A DNA stretch of 64,000 nucleotides from Mustelus asterias (lineage: Eukaryota). The notes beneath the pieces were generated by a model. That model saw only the letters and a list, made by a program, of their open reading frames with translations, made no database searches and had not been told where the DNA came from. Position numbers and translations under genes: made by a program. Positions 1 through 64,000 of this stretch are shown in pieces; the first letter of the stretch is position 1, and the number at the start of each line of letters is the position of its first letter. The stretch lies in assembly GCF_964213995.1 (NCBI RefSeq), contig NC_135826.1, forward strand, positions 42,718,001 through 42,782,000. Reading direction: 5' to 3'.

Positions 1-1000
1 TCTCACTCCAGTACTTGAGCACAGAAATCTAGGTTGACACTCCACGGCAGTGCCGAGGGAGCGCTACTCTGTGCTAATGTTGCCATGCTGCCTTTTGAAC
101 GGGATGTTAAATTAAGGTCCCAGATACCCACTCAGTTAGATGTAAAAGATACTATGGCTCTATTTGAAGGAGAGCGTGGGAGTTCTCCCCAGTTTTCTGG
201 CTGATATTTATCCTTTAGTCAACATCACAAAAACAGATAATTTGGTCGTTATCACATTGTGGTTTGTGGGACCTTGCTTGGTGCAATTTGGTTGCCATGT
301 TTTGTACATTCCAACAGCGCGGGGAGGCGATGGCCTGGTGGTCTTATTTGATTTGATTTATTGTAATCACATGTTACAGTGAAAAGTATTGTTTCTTGCA
401 CACTATACAAACATAGCATACCGTTCATAGAGAAGGAAAGGAGAGAGTGCAGAATGTAGTGTTACAGTCATAGCTAGGGGGTAGAGAAAGATCAACTTAA
501 TGCAAGGTAGGTCCATTCGAAAGTCTGATGGCAGCAGAGAAGAAGCTGTTCCTGAGTCGGTTGACTCAATTGAATTATCGCTAGAGTATTAATCCAGAAA
601 CTCAGCTAATGTTCTGGGGACCCGGGTTCGAATCCCACCATGGCAGATGGTGGAATTTGCATTCAATATAAAAAAATCTGGAATTAAGAATCTACTGATG
701 ACCATGAAACCATTGTCGATTGCTCGAAAACCCCATCTGGTTCACTGATGTCCTTTAGGGAAGGAAATCTGCCATCCTTACCCAGTCTGGCCTACATGTG
801 ACTCCAGAGCCACAGCAATGTGACTGACTCTCAACTGCCCTCGGGCAACTAGGGATGGGCAATAAATGCTGGCCCAGCCAGCGATGCCCATGTCCCACAA
901 ATGAATAAAAAGAAGACTCCATTTCAACAGCTTTTCATTGTCTGTAAAGCACTTTGATACATCTCGTTGTCATGATCGGTGCTACATAAATGCAAGATTT
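1..1000 (+). mobile_element. Nested cluster: Deu-domain SINE containing a tRNA-derived SINE (320-912), which contains a Rex1 tail (345-565, minus)
   Basis: The Deu-like body at 1-318 resumes at about 915; B-box GGTTCGAATCC near 626; Rex1 tail matches 23060-23290 in reverse. Confidence 0.75.
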
Positions 1001-2124
1001 TCTTAAGATATTACCGAGCAGTGATCCTTTTAACTCCTTGATATTAACCATGAAATCATAACCTTTATTACCCTGGGTTGACAAGGGCCTCACAATCGAT
1101 GCGACCGGTTCCATCTTCCTTGGACTTTGTGTTTGACTTTGCTTCCATGAATCTGGGCTGGGAGTCCCCAAGGGAGCTTGGACTTCACACCTCACAATCC
1201 ACCAGCACCGACTGACCTCAACCCAACCAAGAGATCACACCGACCAGGGCAGTGGGCTGTTGTTTCAGGGATTTTCCACAGGGCTTAATCTCTTATATCC
1301 AGTCGAGCAGCAACATTGCCAAGCTTGGCTTGGATTCGATGCAGGAGAGTTTCCATAGAAATTGTAGCGTAGGAGTTGGAGGCCATTCAGCCCTCGGTGC
1401 AGGTGGACCCTCCAACGCTGCTCATTTTATATTCCTTCCTTTCAAACGCTGATCTTTCTTTTTAGATTACGTTTCACTCTCTCCCACAACAGCCACTTGC
1501 GGCATAACCTTCCATGTTCTAGTATATCTCAATTCAAGAGACTCCCTCCTCTCTTCATTCTCCCAGTGGGAATCTTCAGACTCTGTCCTGATTTACTCAC
1601 TGTAAGGTCTCCAGGTTTCAGTGGCCTTTTTACTGGCTGCTCCTCTGTTTGGGCCTCTCCCAGTCAGCGCCCTGTTGCCTGCTCCTGGCTCTGGGGTAAA
1701 CGTTGCTCTCCCCACGCCTGCCCTCATTCCCCAAACCCCATTTTGGTACAAAAAGATATGAATGAATGGTTTATGTTTCCAGCCACTCGCAGGGGTTGGG
1801 AATTCAAAATCCCACCATGGGCAAGTGGTAGTAATGAAATTGGATAAATCTGATTAATTTGAGGGTTGGAACCAGGATTGTTGGCAACACGAGTGGTTAT
1901 AAAACATACAGTGGTTCAATAATGTTAGTTAAAGAAAAGAATCTGCCCGCTCTGCCGGGTCTGGCCTACATGTGGTTCCAATGGTCCACTGTGGTTAAAT
2001 CCTAATGTGCTCAGGGTAAATAAGGATGGATAATAAATAAAGCGCTGCTCACATCCCAAGCATAAATTATATTTTAAGAAAATTATAATACACTAAGTAC
2101 AGGCAATTGAAATGAGTAAAGTAA

Positions 2125-2416
2125 AGTTTATATATTAGTCACAAGTAGGCTTACATTAACACTGCAATGAAGTTACTGTGAAAATCCCTTAGTTGCCACA
2201 CTCCGGCACCTGTTCGGGTACACTGAGGGAGAATTTAGCGCGGCCAATGCATCTAACCAGCACGTCTTTGGACTGTGGGAGGAAACCGGACCACCCGAAG
2301 AAAACCCATGCAGACGTGGGGAGAATGTGCAAACTCCACACAGACAGTGACCCAAGCCGGGAATCAAATCCAGGTGCTTGGCGCTGTGAGGCAGCAGTGC
2401 TAACCACTGTGCCATC
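2125..2416 (-). mobile_element. HE1-like V-SINE with alternative 3' tail
   Basis: tRNA-like head and V-domain (gggtttcctccgggtgctccggtttcctcccacagtccaaagac), then tail ...gcagtgttaatgtaagcctacttgtgac. Confidence 0.85.
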
Positions 2417-2614
2417 GTACATGAGGATGTGGATGATATGTTAGGATGTACAATAAGAGCCAGTGGAATTGTCTAGCCCATTGCCTATTGATGCCTTGTT
2501 TTAAAAATGTCTCAGTCCAGTGGAAAGGTTTGCTTATACAATACAAACCAGGGACATAATTAAAAGCAGATCAGTTGGAATGGATGGAAGTGTCTCGCTG
2601 GTGTCTCCAAAGGT

Positions 2615-2790
2615 GGTCATGATGTGGAGATGCCGGCGTTGGACTGGGGTAAACACAGTAAGAAGTTTAACAACACCAGGTTAAAGTCCAACAGGTTTAT
2701 TTGGTAGCAAAAGCCACACAAGCTTGTGTGGCTTTTGCTACCAAATAAACCTGTTGGACTTTAACCTGGTGTTGTTAAACTTCTTACTGT
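2615..2790. mobile_element. Penelope-like palindromic remnant, family 1 (perfect 136-bp palindrome, ribozyme core missing)
   Basis: 2655-2790 is self-complementary around AAG|CTT; direct repeat TGTCTCCAAAGGT at 2602-2614 and 2788-2800. Confidence 0.75.
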
Positions 2791-3789
2791 CTCCAAAGGT
2801 AGCAGGGTAACCATTCACCATTCCTTCATCGTCACAAGGTCAAACTCCTGGAATATACAGCACAGCAACTTTGCGGAAACACCTTCACCACGTTGGGTTA
2901 TTGAGATGAAGTGGATAATGGGACTGAGTGCATTGCTGTCCCGCACAATCACAGACCTTTCCCTGTTGGACCGAATGGCCTGTTTCCGTGCTGTACAATT
3001 CTATGATTCTATCCTTTGAAGACATCCTGTAAACATCACTGGACAGAAATCAGGAGCCGGAACTTTGAATGGATTTGTCCCTGTTCCGAAGGTCGTGTGT
3101 AATTTACATAACCTGGCCAATGAAACTGCCAAACTCTGTATCAAACAACAAGATGCTTGGTCTGTGTGACGTCAACATTGAGTTGTGGACAGAAAGAGAC
3201 AGAAGTTCCCCTCCACCCCACGTGATCCTTCATCCATCCAAACTCTGGACCCAGTCTCGTTGCCCTGGAGGTGAAACTCACTCATCTTGGCTTTCCTTCA
3301 GCCGTGATGTTCAAAGACAGAGTGAAGGTTACCCAGCGTCTGAAAATTCCTCTGCAGGAGCGAGCAGTATTGGCTTTTGTACTCGTTCAATTAGCCATTC
3401 AATCGAGCGGCAGTTAGGTTGTCTGCTCAAATTGATCATTGGTTGAGAAGACTATGAATTTATTAGCCTGCTTCTAGTTTTAATTCTCTCCCAGTTACTT
3501 CCCTCATCTAAATGCTCAATTCAGGTTAAGGGGCAACATGCACTAGTAAAACCCCTGGATTCATGTCCAAATGGCCAGCTAGTTACCAAGCTTCTCATTA
3601 CATGACTGGATTAGATTCTGCTGATGCCCTTCCGTACCCACCGCCCCCATAGCCAACCCCACCAACAGTCTTCCATTAATCAATCTTCTAAACTCATGAA
3701 CTGAAAATGTCTTCTTAACTGAGGTAGTGAGGCTGAGCCTCACACTAATCCCCCTGCCCAGCTCTTTCCCCATGACCCTGACAGTTCCG

Positions 3790-4232
3790 TGTCAGCTGTG
3801 ACTCAATGGGTGGCATTCTCACCCCTGGGTTGGAAGATTCAGTGTTCAAGTCCCACATAAAAGGCTTGAGCACATAATCCAGGTTGCCCTCCTAGAGCCA
3901 GTGTTGAGGCATTGTTGCATTGTCAGAGGTACCACCTTGTGGATGAAACGCTAAACTGAAGCCCTGTCTGACCATCAAGGTGGATGTAAAAGACGGCATG
4001 ACACTACCTAGAAGAATAGTTGAGTCCTCCCTAGTGTCTGGGGCTAAAATTTATTCCTCAAACAACAGCACTTTAACAAAATGATCTCATCGTTATCCAT
4101 TGCTGTTTCAGGGAGTGTGCTGTGTGCAAATTGCCTGTTGCATTTCCTACATTATAGCAATGACTGCACTTCAAAAGTCGTAAAACACATGAGGTTGCGA
4201 TTGGTGCTATATAAACGCAGGTCTTTCTCTCT
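3790..4232 (+). mobile_element. Deu-domain SINE (SacSINE1/AmnSINE1-like)
   Basis: Homologous to 1-318, 30400-30780 (minus), 34290-35130, 54560-54870 and 61500-61730; ends gctatataaa.gca.gtctttc. Confidence 0.7.
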
Positions 4233-4950
4233 TTTTCTCTCATTGTCTTATATTTGTATATTTCTCCCCCATTCACTTCCATGAGACTCATGACAGCTTC
4301 CAAACCTGCGACCTCTAAATCCCAGAAGAACCAGGGCAGCAAGGACTGCAAGTCATACACTTGGAACTTTATCACTGTTCCTTAAGTGTCACTGGGTCAG
4401 AGTCCTGGAACTCCCTAACAGCACTATGGGTGTACCTATGTCAGATGGATTGCAGCGTTCCAGAAGGCAGCCCAACCTTCCTGGGGACAATAAGGGATGG
4501 ACAATAAACGGTGGCCTAGCCAGTGATGCCCACATCCCATGAACAAATTTCAAAAAAGGAAACTTTTAGTTGACTCGGACGGTTGTGAATCTTTGGAATT
4601 CTTTATCACAGAAAGGCGTGGATACTCAGTTGTTGTGCATATTCAAGATGGAGGTCAATAGGTTTTTGGGGACTAAGTGAATTAAGAGATATGGGGATAG
4701 AATAGGAAGGTGGAATTGAGGTCAAAGATCAGCCATTTTGTTGAAGGCCGGAGCAGGTTTGAAAGGCCAATGGTCTACTCCAGCTCCTATTCTTACGTTC
4801 TTATGATAAGTTTGGGGATGTACCCAATTCTACCTTTATTGACAACCAATGTCTATTGAAACCAACTTACCAACTCAGAAAATTTAGAACAGTGCCCGCA
4901 GGAATAATGCAACAAGGCTCTTTTTTTGACCCTCTTTAGAGCATATTCCT

Positions 4951-5895
<945 letters not shown>

Positions 5896-6532
5896 TACCC
5901 AAATGCTTTCAAAAAGTATTGATTGCAATATATTTGCAGGTAAATATAAATAGCTTTGTCACTTCCAGTTATCAGACTCCCTTTTACCTGAGCTTTCCAA
6001 AATTGCCAATTCTTTATTACCTCATAATGAAATGCAACTGTTACCATTGCAAGGCGCAAACAAGTTCATTTGAACTTTGAGAAAAATAAGGAACTAATTG
6101 GCACTGCTTGTGCTAAAAGTAGAATATAGAAATGGTAAATGTGACATGTTTGTTTCTGTATTTCACAGGTGGGGGTGACCCTTGACCTCATCACTCATGA
6201 GTTATGCCATCACCCTCATCAATGATAGGATAGGCCGCATTGCATCACTTAAGGCAGGCAGGCTCGGTGGCCAATGAGCAAGTTTTCCTGCTTGACTTGC
6301 AGTTATTTTCCGACTGGATGATCTCAAGGAGCTTTGGCTCTTGTTCTCTTGCTCCTTCGATAGGATCTTCCTGGCTTGCCTGGAATCACAATCCCACTGG
6401 AAATATCTACAGTCACTTTGAAAGGGGTTGCCTGGGGAAGGGGTAAAACAAGGACTCTCACCTTCAGCCTCGTTCAGAGTGGGGGGGGGAGGCTTGTTCC
6501 ATGGGCTGGAATGGGTTGGGTGACGCCAAGTC

Positions 6533-6721
6533 AAAACTCTGCAGCTCATTGACAGGAGGGGAAGACGGTGAGGGAAGTGAGGAGGAGGCCAGTTTGGAGG
6601 TCCCGACAAAGAATATATTCCAGTAGGAAGCAGTGCAATGAATATTGGCTTCAACAGAAGAAGACATTATAATAAATAAGAGGAACAATGGCCACAATAT
6701 TATTGGTTAAAGTAGGTTGGT
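6533..6721. repeat. Local duplication, copy 1 (partner 9743-9949)
   Basis: About 190 bp alignable by eye with roughly 10 substitutions and one 18-nt indel. Confidence 0.9.
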
Positions 6722-6757
6722 AGGAAGGGAATTAGACTGGAGACCATAGCTGAGAGA

Positions 6758-7790
6758 ACATTGAACATAGAACAGTACAGCACAGAACAGGCCCTTCGGC
6801 CCACGATGTTGTGCCGAGCTTTATCTGAAACCAAGATCAAGCTATCCCACTCCCTATCATACTGGTGTGCTCCATGTGCCTATCCAATAACCGCTTAAAT
6901 GTTCCTAAAGTGTCTGACTCCACTATCACTGCAGGCAGTCCATTCCACACCCCAACCACTCTCTGCGTAAAGAACCTACCTCTGATATCCTTCCTATATC
7001 TCCCACCACGAACCCTATAGTTATGCCCCCTTGTAATAGCTCCATCCACCCGAGGAAATAGTCTTTGAACGTTCACTCTATCTATCCCCTTCATCATTTT
7101 ATAAACCTCTATTAAGTCTCCCCTCAGCCTCCCCCATCCAGAGAGAACAGCCCTAGCTCCCTCAACCTTTCCTCATAAGACCTACCCTCCAAACCAGGCA
7201 GCATCCTGGTAAATCTCCTCTGCACTCTTTCCAGCGCTTCCACATCCTTCTTATAGTGAAGTGACCAGAACTGCACACAATATTCCAAATGTGGTCTCAC
7301 CAAGGTCCTGTACAGTTGCAGCATAACCCCACGGCTCTTAAACTCCAACACCCTGTTAATAAAAGCTAACACACTATAGGCCTTCTTCACAGCTCTATCC
7401 ACTTGAGTGGCAACCTTTAGAGATCTGTGAATATGGACCCCAAGATCTCTCTGTTCCTTCACAGTCTTCAGAACCCTACCTTTGACCCTGTAATCCACAT
7501 TTAAATTAGTCCTACCAGAATGAATCACCTCACATTTATCAGGGTTAAACTCCATTTGCCATTGTTCAGCCCAGCTTTGCATCCTATCTATGTCTCTTTG
7601 CAGCCTACAACAGCCCTCCACCTCATCCACTACTCCACCAATCTTGGTGTCATCAGCAAATTTACTGATCCACCCTTCAGCCCCCTCCTCTAAGTCATTG
7701 ATAAAAATCACAAAGAGCAGAGGACCAAGCACTGATCCCTGTGGCACTCCGCTAGCAACCTACCTCCAATCCGAAAATCTTCCATCCAGT
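6758..7790 (-). mobile_element. CR1 LINE 3' fragment (RT)
   Basis: [13 protein letters not shown] and RPHLEYCVQFW in ORF 7124-7747; CR1 tail at about 6760-6810. Confidence 0.92.
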
Positions 7791-8167
7791 CAGAAAAGTC
7801 AGACAACACTCTGCTTGTATCATGTCACAGATAGTCCAAGGAGTGTAGAACTCATGTTGCATGCCTGATATGGAATGTACATTCTGAATATCAAGAGTAT
7901 TGAAGCTTTATTGAGGCAGCTCAGGGCGGAACTTGCTGTGTTGAGAAAAAATGTTGCATTTTCAATTTGAAATGCTTTGGAATGGACTTTTACGAATTTT
8001 ATGAATCAAGTGTATTTTTGAAAAGAAAGTGCTTAGAAGTGGGAAACAAGTTGTTTAGAGTCCTTTAAGTATTGTTTAAAGAAAATAATTAAGATGAAAA
8101 CCGGAGAATCTCAAAATAATTAATTATTGCTCAGAGAACAGTTAGACACATCTGTGAAAGTCGGATT

Positions 8168-8665
8168 CTTTTTTATTTATTCATGGGACATGGGCGTCGC
8201 TGGCTGGCCAGCATTTATTGCCCATCCCTAGTTGCCCGTGAAAAGGTGGTGGTGAGCTGCCTTCTTGAATCGCTGCAGTCCACATGCTGTGGGTTGACCC
8301 ACAATGCCGTTCGGGAGGGAATTCCAGGATTTTAACCCAGCGACTGCGAAGGAAAAATGATATATTTCCAAGTCAGGACGGTGAGTGACTTGGAGGGGAA
8401 CTTGCAGGTGGTGGTGTTCCCATGTATCTGTTGCCTTTGTCCTTCTCGATGGAAGTGGCCATGAGTTTGGAAGGTGCTGTCTAAGGTCCTTTGGTGAATT
8501 GCTGCAGTGCATCTTGTAGATAGTACACACTGCTGTGACTGAGCGTCGGTTGTGGAGGGAGTGGATGTTTGTGGATGTGGTGCCAATCAAGTGGGCTGCT
8601 TTGTCCTAGATGGTGTCTTCTTGAGTGTTGTTGGAGCTGCACCTATCCAGGCAAGTGGGGATAAT
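8168..8665 (-). mobile_element. 3' fragment of a second non-LTR family (ORF end ...GLQRFKKAAHHHL, tail GGGATGGGCAATAAATGC)
   Basis: ORF 8228-8590; the same tail recurs at about 15520-15910, 56880-58140 and 62990-63155. Confidence 0.75.
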
Positions 8666-9742
8666 GCATCAAAAACCACTGGTTCATTCCTAGTTCGAGT
8701 GTTGTGTCTAGGTCTGGGCATTACACCTTAGCAAGGATATGCAATCTTCGGAGAGGGTGCAGAAGGGATTTACGAAAATGGTTCTGTGGATGAGGCGTTG
8801 TAGTTACATGGAGAAACTTGAGAAGTTGGGGTTGTTCCCCCTACAGAGAAGGCTGAGAGGCAGAAATGTTGAAAATAATAGGGTTTAGATTGAATAAATG
8901 AAGATAAACTGTTTCTGATGGCTACAGGGTTGGTAATCTGACAGCGCAAATTTAAAAGAATCAGAGGCAACGCAAGGAAAAGTGTTTTTATGAACAAACA
9001 GTTAGAATTTAGATTGCATTACCTGATGGGATAGGTATATACAGACTCAATAGTAACCTTTAAGAGGGAATTGGATAAATACATGAAGAAAACCATTCAG
9101 AAATATGGCAACTCCTGGATTGTTCTTTGAAAAAAATGGCACAGACTTGATGGACCAAATGGCCTCCTTCTGTGCTGTACTTTTCTATGATTATATTTCT
9201 CCTATTTAAAGATATCATTGTTTGTCAGCAGGCCAATGAATATGGTTCTGCTTCTCTTTGGACCCAGTTGTTTGCGCTCAGGCTACCACTTTGTCGAACT
9301 GTTTCCATTAAGAGCTATGCAAAGTCTCACCTTCTTAATGTCTCTTTAAAAAGAGTGTCTCCTTTGAAAGCCTTTAAACCGGGAGTTCAGGCGGTCAGAC
9401 TCCCTCAGCCCACGATGAAGTTCTCTGAGATGGTTTAAAGAAAATACGAGATTTATCCCCATTGGGATACTCTCCCATTGTTATTTTGGACACCATTTGG
9501 CCACATTAGCCCATTATTAACGGTTGCTTTGCTCTTGGAACCAGTCTACCTTTGAAGAAAGAACAAGCACTATTGCCACCTTGGTATGGCCGTGGCGTGT
9601 TTTCTTTGGTGTTCGGTTTATTGAGGAACCCCGTGTAGGCTCACAACCTGTTGTACAGGAAAATGACCAGCGTTCGAGAGAGCACAATGGAACTGGGGTT
9701 TGTGAGGAAGTAATGGATTGGCTGACACCAAGTTTGGGTTTC

Positions 9743-9949
9743 AAAGCTCTGCACCTCATGAACAGGAGGGGAAGACGGTGAGGGAAGTGAGGAGGAGGCC
9801 AGTTTTGAGGTCCTGACAAAGAATATATTCAAGTAGGAGGCAGTGCAATGAATATTGGCTTCAACAGAAGAAGACATTATAATAAATAATAGCCTGATTG
9901 AAGTTCAGAGGAACAATGGCCATTATATTATTGGTTAAAGTAGGTTGGT
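9743..9949. repeat. Local duplication, copy 2 (partner 6533-6721)
   Basis: As above; carries the extra 18 nt tagcctgattgaagttca. Confidence 0.9.
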
Positions 9950-10084
9950 TTATCTCAAATGGGTAATTTCACCAAATGAGAGGCATTCGGGTGAGTACAT
10001 TCTTTTCAGATTTCAATTAAAACAGGATACTCACAGGTGTCGGGCCAGAGGCAGTATTGTGACAATTTTACCCTCGTTGCCAGA

Positions 10085-10306
10085 TGTAATGATATCAGCA
10101 CTTTCACATACTTCATTAGAAACAAGAGTATTCATTAATAAGAAGAATTGTACAGAAGCCACATAGCTGCACCTCATCCCCTACATGTCTCCTGCCTAAG
10201 AGAGTACACCAACCCCTGGGTGATTACCCACTCTGACTCCCAGTTGGTTGTACAGACCATGTGACCCTTACTCTCCTGTGTTTCCCTTAAAGGGACAATC
10301 ACTACA
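10085..10306. mobile_element. Probable solo LTR
   Basis: TGTAATGAT...ATCACTACA termini (TG..CA with short inverted repeat); no clear TSD. Confidence 0.45.
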
Positions 10307-10509
10307 AATCATCACACACAACAAGTGATTATGATCTGCAACGCATTGCCTGAACGGGTGGGAGAAGCAGATTCAACAGAAACTTTCATAAGGGATTTGG
10401 AAAATATTTGAATGGAAGTAAATTTGCAGGGCTCGTGGGAAAGAGCAATGGGGACTGAAACTATTAGATTGCTCTTTCAAAGAGAATCTAGTCCTATTCT
10501 GTCGCTTTA

Positions 10510-11108
10510 TTGCAGATCCAATTGTTACTGTGCAGATTTATAAAACTTTGGTTAGGCTGCACTTAAACTATTGTGTTCAATTCTGGTCGCCACATTACAG
10601 GAAGGATGTGAAGGCTTTGGAGAGGGTGCAGAAGAGGTTTACCAGGATGCTGCCTGGATTGGAGGGTATGAGCTATAAGGAGAGGCTGGTCAAACTATGG
10701 TTGTTTTCTCTGGAACGCGGAGGCTGAGGGGAGATAGACATCTATAAAATTATGAGAGGCATAGATAGCGTTGACAGTCAGAATTTTTCTCCTCCAGAGT
10801 TGAAATGTCTAATACTAGGGTGCATGCACTTAAGGTGAAAGGGGGAAAGTTAAAAGGAAATGTGAGGGGCAAGTTTTTTACACAGAAAGTGATAGGTGTC
10901 TGGAACATGCTGCCAGGGATGGTGGTGGAGGCAGATATGATAGGGGCCTTTAAGGGCCTTTACATACGCACATGAATATGCAAGCAATAGAGGGATATGG
11001 ACCAAGGGCAGGCAGAAGGGATTTGTTTAATTTGGCGCCATGTTCGGCACAACATCACGGGCTGAAGGGCCTATTCCTGTGCTGTAATACTCTATGTTCT
11101 ATGTTCTA
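10510..11108 (+). mobile_element. CR1 LINE 3' fragment
   Basis: YKTLVRLHLNYCVQFWSP; tail (TTCTATG)n. Confidence 0.88.
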
Positions 11109-11852
11109 TTACTGTGATAGCCTTGGTAATTGATAATATCTGTCAGTCCTGCGATCATCATGTCATCAATATCATGGAGTGACTGAATGCATCCCAAATC
11201 CTCTCACCTCATGTCTGGGTCTATTGAAGACTCATTGATGAGAATTATTGTGGTGATTAACTGACAACTCCATTACTCTTGTCGAACTTTAATTGGCACC
11301 AACATTAGCTCCCCTCTCTTTGGAAGTCCAACATAACATACACTAGTCAGTTACATAAATATCCTTTTGGAATTGAATCTTGGAAGTGAACATTCATTTG
11401 TATATTTTATCAAATATTACAAGTCAATACTACTATGTTCTGTATGTGTGTGTGTATGGAATGGGATGTGGGTGGGTAACAATGGAAGCCATGTTTGTGA
11501 CCTAAACCGGGTGGCTGTGTCTTTATTTAGCATGTTCATATTTTTCAACCTTAGCAAATAGACTCAGACTTATTTCGAGTTTCATTTATTCCACAGTGAG
11601 TTGAATGTGCAGAGCAATAATCACAATTGGGTTCTCTTAGTTCAAACAATACATTTTATCTCTTACAACAACCACTAGATGGCAAAACTTTGCCTGTCGT
11701 GTCAGCTTGGATCTGTAACGTCTCACTGATTGAGACTTTGAATTGGACTTTGATTGGATATAATGAAAAAAAATTAAAAATAAAACTTTATTAATTCAAA
11801 AGTGCTCTGAGACTTGCTAGGATTGTGAAAGGCTCAAATTAATATAACTTAA

Positions 11853-12115
11853 AGTTTATTTATTAGTCACAAGTAAGGCTTACATTAACACAATGAAGCT
11901 ACTGTGAAATTCCCCTTGTCACCACAGTCCGGCCTGTTGAGGTCACTGCATCTAACCAGCACATTTTTCAGAATGTGGGAGGAAACCGGAGCACCCGGAG
12001 GAAACCCACGCAGACACGGGGAGAACATGCAAACTCCACACAGACAGTGACCCAAGCCAGGAATCGAACACGGGTCCCTGGCACTGTGAGGCAGCAGTGC
12101 TAACCACTGTGCCGC
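11853..12115 (-). mobile_element. HE1-like V-SINE with alternative tail
   Basis: As 2125-2416. Confidence 0.83.
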
Positions 12116-14564
12116 TCCAACTTTTTTCTTTATTGCCATTTGATGATAGAAAAATAATGAAGATGCTTTGCTGCCTCATTTCATTGCGTTACTCTGATTT
12201 TAAACAATTAACTCTTCTGTGTATAGCTGAGGGTAGGAGTTCCTCTTGTTACAGGTGCCTGTCTATTCTGAGTTTTTTATTGACTGACTCTGTGTGTGCA
12301 GTGTCCTGTTTGCACAGATCAGATTTGTCTTTTTTTAGTTTCTGTGTTTGAGTGCTCTTAGCACCCTGGCTTCAGGGAGAGATCCAGATCAAAGGGCTTT
12401 CCAAGACAACGGATAAGAGGCATGTTTCTGAATACCCAGACAAGCTAGGAAACCATTCATTGCCTGGTCTCTGGGAGAAACAACTTTAGCCCATTTGTTT
12501 GCTTGCACCTTTCTCTCTGTAATAATACACATTGCTGTTAAAACCCCTGGCTTATCAGTAACTATTTCCCCAGTTGTTCATCTGGAAAAACCATTCCGAA
12601 TCATGGCATGTCCCACCTGTCTAGTTGTGCTCCCCTTTCCCCTTGGGGCTGGTGTTCTCTTCAGAGACAATCTATCTACACTGCCATAACTTACCAGCTC
12701 ACGTGACCGTCACGTCATTGACACTCTTGCAATCTGCATCGCTCCTTTTCTCAATTATCTTCTGCTCTTCATTCCTCAGGTTCTGGTGGAAAAAATCCAG
12801 AGCGAGGGAACGTGACCTTTAAATTAGAACCAGGCCATTCAGCACTGATGTTAGGAAGTCTTTGTGCACAAAAAGACTAGTGTAAATCTCACCACCACCC
12901 CCACCCCGCCCCCTCCACAAAGAAAATTCTTGTGGAGACTGGAAACTGACTATGGTGGATTTTTGCTAAGAGGTTTGCTATTTGGAGGTTATAGAACCAA
13001 AGTAAGCCGATAAAGCTAAGGTACAACCATGATCTGACAGAAGGTTGGAACAAGCTTGATGGGCTGAATGATATCCTCCTGTATTCATGTTTCTTGATTT
13101 TAAATTCAACTTCTCGCTTAAACTCCTTTGCTTTCTCATTGGCCCCCAATCTGGCAAAGTTCAAGCACAACTACCTCTGATTTTAATTTTTTTTAAATTC
13201 ATTCATGGGATGTGGATGTTGCTGGCTGGGACAGCATTTATTGCCCTTCCCTGAAGCATCGCTGTGGACCTGGAGTCACATGCCCTGGGGAAGGATGACA
13301 GATTCCTTTCCCTAAAGGGCATTAGCGAACCAGATGGGTTTTTACAACAATGATTTCATGGTCATCATTAGACTTTTAATTCTTGATTTTTATTGAATTC
13401 AAATTTCACCATCTGCCGTGGGGGTCTCTGGATTACTAATCCAGTGGCAATACCACTAGACCACTGCCTCCCCCAAATCACTCAGTATTGCTGTTTCTAT
13501 TCCATTTACTGTTATATTATAGATCTTTCAAATCACCTTAATTAAAAGAATTTTATTTTTACCCAGCTTTGGTCTTCTTACCTAAGGAAGAATATACTTG
13601 TTGTACAGAGAGAGGATCAATGAAGGTTTGCTTCCTGTACTGAGAGGGTTGTTCAACAGGAAGAATGGAGAATGGCCGAAACTCTCTGGAGTTTAGAAAA
13701 ATGAGAGGCGTTCCCATGAAATTGTATAAAATTCTTAGAGGGCTTGAAATGCTAGACACTGGGAGATTGTTACCCCTGGATGGAGAATCTAGAACTCGGG
13801 GGTGGTATCTCAGGATAAAAGGCCAAGGACCAAAATGAGGAGAATTTATTTTCCACACGGCGAGTGATTGGGGTCTGGAATGCACTGCCTGGAAGTGTGG
13901 TGGAGGCAGGTTCAACTGAGGCATTCAAGAGGGCAACAGATGATTACTTGAACAGAAACAATGTGCAGGGGTTTGGAGAAAAAGCAGTGGAATGGCACTA
14001 AGCCAACTCGTTTGGAGAGCGGTGCAGACGTGATGGGGCCAAATGGGGCTGTGACAATTCTTTCATTGCGTGAAATTTCTTCACTCAGAGAGTTAAGAAG
14101 CTTTGCAATTGTTTACGCCAAAGGACTGTCGATGCTCAGTTGTCGAGTATATTCCAGATGATGATTGATAGATTTCGGGGCACCATGGGAATCAAGGGAT
14201 TTGGGGATTGGATGGGAAAGTGGAATTGAGTGATTGGGAAAGTAGAGCATGAGTGATGATCATGTTCAATAATGGAGCATATTCAAAGGGCCAGATATCC
14301 TAGCCTCGTTTCTCTTTCTTATGTATTTGAGCAACTTCCAAATTTATGTAGATACCTTTTTGGGTTCAGTTGAGTCTGTTACACTCTCCTCGCCACAACA
14401 CCCCCACCCCCAGGCTCCTCCCCACCAGAAGTGAGTTGAGCATCTTACTTTTCAAGGAATTGCCTTCTTTATATCATATATTATACCAGAACCCAGTGGA
14501 ACTGTGTAAGCGAAACCCTTCACACAGCCAACACACATTTACTTTCTCCCTCTGCCAGCAGAGA

Positions 14565-14760
14565 GAGTCTCACAACACCAGGTTAAAGTCCAACAGGTTT
14601 ATTTGGTATCACGAGCTTTCGGAGCGTTGCCCCTTCTCACCTGATGAAGGAGCAGCGCTCCGAAAGCTCGTGATACCAAATAAACCTGTTGGGCTTTAAC
14701 CTGGTGTTGTGAGACTTCTTACTGTGCCCACCCCAGTCCAACGCTGGCATCTCCACATCT
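14565..14760. mobile_element. Penelope-like palindromic remnant, family 1, with a plus-strand hammerhead core
   Basis: Inverted arms homologous to 2655-2790; flanking direct repeat AGCAGAGA (14557-14564 and 14761-14768). Confidence 0.75.
14637..14673 (+). ncRNA. Minimal type-I hammerhead ribozyme motif
   Basis: TCAC-CTGATGA-A-GGAGC-agc-GCTCC-GAAA-G-CTC^-GTGA: stem I TCAC/GTGA, 5-bp stem II, palindromic AGCT in place of stem III. Confidence 0.7.
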
Positions 14761-16428
14761 AGCAGAGATGGGCAGAAAACAGCAGAAACATGACGATGAT
14801 GCTATGTTACCCACATCATAGTTTGACTTAAAGAGATTAATCTTCTCTACATTCTGAACTATCACCCAGGGCAGGACCCCCTTTCCCTGCAGATTCCTAC
14901 TTTTTTCAAAAGCTTTTCTGACCTGGCTGTCCATGCAGAGTTCTGTTTACAAGATCCAGATTGCCTTTTTTGGAATCTATCGTTTAGAATTAAGACTAAT
15001 TTCACAGGTAAGCCAAACTCAAAGAATTTTCCAAAGCAATGGGTGAAAGATGTCTTTCTGGTGACCCAAATGATTAGGGAAGGAAAATGGGAAAATAAGA
15101 TATAGATCAGCCGTGATACAATTGAAGGCTTGAGGGGCTAAATACCTTCAGTCACTACGTTCTTTCTTAACTGAATAAATTCTTCATTAATTAATGAAAA
15201 TCAGTTTCCGTTTGATATATCTTTTGTGTTCCTCTCTTTAGAAAAAAAGTTGGGAAAATACAATTGCTCTTAAAAACAATAATCAAATTCCGTTCAGTTG
15301 AAAATGGAAAATAAGTTCTGAAAGGTGACATTATCATTGTATATTTTGCATTGTTTGATGGTAGAAAGTTGCCCAATTCCTATGAAGGTGAAAGATTACT
15401 AATAGAATTTCATTTAATACATGTTAATGAACTAACCGTTGTTTAATTAAGGCCAAGTTCGCTTTTTCAATTCTCTCCTTCCCACGTGTGAAACAGAATT
15501 GCTCACCACCCGTCCACCACCTGAAACATTCTTCCCAACACTGATGCACAGTGGCAGCAGTGTATACCATCTATAAGATGCAGTGCAGCAACTCACCAAG
15601 GCTCCTTAGGCAGCACCTTCCAAATCCATGACTGCTATCACCTAAATGGGCAAGGGCAGCAGACGCAAGGGAACTACCACCACCTGGAAGTTCCCCTCCA
15701 AGCACATGCCATCCTGACTTAGAAATACATTGCTATTTCTTCACCGTTGCTGGGTTAACTCCCTTCCTAACTGCACTGTTAGTGAATCTACACCTCAGGG
15801 ATTGCAGCGGTTCGAGAAGGCAGTTCATTATGTTCTCAAGGGCAATTAGAGATGGGCAATAAATATTGGCCTAGCCAGCGACGCCTACATCCCATAAATG
15901 GATTTTTAAAAACCCTTCCATTCCTTTCCCCTCATATGTTTATCGAGATTCCCTGAAACTTATCAATATTATTCACCTCAACCTGTGGTGGTGAGTTCCA
16001 CATTCTCACAGTCTCTGGGTACAAAACTTTCTCCTGAATTCCCTTTAGGATTTAACAGTGACTACCTTATGTTTATGATCCCTCGTTCTTCTTCACAAGT
16101 GGAAACATCTGTCTATCATATCAAACTCCCTCATAATCTTCTGGTTCAGATTTTTAATCTATATGTGGCTGCTCTTTTTCCAAACTGCCAAGTGCCTCAG
16201 TGAAGATAGCAGTAGGGTTTTAAGTGACAACAGGAAAATGGTTTTCCTTCAGGCACGATTCACTGGGTAGAATCTCCTTCCATCCAGACTTCATTAGTGA
16301 CCGGAAAAAAAGAAGTGTGTGCATTTTCAAAGCTTTAATTGCGAATGGTTTCAGAAACGTCGTTACACTCATTATGGTAACACTATGAAGAAACTAATGT
16401 TCGCGCCCCATAGGGTTTTGGGGTCATT

Positions 16429-17382
<954 letters not shown>

Positions 17383-17594
17383 GCCTTGGAAGAAATGTTT
17401 CAAAATGTTGGCAAAAGTCACGCTTTTTTGATTCTGGGAATCCCCCAAAAAGATTATAGAGCAGTAGAGTATGAAAAGGAATTAGATTGTAAAGAACTAA
17501 ATGATAGAGCAGCAATGGCATAAGAAAATTAGCATTATCTTGGTCCCAAGCCCATCTCAGGCCAAGTGAACTTTACCCTATCAACTCAGAGATA

Positions 17595-17809
17595 TGTGAT
17601 GTGGAGATGCCGGTGTTGGACTGGGCTGGGCACAGTAGGAAGTCTCACAACACCAGGTTAAAGTCCAACTTTGCTCGGTTTATTTGGTATCATGAGCTTT
17701 CAGAGCACTGCTCCTTCATCAGGTGAGTCTGAAGGAGCAGCGCTCCGAAAGCTCGTGATTCCAAATAAACCTGTTGGATTTTAACCTGGTGTTGCGAGAT
17801 TTCTTACTG
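17595..17809. mobile_element. Penelope-like palindromic remnant, family 1 (degenerate hammerhead), upstream of TSSK6 copy B
   Basis: Same arms; 12-bp direct repeat AACTCAGAGATA at 17583-17594 and 17810-17821. Confidence 0.75.
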
Positions 17810-18321
17810 AACTCAGAGATACATCTAGATCTTGAGGTTGCTCGATGCACAAATCAGAGCTTAATTTCTTAATTGAATGCATCTTTACAAACTATTTTGT
17901 GTGGTTTTACTGCCTATTTGCTTTTATTCTGTGTGGTATATGTTATATCGAGCTTTACTCAACCTTTTGATATCTCCATGGATGACATCAGGTGACCTTT
18001 GAGCTCGCTTCGAGGCAAGAGGTCAAACTGACATGCTGACCTCTATGACATCACAGGGTTGACAGGCAAAAGGGGGTCATTACTTCATCAGGTCAGTTAC
18101 ATTGTGGGATTCATTGATGAGCTAGAGTAACTTCACCGGGACAAACACTGATTTAATAAGAAGACAAGAGGGGGGGAGATATATGTTTAATTCATGAGGC
18201 AACCACCCCTCCTAGTTGTGTACCTTATTTATAACACAGGTAATCGTGGTATTCAATAAATGGATAAACTTCTTGCCCTCTCCATAACGAACTGCACCGA
18301 GGGCTTCTCAGGTACACAATA

Positions 18322-18477
18322 TGGCCGGAATTCTCTCACCTCGCCCGCTGCTGGGATTCTCCAGTCCCGCTGCAGTGAATGGAGATTTGGCTGGGCGCCA
18401 AATTCTCCATTCTTGTTGGCAGCGGTAGCGGGGCATGCGAGACAAGAGAATTATGGCGTGTTTCATAGATTAATCAT
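18322..18477. mobile_element. Small non-autonomous DNA transposon (MITE-like)
   Basis: Imperfect terminal inverted repeats ggccggaattctc / gagaattatggc plus internal inverted symmetry (ggagatttgg / ccaaattctcc). Confidence 0.5.
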
Positions 18478-18825
18478 TAATATTTACAGGGCTCTGGGGA
18501 AGGAGTGGGGGAATGGAATGGAATGGAGAGCTCATCAAATAGCCAGCGTAGCAATGATGTGTCAAACTGTGTGCAAATCGTATCATTGAATGATTGTATG
18601 AACAAGATTGCACAGCGTTGTAATTATAAAGTGGGCTGGAGAAATGTATATACTGAAAATTAAGAGCGAGAAAGATAATATAGAGCTAGGTGTGCCTGGA
18701 ATATAATACTTCCATGCAAGTATGGAAATGTTTGACAAGGGAGGCAATTGGTCTACGAATTACATGATTGGATGTAAGATTAGGCCAATAATTAGGAAGT
18801 TTTGTTTGATATAACTTTGAGATAT

Positions 18826-19265
18826 TCATAGAATCCCTACAGTGCAGAAGGAGAGCATTTGGCCCATCGAACCGGCACCATCAACAATTCCACCCAGGCC
18901 CTATACCTGTAACCCCACGTATTTACCCTGCTAATCCCCCTGACATTAAGGGGCAATTTAGCATGGCCAATCCACCTAACCCACACATCTTTGGACTGTG
19001 GGAGGAAACTGGAGCACTCCGACGAAATCCACGTAGACACCGGGAGAATGTGTAAACTCCACACAGACAGCGACAGTCAGGGGGATTAGGAGTGTAAATA
19101 TTGGGGGGGGAGTTACGGGGATAGGACAGGACCTGGGTGGGATTGTTGTCGTTGCAGGCTCAATGGGCCAGATGGCCTCCTTCTGCGCTAGAGATTCTAT
19201 GACCCAAGGTCAGAATTGAACCTGGGTCCCTGGCACTGTGCGGCAGCAGTGCTAACCGCTGTGCC
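18826..19265 (-). mobile_element. HE1-like V-SINE containing an inverted tail piece (19079-19203)
   Basis: CR1-type tail at 18826; head at about 19260. Confidence 0.8.
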
Positions 19266-19427
19266 AAAGTGTCGCTCATTCGAAAACCTTTCAGAATTCC
19301 TCAAGAGGGAATCCTATGGGTGGGATAGAATCCAAAATATTGTTCAAAATCTCTATGTGGGATTGATTGGGTTAATAGATATTTTTACTCTTCCTCACTG
19401 TCCAATGTTCTTAAAGCCTGCCAATGG

Positions 19428-20180
19428 CCAGTAAATGGCAGAACCCTTAAGAGTATTGATAGGCAAAGGAATCTGGGTGTACAGGTACACAGGTCACTGA
19501 AAGTGGCAATGCAGGTGGAGAAGGTAGTCAAGAAGGCATATGGCATGCTTGCCTTCATCGGCCGGGGCACTAAGTTTAAAAATTGGCAAGTCATGTTGCA
19601 GCTTTATAGAACCTTAGTTAGGCCGCACTTGGAATATAGTGTTCAATTCTGGTCGCCACACTGCCAGAAGGATGTGGAGGCTTTGGAGAGGGTACAGAAA
19701 AGATTTACCAGGATGTTGCCTGGTATGGAGGGCATCAACTATGAGGAGAGGTTGGAGAAACTTGGTTTGTTCTCAGTGGAACGGCGGAGGTTGAGGGGTG
19801 ACCTGATAGAAGTCTACAAGATTATGAGAGGCATGGACAGAGAGGATAGTCAGAAGCTTTTTCCCAGGGTGGAAGAGTCAATTACTAGGGGGCACAGGTT
19901 TGAGTGCGAGGGGCAAGGTTTAAAGGAGATGTACGAGGCAGATTTTTTACACAGAGGAGGGTGGTGGGTGCCTGGAACTCGTTGTCGGGGGAGGTAGTGG
20001 AAGCGGATACGATAGTGAGTTTTAAGGGGCGTCTTGACAAATACATGAATAGGTTGGGAATAGAGGGATATGGTCCTCAGAAGGCTAGGGGGTTTTAGTT
20101 AAGTCGGGCAGCATGGTTGGTGCAGGCTTGGAGGGCCGAAGGGCCTGTTCCTGTGCTGTAATTTTCTTTGTTCTTTGTTC
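19428..20180 (+). mobile_element. CR1 LINE 3' fragment (young subfamily, closely similar to 35545-36281)
   Basis: ORF 19503-19997; tail gctgtaattttctttgttctttgt. Confidence 0.92.
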
Positions 20181-20397
20181 AATTGATAACATTTTTGCTT
20201 CTAAGTCGGAAAATTGTGAGTTCAAGTCATACTCCAGAGACCTGAACACAAACTCAGTGAGGGGTGAAAACTGAGTGTAATAAGATATGGGCAGCAAAAT
20301 GTTGGATGATGTGGAGTTTAGAGTAGGTGTGAGGTTTTAGCCTGGCGGGGGGTGTGGGGGTGTGGAGGGGGGGGGGGGGGTGCATTTTAATACTCAC

Positions 20398-20581
20398 CAA
20401 AAGAGAAAGTGCTGGAAAATCTCAGCAGGTCTGGCAGCATCTGTAAGGAGAGAAAAGAGCTGACGTTTCGAGTCCAGATGATCCTTTTTCTCTCCTTACA
20501 GGTGCTGCCAGACCTGCTGAGATTTTCCAGCATTTTCTCTTTTGGTTTCAGATTCCAGCATCTGCAGTAATTTGCTTTTAT
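20398..20581. mobile_element. Penelope-like palindromic remnant, family 2
   Basis: About 60-bp inverted arms (20397-20456 and 20487-20545); 14-bp direct repeat ATTTTAATACTCAC (20384-20397 and 20582-20595); the spacer holds a hammerhead 3' half (GAAACGTC) on the minus strand. Confidence 0.7.
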
Positions 20582-21430
20582 ATTTTAATACTCACACCTG
20601 GGGGCTGCCAATGACATCAATTCGGGTCGATGAACTGAGATTGGAGTGAGAGCGGGAGATATTCCAGAGGTGGATGTGCCAGTCTTGATGATGGAAAAGC
20701 CATGAGGTAGAAAGCGCAACTCAGGGTTAAGATTACTAACAATGGTTTAGTTTGAGAATTGGCCGGTGATAGGGATGGAGTAGGTGAAGAGGGTGAGAAT
20801 TTTGTGGCAGAGACCAAGAACAACACCTTTTGGTCTTCCCAATGTTCGAGAAAATTGCAGATTTAAGAGGAAGCAATAAGATAAACATGAGGAATTTGCT
20901 GATAGGGTTTAAAAGTGGGTTAAAGGAGACTCCCTGTGAAACATATAACATCAGCATGGACCATATGGAGCAAATGGCTAGCCTCTTTAGACTTGATGCA
21001 AATGCTGTATCTAATCATCCAAGTAATTAACCAGGCTGAGGAAGTCAGTGATCTCTGAGGGCAGCCCCTCTGACAGTACAGCACACCGTCAACATCGCAT
21101 CTTAGTACAACTAAGTGAGGCTAGCTTAACCTACATATTACTTGGAAGCAAAAATACTGCCAACTGCGCCAAGATAGCAACATGAAGTAATTACTTTATT
21201 TAACTTGTTCATGGGATGTGGGTGTCTCTGGCTGGGCCAGCATTTATTGCCCATCCCTGAGGGCGTTTAAGAGTCAACCACATTGCTGTGGGTCTGGAGT
21301 CACATGTAGGCCAGAGCCGGTAAGGGCAGCAGATTTCCTTTCCTAAAGGACAATTGGCAATGGTTTCATGGTCATCGGTAGATTCTTAAATCCGGATATC
21401 TTTTATTGACTTCAAATTTCACACCATCTG

Positions 21431-23292
21431 CTTGCTGAAGTCCAGGTCTGAGGCATTCAAGTCAAGCGACACTGACATATACAAGAAAGCCAGATACAAT
21501 CTAAGGAGATCCATCAAAGATGCCAAAAGACAGTACTGGACCAAGTTAGAGTCCCAGGCTATCCACACCGGCCCCCGCAGATTATGGCAAGGTCTGCAAA
21601 ACATAACAGGCTACAAGATGAAGGTATGTAAAATCGCCGGCTCCAACACAGCCCTCCTTGATGAGCTCAATGCATTCTATGCCCGTTTTGAGCAAGAGGT
21701 CAGTGAGAGCATGCCCTCCACCCTGGATGAACCTGTATCTGGGGGCACAATTGCAGATGTCAGGACAGCTTTCTCGAAGGTCAACCCATGGAAAGCGACT
21801 GGCCCGGATGGGGTACCCGGACGAGCACTCAGATCCTGCATGGATCAGCTGGTGGGGGGTATTCACAGACATCTTTAACCTCTCTTTACAACAATCTGAG
21901 GTCCCCATCTACTTCAAGAAGACGATCATCATCCCGGTATCTAAGAAAAACCAAGCAGCATGTCTTATGACTATCGGCCAGTGGCTCTGACATCGATCAT
22001 TATGGAGTGCTTCGAAAGGTTAGTCATGGCACGAATCAATTCCAGCCTCCCGGACTACCTGGATCCACTACAGTTTGCCGACTGCCGCAACAGGTCCACA
22101 GCAGACCGTCATCTCCCTGGCCCTGCGCTCAACCCTGGAACACCTAGGTAGCAAAGACACCTATGTCAGACTCCTATTTATTGACTACAGCTCAGCCTTC
22201 AGCACCACTATTCCCACGAAACTCATCTCCAAACTCCGTGGCCTCGGCCTCAGCACCTCCCTCTGCGACTGGATCCTCAACTTCCTAATTCATAGACCAC
22301 AATCAGTAAGGATAGGCAGCAACACCTCCTCCACGATCATCCTCAACACCGGTGCCCCACAAGGCTGTGTTCTCAGCCCCCTACTATACTCCTTATACAC
22401 CTGTGACTGTGTGGCCAAATTCCCCTCCAATTCAATTTTCAAGTTTGCTGACGACACCACCATAGTGGGTCGGATCTCAAACAATGACGAGATAGAGTAC
22501 AGGAATGAGATAGAGAATCTGGTGAACTGGTGCGGCAACAATAATCTCTCCCCCAATGTCAACAAAATGAAGGAGATTGTCATTGATTTCATGAAGCATA
22601 AAGGAGAACATGCCCCTGTCTACATCAACGGGGACGAAGTAGAAAGGGTCGAGAGCTTCAAGTTTTTAGGTGTCCAGATCACCAACAACATGTCCTGGTC
22701 CCTCCATGCCGACACTATAGTTAAAAAAGCCCACCAATGCCTCTACTTTCTCAGAAGACTAAGGAAATTTGGCATGTCAGCTATGACTCTCACCAACTTT
22801 TACAGATGCACCATAGAAAGCATTCTTTCTGATTGTATCACAGCTTGGTATGGCTTCTGCTCTGCCCAAGACTGCAAGGAACTATAAAAGGTCATGAATG
22901 TAGCCCAACCCATCACGCAAACCAGCCTCCCATCCATTGACTCTGTCTACACTTCCCGCTGCCTCGGCAAAGCAGCTAGCATAATTAAGGACCCACACAC
23001 CCCGGACATTCTCTCTTCCACCTTCTTCCATCGGTAAAAAGATACAAAAGTCTGAGGTCATGTACCAACCAACTCAAGAACAGCTTCTTCCCTGCTGCTG
23101 TCAGATTTTTGAATGGGCTTACCTTGCATTAAGTTGATCTTTCTCTACACCCTAGCTATGACTGTAACACTACATTCTGCACTCTCTCGTTTCCCTCTCT
23201 ATGAACGGTATGCTTTGTCTACATAGCGTGCATGAAACAATTCTTTTCACTGTATGTTAATACATGTGACAATAATAAATCAAATCAAATCA
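21431..23292 (+). mobile_element. Rex1/Babar-type LINE, 5'-truncated and frameshifted
   Basis: [63 protein letters not shown]; tail aataataaatcaaatcaaatc. Confidence 0.9.
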
Positions 23293-24389
23293 GATTTATT
23301 TCCCTAAAGGACATTAGTGAACCAGATGGGTTTTTACGACAATGGTTTCGTGGTCATCAGTCGATTCTTAATTCCATATATCTTTTATTGAATTCAAATT
23401 TCACCACCTGCCATGGTGGGATTTGAACCCAGGTCCCCAGAACATTACTCTGGCTCTCTGCATTACTAGTCCAGCGACAATACCACTCTGCCACTGCATC
23501 TCCAGTAAAGCAATTTAAATTATGTAGAGAAGAATTATATATAGCTCAATTTTCCTTGGAGTGCAACTTGTTCTATGTAGGAAACCTTGAAATACCTTTG
23601 CACCATTTTGTAAAGACCATTGTAAAATGTCTGTATCTTTTCTTTATCTCTGTTGAAGCATCTCAGAGTGTTATTTGATGAACGTAAAGAACCTCAATAT
23701 TATTGCATCTTGTGTGGTGGCCATTTTGGAATGTTTGTAATGTTCTTGCAGATTTTTTATGAATAAAGTATACTTTTGGAAAAAAAACATAACTCAATTT
23801 TTGAGTTACAGCAACAACACCTCTTGTGGGTGAGATCACAACTGGCCATAATTATAAATTAGTCACTAATAACTCCAACAGAGAATTTCAAAGAAACTCT
23901 TTACCGAGGGAGTGGTGAGAATGTGTTGATAGGCTTTGATGGAGAGATTTGGGTGGAATGTCCTGTGAATTTAATTTGATTTGATTTATTACATTGTCAC
24001 ATGTATTAGTATACAGTGAAATGTATTGTTTCTTGCACGCTATACAGACAGAGTACACTGTACATAGGGAAGGAAAGGAGAGGGTGCAGAATGTAGTGTT
24101 ACAGTCATAGCTAGCATATGAAGCATAAAGACCTAGACCAGTTGGCCCAATTGGCCTCTTTATAGACTTTATGTCAATGCTTGTGATCTAATTTTGTGTA
24201 TATGTTTTAGCAGGAGTTTCTGTACAACTAAGTTAATAAATATTAAATAATGCATTTATTAACAGAGAGGTTGAAGCAAGCCCAGGTCACTCTCAGTGTG
24301 TGGCCAAAAACCACATTTGAACAAAAATAGAAATCCTCCCTCCTTCTCATCTTCAAACCGAAAATCCATGAACCACAAAAACTATTTTA

Positions 24390-24538
24390 CCAGAAGTGAG
24401 TGCGCAGGTAAAACTGTTCCGCCGCTGTGTTGCCAAGTGGATAGGAACGAATCTCCGCCGCTGCCATAGTAACAGGAGGAACCACAGTGTGGGGGGGAGG
24501 GATAAGGGTGTGGCACTCGGAGGCACTGCAAAGCTGAG
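24390..24538 (+). promoter_or_regulatory. Probable ARMC6 promoter and non-coding first exon
   Basis: Local CpG/GC enrichment, TGCGCA, RFX X-box-like GCTGCCATAGTAAC (24460-24473) and donor GAG|gtaggt at 24538/9. It lies 1.3 kb before the acceptor of the ATG exon (catag| 25873). Confidence 0.5.
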
Positions 24539-25242
24539 GTAGGTGGCAGACAGAAAGGTTATATTAAGAATTATTTACTAAGCCCACAAATTCAGTGGCT
24601 GCCAGCACAGCAATGGGATCTTTCTGTCCCCAAACACATGAGCATGTTATTCAGAAAAAGGATGAATTGGTTTTAAAATAATAAAAGCCATTTGTAGTCA
24701 CCATGAGGATGCATCACATTTTAGGGATCATCCCTAAATTTCATTCATTTCACAAAGTGTAAAATTACTGAATTGGGTGATATGAAACGTGTTTAACTTG
24801 TGGCTTCTTCTGGCTCAGAAGGTAAAGGTGCCAAGGATGTTCCTTTGTCATACTATTCAAGCTCAGAAATCACACTGATCATTCTGTCCCTACCCCAGCC
24901 TATCGGTGTGGTGATGCTTTGTTCATTTCCCTTTTGAAAGAGATCAGGCAAACATGTGAAAAGAAGAGCAACAATAGTCAAACTGGAATTATCCTGACAT
25001 TGTATTGCCATTGGCTTACCCCCTCCCCCCGCCAGCCGAACCATGGGAGAGGCAATAAAAAAGACTGAGCTCAACTTAGCAATTATATAGACAAAGCACG
25101 AGAACAGGTCTTTCAGCACAGGGGGTTTTTATGCTGCATGCGAGCCTCCCTTGCTTAATTTTCCTCCATCGATGTAATCTATTCCTTTCTCCCTCCTGAA
25201 CCCACCACAAGATAGGTTGATTGACCATGCTAACTTGCCCCT

Positions 25243-25546
25243 CATAGAATCCCGACAGTGCAGAAGGAAGCCATTTGGCCCATCGAGTCTGAACCGACCA
25301 CAATCCCACCCAGGCCCTATTCCTGTAACTCCAATATTTACACTGCTAATCCCCTGACACTAGGCACAATTTAGCATAGCCAATCAACCTAACCCGCACA
25401 TCTTTGAACTGTGGGAGGAAACCAGAGCACCCGGTGGAAACTCATGCAGACACGGGGAGAATGTGCAAACTCCATGCAAACAGTGACCCAAGCTAGGAAT
25501 CGAACCCGTGTCCCTGGTGCTGTGAGGCAGCAGTGCTAACCACTGT
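25243..25546 (-). mobile_element. HE1-like V-SINE
   Basis: Head, V-domain and CR1-type tail. Confidence 0.85.
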
Positions 25547-25907
25547 GATAGGGTTTGGGTAAGATACTGCATCGGAGAGAGTCAGTGCAGACCCGATGGT
25601 TCAAATGTCCTGCTTCTGCACTGTAGAGATTCTATGATTCTGAGTCCTTCGAATTCAAGTTAACCTGCAACTTATTCTTTATAAGCAGAATTTTCCTTTT
25701 CTCTCACAGCTGCCTTCTGGAATTGATACACATTACATGCTACAGGAATTATCCCAGAAGCTATCTGAAATGATATGCCTAATAATATTTTCCCTGAGAC
25801 TTCACATACAAATCTAACAAATCCATTGGTACTTTTTAGTTTTCTAATTATACATTGTTTTTTAATGTCATAGAGATCTACTGTAAGTCAGTGAAATTTA
25901 CACAAGA

Positions 25908-26028
25908 ATGGCGAGCAGACGGATTACTCAGGAGACGTTTGATTCTGTAGTGCAAGAAAATATAACTGAGTTTGAAATGGAGCCAGAGGAGGCTCTGAAT
26001 GAAGCGATACAACAATTTGAGTCACAAG
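25908..26028 (+). CDS. ARMC6: ARMC6 coding exon 1 ([41 protein letters not shown])
   Basis: Hand translation matches the ARMC6 N-terminus; agaATGG start; donor AAG|gtgggt, phase 1. Confidence 0.92.
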
Positions 26029-26458
26029 GTGGGTGAAGTTTGGAATATTCAGAGTGAAAGGATCACACTGGGCCAAAACACGATGGAGACAGTAACATAA
26101 TGGTATTGTTACTCGGCTAGTGATCCACAAGCTAGCCTAATGCTTTGGAGAAATGAGTTCAAATCCCACCATAGTAGCTGAGGGAATTTAAATTCATTTA
26201 ATAAAACTGGACAAAAATGCTAGTTTCATTAAATTGTTGGATTGTTGTAAACGTCACCCTGGTTCACTACTGTCCTTTGGGGAGGACGTGTGCTCTCCTT
26301 ACCCGGTCTAGTCGACATGAGGGTGATTCTTGACTGCCCTCTGAAATAGTCTAGCAAACCACTCAATTGTAAGAAACCACTACAGAATGGGTGTGCCTAT
26401 GGGTGTACCTACATCATATGGACTGCAGTGGTTCAAGAAGGCAGCTCACCACCAGCTC

Positions 26459-28728
26459 GCAGATGACACTAAGATGGGTGGAAGAGCAAAGTGTGCAGAG
26501 GACGCTGAAAGTCTGCAAAGGGATATAGATAATCTAAGTGAGTGGGCGAGTGTCTGGCAGATGGAGTACAATGTTGGTAAATGTGAGGTCATCCATTTTG
26601 GTAGGAATAACAGCAAAATGGACTATAATTTAAATGGTAAAAAATTGCAGCATGCTGCTGTGCAGAGGGACCAGGGTGTCCTTGCGCAGGAATCTCAAGG
26701 AGTTGGTTTGCAGGTGCAGCAGGTAATTAAGAAGGTAAATGGAATTTTGTCCTTCATTGCTAGAGGGATGGAGTTTAAAAACAGCGAGATTATATTGCAG
26801 CTATATAAGGTGCTGGTGAGGCCACACCTGGAGTACTGTGTACAGTTTTGGACTCCTTACTTGATAAAGGATATACTGGCACTGGAGGGGGTGCAAAGGA
26901 GATTCACTAGGTTGATTCCGGAGTTGGGAGGGTTGGCTTATGAGGAGAGACTGAGTAGACAGGGACTATACTCATTGGAATTCAGAAGAATGAGGGGAGA
27001 TCTTATAGAAACATATAAGATTATGAAGGGAATAGATAAGATAGAAGCAGGGAAGTTGTTTCCATTGGCAGGTGAAACTAGAACTAGGGGGCATAGCCTC
27101 AAAATAAGGGGGAGCAGATTTAGAACAAAGAACAATACAGCACAGGAACAGGCCCTTCGGCCCTCCAAGCCCGTGCTGCTCCCTGGTCCAAACTAGACCA
27201 TTCTTTTGTATCCCTCCATTCCCACTCCGTTCATATGGCTATCTAGATAGTCTTAAACGTTCCCAGTGTGTCCGCCTCCACCACCTTGCCTGGCAGCGCA
27301 TTCCAGGCCCCCACCACCCTCTGTGTAAAATACGTCCTTCTGATATCTGTGTTAAACCTCCCCCCCTTCACCTTGAACCTATGACCCCGGTGAACGTCAC
27401 CACCGACCTGGGGAAAAGCTTCCCACCTTTCACCCTATCTATACCTTTCATAATTTTATACACCTCTATTAAGTCTCCCTTCATCCTCCGTCTTTCCAGG
27501 GAGAACAACCCCAGTTTACCCAATCTCTCCTCATAACTAAGCCCCTCCATACCAAGCAACATCCTGGTAAACCTCCTCTGTACTCTCTCCAAAGCCTCCA
27601 CGTCTTTCTGGTAGTGTGGCGACCAGAACTGGACGCAGTATTCCAAATGCGGCCGAACCAATGTTCTATACATCTGCAACATCAGACCCCAACTTTTATA
27701 TTCTATGCCCCGTCCTATAAAGTCAAGCATGCCATATGCCTTCTTCACCACCTTCTCCACCTGTGACATCACCTTCAAGGATCTGTGGACTAGCACACCC
27801 ATGTCCCTCTGCGTATCTACACCCTTTATGGTTCTGCCATTTATCGTATAGCTCCTCCCTACATTACTTCTACCAAAATGCATCAGGATTGAACTCCATC
27901 TGCCATTTCTTTGCCCAAATTTCCAGCCTATCTATATCCTTCTGTAGCCTCTGACAATGCTCCTCACTATCTGCAAGTCCTGCCAATTTTGTGTCGTCCG
28001 CAAACTTACTGATCACCCCAGTTACACCTTCTTCCAGATCGTTTATATAAACCACAAACAGCAGAGGTCCCAATACAGAACCCTGCGGAACACCACTAGT
28101 CACAGGCCTCCAGCTGGAAAAAGACCCTTCCACTACCACCCTTCTGTCTTCTGTGACCAAGCCAGTTCTCCACCCATCTAGCCACCTCCCCCTTTATCCC
28201 ATGAGATCCAACCTTTTTCACCAGCCTACCATGAGGGACTTTGTCAAACGCTTTACTAAAGTCCATAAAGACGACATCCACGGCCCTTCCCTCGTCAACC
28301 ATTCGAGTCACTTCTTCGAAAAACTCCACCAGGTTAGTGAGGCATGACCTCCCTCTCACAAAACCATGCTGACTATCGTTAATGAGTTTATTCCTTTCTA
28401 TATGCGCATACATCCTATCTCTAAGAATCTTCTCCAACAACGTCTCCACCACGGACGTCAAGTTAGGACTGAGTTGAGGAGGAACTTCTTCACCCAAAGG
28501 GTTGTGAATCTGTGGAATTCCCTGCCCAGTGAAACAGTTGAGGCTACCTCATTGAATGTTTTTAAGGCAAGGATAGATAAATTTTTGAACAGTAAAGGAA
28601 TTAAGGGTTATGGTGAGCGGGCGGGTAAGTGGAGCTGAGTCCACAGAAGGATCATCCATGATCTTATTGAATGGCAGAGCAGGCTCGAGGGGCCAGATGG
28701 CCTACTCCTGCTCCTAGTTCTTATGTTC
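26459..28728 (+). mobile_element. CR1 LINE 3' fragment interrupted by an oppositely oriented CR1
   Basis: RT ORF reads to ...KIRGSRFR at 27123 and resumes TELRRNFFTQRVV at about 28467. Confidence 0.88.
27124..28462 (-). mobile_element. CR1 LINE fragment nested in another CR1
   Basis: ORFs 28096-28497, 27870-28160 and 27368-27883 carry RT motifs; TTAG at both junctions. Confidence 0.9.
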
Positions 28729-28770
28729 TCAAGGGCAAATCATGACAGGCAGTGAATGCTGTGACAACCA

Positions 28771-29098
28771 GGGCGGCACGGTGGCACAGTGGTTACCACT
28801 GCTGCTTAACAATGCCAGAGACCCGGGTTCAATTCCCGGTTTGGGTCATTGTCTGTGTGGAGTTTGCACCTTTTCCCCATGTCTGCATGGATTTCCTCCG
28901 GGTGCTCTGATTTCCTCCCACAGTCCAAAGATGTGTGGGTTAGGTGGATTGGCCACGCTAAATTGCCCTTTAGTGTCAAGGGGACTAGCTAGGGTAATGT
29001 AATATGTGGGGTTACGGGGATAGGGCCTGGGTAGGATTGTGGTCGGTGCAGACTCGATGGGCCGAATGGCCTCCTTCTGCACTGTAGGGATTCTATGA
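28771..29098 (+). mobile_element. HE1-like V-SINE
   Basis: gggcggcacggtggcacagtgg...gggccgaatggcctccttctgcactgtagggattctatga. Confidence 0.88.
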
Positions 29099-29216
29099 CC
29101 ACATCCCAAGAATGGTTAACAAGAAGCATTGGCACCAGATATGTTAAAGATTTCGGTAAAGCAACTGATAACATGCGAGATTTTTAACTTTGGGATCTAT
29201 TTCCCTTTCCCTGCAG

Positions 29217-29296
29217 GTGTCGACCTCATTAATGTAGTGAAAGCTGTCCAGAATACAACTGCTGAAGCCAGTGACCAGAAGCATAATATCCTACAG
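29217..29296 (+). CDS. ARMC6: ARMC6 coding exon 2 (VDLINVVKAVQNTTAEASDQKHNILQ)
   Basis: Acceptor ttccctttccctgcag, donor CAG|gtgatg; 80 nt, phase 1 to 0. Confidence 0.88.
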
Positions 29297-30794
29297 GTGA
29301 TGGCAGTGTGTGAGACACTGCATGCCTCTGATGTATTTTAAATGTATCTCTTTATATTTTTTCTTAAAATGAAACTATCAAATGATAGGTATGTTTCTGT
29401 GGCGTCTATCTTCAAAGAGTCAGTTCCATTTATTTTGAAACAGCTTTTTTTCACCAGATAGTGTAGGCCCTGTGCTTTCAGCCCCATCCAAATCAAATGT
29501 CAGACTATTAGCCATATTGCTCGTGTTGAAGTCATCAGCCTTTTCACAAGCACTACTCTTCATCCTTCAAAAGTAATGTTCTTACTCTGCCTTAAAAAGT
29601 CCACCATCAAAACTTCCATTCTCTCCAGCTATTGCTTTATCTCTAACCATTACTTCTAGGATCTTGACTACTCGTCTCTTCCACCAGCCCCTGTCCAAAT
29701 CCCCGCAGGTCTATTCCCTGCCCTTATCATTACACCGAGACTGGTGGTCCAAGTCACAACCACAATCCTTCATGACAGTGACCTGGTCCCTTTATCCTCA
29801 CTTGATGTTCCTCCAGTCTGTAGCACCATTTCATTCTCCTGCACTGTTTCTCCTCTGTGACATCAATTTCACTTGGTTCTCCTCCAGCCCTGTCACATTG
29901 TAACCAGTAACCTGCAATGCTTTCTCTCTTCCTCCTTGCACAGATTTCTCAGGCATGCATAAAGGTTCCCTCTCCTATTTCTCATCTGCATCTTGCTCCC
30001 TTGACAACACTATTCTCAGCCTACCTTCCGCATACATGCAGACAAACCACTCCTGCTGCCCGATTGTTTGTCCAGCATCAACAACTTGAAATTCTGTGCA
30101 TGGAGCGAGTTTTCGATCATAGCCACACCCTGCTGAAACCAGAGGACAACAACATCTGTGCAGTCTCTCCACTTCACTGCTTTACATCTACCCATGTCTT
30201 GGTTACAAAGTGATGGAGAGCCTGGCTCAGGTTGCCAGTTCTTTGGGTGGACTGGTGATATTTTGGTGCAAATACCCAGGGAGAGGGAGATATCAGATGG
30301 GAGTCTTTGAGTTAGCTTCTTCATCCATCAATGTCCTGCTTCACCAGGTTGCTTGATTTCCTGTCCCTTTACATGTGGATTTTCATCAACAATCGTTAAA
30401 GAGGCTTTGACATCCAGTGGAGTATATTTGAAGTGTAGTCACTGTAATGGAGGAAACATGGCAGCCAATTCGCACACCAGCTTTCACAAACGGCAACTTG
30501 ATCGTGACTCGATTATATATTTTTTAATGATGTCGGTTGAGGGATAAATATTGACCAGAACACTAGGGAGAACACCCCGACTGTTCAAATTATGCCATGA
30601 GATCTTTTATATCTACTGGAGGGGGCAGACGGGGCTGCAGTTTAATGTCTCATCCAACAGTTGATATTCTAACAGTGGAACACTCCTGCAAAAATGTCTG
30701 GATTATATGCTCAAGTTTCTAGAGTGGGGCTAGAACCCACAACCTTCTGACTTGGAGGCAAGAGTGCTACCCACTGAGCCATGCTTCCACATTC

Positions 30795-30980
30795 CCAGGT
30801 TGAAGTCCAACAGGTTTGTTTGGTAGCACAAGCTTTCGGAGTGCTGCTCCTTCATCAGGTGATGAAGGAGCAGCACTCCGAAAGCTCGTGCTACCAAATA
30901 AACCTGTTGGACTTTAACCTGGTGTTGTGAGACTACTTACTGTGCCCACCCCAGTCCAACATCGGCAACTCCACATCATG
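30795..30980. mobile_element. Penelope-like palindromic remnant, family 1, in an ARMC6 intron
   Basis: Same arms; near-perfect direct repeat GCTTCCACATTC/GCTTTCACATTC (30783-30794 and 30981-30992). Confidence 0.75.
30827..30862 (-). ncRNA. Minimal hammerhead ribozyme motif, antisense to ARMC6
   Basis: The minus strand reads CAC-CTGATGA-A-GGAG-cagca-CTCC-GAAA-G-CTT^-GTG. Confidence 0.62.
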
Positions 30981-31789
30981 GCTTTCACATTCTGAGTGTG
31001 ACAATTCTGCTCCACCTCCAATTGGAAGAGAATTGGATGGGAAAGTCTGTCTGATCTGTTATTGCATGTTTTCTGGTGTGTATCCAAATGGGGTTTGATG
31101 AAGGGGAGATGCATGCTTCCCATGCTCTAGATGGGAGAGGTTAGCGACTCCATCAGAACTTGTGCATCAAGTGTTAACACCTTAAGTAAATATTCTTGGC
31201 AAGAAATAGTCTTAATGGCATTAACCATATCAATGTTAATAACTTTCCGATGGAGTCCTTGCTTGAGCCATTGGACGCTCTGGGCGTCACCTGGTATTTG
31301 GCAGATTGTTGGGGGGGGCGGGGTGGGGGGCGGGGGTGGATGGAATTCTGCTTAATTCATGTTTTCTTTTTGAAATAGAGCAAGTTATGTGATGAGCCAA
31401 AGTCAGTATTGGGCACATTGCCTTGATTCTTTGTTTCAACATGAGAATTGGTTGGGGTGGGGGAGGGTGGATGGTTTGGGTGGAATACTTTATTGTGACA
31501 CAAAGATTGCAACAGGGCAAATTGTCACAACTGGCATAGAGTCCCGTTCACCCATCTTTCCTGTGCTCGCTGCTTTCTGACCGATATTGCCTTTCAGTTA
31601 AACAATGCCTCAATTTTCAAAATTCCCATCCTTGTTTACAGATTCCTCGGTAGCCTCACTCCTCACTATTTCTGTAATCTCCAGCCCCACAACCCTATGA
31701 TCCTGTAAAGCGCCTCTGGACAGTTTACTGCATGCTATTTAACTACATTTTTTTATTGGCTGATTAAGCGATTACTTGTGTGTTTTTAG

Positions 31790-32360
31790 GTCCTCGATGA
31801 GCTTCAGAAAGCCCTGGATCTCTTAGCCCTTAACGAAATGGGGGATCACCTGACCAACTTCAGCGAGCAGTGCAGCCTGGACTTCGCTCACCGCCATCTG
31901 GCAGCTGAAAAGTCCGCCTATCCCACAGTCCTTTCCTCCTGCAAACAGCTGATGTCTGACACGCCCAGTCTGTTGAAGGGTGTCCAGGCCTTGGCTGCCC
32001 TGTTGGATGGCCAGCCAGACCTCCTTGACTCGGAGGGCCGGCAACTCCTTGTGGAGATCCTAAAGCAGCACCGGGACCACGCGGCCCTGACCACCGGGAC
32101 CATCCGCGCCATCCGTCACAGCTGCCTGAAACACGAGCAGAACCGCCAGGACCTGGTGCAGCTCGGGGTCCTGGCCTTGCTGGCGGGCGCCATTGTGAAC
32201 CATGGCACCCAGCCTGACGTGGTCAAGGAGGCGGGCAGAGCCCTGCGGGTCATGACCTTTGATGACGACATCCGAGTGCCCTTTGGCCGTGCCCACGATC
32301 ACGCCAAGTTGATCGTGATGGAGAACGATGGACTTCGTATCATCATTGAAGCTGCAAAAG
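31790..32360 (+). CDS. ARMC6: ARMC6 coding exon 3 (armadillo repeats; DGQPDLLD, CLKHEQNRQDLV, ALRVMTFDDDIRVPFG)
   Basis: Diagnostic ARMC6 motifs; acceptor tgtttttag, donor AAG|gtagaa; 571 nt, phase 0 to 1. Confidence 0.96.
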
Positions 32361-32671
32361 GTAGAAACTGCGACGGGAAACCCAGCCCTGATGAATAATG
32401 TTGTCACTAATATATCCAGAAGCTAAATGGTTACCACTATCAGGAAAGCCTGAGCAGGCTGGGACTCTTCTCAAGAGAAGGGTGGTCTGATAGAAGCACC
32501 TAAAATTATGAAAGGGTTTGACAGAATAGGGGAAGAGAAGTTATATCCACTTATTGGGGAGACCAGAACTATGGGCTGCAAATAAATCCAATTGTAAACT
32601 CGGCAGAAACTAGTGTGGTTAGAATGGAGAACTCAATACCAACTGGAATGTGTGAGAGGATAGTATAAAAG

Positions 32672-33005
32672 GGGGCGGCACAGTAGCACAGTGGTTAGCA
32701 CTGCTGCTTCACAGCTCCAGGGTCCTGGGTTTGATTCCCGGCTGGGGTCACTGTCTGTGTGGAGTTTGCACATTCTCCTCGTGTCTGTGTGGGTTTCCTC
32801 CGGGTGCTCCGGTTTCCTCCCACAGTCCAAAGATGTGCGGGTTAGGTTGATTGGCCAGGTTAAAAATTGCCCCTGAGATGCGTAGGTTAAGAGGGATTAG
32901 CAGGTAAAATATGTGGGGGTAGGGCCTGGGTGGGATTGTGGTCGGTGCAGACTCGATGGGCCGAATGGCCTCCTTCTGCACTGTCGGGTTTCTATCTTCT
33001 ATCTT
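32672..33005 (+). mobile_element. HE1-like V-SINE
   Basis: Full head, V-domain and CR1-type tail. Confidence 0.88.
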
Positions 33006-33396
33006 CTAAATGCATTTAAGGGGATGTCAGATAAACACAATGAGGGGGGTGGAATGGAAGAATCTGCTGGGAGGGTTAGATGAGGTGGCAAAGGAGACGT
33101 GTGGAACGTGATACCAGCATGGACCAGTCAGGGCAACTGGCATGTTTTACTGCTTCTATATTCTGTATAATTCTAACATTGTAGTCACAGGAACAGGAGG
33201 AATATGGTAATTTCACTAGAGATTGGGGGGATTGGCCTTATTAAAGGATATGATTGATAGGGGAATGAAATCTTTATCCAGGTTTTGCTTGGAGTGTTAG
33301 TACTAAGCATTCCTATTTCATAAATAACATTGAGCTCCTTCTATACTGCCTCATTAATTGTCTGCCTCAGTTCATAAATTGCTTGTGTTAGAAGCC

Positions 33397-33746
33397 TTGG
33401 GAGTGTTTGATGGGGACAGTGTAGAGGGAGCTTTACTCTGTATCTAACCCCGTGCTTTACCTGTCCTGGGAATGTTTGATGGGGACAGTGTAGAGGGAGC
33501 TTTACTCTGTATCTAACCCCGTGCTGTACCTATCCTGGGAGTGTTTGATGGGGACAGTGTAGAGGGAGCTTTACTCTATTTATCTTCGTCAGGTGAAGTT
33601 ACCTGATGAAGGAGCAGTGCTCCAAAAGCTTGTGATTTCAGATAAACCTGTTGGACTATAACCTGGTGTTGTGTGACCTCTCATCTTGTCCTGGGAGTGT
33701 TTGATAGCTTTACCCTATCTAACCCCAAGCTGTACCTGTCCTGAGA
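33397..33746 (+). repeat. 69-bp minisatellite (GGGAGTGTTTGATGGGGACAGTGTAGAGGGAGCTTTACTCTGTATCTAACCCCGTGCTGTACCTGTCCT), interrupted by a Penelope-like fragment
   Basis: Unit starts at 33399, 33468 and 33537 (69-bp period); a partial unit follows at about 33688. Confidence 0.9.
33584..33680 (+). mobile_element. Penelope-like fragment, family 1, hammerhead core mutated (GAAA to AAAA)
   Basis: acCTGATGAaggagcagtgctccAAAAgcttgtg...aaacctgttggactataacctggtgttgtg. Confidence 0.7.
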
Positions 33747-34431
33747 GCCCTTTATATAAGTGTGTTTGTGTTGTTGCTTGTATATTTGACTATGATCCAG
33801 TGCTCCCTATATGTTAATGTATGTGTTTGGTTATCTCTTTGTTTCTGCATGTGTATTTCTCTGCATCTATCTTTGTGTTTGTTGCTTTGCAGACACTGTC
33901 AGAATACGCATTCACGTGTAAGCTTAAGTAGTGAGTGCAAGAAGCTCTTCAGCATTGAGGAACTATCACTATGCCCAATCCTGTCCTCATTGTCTCAGAC
34001 CACTTGTAGGGCAGACCCACCATCACTACCCTGCCAAGACCAGCACAACCTTTTCAAATAGCTCCCTATCCCAATCCTGTCAGTCACTAGCTAAGCCTTT
34101 AGAACAGTTTGTAGACAGATTGAAGTTTTGGTTACAAAATTTGAGTGAGGAAAATTATTTTTTCCCCTTCCCACAACAGAAATAGAGTAACATGTTTCCA
34201 TACAGTTAAATAAGTCCCAGCTCTGAGCCTGCCATCAACTGAACAAATATTTAACATTTATACTTGCTGATGTAGCTCTGTCTCCTTCTGCCATGGCTTG
34301 GTGGAGGCACTCTCCCCTCTGAATCTGAAGATTGTGGGTTCAAGTTCCATTCTTGAGCACAGAGTTTAGACTGACACTTCCAATGCAGCACAGAAGGAGT
34401 GCTACATGTCTCTCATATGAGGTGTTAAGCA

Positions 34432-34852
34432 AAGAACAAAGAGAACTACAGAACAGGAACAGGCCCTTTGGCCCTCCAAGTCTGTGCCGATCATGATGCC
34501 CTAACTAAAATAAAATAAAACCTTCTGCCCTTACTCGGTCTATAACTCTCTATATTCCCTCCATATTCATGTACCATCCAGATGCCTCTTAAATGTTGCT
34601 AATGTGTCTGCTTCCACCACCTCCTCTGGCAGCGCGTTCCAGGCACCCACCACTCTCTGCGCGAAAAACTTCCCCCGCACATCTTCCTTAAACTTTCCCC
34701 CTCTCGTCCTGAACCTGTGCCCCCTTGAGATTGAAATTGAGATTTCCACCCTAGGAAAAAGCCTCTGACTATCCACCCTGTCTGTGCCTCTCATAATTTT
34801 GTAGACCTCTATCAGGTCTCCCCTCAGCCTCCGTCTTTCCAGTGAAAACAAC
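34432..34852 (-). mobile_element. CR1 3' fragment inserted in a Deu-domain SINE
   Basis: FSLERRRLRGDLIEVYKIM; SINE halves at about 34290-34430 and 34855-35130. Confidence 0.85.
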
Positions 34853-35144
34853 TTAGACCCTGTCTGCCTTCTCAGGTGAGCATAAAATATCCCACAGCCA
34901 CTATTTTAAAGAAGAAAAGGTGAGTTCTCCCTGGTGTCCTGCTCAAAATTTAATTCCTCAGCCAAATTTATTTATCACATTGCAATTTGTTAGAAATTGC
35001 TCTGTGCAAATTGGCTGCCACATTTCCCACATTGCAGCAGTGACTACAATTTTAAAAGAACCTCATTAACTGTAAAATGCTTTGGAACATCTTGAGCTCA
35101 TGCAAGGATCTGCTTAAATGCAAATTCTTCCTTTTCTCATTCAG

Positions 35145-35290
35145 CTTTCACGGACAATCCGTCTGTCCTCAGTGAACTGTGTTCCACACTGTCTCGCCTT
35201 GCTGTCAGGAATGAGTTCTGTCAAGACATCGTGGACCTTGGAGGCCTCAACTTCATGGTAGCCCTGCTAGCAGACTGCATCGAACATCGG
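35145..35290 (+). CDS. ARMC6: ARMC6 coding exon 4 ([48 protein letters not shown])
   Basis: Acceptor cttttctcattcag, donor CGG|gtacgg; 146 nt, phase 1 to 0. Confidence 0.93.
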
Positions 35291-35544
35291 GTACGGACCA
35301 GGTCCTTTCACTTTTCTCGAGAGAAGAGGGCTGAGAGGTGATTCTGAAAGAAGAATCGGAATTACAAAAACATTCATTGGGGTAGACATTGAGAGGAAGT
35401 TTTCACTTCTGCGAGAGGCCAAAACAAAGGGCCATAAGAGAGTGACTCATAAATCCAATAAGGAATTCAGGAGAAACTTCTTTACCCAGAGAGTGATGAA
35501 AATGTGAAACTTGCTACCACATGGAGGAAAATAGTTTAAGTACA

Positions 35545-36281
35545 GAGTATTGATAGGCAAAGGGATTTGGGTGTACAGGTACACAGGTCACTGAAAGTGG
35601 CAACACAGGTCACTGAAAGTGGCAACGCAGGTGGAGAAGGTAGTCAAAAAGGCATATGGCATGCTTGCCTTCATCGGCCAGGGCATTGAGTTTAAAAATT
35701 GGCAAGTCATGTTGCAGCTTTATAGAACCTTAGTTAGGCCGCACTTGGAATATAGTGTTCAATTCTGGTCGCCACACTACCAGAAAGATGTGGAGGCTTT
35801 GGAGAGGGTACAGAAAAGATTTACCAGGATGTTGTCTGGTATGGAGGGCATTAGCTATGAAGAGAGGTTGGAGAAACTTGGTTTGTTCTCACTGGAACGA
35901 CGGAGGTTGAGGGGCGACCTGATAGAAATCTACAGGATTATGAGAGGCACGGACAGAGTGGATAGTCAGAAGCTTTTTCCCAGGGTGGAAGAGTCAATTA
36001 CTAAAGGGCATTGGTTTAAGGTGCGAGGGGCAAGGTTTAAAGGAGATGTACGAGGCAGATTTTTTACACAGAGGGTGGTGGGTGCCTGGAACTTGCTGTC
36101 AGGGAAGCAGGTATGATACTGACTTTTAAGGGGCGCCTTGACAAATACATGAATAGGATGGGAATAGAGGGATATGGTCCCCGGAAGGGTAGAGGTTTTT
36201 AGTTAAGTCGGGCAGCATGGTCGGTGCAGGCTTGGAGGGCCGAAGGGCTTGTTCCTGTGCTGTAATTTTCTTTGTTCTTTG
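35545..36281 (+). mobile_element. CR1 LINE 3' fragment
   Basis: ORF 35619-36116; internal 22-bp tandem duplication at 35581-35624. Confidence 0.92.
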
Positions 36282-36814
36282 TACATTTAAGGAAAGCTGG
36301 TTAAATACTTGAGGGAGAAAGGAATAGAATGGTACTTTGATAGATATGAAGTAAGGCAGCAGAAAGCTTGTGTTGAGCATTAACACAGCGCAGTTTCTGT
36401 TCTGTAAATTCTATGTAATTCCTCTTAGAATGTTTTTTCTTCAGCTCTATTTCTCATCATTTCACTCTTCCTCGTAACCTTTTTTGTTAAATTATATAGC
36501 TGACATCATGTATAGGATCAGGAATTACTTGACAATGTGAATATGCAGTTGTGGGCGTGAGGGACACTTGCAATTATTTTATGTGATGGAGTTGAAAACG
36601 ACTCTCACTCAAACTTAAAGGAAATAAAAATGGCTAGCTGGAAACCTGCTTGGGTAAATGTCCATTAGCCCTGACTGCGAGGTCTCGTCAATGGAGGAGA
36701 ACATTCAAGCATTATAGTGCGCGTTGTAGTCCTGTAACTATCCCAACATGTGACATCTTTCTCCTTTTTGTCCAACATTTATATTTAGTGATTTCACTTA
36801 GCAAGTATGCTAAG

Positions 36815-39800
36815 GAACTGAGGAACTGGTGCAGGGGGCAGGGTTTCCAATTCTTAGATCATTGGGACCTCCTTTGGGGCAGGTGGGACCTGTACAAGAG
36901 AGACGGGTTACACCTAAACTACAAGGGGACCAATATACTTGCAGGGAGATTTGCTAGTGTTATTGGGGAGCGTTTAAACTAGATTTGCAGGGGGGTGGGA
37001 ACCAGAGTGCCAGAGCAGATAGTGGAGCAGGGGTAAAAAGACAGGTTAGTTCAAGCAAAATCACAAATGGAAGGGTAGAGTGTGGTGGAAATAATTTTTT
37101 GAGGTGTGTCTATTTCAATGCCAGGAGTATTGTGGGGAAGGCAGATGAGCTGAAGGCGTGGATAGACGCATGGAAATATGACATTATAGCCATTAGTGAA
37201 ACTTGGCTACAGGAGGGGCAGGACTGGCAGCTCAATGTTCCAGGGTTCCAATGTTTCAGGCGGGATAGAGGCAGAGGGATAAAAGGTGGGGGGGTGGCAT
37301 TGTTGGTCAGGGAAAATGTTACAGCGGTACTAAGGCAGGATAGATTAGGGAGCTTGTCTACAGAGGCCCTATGGGTGGAGCTGAGAAACAGGAAAGGTAT
37401 GACCACATTAATGGGCTTGTATTATAGACCACCCAATAGTCAGCGAGAATTGGAGGAGCAAATCAGCGGAGAGATAGCTGACAACTGCAAGAAACACAAA
37501 GTTGTGATAGTAGGGGATTTTAATTTTCCACATATAGATTGGGACTCGCATACTGTTAAAGGTTTAGACGGGGTAGAGTTTGTAAAATGTGTTCAGGAGA
37601 ATTTTCTACACCAGTATATAGAGGTGCCAACTAGAGAGGATGCGATATTGGATCTCCTATTGGGAAATGAGTTAGGGCAGGTGATGGATGTGAGTGTGAG
37701 GGAACACTTTGGATCCAGTGATCATAATGCCATTAGTTTCAACCTGATCGTGGATAAGGATAGATCTGGTCCTCGGGTTGAAGTTCTGAACTGGAAAAAG
37801 GCCAAATTTGATGAAATGAGAAGGGATCTGGGAAGTGTGGATTGGCACAGGCTGTTCTCTGGTAAGGATGTAAATGGAAAGTGGGAGGCCTTCAAAGGAG
37901 AAATTTTGAGAGTGCAGAGTTTGTATGTTCCTGTCAGGATTAAAGGCAAAGTAAATAGGAATAAGGAACCTTGGTTCTCGAGGGAGATTGTAACACTGAT
38001 TAAGAGGAAGAGAGAGTTGTATGAAATGTACAGGCAGCAAGAAACACATCAGATGCTCGAGGAGTATAAAAAGTGCAAGAAGCTACTTAAGAGGGAAATC
38101 AGGAGGGCTAAAAGAAGACATGAGGTTGCTTTGGCAGATAGAGTGAAGGAAAATCCAAAGAGCTTCTATAGGTATGTTAGGAGCAAAAGGATAGTGAGGG
38201 ATAAAATTGGTCCTCTTGAAGACCAGAGTGGTACACTGTGTATGGAACCAAAAGAGATGGGGGAGATACTAAATGGTTTTTTTGCATCCGTATTTACTGA
38301 GGAAACGGGCATGGAGTCTACGGAAATAGGGCAAACTGGTAGGGAGGCCATGGAACCTTTACAGATTAAAGGGGAGGAGGTGCTCGCTGTCTTGAGGCAA
38401 ATCAGAGTGGATAAATCCCCAGGACCGGACAGGGTATTCCCACGGACCTTGAGGGAAGCTAGTGTTGAACTTGCAGGGGCCCTGACAGACATATTTAAAA
38501 TGTCAGTATTCACGGGGGAGGTGCCGGATGATTGGAGGGTGGCTCATGTTGTTCCCTTGTTTAAAAAAGGTTCCAAAAGAAATCCGGGAAATTATCGGCC
38601 AGTAAGTTTGACGTCGGTGGTGGGCAAGTTATTGGAAGGTGTGATACGGGATAGGATCTACAAATATTTGGATAGACAGGGACTTATTAGGGAGAGTCAA
38701 CATGGCTTTGTGCGTGGTAGGTCATGTTTGACCAATCTATTCCGAGTTTTTCGAGGAGGTTACCAGGAAAGTGGATGAAGGGAAGGCGGTGGATGTTGTC
38801 TACCTGGATTTCAGCAAGGCCTTTATCAAGGTCCCTCATGGGAGGTTAGTTAGGAAGGTTCAGTCGCTAGGTATACATGGGGAGGTAGTAAATTGGATAA
38901 GACACTGGCTCAATGGAAGAAGCCAGAGAGTGGTTGTGGAGGATTGCTTCTGAGTGGAGGCCTGTGACTAGTGGTGTGCCGCAGGGATCGGTGTTGGGTC
39001 CATTGTTGTTTGTCATCTATATCAATGATCTGGATGATAATGTGGTCAATTGGATCAGCAAGTTTGCTGATGATACAAAGATTGGAGGTGTAGTGGACAG
39101 CGAGGAAGGTTTTCAAAGCTTGCAGAGGGATTTGGACCAACTAGAAAAATGGGCTGAAAAATGGCAAATGGAATTTAACGCAGACAAGTGTGAGATATTG
39201 CACTTTGGAAGGACAAATCAAAGTAGAACGTACAGGGTAAATGGTAGGAATCTGAAGAGTGCAGTTGAACAGAGGGATCTGGGAATACAGGTACAGAATT
39301 CCCTAAAAGTGACGTCACAAGTGGATAGGGTCGTAAAGAGTGCCTTTGGTACATTGGCCTTTATAAATCGGAGTATCGAGTATAAAAGTTGGAGTGTTAT
39401 GGTAAGGTTATATAAGGCATTGGTGAGGCCGAATTTGGAGTATTGTGTACAGTTTTGGTCACCTAGTTACAGGAAGGATGTAAATAAGATTGAAAGAGTG
39501 CAGAGGAGGTTCACAAGGATGTTGCCGGGACTTGAGAAGCTGAGTTACAGAGAGAGATTGAATAGGTTGGGACTTTATTCCCTGGAGCGTAGAAGATTGA
39601 GGGGAGATTTGATAGAGGTGTATAAGATTTTGATGGGTATAGATAGAGTGAATGCAAGCAGGCTTTTTCCGCTGAGGCTAGGGGAGAAAAAAACCAGAGG
39701 GCATGGGTTAAGGGTGAAAGGAGAAAAGTTTAAAGGGAATATTAGGGGGGGCTTCTTCACGCAGAGAGTGGTGGGAGTGTGGAATGAGCTGCCAGATAAA

Positions 39801-39980
39801 GTGGTAAATGCACTTTTAACATTTAAGAAAAACTTGGACGGGTTCATGGATGAGAGGGGTGTGGAGGGATATGGTCCAAGTGCAGGTCAGTGGGACTAGG
39901 CATAAAATGGTTCGGCACAGACAAGAAGGGCCAAAAGGCCTGTTTCTGAGCTGTAATTTTCTATGGTTCTATGGTTCTAA
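36815..39980 (+). mobile_element. CR1 LINE, 5'-truncated, with end of ORF1 (esterase-like) and near-complete ORF2 (APE + RT) broken by two frameshifts
   Basis: ORF1 tail YKRDGLHLN; ORF2 motifs [67 protein letters not shown]; tail (TTCTATGG)n. Confidence 0.95.
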
Positions 39981-40579
39981 GTACCTCAAATGTGTTGCAG
40001 ACATAGTACAAGAGAGAGATTCGGGAGATGACCAAAGGTTTGATTCGTAAAGAGGGTCTTAAAGCCTGGAAATGACTGGAGTAAAGGCATTTGGATAGAG
40101 TCTAATGGCTAGAGGCTGTTGTTAACATAGCAGACAAAAGAAAAGGATTCAATGTTGGAAGAATAATGGTGCAAACGAGACTGAAGAAAATTATAGGGAA
40201 GTTTCAAGATGGAGTATTTGAAGGTTGTGTATTGGGGGAGCAGTTGGCAGTGGTCTTAATGAATGCAGACCTTTTTGTGGGCCTAAGATCTGGCTCCATG
40301 GCTAGAGTTAAGAAGTTGATCAAGCTCTAGGGCAATCCATCTTTAAGATCTGAGGTAGGAGGCGGTGGGTAACAGATTCAGTTGTGTACCTGCCTATTTC
40401 CTGCTCCCATTGGCATGGGTGACGTTGGTAACTCAATGTACTTGCCACCCCTTTTGAGGCACAGTGTGCCCACGCTGGCCATCACAGCCCCCCTTCCCCT
40501 ACACAGTTGGATACCAGACTATGTGCACCATTGTTAAGAAAGTCCTCATGACTTTTTTTTGTGTCATCCCAAATTATAG

Positions 40580-40711
40580 GAAGTGGTGAAGCAGGTACTG
40601 GGTGCGTTTCGAGCCATCGCAGGTAATGACGAGGTCAAGGATGCGATCATTAATGCTGGTGGAACAGACCTGATCGTGTTAGCCATGAACCGTCACATGG
40701 GAAGCCCACAG
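40580..40711 (+). CDS. ARMC6: ARMC6 coding exon 5 ([44 protein letters not shown])
   Basis: RAIAGNDxVKDAI motif; acceptor aattatag, donor CAG|gtacag; 132 nt. Confidence 0.93.
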
Positions 40712-40870
40712 GTACAGAGTCAGTGGAAATGGAATAAAAACAGAAAATGCTGGAAAAACTCATGAGGTTTGGCAGCATGGGGAGAGGTAATGCCTTCCCC
40801 CATTGTTGCTCAAAAGGACTGAAGGATGAAACTGGGGTTTTGTCACTGATTGTGTTTTATTTTGGCGCAG

Positions 40871-41008
40871 ATCTGTGAACAGGGATGTGCTGCCTTGGGG
40901 ATGTTTGCCCTACGGAAACCTGAAAACTGTCACGTGATCATGGAGGGTGGCGGAGCGCTGATGGCACTGCAGGCGATGAAGACGCACATAGCTGAGGTGA
41001 ACGTCCAG
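40871..41008 (+). CDS. ARMC6: ARMC6 coding exon 6 ([46 protein letters not shown])
   Basis: Acceptor ttttggcgcag, donor CAG|gtgaga; 138 nt. Confidence 0.93.
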
Positions 41009-41164
41009 GTGAGATGGTAGGGCAAGTGGGTGAAGGGGAGAGGAAGGGAAACACGGTGGTGTGGAAAGGGACGGCGAATGGTGTGGAAAGGACAGGGGAA
41101 ATGTGGAAGGGATGGGGGAGAGGAAAAGGGCAGGGGAAAGCAAAGAGATAGGGCTTTTGATAGT

Positions 41165-42405
41165 TCGTTGAGGAGGTAACAAGGAAGTTAGATAAAGGAG
41201 AACCAGTGGATATGATTTATTTAGATTTCCAGAAGGCCTTTGACAAGGTACCACATAGGAGAATATTAAATAAGTTAAGAGCCCATGGTGTTAAGGGTAA
41301 GATCCTGGCATGGATAGAGGATTGGCTGACTGGCAGAAGTCAGAGTGGGGATAAAGGGGTCTTTTCCAGGATGGCAGCCGGTGACTAGTGGTGAGCCTCA
41401 GGGGTCAGTGTTGGGACCACAACTTTTCACAATATACATTAACGATTTGGAGGAAGGATCTGAAGGCACTGTTGCTAAGTTTGCAGATGATACAAAGATA
41501 TGTAGAGGGACAGGTAGTATTGAGGAAGCAGGGGGCTGCAGAAGGACTTGGACAGGTTAGGAGAGCGGGCAAAGAAGTGGCAAATGAAATACAATGTGGA
41601 AAAGTGTGAGGTTATGTACTTTGGAAGGAGGAATGGAGGCATAGACTATTTTCTAAATGGGGAAATGCTTAGGAAATTAGAAACGCAAAGAGACTTGGGA
41701 GTCATTGTTCAAGATTCTCTTAAGGTTAACGTGCGGTTTCAGTTGACAGTTAGGAAGGCAAATGCAATGTTAGCATTCATGTCAAGGGGGTTACAATACA
41801 AGAGCAGGGATGTACTTCTGAGGCTGTATAAGGCTCTGGTCAGACCCCATTTGGAATATTGTGAGCAGTTTTGGGCCCCATATCTAAGGAAGGATGTGCT
41901 GGCCTTGGAAAAGGTCCAGAGAAGGTTCACAAGAATGATCCCTGGAATGAGGAGCTTGTCGTATAAGGAACGGTTGAGGACTCTGGGTCTGTACTCATTG
42001 GAGTTTAGAAGGATGAGGGGAGATCTTATTGAAACTTACAGGATACTGCGAGGCCTGGATAGAGTGGACATGGAGAGGATGTTTCCAGTAGTAGGAAAAA
42101 CTAGAACCAGACGGCACAACCTCAGGCTAAAGGGACAATCCTTTAAAACAGAGATGAGGAGGAATTTCTTCAGCCAGAGAGTGGTGAATCTGTGGAACTC
42201 TTTGCCGCAGAAGGCTGTGGAGGCCAGGTCATTGAGTGTCTTTAGGACAGAGATAGATAGGTTCTTGATTAATAAGGGGATCAGGGGTTATGGGAAAAAG
42301 GCAGGAGAATGGGGATGAGAAAAATATCAGCCATGATTGAATGGCGGAGCAGACTCGATGGGCCGAGTGGCCTAATTCTGCTCCTGTGTCTTATGGTCTT
42401 ATGGC
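41165..42405 (+). mobile_element. CR1 LINE 3' fragment
   Basis: [37 protein letters not shown]; tail tcttatggtcttatgg. Confidence 0.92.
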
Positions 42406-42797
42406 TTGAAGAGTCTACTGCTTGTTCTTTTTCAGAGTCGGGCAGTGAAGGATAGAACTGGAGCCTAACATTTAAACACAGCTTTTATTTATAGACTGAT
42501 ATATTACATGTATGTTCCTCCAAACAATTGCAGCTTCAGTGCTCCTATTGTACCTCTGTTGTAAACCCATTACCAATTAAGTGCCACTTTTGAAAGGCAC
42601 TACTGACCCACTGTAAGAAAACAAACTGAAACTTTAAAGGAAACTTTATAAATGAAAATGTAATATTTGAGGTTCTGTATATAGGGACACAAGTAAATCC
42701 CCAGTTAATGTCCAACACTTGAATGTAGTACAAGTAAACATCAGTTAACATTGCTGAACCTCTGTTTTAATGTTGGTTGATCTTTCTCCCCTTACAG

Positions 42798-43010
42798 AAG
42801 CAGGCCTGCATGCTGCTCCGTAACCTGGTGGCACGCAATCCTGACTTCTCCCAGCTGATCCTGGAGATGGGAGCCGAGGTGCTCATCCTGCAGGCTAAGA
42901 CCACACATCAAGACTGCGAGGACCTGGCGAAAGCTGCCCTGAGGGACCTCGGCTGCAAAGTGGAGCTTCACGAGTTCTGGACGGGGGAGAAAGGTGGGAT
43001 TTCCCGTTGA
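42798..43010 (+). CDS. ARMC6: ARMC6 coding exon 7, last ([13 protein letters not shown]...[27 protein letters not shown])
   Basis: Acceptor tctccccttacag and TGA stop. The seven exons sum to 1401 nt, i.e. 466 aa plus stop. Confidence 0.94.
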
Positions 43011-43576
43011 ACGCCACTTTGGGCTAAAACAAGACAATGGACCCAGAAAACATACATCCATGTTTCGTTGCACATTGCTGGATTTTTCAAACATTTAACT
43101 CTTCTGTGGCCATCTGAGACGTTGACTAAGCCACCAGAGAAGCTCTAAGGTGACTGTTCAGCTGCAGTCAATTCAGGATATACCAATGACCACCCTCACC
43201 TCTACTTCAATGATTGGGACTTCCCACATTGCAGATAAGTTCTGGGAGACTGGGAGCAGGTTGTTGCCTGATAGTCACTGCCAAACGCATTGAGGATCCT
43301 TCCCCGAAAAATTGCCACGTCTGAATGTTCTCCTAGTTTGACAGGTAATCAGGTTCTAGAAATTCCATTCTTTTGACATCAAGGGCCTGTTTTACTCGCC
43401 AAAAATTTCAGCAACAAAATGCAAAGTGTTTCGAGACTAGTGGTTATGAATATTATATTGTCGCATTACTTATCACTTGCCACAAAGAGTACACTAAAGT
43501 GTTTAACACCAAACTTGGGAGCGTCTGTGTCTTGACGGAGGTTGATAATCTGGGGTTAAACATGCCACTTCATGGA

Positions 43577-43878
43577 TCATAGAATCCCTCCAGTGCAGAA
43601 GGAGGCCATTCAGCCCATTGCATCTGCATGAATCTCCAACAGAACATCTTATCCAGGCCCACCCTCTGCCCTATCCCCATAACCCGACACATTTGTCCCA
43701 CTAATCCTCCTAACCTACACATCTTGGGATTTAGCACGGCCAATCCACTTAATCTAGGAGGAAAGCGGAGCATCCGGAGGAATCCCACGTAGACACCGGG
43801 AGAACGTGTGAACTCCACACAGTCACCCAAGGCACTGGGTCCCTGGCACTTTGAGGCAGCCGTGCTAACCACCGTGTC
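43577..43878 (-). mobile_element. HE1-like V-SINE downstream of the ARMC6 stop
   Basis: Head and CR1-type tail with internal deletions. Confidence 0.8.
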
Positions 43879-45664
43879 GTCCAAGTGCCTCCATTTTCAC
43901 ACCGCCCTCTCACTTGCTTCCCTAATTACATCAGTCGACAGTAAGAAGGTGCAGGGTTTAAGAAGCAGGAGCCCTCACAACATTTCACAAGCCTTAGATG
44001 AATACTTGAAACCCAATAGCATTAAAGGCTCGGACCACGTGCTGGAAAATGGGATTAGAATAGAACATGCACTGGCATGTTCGGCCAAAGAGTCTCTGTG
44101 TTCATAAAACCCTATGACTCTTAAAAAAATTAAAACAGTGTCACTGGGTCTGTGAGTAAAATTTAGTTTCCATTACAAAGCTGTTAATTTTAGATGCAGT
44201 GATTTCTGCTATTAGTTGATGTTACAGATTTTAATATAAAATACCCAAAAGGAAATGTTACACCTAATCAGCAGGATTGAAGACTGCTTACCAGTGTCTC
44301 AGTATTCCTGCAACATGGGAGTTCTGTTAATAATTGAGAGGAGGTTCTCCCTTCTTGGTTGATAACAGAATTGATTCTATAATTGAGAATCCCCCAGCCA
44401 AAATTGTTTACCGCCTGATATCTTTGCCATTGCATTTTAAAGCAATTCTTTTTTCTACCAGTTATGGTGGATATGGTCCCCGGAAGGGTAGGTAGGGGGT
44501 TTTCGTTAAGTCGGGCAGCATGGTCGGTGCAGGCTTGGAGGGCCGAAGGGCCTGTTCCTGTGCTGTAATTTTCTTTGTTCTTATCCAGTCCCCCTTCTCC
44601 CACCCAACTGAGGCTCTGGCTTGTATGGGAATCCAGGGGGGTGTTATTGACACCACGGGTGGATGATTGAGGCTTTGCTGGATGAGGCAAGTCGTGTACG
44701 AATCGTGAAGTGGGAAATCCCAGTGACTCTACAAAAGCTGGGTTGAACTTTGGATTCGAAGTTGCATTTATTTCATAGTCTTGAGGTTGGAAGGAATGTC
44801 TGCTCTAACTAAGGTTGCCGCTTGCGTTCTGCCTGTGGGAAGTCAGAGGTTGAGTTTTCAGCCCATGCTATAGTTCACTGATTTTCAAACTGCTAACCCA
44901 TATACACCTTACTTTGACAATACTCATTTAAACCTTTCACTTTCTGATGGTGATTAACCTGTTGTGTATTTCCACCATTTGCTGTTTTATTTTTTCTCGG
45001 TAGTCAAGCCCAGATGTTTTCAATGTATTAAAAATGTTGCATTCACGTGGAATTTTTTTCCTTTTATAACTTCCTACGCCCACATTTATAATGGAAATGC
45101 CGATATAAGTGCCACATTATAATTATAACCTTCCAATTGTGGAGGTGCTGTAGTGCCAACTGCTTATTGGGTCAGAGGTTTAGAGGTTTTTTTTTACCCT
45201 GCTGGTGGAACTGTGCAACAGTAGACTGCAAGAATCTTTCTTCTTGTGGAACCACCCATTATAAGACGGAAGAAGGAAAGTTTCTTGACACTGCACCTCA
45301 GCAAGGATAGATTAGTCTTGGAGGGGTGCGGAACAGAATTATACTGGGGCTAAAAAGGTTAAATTATGAGAACAGCTAATGTAGACTGGGCTCGTATTCC
45401 CCATAATATGGTGAATTAAAGTGTGATCAGATGGAGGGGGTTTAAGATGCTGAAAGGAGTTGATAGAGGCAATAGAGGTAAACTGTTTCCTCTGGTGAGG
45501 TGGGGGGGAATCCAGAAACAGGGGACAGAACCTTAAAATTCAAACCAGGCCATTTAGGGGTGATGTCAGGAAGCACTTCTGCATACAAAAGGTGGTAAGA
45601 CCCACCTCCCCCACCCTAACAAAAAAAGCTGTACAGACTGGACATTGATGAATAATTTCATAAG

Positions 45665-46162
45665 TTTTTAAGTTTAAAGTTTATTTATTAGTGTCACACG
45701 TAGGCTTACATTAACATTGCAATGACGTTACTGTGAAAATCCCCTACTTGCCACCCTCTGGTGCCTGTTTGGGTACACTGAGGGAGAATTTAGCACAGCC
45801 AATGCATCTAACCAACACGTCAAGCCAGTTTTGTATCCATCTTACCAGCTCACCTCAGATCCCATATGACTTCACCTTCTGTATCAGCCTGCCATGAGGA
45901 ACCTTATCGAAGGCTTTACTAAAGTCCATGTATGCAACATCCACTGCCCTGCCCTGGTCAATTTTTCTATTGCTTCCTCAAAGAACTCAATCAAGTTTGT
46001 GAAACACGACCTCTCCTTCACAAAAGCATGCTGCTTATCACTAATAAGTCTACACAGACACAGGGAGAATGTGCAGACTCTGCGCACACGATGATCCAAG
46101 TTGGGAATTGAACCCGGGTTCCTGACACTGTGAGGTAGCAGTGTCACTGTGCCACCATGCCA
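45665..46162 (-). mobile_element. V-SINE (alternative tail) interrupted by a CR1 RT fragment (45822-46050)
   Basis: SINE halves flank QHAFVKERSCFTNLIEFFEE. Confidence 0.75.
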
Positions 46163-46784
46163 CCCCTTAGAAACAGGTTAAGGAATATATTAAGGGTTAT
46201 GAAAGTATGGAGGGTAGATGGAGTTATGTTACAGATCATTTGTGATCTAATTGAATGATGGATTAAGATAGAGGGGTTGAATAATCTTCTGTCCCTGTAC
46301 CAACAATTCCTGTATTGCATCTGCCTCTCTCGGTCATCGCTGAAGGATGAAGTGTTGTAACAGTAGGACTGATGCAGCTAAAAATAGAAACAGAAGGTCT
46401 TTCACTGCAGTGCGGTTCTGGGAAGAACTGATAGCGTCAACTCGGCCCCAAACATTGGCGCATTGTCAGCATGATCTGCAAAAACAGCTAAGGAGCAAAG
46501 TCTATCTACCTCTGTCAACTGAGGTGGGTGGAGTGGGCGAGTGTTAGACTTGCATAATGCCTTGTAAATATATTATTTTCCTTTAAAGTAACATCGTAAT
46601 TTTGACTCATCAGCCAGAGCAAGGGTGGAATAACCTTAACATTTGAGCCAGGCCTTTCAGGAGTGATGTCAGGGGCACTTCACCACACAAAGGGGAGTGG
46701 CAATCTAGAATTCATCGCTCACCCCACCCAAAGAAAAGCTGTCGAAAGGTTGGAATTCGGTTGCAAAATTTCATAACTGATTCA

Positions 46785-47600
46785 TGTTCTCCCCGATTTG
46801 CATGAGTTTCCTCTGGGTGCTCCGGTTTCCTCCAAAAGATGTGAGGGTTAGGTTGATCATAGAATCCCTGCAGTGCAGAAGGAGGCCATTCGGCCCATTG
46901 CGGCTGCACCAACCACAATCCCACCCAGGCCCTATTCCCATAACCCCACATATTTACCCTGCTAATCCCCCTGACTGACTAGGGTCAGTTTAGCCTGGCC
47001 AATCAATCTAACCCGCACATCTTTGGACTGTGGGAGGAAACCCATGCAGACACAGGGAGAATGTGCAAACTCCACACTGACAGTGACCCAAGGCCGGAAT
47101 TGAACCCAGGTCCCTGGCGCTGTGAGGCAGCAGTGCTAACCACTGTGCCACCACGCCGCCCAAAATTTTAATTTAACTTTCTCCAATTCAAATTTTCCCC
47201 ATCTGCCTTGGTGGGGTTTGAACCTGAGTCCCAGAGTATTATCTGTATTACTAGTCCAGCAACAATACCACTACGCCATTGCCTCCCCTATTAAAAATGG
47301 TTTCATTGTCATCATTAGATTTTTTTTAAAATTCCAGATTTTTTAAAATTCAAATTTCACCATCTGCCGTGGTGGGTCGAACCCGGGTCCCCAGGGCATT
47401 ACCCTGGATCACTAGTCCAGTGACAATACTACAACGCCATAGCCTACTATGATTGGCCATAGTAAATTGCCCTTTAGTGTCAGGAGGACTAGGAGGGTAA
47501 ATGCGTGGGGTAACGGAGACAGGGCCTGGGTGGGGTTGTAGTTGGTGCAGGCTCGATGGGCCAAATGGCCTCGAAGGAAGCAGTGTTGGGATTCTATGAT
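46785..47600. mobile_element. SINE pile-up: minus-strand HE1 (46858-47160) and two tRNA-SINE heads inside a plus-strand HE1
   Basis: The plus-strand HE1 V-domain at 46785-46857 resumes at about 47450 (gattggccatagtaaattgcc). Confidence 0.7.
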
Positions 47601-47924
47601 TGGCTAAGGATGAAGTGCAATATGAGCTGGTTTTTGAACAGCTAATTTTTCAAAGGGAACAGCAATTATTCATTTGTGCAAATTATTCTCTTTTGATGAA
47701 TGAGAACTCTTGGTTGTGTTGCTGCTGGTTTGTTGCCTAGTTTAATACATATGCAAAATGCAGACAGTGAGTGGATTTTTCTTAAACCAGGCTGTGGGCA
47801 GATATGGGGAGAAGCTGCAATGCTTGGATTGCATTTAATCATTTTAGTTGAAGGATGAAATGTGGAAACAAGAATGTTGATGATCTAACGCATCCTCCTC
47901 CACCCCCAATGTGATAGAATTTAA

Positions 47925-48225
47925 TCATAGAATTCCTGCAGTGCAAAAGAGGCCATTCGGCCCATTGGGCCTGCACTGACTCTCTGACAGAGTATCTTAC
48001 CTAGGCCCTCTCCCTGTAACCCCACACATTTCCCATGGCTAATCCATCTAACCGACACATCTTGGGACACTAAGGGGCAATTTAACATGGCCAATCCAAC
48101 TAAACTGCACATCTTTGGACCGTGAGAGGAAACCAGAGCACCTGGAGGAAACCCACGCGGACTCCACACAGACAATGACCCAAGGCCAGCAAGTGGGCCT
48201 GAAGCAGTACTAACCACTGTGCCCC
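47925..48225 (-). mobile_element. HE1-like V-SINE
   Basis: CR1-type tail and V-domain. Confidence 0.8.
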
Positions 48226-49994
48226 ACCAAATTTAGGTTAAATTATGACAACAGCTTGTATAATCTTGGCTAGTATTGGATTGATTACAGAATGTTTAGG
48301 GCAATTTTACTAGGGATTTTATGTGGTCAATGCAGAAAAACTATTTTCTTTGGTGGGGGAATTAAGAATGAGAGGGACATAATTTTAAAATGAGAGCCAG
48401 GACACTCAGAAGTAAAACCAGAAAGTGCCTCCTCATAAAGAGGATATTAGTATTCAATAATTCTCCCCCCGCAAAAAAGCGTGTGGATGTTGGGGGTCAA
48501 TTTTGAGATCAATAGATTTTTGTTAAGCAAAGCTAGTTAGTGATTTGGAGCAAAGACAGGTAAATGGGATTGAGACAAGAACAGATCAGCTGGGATCTAA
48601 ATGAGTTGCAGAGTTACTATAATCCCTTCCATCCCCTATCTCTCTGGTTCCTTATAAATCGTGGACTTGGTGTACTTAAAGAAGAAGTGGGTGAATTAGC
48701 TGTATATCATCTTGGCAAGTTTAAAATCCCTGTCCCTGTTAATCTGCATAAATATTGAACCGTGTGCCTAATTTACAATTGAAATTTGTGCACATTTCCT
48801 TCAGCCAAAAATTATAAACTGATCTGATGTAAATTGTGTTGAAAAACATGCAGCATTGGAAAAATAATTACCCATGACTATATCATGCATGTGCAATGTA
48901 ATGGTACTTACACTTAGGTAGCATTACACACCTCTAACAAATAAAGCAACCACTTTACACACAGCAAAGTCTGATATACTGCAGTATTATAAATAGCCAG
49001 CCTATTTGTGGTGAATATTTGGGAAGACATCACGGTCAGAATAGCAGGTATATTTCCCTCCTCTTCAAATAGTACTAGGGAATCTTTGCAATCCTCCTAT
49101 ATCAGCAGAACATCTTTACATGCCCTTGGTTTAACATCTCGTTTGAAGGACAGAACTTTCAGCAACGTAGGAATCCCCAATGACTAGATCACCTAGTGGT
49201 GTTATGTGCCCAGGTCCTGTTGCAATGACGAAAATGAAATGGGCCTCCAGTTTGAAAAATCCTCTACAACCACCCTCTGGCTTCTGTCATCCAGCCAATT
49301 TTGTATGCATTTAGCTACTCATCCTGGATCCCGTGAGATTTAACCTTATGCAACAACCTAGAGTAGTAGTAGAGGCGGGTACAATTTTGTCTTTTAAAAA
49401 GCATTTAGACAGTTACACGGGTAAGATGGGTATAGAGGGATATGGGCCAAATGCGGGGAATTGGGACTAGCTTAGGGGTTTTTAAAAAAAGGCAGCATGG
49501 ACAAGTTGGGCCGAAGGACTGTTTCCATGCTGTAAACCTCTACGACTCTATGACATAGTTTCCCAGCCATAAAAGGTTGAATATTTACAAAGAATTAATA
49601 GGACAAGAGTAGGTACGATATTGAACTGTACTGAATATGGTTTCTGATACAAGAGTCAGTACTAACTAGCTGATCTCAAATGACAGGAGAGGCAGTGCAA
49701 ATTATCTGATTGTCAGCTGTGGCTCTGTCCTAGCACCGTCCCTTTTGAGTCAGAGGGTTCAGAATAACGTACAGACCAGGAATGGGTGCAGGTGGAAGCC
49801 ATTCAATCCTCCGAGCCTGCTCTGCCATTCAATGAAATCATGGCTGATCATCTTCAACACCATTTTCCTGCACTATCCCTGTACCCTTGATGTTTTAATA
49901 GGCAGAAATCTATCAATCTCAGACTTGAACTTAATGACTGAGCCTCCACAGCCCTCTGGGGTAGAGAATTTGAAAGATTCACCACCCTCTGAGT

Positions 49995-50490
49995 GAACTT
50001 TTACAGATGCACCATAGAAAGCATTCTTTCTGGTTGTATCACAGTTTGGTGTGGCTCCTGATCTGACCAAGACCGCAAGAAACTACAAAAGGTCGTGAAT
50101 GTAGCCCAATCCATCACGCAAACCAGCCTCCCACCCATTGACTCTGTCTACACTTCCCGCTGCCTCGGCAAAGCAGCCAGCATAATTAAGGACCCCACGC
50201 ACCCCGGACATTCTCTCTTCCACCTTCTTCCTTCGGGACAAAGGTACAAAAGTCTGAGGTCACGTACCAACCGACTCAAGAACAGCTTCTTCCCTGCTGC
50301 CGTCAGACTTTTGAATGGACTTACCTTGCATTAAGTTGATCTTTCTCTACACCCTAGCTATGACTGTAACACTACATTCTGCACTCTCTCATTTCCTTCT
50401 CTATGAACGGTATGCTTTATCTGTATAGCGCGCAAGAAACAAAACTTTTCACTGTATGTTAATACATGTGACAATAATAAATCAAATCAA
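49995..50490 (+). mobile_element. Rex1/Babar 3' fragment
   Basis: Closely similar to 22795-23290. Confidence 0.88.
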
Positions 50491-50576
50491 AAAACTAATT
50501 GCTGTTTGTGGGACATTGCTCCATGCAAATTGTCTTTCACATTTCCCTACCTCATGAGAGTAACTGCACTTCAAAG

Positions 50577-50875
50577 TGAAATAACTCCTCAGAGGCCGGT
50601 GTCCCTTCATCAGATTCCCTTTATTTACAAACTTATCTCCACTAATAAGAGAGCTTCAGGTATAGAATCAGAATCCGGAGTGCCAGTAGACCTGACACTC
50701 CTCAATATAGCCGCGGTAGAGGGGCAGCCAATCACGTCTGATGACCCCCTCGTTTGCCCGCTGCCTAGACCTGTTTATGGCAAGCTTTGCCAGGCCCAGG
50801 GAGGCAATCATTACTTCAATCAGGAAACTCATACTCCAAGAGGCCCACCTCATGGGCCCTGTTGAAGTCAATACA
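50577..50875. mobile_element. Possible solo LTR inserted in a SINE tail
   Basis: TG...CA ends, minus-strand AATAAA near 50620; interrupts a Deu-SINE tail. Confidence 0.35.
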
Positions 50876-50914
50876 TGAAAGCTGCAAGAAGTAGAATTGG
50901 GACAGCCAATATGA

Positions 50915-51178
50915 GTGGCATGGTGGCACAGTGGTTAGCACTGCTGTCTCACAGCGCCAAGGACCCGGGTTTGATTCCCAGGTTGGGTCATTGTCTGTGC
51001 AGAGTCTGCACGTTCGCTCCGGTTGCTCCGGTTTCCTCCCACAGTACGAAAGACGTGCTGGTTAGGTGCATTGGCCATGCTAAATTCTCCCTCAGTGTAC
51101 CCGAACAGGCGCCAGAGTGTGGCGGCTAGGGGATTTTCACAGCAACTTCATTGCAGTGTTAATGCAAGCCTACTTGCG
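50915..51178 (+). mobile_element. HE1-like V-SINE with alternative tail
   Basis: As 2125-2416. Confidence 0.83.
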
Positions 51179-51469
51179 AAAGGTGCTACATAAATGAGGT
51201 GTCTTCCCTGAACTATGTGTTGAGGCTGTGGGAGTTAGGGCACTCACTCAAGGTTCTCCTTCCTGATCAGTGATTTCTGCTGGAGTGTTGACATGTGTGT
51301 GGACCTCGAGCGAGGAGAGCTGACCTGTGAAACCCCTTAAACTGCTGATTGACACATAGGGCTGAGCTGCCCCCATATAGCATCCCTGAGCAAAGAGCAC
51401 CTTCAGGAAAAAAAGGAAGGCGAAAAATGACATTATTAATAATAAGTGAACTTTTGGAGTTTGTTTGCA

Positions 51470-52230
51470 AGTTGCTAAGCCCCGCCCATTTAATCAATTG
51501 ACTGACGGGCTGTGGCCCCGCCCCTCTCTCCTATTGGTTAGACCGTCCGCCAATCAGCCGACAGCATTGAACCTCCCCTAACAGCGGCTTCGAAGCTGAG
51601 GTAAAAGTGAATGAAATTTAATTTATATCAGAATTCAAATCAGAGCATGTTAAACACCTCCACCCCGCTCTCTTCGCTTATAAATAATTTTCTGTCATGT
51701 CGCGTCGTAGATACACATCCTTACAAATGATCAATGATCTTCCCCACCGCGCCGCTGGTCCCGCCTCCTCCCTCTCCTGATTGGACCAGCCTATGTTTAC
51801 ATCCTGACGTAATTCACAAGCTGGATAGTGATTGGTCTAAAGGCAAGTCCGTCAAACGCGTTTCCACCCAATTAGCGTCCTGCCCTCCAATACCGATAGC
51901 TGATTGGCTCAGATTTACGCTAATCGTCATGACGTTCCTCCAGAACAACAACCAATCAGCCCGCGCCTTTGTCAATACCTCTTTCTGATTGGGTGCCGGC
52001 AATGAAATAATGGGAACGCCCCTCCCGTTGGACCAATCCCAGGTCCGGGCCCAGGGCGGTGGGGCGGAGCCGCTGCTCGCGCCGCCGGTTGTTCACCTCG
52101 CGGCCGCGGCGCCTGGCTGGGTCCTCCAGAATCCCACACTGCCCTGCGCCCAGTTGGAAGTTTACTCTCAGAGCCTGGGACAAGCTGAAGGGAGGCAGGG
52201 CGAGTGGGATAAGCGGGGCGGGATCTGAGC
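51470..52230. promoter_or_regulatory. CpG-rich, probably bidirectional promoter with 10 CCAAT boxes, GC boxes and CRE half-sites
   Basis: CCAAT/ATTGG at 51533, 51550, 51780, 51831, 51868, 51887, 51903, 51952, 51988 and 52033; GC boxes near 51481, 51516, 52061 and 52215; unusually many CpGs for this window. Confidence 0.8.
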
Positions 52231-52299
52231 TCAGAATTGGGGGTGGGGGGCTGAGAGAAAGAGAGAGGCCAGGGTGAAGGGAACTGGGGCTCAAGGTGA

Positions 52300-52410
52300 A
52301 GGGGTACTGAGGGTGAGGGGGGACTGATGGGGGTCTGAGGGTGAGGGGGCACTGAGGGTGAGGGGGCACTGAGAGTGAGGGGGCACTGAGAGTGAGGGGG
52401 CACTGAGAGT
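52300..52410 (+). repeat. 17-bp G-rich minisatellite (GTGAGGGGGCACTGAGA)n
   Basis: About four near-perfect units from 52341, with degenerate units upstream. Confidence 0.85.
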
Positions 52411-53956
52411 GGTCTCAGGTGAAGGGACAGCTAGGGTGAAGCGGGAAACCTGTGTGAGGAGGACTGAGGGAGGGCTAGGCCAGTGCCAACTGGGGAGGGC
52501 TGAAAGAGGATAAGGTCAGGCCAGTGCAAGGCAAACTGAGGCAGGTCAGGGTAAGGGGACTGAGTGGCCAGGCCAGAGTAAGTGGGAGAACTGAGGGAGG
52601 GCAAGGCCAGGGTAAGGAAAGCTGAATTTAGTAAAGGGGCGACCAGGTCAAAGTAAAAAAGAGGTAGCCTTATTCAAACCAGAGTGGGGGAAAGGTTGCC
52701 CAAGTTGATGGTGTTCTGGAACAGTACAGATTGAGAGGGTGGGGCAAGGTACAGTGAGAAACGGCCGGGCTGAGGGGCAGTGCAGACTGAGGAAGTGATA
52801 GAGAAGGATAGGCCACAGTAAGGGAAGGAAGGGTAGGAACTGAGGAGTCTGTGGCAGACCAGAGTGAGTAAAGGAGGGCAGGCAGAATAGAGCATTCTGA
52901 ATGTGAGGGATAACTCATAGTGAGTTAGAATAGTGAGGATCAGGATGGTGGACTGAGCCAGGATAGCTGAGTTAAACAGGTTCCAACTAGGCTGAACGAG
53001 GACAGCAGAGAGCCTTCTTTGCAAAAGATCAATCCAGAGACCACGCGGACTAAGGTAAATGCGGTGGAGGTCTGTCGATGGCATTCTGCAATCTGTTAAA
53101 AGTGTTAAATTGAATTTTCTACGTTCAGTTTGATGTTTGAATGGTTTGAATAAATACATGCAGTGATGTGCCTCTTAGAGGGCCACCGTCTGTGGAGTGA
53201 AATGACAGGTTGGTGTTTTGGGATGAGACTGTTACGCAGAATACTGAATGGCCTTTAATTAATTAAATCTCTTTGCCTTTCAGGTTTGACAGAATGGTTG
53301 TAAATTCTCTCTCTTTTGCTGTTTTTGATTATGGATTTTTACATTTTGTTTGTGTATCTAGGGAACCTGTCTGGTTAGGCGATGTTTCAAAATATCTCCA
53401 AAAGATGTCTTGGTGCTTTAGTTCAGATTGCTTTCTTGGGAACAGTTTATATTTGGAGAAAAAAATGACGTGTCTTTTAAAGATTTCAGTTTCGTTTCAA
53501 AGAGCGGGTTACAAAATAAGAAAATACTGGATCTATGTCTGGTAAGATCTGAAAAGATGGTGTGATTTCTTGGAATTCTGATTAGGCCTGTTAATCCTCC
53601 TTTTCAGATTTCAGCATTCTGTTGTTAAATTTGTAGGGGCTTATTTTTTAATGAAACAATCACATGTCTCTCCTTTTGATCAAAACATAAATGAGTGCTT
53701 TTCATTTCTGATTACGTCCCCATAGTTTCAAGTGCAAGAGGTTTTGGCAACTGCACCAGAGAAAATGCAGACATCTCCTCTCTGACAAAGGTTTTAAATG
53801 GTATAATTACCAGACTGCAGGGCAAAAGATTTTAATTTTGCTTGGATTATTTATAAGGTCATCCTTTGAGTTCCCAAAGGCAGGTTTATGGGCAATTCTG
53901 TTGCATATTTTGCATTGTTCCAAAGTAATTTTGACTTCACTTTGTAATGCATGGTA

Positions 53957-54260
53957 TAAAGTTTAAAGTTTATTCGTGTCACAAGTGGGCTTACATTAAC
54001 TCTGCAGTGAAGTTATTGTGAAAATCCTCTAGCTGCCAAACTCCAGCGCCTGTTTGGGTGCACTGAGGGATAATTTAGCATGGCCAATGCACCTAACCAG
54101 CACGTCTTTTGGACTGTGGGAGGAAACCGGAGCATCTGGAGAAAACCCATGCAGACACGGGGAGAATGTGCAGACTCTACACAGTGACCCAAGCTGGGAA
54201 TCGAACCCAGGTCCCTGGCGCTGTGAGGTAGCAGTGCTAACTACTGTGCCACCATGCTGC
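53957..54260 (-). mobile_element. HE1-like V-SINE with alternative tail
   Basis: As 2125-2416. Confidence 0.83.
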
Positions 54261-54884
54261 CCAGGTGAGGGGGGCATATACTGTTACAACTTCCAGACTG
54301 ACAGTCAGGTTTATTTTTCTTATATTAAGCTAATTGACTTGCTCTATGCCATTAACTCCATAAAGTTCTGCAAAGTAGTTGCATCTGGAGCAAAGAAAGT
54401 ATTTGGAGATGATATGCTGGATCACTGTAAGCTTTTAAAGATTAGTAAACTGTTTTCTGTTTTGCTGGTATTTAAGAACAGCATTCAGAGAGACCAGGAG
54501 AACTGTTGGCTGTTGTTTCTGATAATAGAGCAGTGACAATGTAACACAGATTAATAGGATTAGGTTGTTGAGTGCTAGTACGGAGGAGGTGCTGCACCAT
54601 CAGAGTCTTTTGGATGCAGATGTTAAACTGAGGCCCTTGTCTACCTTCTCAGGTGGATAGAAAAGATTCCCAAATCATGACTGGGGAAAGGGAAAGAGCG
54701 TTCTATCCATTGGCCTGGCCAATATTTAAATTTCAACCAACATCACATTGTTCTTTGTGGCTTTGTTGTCTCAAATTACCTGCTATTTTTCTGACACTGC
54801 AGTGATTATCTATCAAGAAAGTACTTAATTGGCTGTAAGATGCTTTGGAATGTCCAGAGGTTGTTAATTCAGGTCCTGTCATAG

Positions 54885-55390
54885 AATATAGAGTCATAGA
54901 GGTTTACAGCATGGAAACAGGCCCTTCGGCCCAACTTGCCCATGCCGTCCCTTTTTAACCACTAAGCTAGTCCCAATTGCCTTTGTTTGGCCCATATCCC
55001 TCTATACCCATCTTACTAAATGCTTTTTAAAAGACAAAATTGTACCCGCCTCTACTACTACCCCTGGCAGCTTGTTCCAGACACTCACCACCTTTGTGTG
55101 TGAAAAAATTGCCCCTCTGGATCCTTTTGTATCTCTCCCCTCTGAGCTTAAACTATGGCCTCTAGTTTTAGTCTCCCCTACCTTTGGGAAAAGATGTTAG
55201 CTGTCTAGCTGATCTATGCCCCTCATTATTTTATAGACCTCTATAGGATCATCCCTAAGTCTCGGACACTCTAGGGAAAAAAAATCCCAGTCTATCCAGC
55301 CTCTCCTTATAACTCAAACCATCCAAGTTCTGATAGCATCTCAGTAAATCTTTTCTGCACACATTCTAGTTTAATGATATTCCTTCTATA
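54885..55390 (-). mobile_element. CR1 3' fragment
   Basis: CR1 tail (catagagtcatagaggtttacagcatggaaacaggcc on +) and remnants of the RT C-terminus. Confidence 0.8.
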
Positions 55391-55399
55391 TGTGATGTT

Positions 55400-56875
55400 C
55401 TGGATGCGTTGTTTGGCTTTTTAGTAGTCGGCATCTGTCTGTCTGTGGAAATCATGGACTGTGCACAGGATGCATATCACTTCAGAATTGAACATTGTCT
55501 GTTGTGGCTGTGGAGGTTGGCTCGTTAATGGCAATCCCTTCCACAGGTGAATGCTGTTGGCCTGAGGGCTGATCTCTTTTCTCCCCATCTGGTGCGTTGT
55601 ATGTTCGTTGTTTCGTTGGTTCTTTCTATCGTTCTTTGCTTTTTTCATACCCTTTTTGTCTGCCTGTCTCCAGCCACTCTGGTCAGCTGCGGGGACTTCC
55701 CATGGATTGACTCTGATCCCAATCAACTTGAGGTCTCGCTTACAGACATCCTTATATCGCAGGTGTGGGTGACCTGTTGGGTCTTGTACCAGAGAAAGCT
55801 TGCTATAGAGCATGTCTTTGGGAATGTGGCCATTGTCTATTCAGCTCACGTGACCCAGCTAACGGAGTTGCCGCTGACTCAAGAGGGCAAACGTGCTGGG
55901 GATCCCTGCTCACTGGTGTACTCCTGTATTCAGCACTCTGTCCTGCCAGGAGGTGCCCAGTATTCATTTGAGGTAGCGGAAGTGGAAGCAGTTCAGGTTT
56001 TTTTGGTTTTCATAAGTTGTCCATGCTTCACTTCTGTAAAGGAGGGTGCTGAGAATGCAAGCCTGGTACGTATGAAACTTTGTTTGTTCGGTTAGTTTGC
56101 TGTTGGCCCACAAGTAACTTTGACATGACAGCTCCTGCCTTGGCAAATCTAGTGCTGATTACAGCATCAAGGGGCAGGTTGCTGATGATTGTTGATCCAA
56201 GTTATGTGAATGGTCAACGACCTCCACAGTGAGGTCATTGTTGATGGAAGGTGGAGCCTCAATATTTTGTCCCTTTAATTTGATCTTCCTGGTGGTGTTA
56301 GTCCAAACTCTTTGCAGACCCGGGAGAGCAGATCTCCAAACTGCTGCAAGTAAAATTTAGCATGGGATGTCAGGATGTTGTCATCAGCAAACAGCAACTC
56401 GCCAATTAGAACTTTTACGCCCTTTGATCTTGGTATGCAATCTTGCCAAGTTGAACACCTTGCCATCTGCTCTGTGCGTACAATACCAGCATGGATCAGA
56501 ATATCCCGCAGAGAGCTGGCACCAGGACGCAGCTCTGCTTCATCCTGCTGCTGATCTTGAAAGCTTCCAGTGATACTCCATGGTACTGATGGAACTGTGC
56601 ATGTTCTCGTGGTAAAGAGAAATGACCCCCAAGAGTCCAGGAGGGCAGCCTATTTTCTGTGGCAGTTTGAAGAGTCCTCTGCTGACCAGGTTGACGGTCT
56701 TGGTGAGGTTTTTAAGGCAATGTAGAGTAGCTTGCACTGCTCTTGCTATTTCTGCTGATCTGCCAGCCCTGAATCTGCACTGAGACGCAGGGTAGTTGAG
56801 TGATGCCAGGGTCAGTAATCAAAGAGCAATGCAAGCAAAGGTCTTCCGCACAATACTGAGCAAAGAGTTGCCTCA
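55400..56875 (-). mobile_element. Degraded RTE-clade LINE
   Basis: Fragments ELLFADD, YQACILSTLLY.SEAWT, HLRYKDVCKRDLK, LFKL.QKIGCPP. Confidence 0.75.
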
Positions 56876-56879
56876 GTTT

Positions 56880-58140
56880 TGTTTTTATTCATTCAAGGAA
56901 TGTGGGCTTTACTGGATAGGCCAGCATTCAGTGCCCATCTGTAACTGCCCTTGAGAAGCTGCCATTTTGAACCACTGTAGTCCATGTAGTGTAGGTTTGC
57001 CCCACAGTGCTGTTGGAGAGGGAGTTCTGGGATTTTGAGCCGACGACAATGAAGGAACGGCAATATATTTCCAAATCAGGATGGTGAGTGACTGGAAGGG
57101 GAATTTCTTGGTGGTGGTGTTCCCATGTATCTGTTGTCCTTGTCCTCCTATGGTAGTGGTGTTGGGTATGGAAGATACTGTTCAAGGAACCTTGGTGAGT
57201 TCCTGCTGTGCACCTTATAGATGGTATACATTGCAGCCACTGTGTTGGTGGTGAAATCAAGCTTTTGTCCTGACTGGAGCTGCACTCATCCAGGCAAGGG
57301 GAGAGTATTCCATCACACTCCTGACTTGTGCCTTGAAGGTAGTAGACAGGCTTTGGGGAGTCAGGACGTGGTCTACTCGCCACAGAATTCCTAGCTTCTG
57401 ATCTGCTCTTGTAAACACATTTATATAGCTGGTCCTGTTCTGTTGCTGGTGAGGGATTCAGCAATGGTACTGCTATTGAATGTCAAGGGTGGGCAGTTAG
57501 ATCCTCTCTTGTTGGAGATGGTCATTATCTGGCACTTGATGCAAATGTTGCTTGCTACTTGTCAGCCCAACCCTGGATATTGCCCAGGTCTTGTTGCATT
57601 TGGACATGGACTGCTTCAGTATCTGAGTTATTGTGAATGGAGTTGCATATTGTGCGAACATCCCTACTTCTGACCTTACGATGGAAAGAAGGTAATTGAA
57701 GCAGCTGAAGATGGTTGAGCCATGGACACTACCCTGAGGAATTCCTGCAGTGATGTCCTGGAGCTGAGATGACTGACTTCTAACCACCACAACCATCTTC
57801 CTTTGTGCTAGGTGTGACTCCAACTAGCGGAGAGTTTCCCCGATTCCTATTGACTTGGGGCTCCTTGATGCCAAACTTATTCAAATGTTGCCTTGATATC
57901 AAGGGCAGTCACTCTCACCTCTGGAGTTGAGTCTTTTGTCCATGTTTGAACCAAGACAGTAGTGAGGTCAGGCCCAGGAGAAACCCAAACTGTGTGTCAG
58001 TGAGCAGCTTATTGATAGACAAGTGCCACTTGATTGCTCTGCCCTTCCATCACTTTACTGATTGACTGTAGACTGATGGAGCGTAATAGGCTGGTCTGGA
58101 TGTACCCGAGCAGTTTTCACATTGCTGGGTAGATTGTTGT
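56880..58140 (-). mobile_element. Degraded non-LTR element of the ...KKAAHHHL family
   Basis: QRKMVVVV...ITAGIPQGSV.G.TIFSCF; homologous to 8168-8665. Confidence 0.75.
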
Positions 58141-58779
58141 AGTTGCTGCAGTTCCCCCTTTTTGTTTTATGTTTGCATCATGCATGTCGTAGGGCACAGA
58201 CCTTTCCTTCCAACAGAGACCCAAGAGTTCATGGAGTTGCTGCAGCAGTGCCAATTTTCCACTTCTGGCTGCTTAATGAGAAGCAGTTCATAGTGTATTG
58301 AAGACTGTGTTGAATCAGATGGTGAGGAGGCTGCTCTGTGGAGCTGTAGAAATGTATTAATTAGTGCTTTCCTGACTCGAGATAAAGAGTAGCAATAGTG
58401 GAAGGGGGATGGGAAGGGTTGGCTTGTGATGTAGTCATCATTTAAAGTGCTTAGTATGTGAGTCTGCAGGAGCCTGATTAGAAGGAAAATCAACAGCAGA
58501 ACTGAGCCAGTGGGAGTGTCTAATAGTGAAGCAGAGTATTTTAAACGAGTTATACTCTTTGCTGGGCTCCTATATAAGGATCATCATGTAGATTGTTGAT
58601 ATCCTGTCCTCAAAACGTGCCCCTGTGCATATTAATTGTAAGTGTACTTTAATCTGCATTTAATTGTCAGATTAATACATTTCTTACTGATTCTGCTCTC
58701 TTTGGCTTCTGCAACTTTTTGAATGGGGCCTAATTTTTATGATGCTTACACGTGTTTGAGAATAGATTTATTGGAATTG

Positions 58780-59685
58780 GTATGTTGAAACTTTGGTCCT
58801 AGTGGTGAGTGCTGGAGTGAAAGCAGGTGAACGCATGGGTGCTTGCAGATTGGAATTTTGCTAAGTTGTTCGATGTAAGGGAGGAATGAAGAAAGTTCAC
58901 TCATGCTTCCGAGCAGCTGGCCAGGGGTAGGGTGTGGTGCATGGCCTCAGGAAACACAAGCTGCATTGTGGCTGAAGATGCAGTTGTTGCAGTATGTCCA
59001 GAAATCTACTGGGAAAGACAGTTGCACACCTTGTGGAATGTGTCTTTGCAAAGAAGGTCTGGACAGAAATGCAGTCGAAGTTCATTCTGAGCAGCTCTGA
59101 TGCAGACTTTGCTCTATGACCTGTTGCCAGGAAAGCACATCAAGGCAAACGTCAATTGCTGTTGGAGGGTCATCAACTTGGTGAAAGACGCTCTTTTGAG
59201 TCTGCCCAAAACTTGTTGATCTTCCAGTGCAAAGAATTGTCCTCGACCGAATGTTGCAGACTGGCACATTCCAAGGTCCAGGACTAAATGCTGAGGAATG
59301 CACTCCAACTTGAGGAAGCCTTGCCACCACCAAGGAGCAATGGGGAAAGGCTGCTGTGTACGACCCTTCAGCCAATATACACTGAGGGGCTGGTAACTGT
59401 AAAACCTCTTGGACTGTGCTTAATTCTTATTGTATGTAACTGTATCGAAGCACCTCAGAATGCAACATGATCGATATAGATCGTTTGAAAAGAATTGTGT
59501 TCCCTGTAATGAAAATATTGAAATGCTTGTAATGTTTTCATTACTGAATTGAAGCACTTCAGAGTGCATCTTAATACCTAGAGAATGTGACTATCATTGC
59601 ACTTTAATGTTAGGACAATTTGAAATGTTTTGTAATGTTTCTTTCAGATATTATATGAATAAAGTATATTTTGGCAAGAAAAATT
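58780..59685 (+). mobile_element. Degraded Tx1/L1-type LINE 3' end
   Basis: Remnants CWRVINLVKDAL and ECCRLAHSKVQD; 3' end atgaataaagtatattttg(A)n, also seen at about 23760 and 8000. Confidence 0.65.
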
Positions 59686-59872
59686 AAATAAATCATTTAT
59701 GGGATGTGGATAGCTAGGCCAGCATTTATTGACCATTCTTAGTTGTCTTTGGGGAGGTGGTGGTGAGTTGCCTAAAACTAAGGGAAAGTTCACTGCTCCT
59801 CGGGGAAGCAATGAACTTTTACCCCTACCAAGCCTCACCGCTGGTATGTGGTTGATTTAATATAAAAATATC

Positions 59873-60000
59873 GTGCTGGAAAAGCTCAGCAGGTCTGGCA
59901 GCATTCTGTGGATGCTGCCGGACCTGCTAAGTGAGCTTTTCCAGCACTTTCTGTTTTTATTTCAGATCTCCAACATCTGCAGTATTTAGCTTTTATTTTA
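59873..60000. mobile_element. Penelope-like palindromic remnant, family 2 (degraded)
   Basis: gctggaaaagctcagcaggtctggcagcat and its inverted copy; same 3' extension as 20546-20580. Confidence 0.6.
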
Positions 60001-60519
60001 GTGGTTAATTAATGTCTGCTGAAGTTGCTTAGCAATCTGCCGCATTGTAAAAGCAGCCACTTTGGGCAGCAAGGAAAATCCTTCGTTGATATGAAGAACG
60101 GGTACATAACTGAGGTGGCAGTAAGTGTCCTTTTTTTTGGCCTCTTTTTGCTCTGTACCTCAGCACAAGTCCGTAGCTAAAACTGGGCAAGAACCTCTCT
60201 CCTTGTTCCCTTGTTAGTGTAGAGATATTAAGGCGGACATGTTTGGATTCTTATTGAGGCATAATTAATATATTTTCACGGTGTACTAAAGGCTGTAGCA
60301 AATCAAGTGGTGGGAATGTTGCTGTTGTTAGCATTAAACAGACCTTTGCCAGTATTTTATAAAAAGAATAATTCTCTAGGATATGGTTGCACTTGACTAG
60401 CATTTATTGCCTTTCCTTTGTTGCCCTTGAGGAGGTGGTGCTGAGCCACCTTGCAGTTTTTGTGAAGGTGCTTCCAGAGTGCTGTTAGTTGGGAGTTCCA
60501 GGATTTCGATCCAATGGGG

Positions 60520-60816
60520 TGTCATGGTGGCACAGTCACCAGGGACCTGGGTTCAATTCCGGCCTTGGGTGGCTGTTTGTGTGGAATCTGCACGTTCTCC
60601 CTGTGTCTGCGTGGGTTTTCTCCGGGTGCTCTGGTTTCCTCCTACACTCCAAAGATGTGCGGGTTAGGTTGATTGGCTATGTTAAATTGTCCCTTAGTCT
60701 CAGGGGGACTAGCAGGGCAAATACATGGGGTTAAAGGGAATGGACTTGGGTGCGATTGTTGTCGGTGCAGACTCAATGGACCGAATGGCCTCCTTCTGCA
60801 CTGTAGGGATTCTATG
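60520..60816 (+). mobile_element. HE1-like V-SINE
   Basis: V-domain and CR1-type tail. Confidence 0.82.
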
Positions 60817-61741
60817 ACAACAAACAAATTGAGACATATGTCCAAGTCAGGATGGTGTGTGATTTGGGGGTGATGGTGCTCCAACATTTCTGCTGCACGT
60901 TTCCCACGTGAAATGAATGTTAAAAAAAAAAATGTAAGACTTGAAACCGACCCAAGTTCTTTGTCAACAATGAGACCTTCTTTTCTCCAGTCATTTAGCC
61001 AAGTGTACTGATGCTCTAATGTTTTAATTTTTAGTTATGTCTGTGGCATCACAGGTGTGATCCTTATTTCTTGCAGTTATTGTGGACAGAGAATCTTTAC
61101 TATCATGATGTAGATTCTGTATTTATCTGTCTACGTCTACGAAGAGCAATCCTGATACAAAACATAGTTGGATTGCAGCAGGGGCTCTTACTGAGATTTT
61201 CTTGTCTGAGTTTGGGATGGGACCATCATCACACTCTGGAATACGAGCACCTCTTTATTGGCGCAGCAATTAATTTTGGAATGGCATAAAAGCTGCAACT
61301 TCCTTTACTTGATAAGTGTAGTGCCAGCTGCAGTCTTTGTTGCCATTATTATTCTTGTGTTATGATTACCAATGGCAGGATTCTTATTTTCTTGTCTATC
61401 CCCAGTTGTTTTGAGTAGGTGATGGTGGGATTTCTCCTTGAATCGTTGCAGTCCTTGTGGTGCTCCCACTGGTGTCAGCCATGGTTTAGTGAGAATCCAC
61501 AATTTTCTGACTCCAGAAACTTTAGCGCCAAAATATAGTCTGGATGCTGCCAGTGCTGTACTGCGGAATTGTTGCACTGTTGGGGATGTCATTTTCCAGA
61601 TGTCAAGCTGGGGCTCTGCTTGTCCCCTCTCAAGTGCATGTAAAAGACTCCATGGCACTATTAGAAGAAGAGTTGCAGAGTTTTTCCCAGTGTCATAGCC
61701 AATATTTATATCACAACTAAAGACAATTTATCTGCCCACTT

Positions 61742-62318
61742 GACACGATAGTTAAGAAAGCTCACCATCGCCTCTACTTTCTCAGAAGACTAAGGAAATT
61801 TGGCATGTCATTTACAACTCTCACTAACTTTTACAGATTCACCATAGAAAGCATTCTTTCTGGTTGTATCACAACTTGGTATGGCTCCTGCTCTGCCGAA
61901 GACCACAAGAAACTACAAAAGGTCGTGAATGTAGCCCAATCCATCACGCAAACCAGCCTCCCATCCATTGACTCTCTCTACACTTCCCGCTGCCTCGGCA
62001 AAGCAGCTAGCATAATTAAGGACCCCATGCACCCCGGACATTCTCTCTTCCACCTTCTTCCGTTGGGAAAAAGATACAAAAGTCTGAGGTCACGTACCAA
62101 CCGACTCAAGATCAGCTTCTTCCCTGCTGCTGTCAGATTTTTGAATGGACTTACCTTGCATTAAGTTGATCTTTCCCTAGACCCTAGCTATGGCTGTGAC
62201 ACTATATTCTGCACTCTCCCTTTCCTTTTCTATGAATGGTATGTTTTGTCTGTATAGCCTGCAAGAAACAATACTTTCCATGGTGTGCTAATACATGTGA
62301 CAATAAAAAATCAAATCA
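61742..62318 (+). mobile_element. Rex1/Babar 3' fragment
   Basis: ORF 61805-62164; closely similar to 22710-23290. Confidence 0.88.
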
Positions 62319-63782
62319 TTGCAGGTTTGTGGGACCTTGCAGTCAACAGTGACCATACTTCACACGAACTTAATGGGCTGATGAGGCTAAAATGCAAGTA
62401 CTTTTCTTGAGCTGCTCCTAGGGAATTTCAGGATGTTAATCCAGTAATAATTTAGCACTTTAAAACAAAAATGACCATAACAGTGTCACTATCTGACGGG
62501 CAAGGATCACTTGACTCTAATATTGTTATCTGAGATGGAAGCAGAACTGAAGTTCCAAATAACACGCATCCAATTGGTTGCCAGTTAAGGTTGGATGTTA
62601 AATGTAATTGAAATTATAACAAAAATCTATTAACAGGAACAGAGTATACTCACTGCTATTCTGTCTTCAACAGGGTGGGAGGCTGGTGCCAGATTTACCA
62701 GTTAGCGCCTGTTACAAGGAGGCTGTTTTTCTTAATTTTTTGTGACATTAATCATCTAAGTCTAAATTTCTTTCAGAACTTCTCAGCTTTCTGATATTCT
62801 GTCACTTTATCATGTTTCAGATGAGTTTTTGTACACTCAATCCAAGAGGTCCTAATTTCTATACTTCTCTGTTTAATGTGATATTGAGTCTATTATAGCT
62901 GCTAGTGAATGAAGACTGATTTTAAAATTCAATCATTTCAGCATTTGAAAAGCCTCAATGTTGCAATTTGTGCTCTGCACTATTGCGGGATCAAATTCCT
63001 GGAACCCCTTCCCTAACAGCTCTGTGGATGTAGCTACACTATATGGACTACAACGGTTCAAGAAGGCAGCTCACCGCCACCTTCCTGAGGGCAAGTAGGG
63101 AGGGGCAATAAATGCTGTCCTCGCCAGTGACGCCAACATCCCATGAATGAATAAGATAAATTCTACATCTGATATCAGATTTCAATCCAGTGATATCTTG
63201 AATCCAGAGTGATACCATTAATTTTCTGCCAAATTCTCCATGTCACTGGAGCAAACTGTGATGGAATGCACAAAGGACTTGAACCCTGCCTCCAACTGGC
63301 AATTTTGAAGCATTAAACCAGCTCGGGGGAGTGAATGAGAAGCAGATGATAATTAGCATTGAGCAACAGTCGAGTTAAGCACTCTTGAATGCTCCAGAAC
63401 ATTATTGAAGAGGTGCTCTGCACTCTGGTCTCCCTGATTTCCAACACTGCCATTGGTAGCTGTGTCTTCAGATGCCTAGGTTGTAAGCTCTGTAATTCCC
63501 TCTCTGACCCTCTTAGCCTCTCATTTAAGCCATTCTTTAAAACTTATCTCTTTGACCAAGTTCTCAGTCCCAATTCCTAATGTCTGCTTCGGTGGCTCAT
63601 TGTCAGACTTTTTAACACACTGCTTTGGAATATCTTGGGATGTTTTTGTACATTCGAGTCAGTATATGAATGCTAGTTCTTGTTGAGAAACCCTCTTGAG
63701 GATAAGCTTATTGGTTAAGGCTCATTGGTTGCTTCATGTGGATTTGAATGACCCTATGCAAAGAAGGCAGGGTATTATTACA

Positions 63783-64000
63783 GGGCGGCACGGTAGCACA
63801 GTGGTTAGCACTGCTGCTTCACAGCTCCAGGGACCTGGGTTCGATTCCCGGCTTGGGTCACTGTCTGTGTGGAGTTTGCACATTCTCCTCGTGTCTGCGT
63901 GGGTTTCCTCCGGGTGCTCCGGTTTCCTCCCACAGTCCAAAGATGTGCGGGTTAGGTTGATTGGCCATGCTAAAATTGCCCCTTAGTGTCCTGGGATGTG
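63783..64000 (+). mobile_element. HE1-like V-SINE (young; runs off the window)
   Basis: Intact Pol III B-box GGTTCGATTCC; CpGs preserved. Confidence 0.88.

Follow-up and report, generated by a model that had tools for sequence, protein, structure and literature searches.

From our analysis of a 64,000-nucleotide stretch of the Mustelus asterias genome (the window), we consider it fairly probable that the short palindromes it carries are short insertions of a Neptune-type Penelope-like element (PLE), each with a centre of its own, likely primed from both nicked strands of the target on RNA left uncut by the hammerhead. It is nearly certain that their arms are the pLTR end, with the bases preceding the start codon, of a Neptune-type PLE of 3 kb that this genome carries. 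A wider reading is held with slightly less than even confidence: on the order of 10^5 Penelope events in sharks may be the work of a two-headed RT-nuclease that primes on both target strands, starts at two fixed sites of one capped, uncleaved RNA and copies it to the cap. The element type and its layout are already known and this is no new system; the PLE family may already be catalogued in Repbase or Dfam.

Palindromic copies of the window and their source element

Five copies of the family were located in the 64-kb window by sequence reading and alignment (at 2615, 14565, 17595, 30795 and 33584), all of them where the sequence-only reading had placed them and, as it had said, without an ORF, the longest ATG frame in any of the five being 39 aa. 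The features are the following.

14566-14759, main copy, between 8-bp direct repeats 14557-14564 and 14761-14768
14557..14564, plus strand, left copy of the 8-bp target-site duplication (TSD)
14566..14636, minus strand, inverted arm, the pLTR end; proximal start class, beginning 43 nt short of the ATG
14637..14759, plus strand, direct arm, the pLTR end of a Neptune-type PLE; distal start class
14637..14673, plus strand, minimal type I hammerhead by sequence, fold and covariation; putative ribozyme
14717..14759, plus strand, one-sided tail, in the direct arm only (tail concept as in the available text of PMC8557442 and PMC11167929)
14761..14768, plus strand, right copy of the 8-bp TSD
2615..2787, unstranded, palindromic copy with a 13-bp TSD and identical arms, without an intact hammerhead
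17595..17809, unstranded, palindromic copy with a 12-bp TSD; complete minus-strand hammerhead with C3 at 17722
30795..30985, unstranded, palindromic copy with staggered arms; minus-strand hammerhead, C3 at 30858
33584..33690, plus strand, copy with mostly one arm and a short remnant of the inverted one; A in place of G12

Direct repeats of 8-13 bp had been claimed; those of 8, 13 and 12 bp stood, but that of copy 30795 is exact over only 7 bp (12 with one mismatch). A search of the flanks of copy 33584 for direct repeats of at least 7 bp found none. The four fold-backs were also borne out, with the amendment that the fifth copy (33584) likewise has an inverted remnant of ~13 nt. In the main copy, the direct arm stops just ahead of the A of the ORF start codon and the inverted arm extends into the stem II/core region of the hammerhead (95.8% over 71 nt). 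The arms of copy 2615 meet through a 6-nt stem III palindrome (2720-2725); in copy 17595, the arm with the hammerhead runs to the putative start site and then has a single non-templated base (17729); and in copy 30795 the left arm reaches further 5' and the right arm further 3'. A strict motif scan returned a complete core in three of the five copies (14641 on the plus strand, 17722 and 30858 on the minus strand), and in copy 33584 the GAAA reads AAAA.

Several other observations concern the window. A 7-nt insertion (17670-17677) interrupts the otherwise conserved left arm of copy 17595, and copy 33584 sits within a tandem repeat of ~60-bp units (33420-33735). A second, unrelated palindromic family with a one-sided extension occurs at 20396-20575 and 59859-59990, with sub-threshold Rfam miRNA matches; the copy at 20396-20575 is centred on a GAAACGTC-type motif and resembles stumps from a different PLE family. 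There are many copies of a tRNA-like SINE (2117-2426, 11926-12126, 28771-29103, 32673-33002, 63783-63982 and others), which we take to resemble the shark HE1 SINE, repeated fragments at 10421-10792, 19432-19868, 26686-27063, 35603-35984 and 39293-39972, which presumably resemble 3' ends of CR1-type LINEs, and a three-copy repeat at 22795-23289, 49996-50491 and 61826-62321.

A genome search for a full-length partner mapped the arm to a PLE with RT and GIY-YIG. The earlier suggestion of stereotyped truncated or inverted Penelope insertions that record the insertion mechanism gains support from this mapping to the pLTR end and start-codon region. Among loci picked by the shared outer end, some copies have the ATG of the ORF at that end and others carry long sense sequence upstream. 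At one locus (L093), two direct arms 3017 bp apart flank the ORF in the order pLTR-ORF-pLTR, a unit of ~3.0 kb; another 3.0-kb unit (L097) holds an 889-codon frame with one stop. The direct arm of the main copy is 83-85% identical to the pLTRs of these two loci and 95% to a third (L039), whose 515 bp upstream align at 78% with L097 over the end of its ORF and its 3' region.

A 765-aa part of L097 matched RVT_1 in Pfam (E 1e-7); Pfam gave no GIY-YIG match on L097, and phmmer against PDB sequences gave 0 matches. With the predicted model of the 765 aa (pLDDT 90.8) the top five Foldseek hits were all telomerase RTs, and the model of the C-terminal domain (pLDDT 92.6) best matched I-TevI, a GIY-YIG nuclease (E 0.005, rmsd 2.0, TM 0.84 by target length). 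The CX4CX2C linker (C17, C22, C25), the CCHH and the Y/YxG/R/H/E/N residues are invariant in 73/73 aligned proteins, the invariant endonuclease residues being Y56, C60, C64, Y69, G71, R80, H84, H100, H106, E130 and N145. The closest named relatives are shark proteins of 80-91% identity. By sequence and structural model, the element is an EN+ PLE, with a single ORF for a predicted telomerase-like RT and a predicted C-terminal GIY-YIG domain with CCHH; its layout is that of an EN+ PLE as well, with a pLTR from a partial tandem (L093), an inverted 5' copy and a one-sided tail (59/65 pairs). It is assigned as Neptune-type by its predicted CX2-5CxxC linker ahead of the C-terminal EN, a feature taken from the available text of PMC8557442, where Neptune is called paraphyletic.

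Two side observations concern copies elsewhere in the genome. In one subfamily, marked by a 5-nt loop II together with A at position 7 (L061, L104, L115, L118, L165, L185), the arms are identical, as are copies at separate loci, which suggests very recent activity. Many copies in the series L061-L090 end or restart ~90 nt into the ORF, near codon 30, and this pile-up suggests that the RT has another favoured site within the ORF for starting or stopping.

The hammerhead motif and the 5' ends of the arms

Direct sequence reading and RNAfold agree with the earlier description of 14637-14673 as a complete minimal hammerhead. Its stem I pairs 14637-14640 with 14670-14673, followed by the core CTGATGA (14641-14647), an extra A (14648), a 5-bp stem II (14649-14661) and GAAA (14662-14665); a palindromic AGCU replaces stem III. 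H17 is C14669, after which the cut is predicted. RNAfold of the main copy yields the hammerhead fold (z = -1.5), and an Rfam search gave no hammerhead match at E <= 5, the minimal motif escaping Rfam. The exact 34-nt core occurs 4515 times in the 3.68-Gb genome (551 + 193 + 3771, over the four preceding bases) and its reversed control 0 times, which argues that the motif is not due to chance.

Conservation was tabulated in 170 distinct complete motifs from 317 anchored arms, at loci taken without selection by the hammerhead pattern and with up to 2 core mismatches permitted. Position 7 is free (T66, C62, A37, G5), the remaining CUGANGA positions are kept in 164-168 of the 170, the extra A in 166 and the GCT of the stem III palindrome in 159; G stands at position 17 in four, and pair 1.1 is C-G in 99 and U-A in 46. 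In a covariation set of 53 aligned motifs (52 of 74 listed, nearly all with a 3-nt loop, plus the window copy), 95% of stem cells pair and covariation is 0.283 against 0.211 for shuffled alignments, with 0/500 shuffles higher. The covariation check thus found compensatory changes, the stem I pairs differing between subfamilies; because the aligned rows are related, the covariation amounts to a few lineage-level events, and the changes in stem II are mostly one-sided G-U with few independent events. When two copies of the hammerhead were co-folded, the minimum was an intermolecular stem II duplex (-28.7 kcal/mol), with a partial active arrangement without stem I at -18.3. By its sequence, the core and H17 pattern is that of a predicted minimal type I hammerhead as defined in the available text of PMC4209133. 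We propose that the hammerhead is selected in the source elements, yet is a passenger in the stumps. On the minus strand of 14637-14648, stem I and the core antisense read CAG/GTGAG(T), a perfect 5' splice donor consensus found in the TCAC subfamilies; conceivably, inverted arms could act as cryptic splice donors in host introns.

The ends of the arms were analysed in two sets not selected on the junction, namely contiguous tiles that cover 504 kb and take in the window (64 arms), and tail-motif loci (99 loci with 194 of the 258 arms in total, after 5 more were dropped as unalignable). Arms were counted only if they contained a 27-nt anchor with no more than 5 mismatches, a rule that missed the interrupted left arm of copy 17595. 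At the 5' side, 65/258 arms end at -9..-3 of C3, 16 times the upstream per-base rate (p 1e-44), whereas 4/258 end within 2 nt of the predicted cut site (0.003 per base, not above neighbouring windows); in the tiles alone the counts are 14/64 and 0/64. The scarcity of ends at the cut site is indicative that the templates were mostly uncut, in line with the in vitro work on the Anolis PLE (PMC11167929, available text), for which ribozyme cleavage was not needed. The 5' cluster lies past the whole ribozyme, just before stem I, and is spread over -9..-3 rather than on one base.

The A of the cluster fits the initiator consensus (BBCABW) in 96/114 long arms, and a TATA lies ~30 nt upstream of it in 58/114, with some loci overlapping in both counts. 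The base before the clustered end is G at 551 sites genome-wide and A or T at 193; sampling found true ends in 30/30 G copies and 17/30 A/T copies, which corresponds to ~551 G, 71 A (41-105) and 39 T (17-71). The extra G is thus ~8-fold commoner than A or T before the end in TATA-bearing subfamilies, and among one-armed copies ~184 have G against 45 with A or T. In at least 5 of the 30 sampled G copies (8-10 by eye), the opposite arm is the direct source of the G. The TATA-less subfamily had no G excess among 30 sampled (true ends G 4, A 5, T 2), nor was there one a base further in (G 8, C 8, T 7; 30 sampled). Two other origins of the end were considered and rejected: GACTCAC as the natural 5' sequence of the element, since long copies read C before the cluster A, and a spliced leader, for which 30 loci had no common upstream sequence other than the inverted arms. 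Our best reading, by analogy, is that the extra G would be a copied cap and the 5' cluster a putative transcription start. In L1 and SVA, an untemplated G at the 5' end is accepted as the mark of a copied cap (PMC4859970), and a TATA and an initiator-like motif are reported for a rotifer pLTR (PMC3846280), both from the available text of these sources.

Outer ends, junctions and the origin of the palindromes

The arms were compared in 65 head-to-head pairs whose two 5' ends lie no more than ~260 nt from the core. The 3' ends of arms form two groups, one at the ATG and one 26-47 nt upstream, and 59/65 pairs join one arm starting from the ATG (distal) to another starting ~35 nt upstream (proximal). 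The outer end that had been described as common to the fold-backs was borne out, but it is one of two, the second being stereotyped as well. In the unselected tiles, 19/22 pairs of any length consist of one distal and one proximal arm, and 14/20 solo arms are proximal. A TSD of 11-15 bp was found in 48/65 pairs, the length being variable over 9-17 bp; at least 9 bp was found in 55/65 pairs, against 1/65 in a control with swapped flanks. There are 60 junction types among the 65 pairs, the commonest seen 3 times, so the fold-back point varies as had been noticed and each palindrome was most likely built at insertion. Copy sizes form a continuum up to full length, with 143/258 arms holding the last 135 nt or less only. 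The density of insertions in the unselected tiles is 42 in 504 kb, about one per 12 kb in this one region.

We propose that both target strands would be nicked ~12-13 bp apart, one strand priming at the distal site and its partner at the proximal site; the two outer ends would thus be two internal RT start sites, as in the Anolis element. Since these start sites are only ~90-125 nt from the 5' end of the transcript, many cDNAs would run off it, probably at a capped start on the initiator-like A that is copied as an extra G. Longer copies may come from priming at the downstream pLTR of a read-through RNA, and the two cDNA ends would be joined head to head by short microhomology or fill-in.

The relation between the two arms bears directly on this proposal. 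Among 59 arm pairs, 27 are staggered, 20 nested and 12 tied, that is, 27/47 informative pairs are staggered; at a 10-nt margin the counts are 16 staggered, 10 nested and 33 tied, and at 20 nt 11 staggered and 10 nested (11/21). These calls depend on an aligner that stops early at mismatches, the left arm of the main copy being +18 by script and ~+5 by BLAST and by eye. Copying of a fold-back only nests, so simple snap-back is ruled out as the source of the staggered pairs, and the observed counts match the even split of staggered and nested that two primers would be expected to give. The 5' ends of the two arms are also correlated far upstream (8/18 pairs within 12 nt; 0/10000 permutations), and private variants are common to both arms at L044, L112, L164 and L169. 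These two observations fit one RNA template, but they also fit a snap-back followed by deletions at the centre; the arms probably both come from one RNA molecule or one source locus.

Snap-back or self-priming is unlikely but is to be taken seriously. In this account a single cDNA, or the antisense template that has been suggested for rotifer Penelope, would fold on itself and serve as its own template; the nuclease or structure would fix where the second arm stops, and the centres would be remodelled later. Snap-back is the published reading of head-to-head junction palindromes (PMC3846280) and has been observed with R2 (PMC11371274), as far as the available text of both goes; it predicts the common private variants and correlated 5' ends, and some centres are perfect palindromes (2720-2725 of the window; L127, L185). 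Besides the staggered pairs, which post-insertion deletions at the centres could have produced from nested ones, two results speak against it: one-armed copies start at the same site as the shorter outer end, as the mostly proximal solo arms show, and the extra G points to a sense, capped template. Twin priming on two separate RNAs, joined for example through the self-complementary stem III of the hammerhead, is a good deal less probable. It would produce staggered arms, the AGCU palindrome is kept in 159/170 hammerheads, and the arms of L054 have different linker variants; the far-upstream correlation and the variants shared between arms at the four loci nevertheless fit a single template better. 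Nothing specific on a twin-priming account of Penelope, or on these shark palindromes, was found in the open-access library searched.

The remaining explanations fare worse. The suggestion of a non-autonomous mini-element (ribozyme-bearing, or a retrozyme) that is transcribed in its own right and copied in palindromic form is very improbable: although the insertion density in the tiles is very high and retrozymes are reportedly derived from PLEs (bioRxiv 10.64898/2026.07.22.740005, available text), the diversity of junctions does not agree with amplification as a unit, the sizes run on to full length, no tandem arrays exist among the five window copies and many copies have no complete hammerhead. 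It is scarcely tenable that ribozyme cleavage makes the template end and so sets the fold-back at the cut site, which the sequence-only reading had implied; copy 2615 does fold at the stem III palindrome adjoining the cut site and the hammerhead core and stems are conserved, yet the 4/258 arms ending there refute it as a general rule. Inverted arms between direct repeats recall a MITE, the terminal inverted repeats of a DNA transposon, but this origin, raised earlier as a check, is refuted to near certainty by the mapping of the arms to the PLE pLTR and start codon, by unequal outer ends in 59/65 pairs and by a TSD that is variable rather than of fixed short length.

Relation to known elements and implications

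An inverted copy with a tail is standard for PLEs in the available text of PMC8557442, PMC3846280, PMC2377424 and PMC8969392. EN+ PLEs with an inverted 5'-truncated copy and a tail of 30-40 bp are described in PMC8557442, for Pen2a_Av (PMC3846280) and for D. virilis Penelope (PMC2377424); as far as these sources could be compared, they and the shark copies have in common the head-to-head inverted pLTR, one-sided tail, TSD, pLTR hammerhead, a TATA/initiator-like motif upstream and a pLTR that runs up to or into the ORF start. They differ in that over half of the shark arms (143/258) are 135 nt or shorter, and in that the junctions of EN+ PLEs are read in print as self-priming, whereas the shark ends favour two primers.

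The closest biochemical likeness is Poseidon of Anolis carolinensis (PAc), which, according to the available text of PMC11167929, nicks and extends both strands on an uncleaved template from two internal RT start sites that delimit the tail. The PAc starts lie 111-118 nt inside an ORF that begins within the hammerhead (same source), whereas the distal start of the shark element is at the ATG, ~90-100 nt after the predicted cut site; the shark protein also carries the CX4CX2C linker, which Penelope/Poseidon proteins do not have. With the metazoan PLE hammerheads of PMC4209133 (available text), the shark motif shares the want of a stable stem III, the palindromic 15.2-16.2, the extra base after A9, the short stem I and G10.1-C11.1, as well as occurrence mostly as single copies or close opposite-strand pairs; it differs in its stem II of 5-6 bp, and sharks are not named in that text.

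Two further comparisons rest on the available parts of the sources. LINE-1 resembles the shark element in that an inversion arises when the opposite target strand serves for a second priming, and in the untemplated G at complete 5' ends (PMC4859970), but L1 inversions consist of non-overlapping parts of one RNA, whereas both shark arms are copies of a single stretch, which makes a palindrome. Non-LTR retrozymes are likewise non-coding, with a type I hammerhead and PLE derivation (bioRxiv 10.64898/2026.07.22.740005), but they are tandem direct repeats with a hammerhead per unit, whereas the shark copies are dispersed inverted pairs with unique junctions.

These insertions are an annotation hazard, as the palindromes could be mistaken for MITEs or, given the sub-threshold Rfam miRNA matches, for microRNA hairpins. 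The formation of the inverted repeat and tail of PLEs, and the role of the hammerhead, are described as unresolved in the available text of PMC3846280, PMC8557442 and PMC11167929, and at about one insertion per 12 kb in one region such questions of mechanism become countable. Three predictions for the process in vivo follow from the counts: each insertion uses two primers, the template is uncut, and the start site lies immediately ahead of stem I. In essence, the two-headed model, if true, would explain the inverted pLTR and one-sided tail of PLEs and replace self-priming, and the job of the hammerhead would lie outside the preparation of the template.
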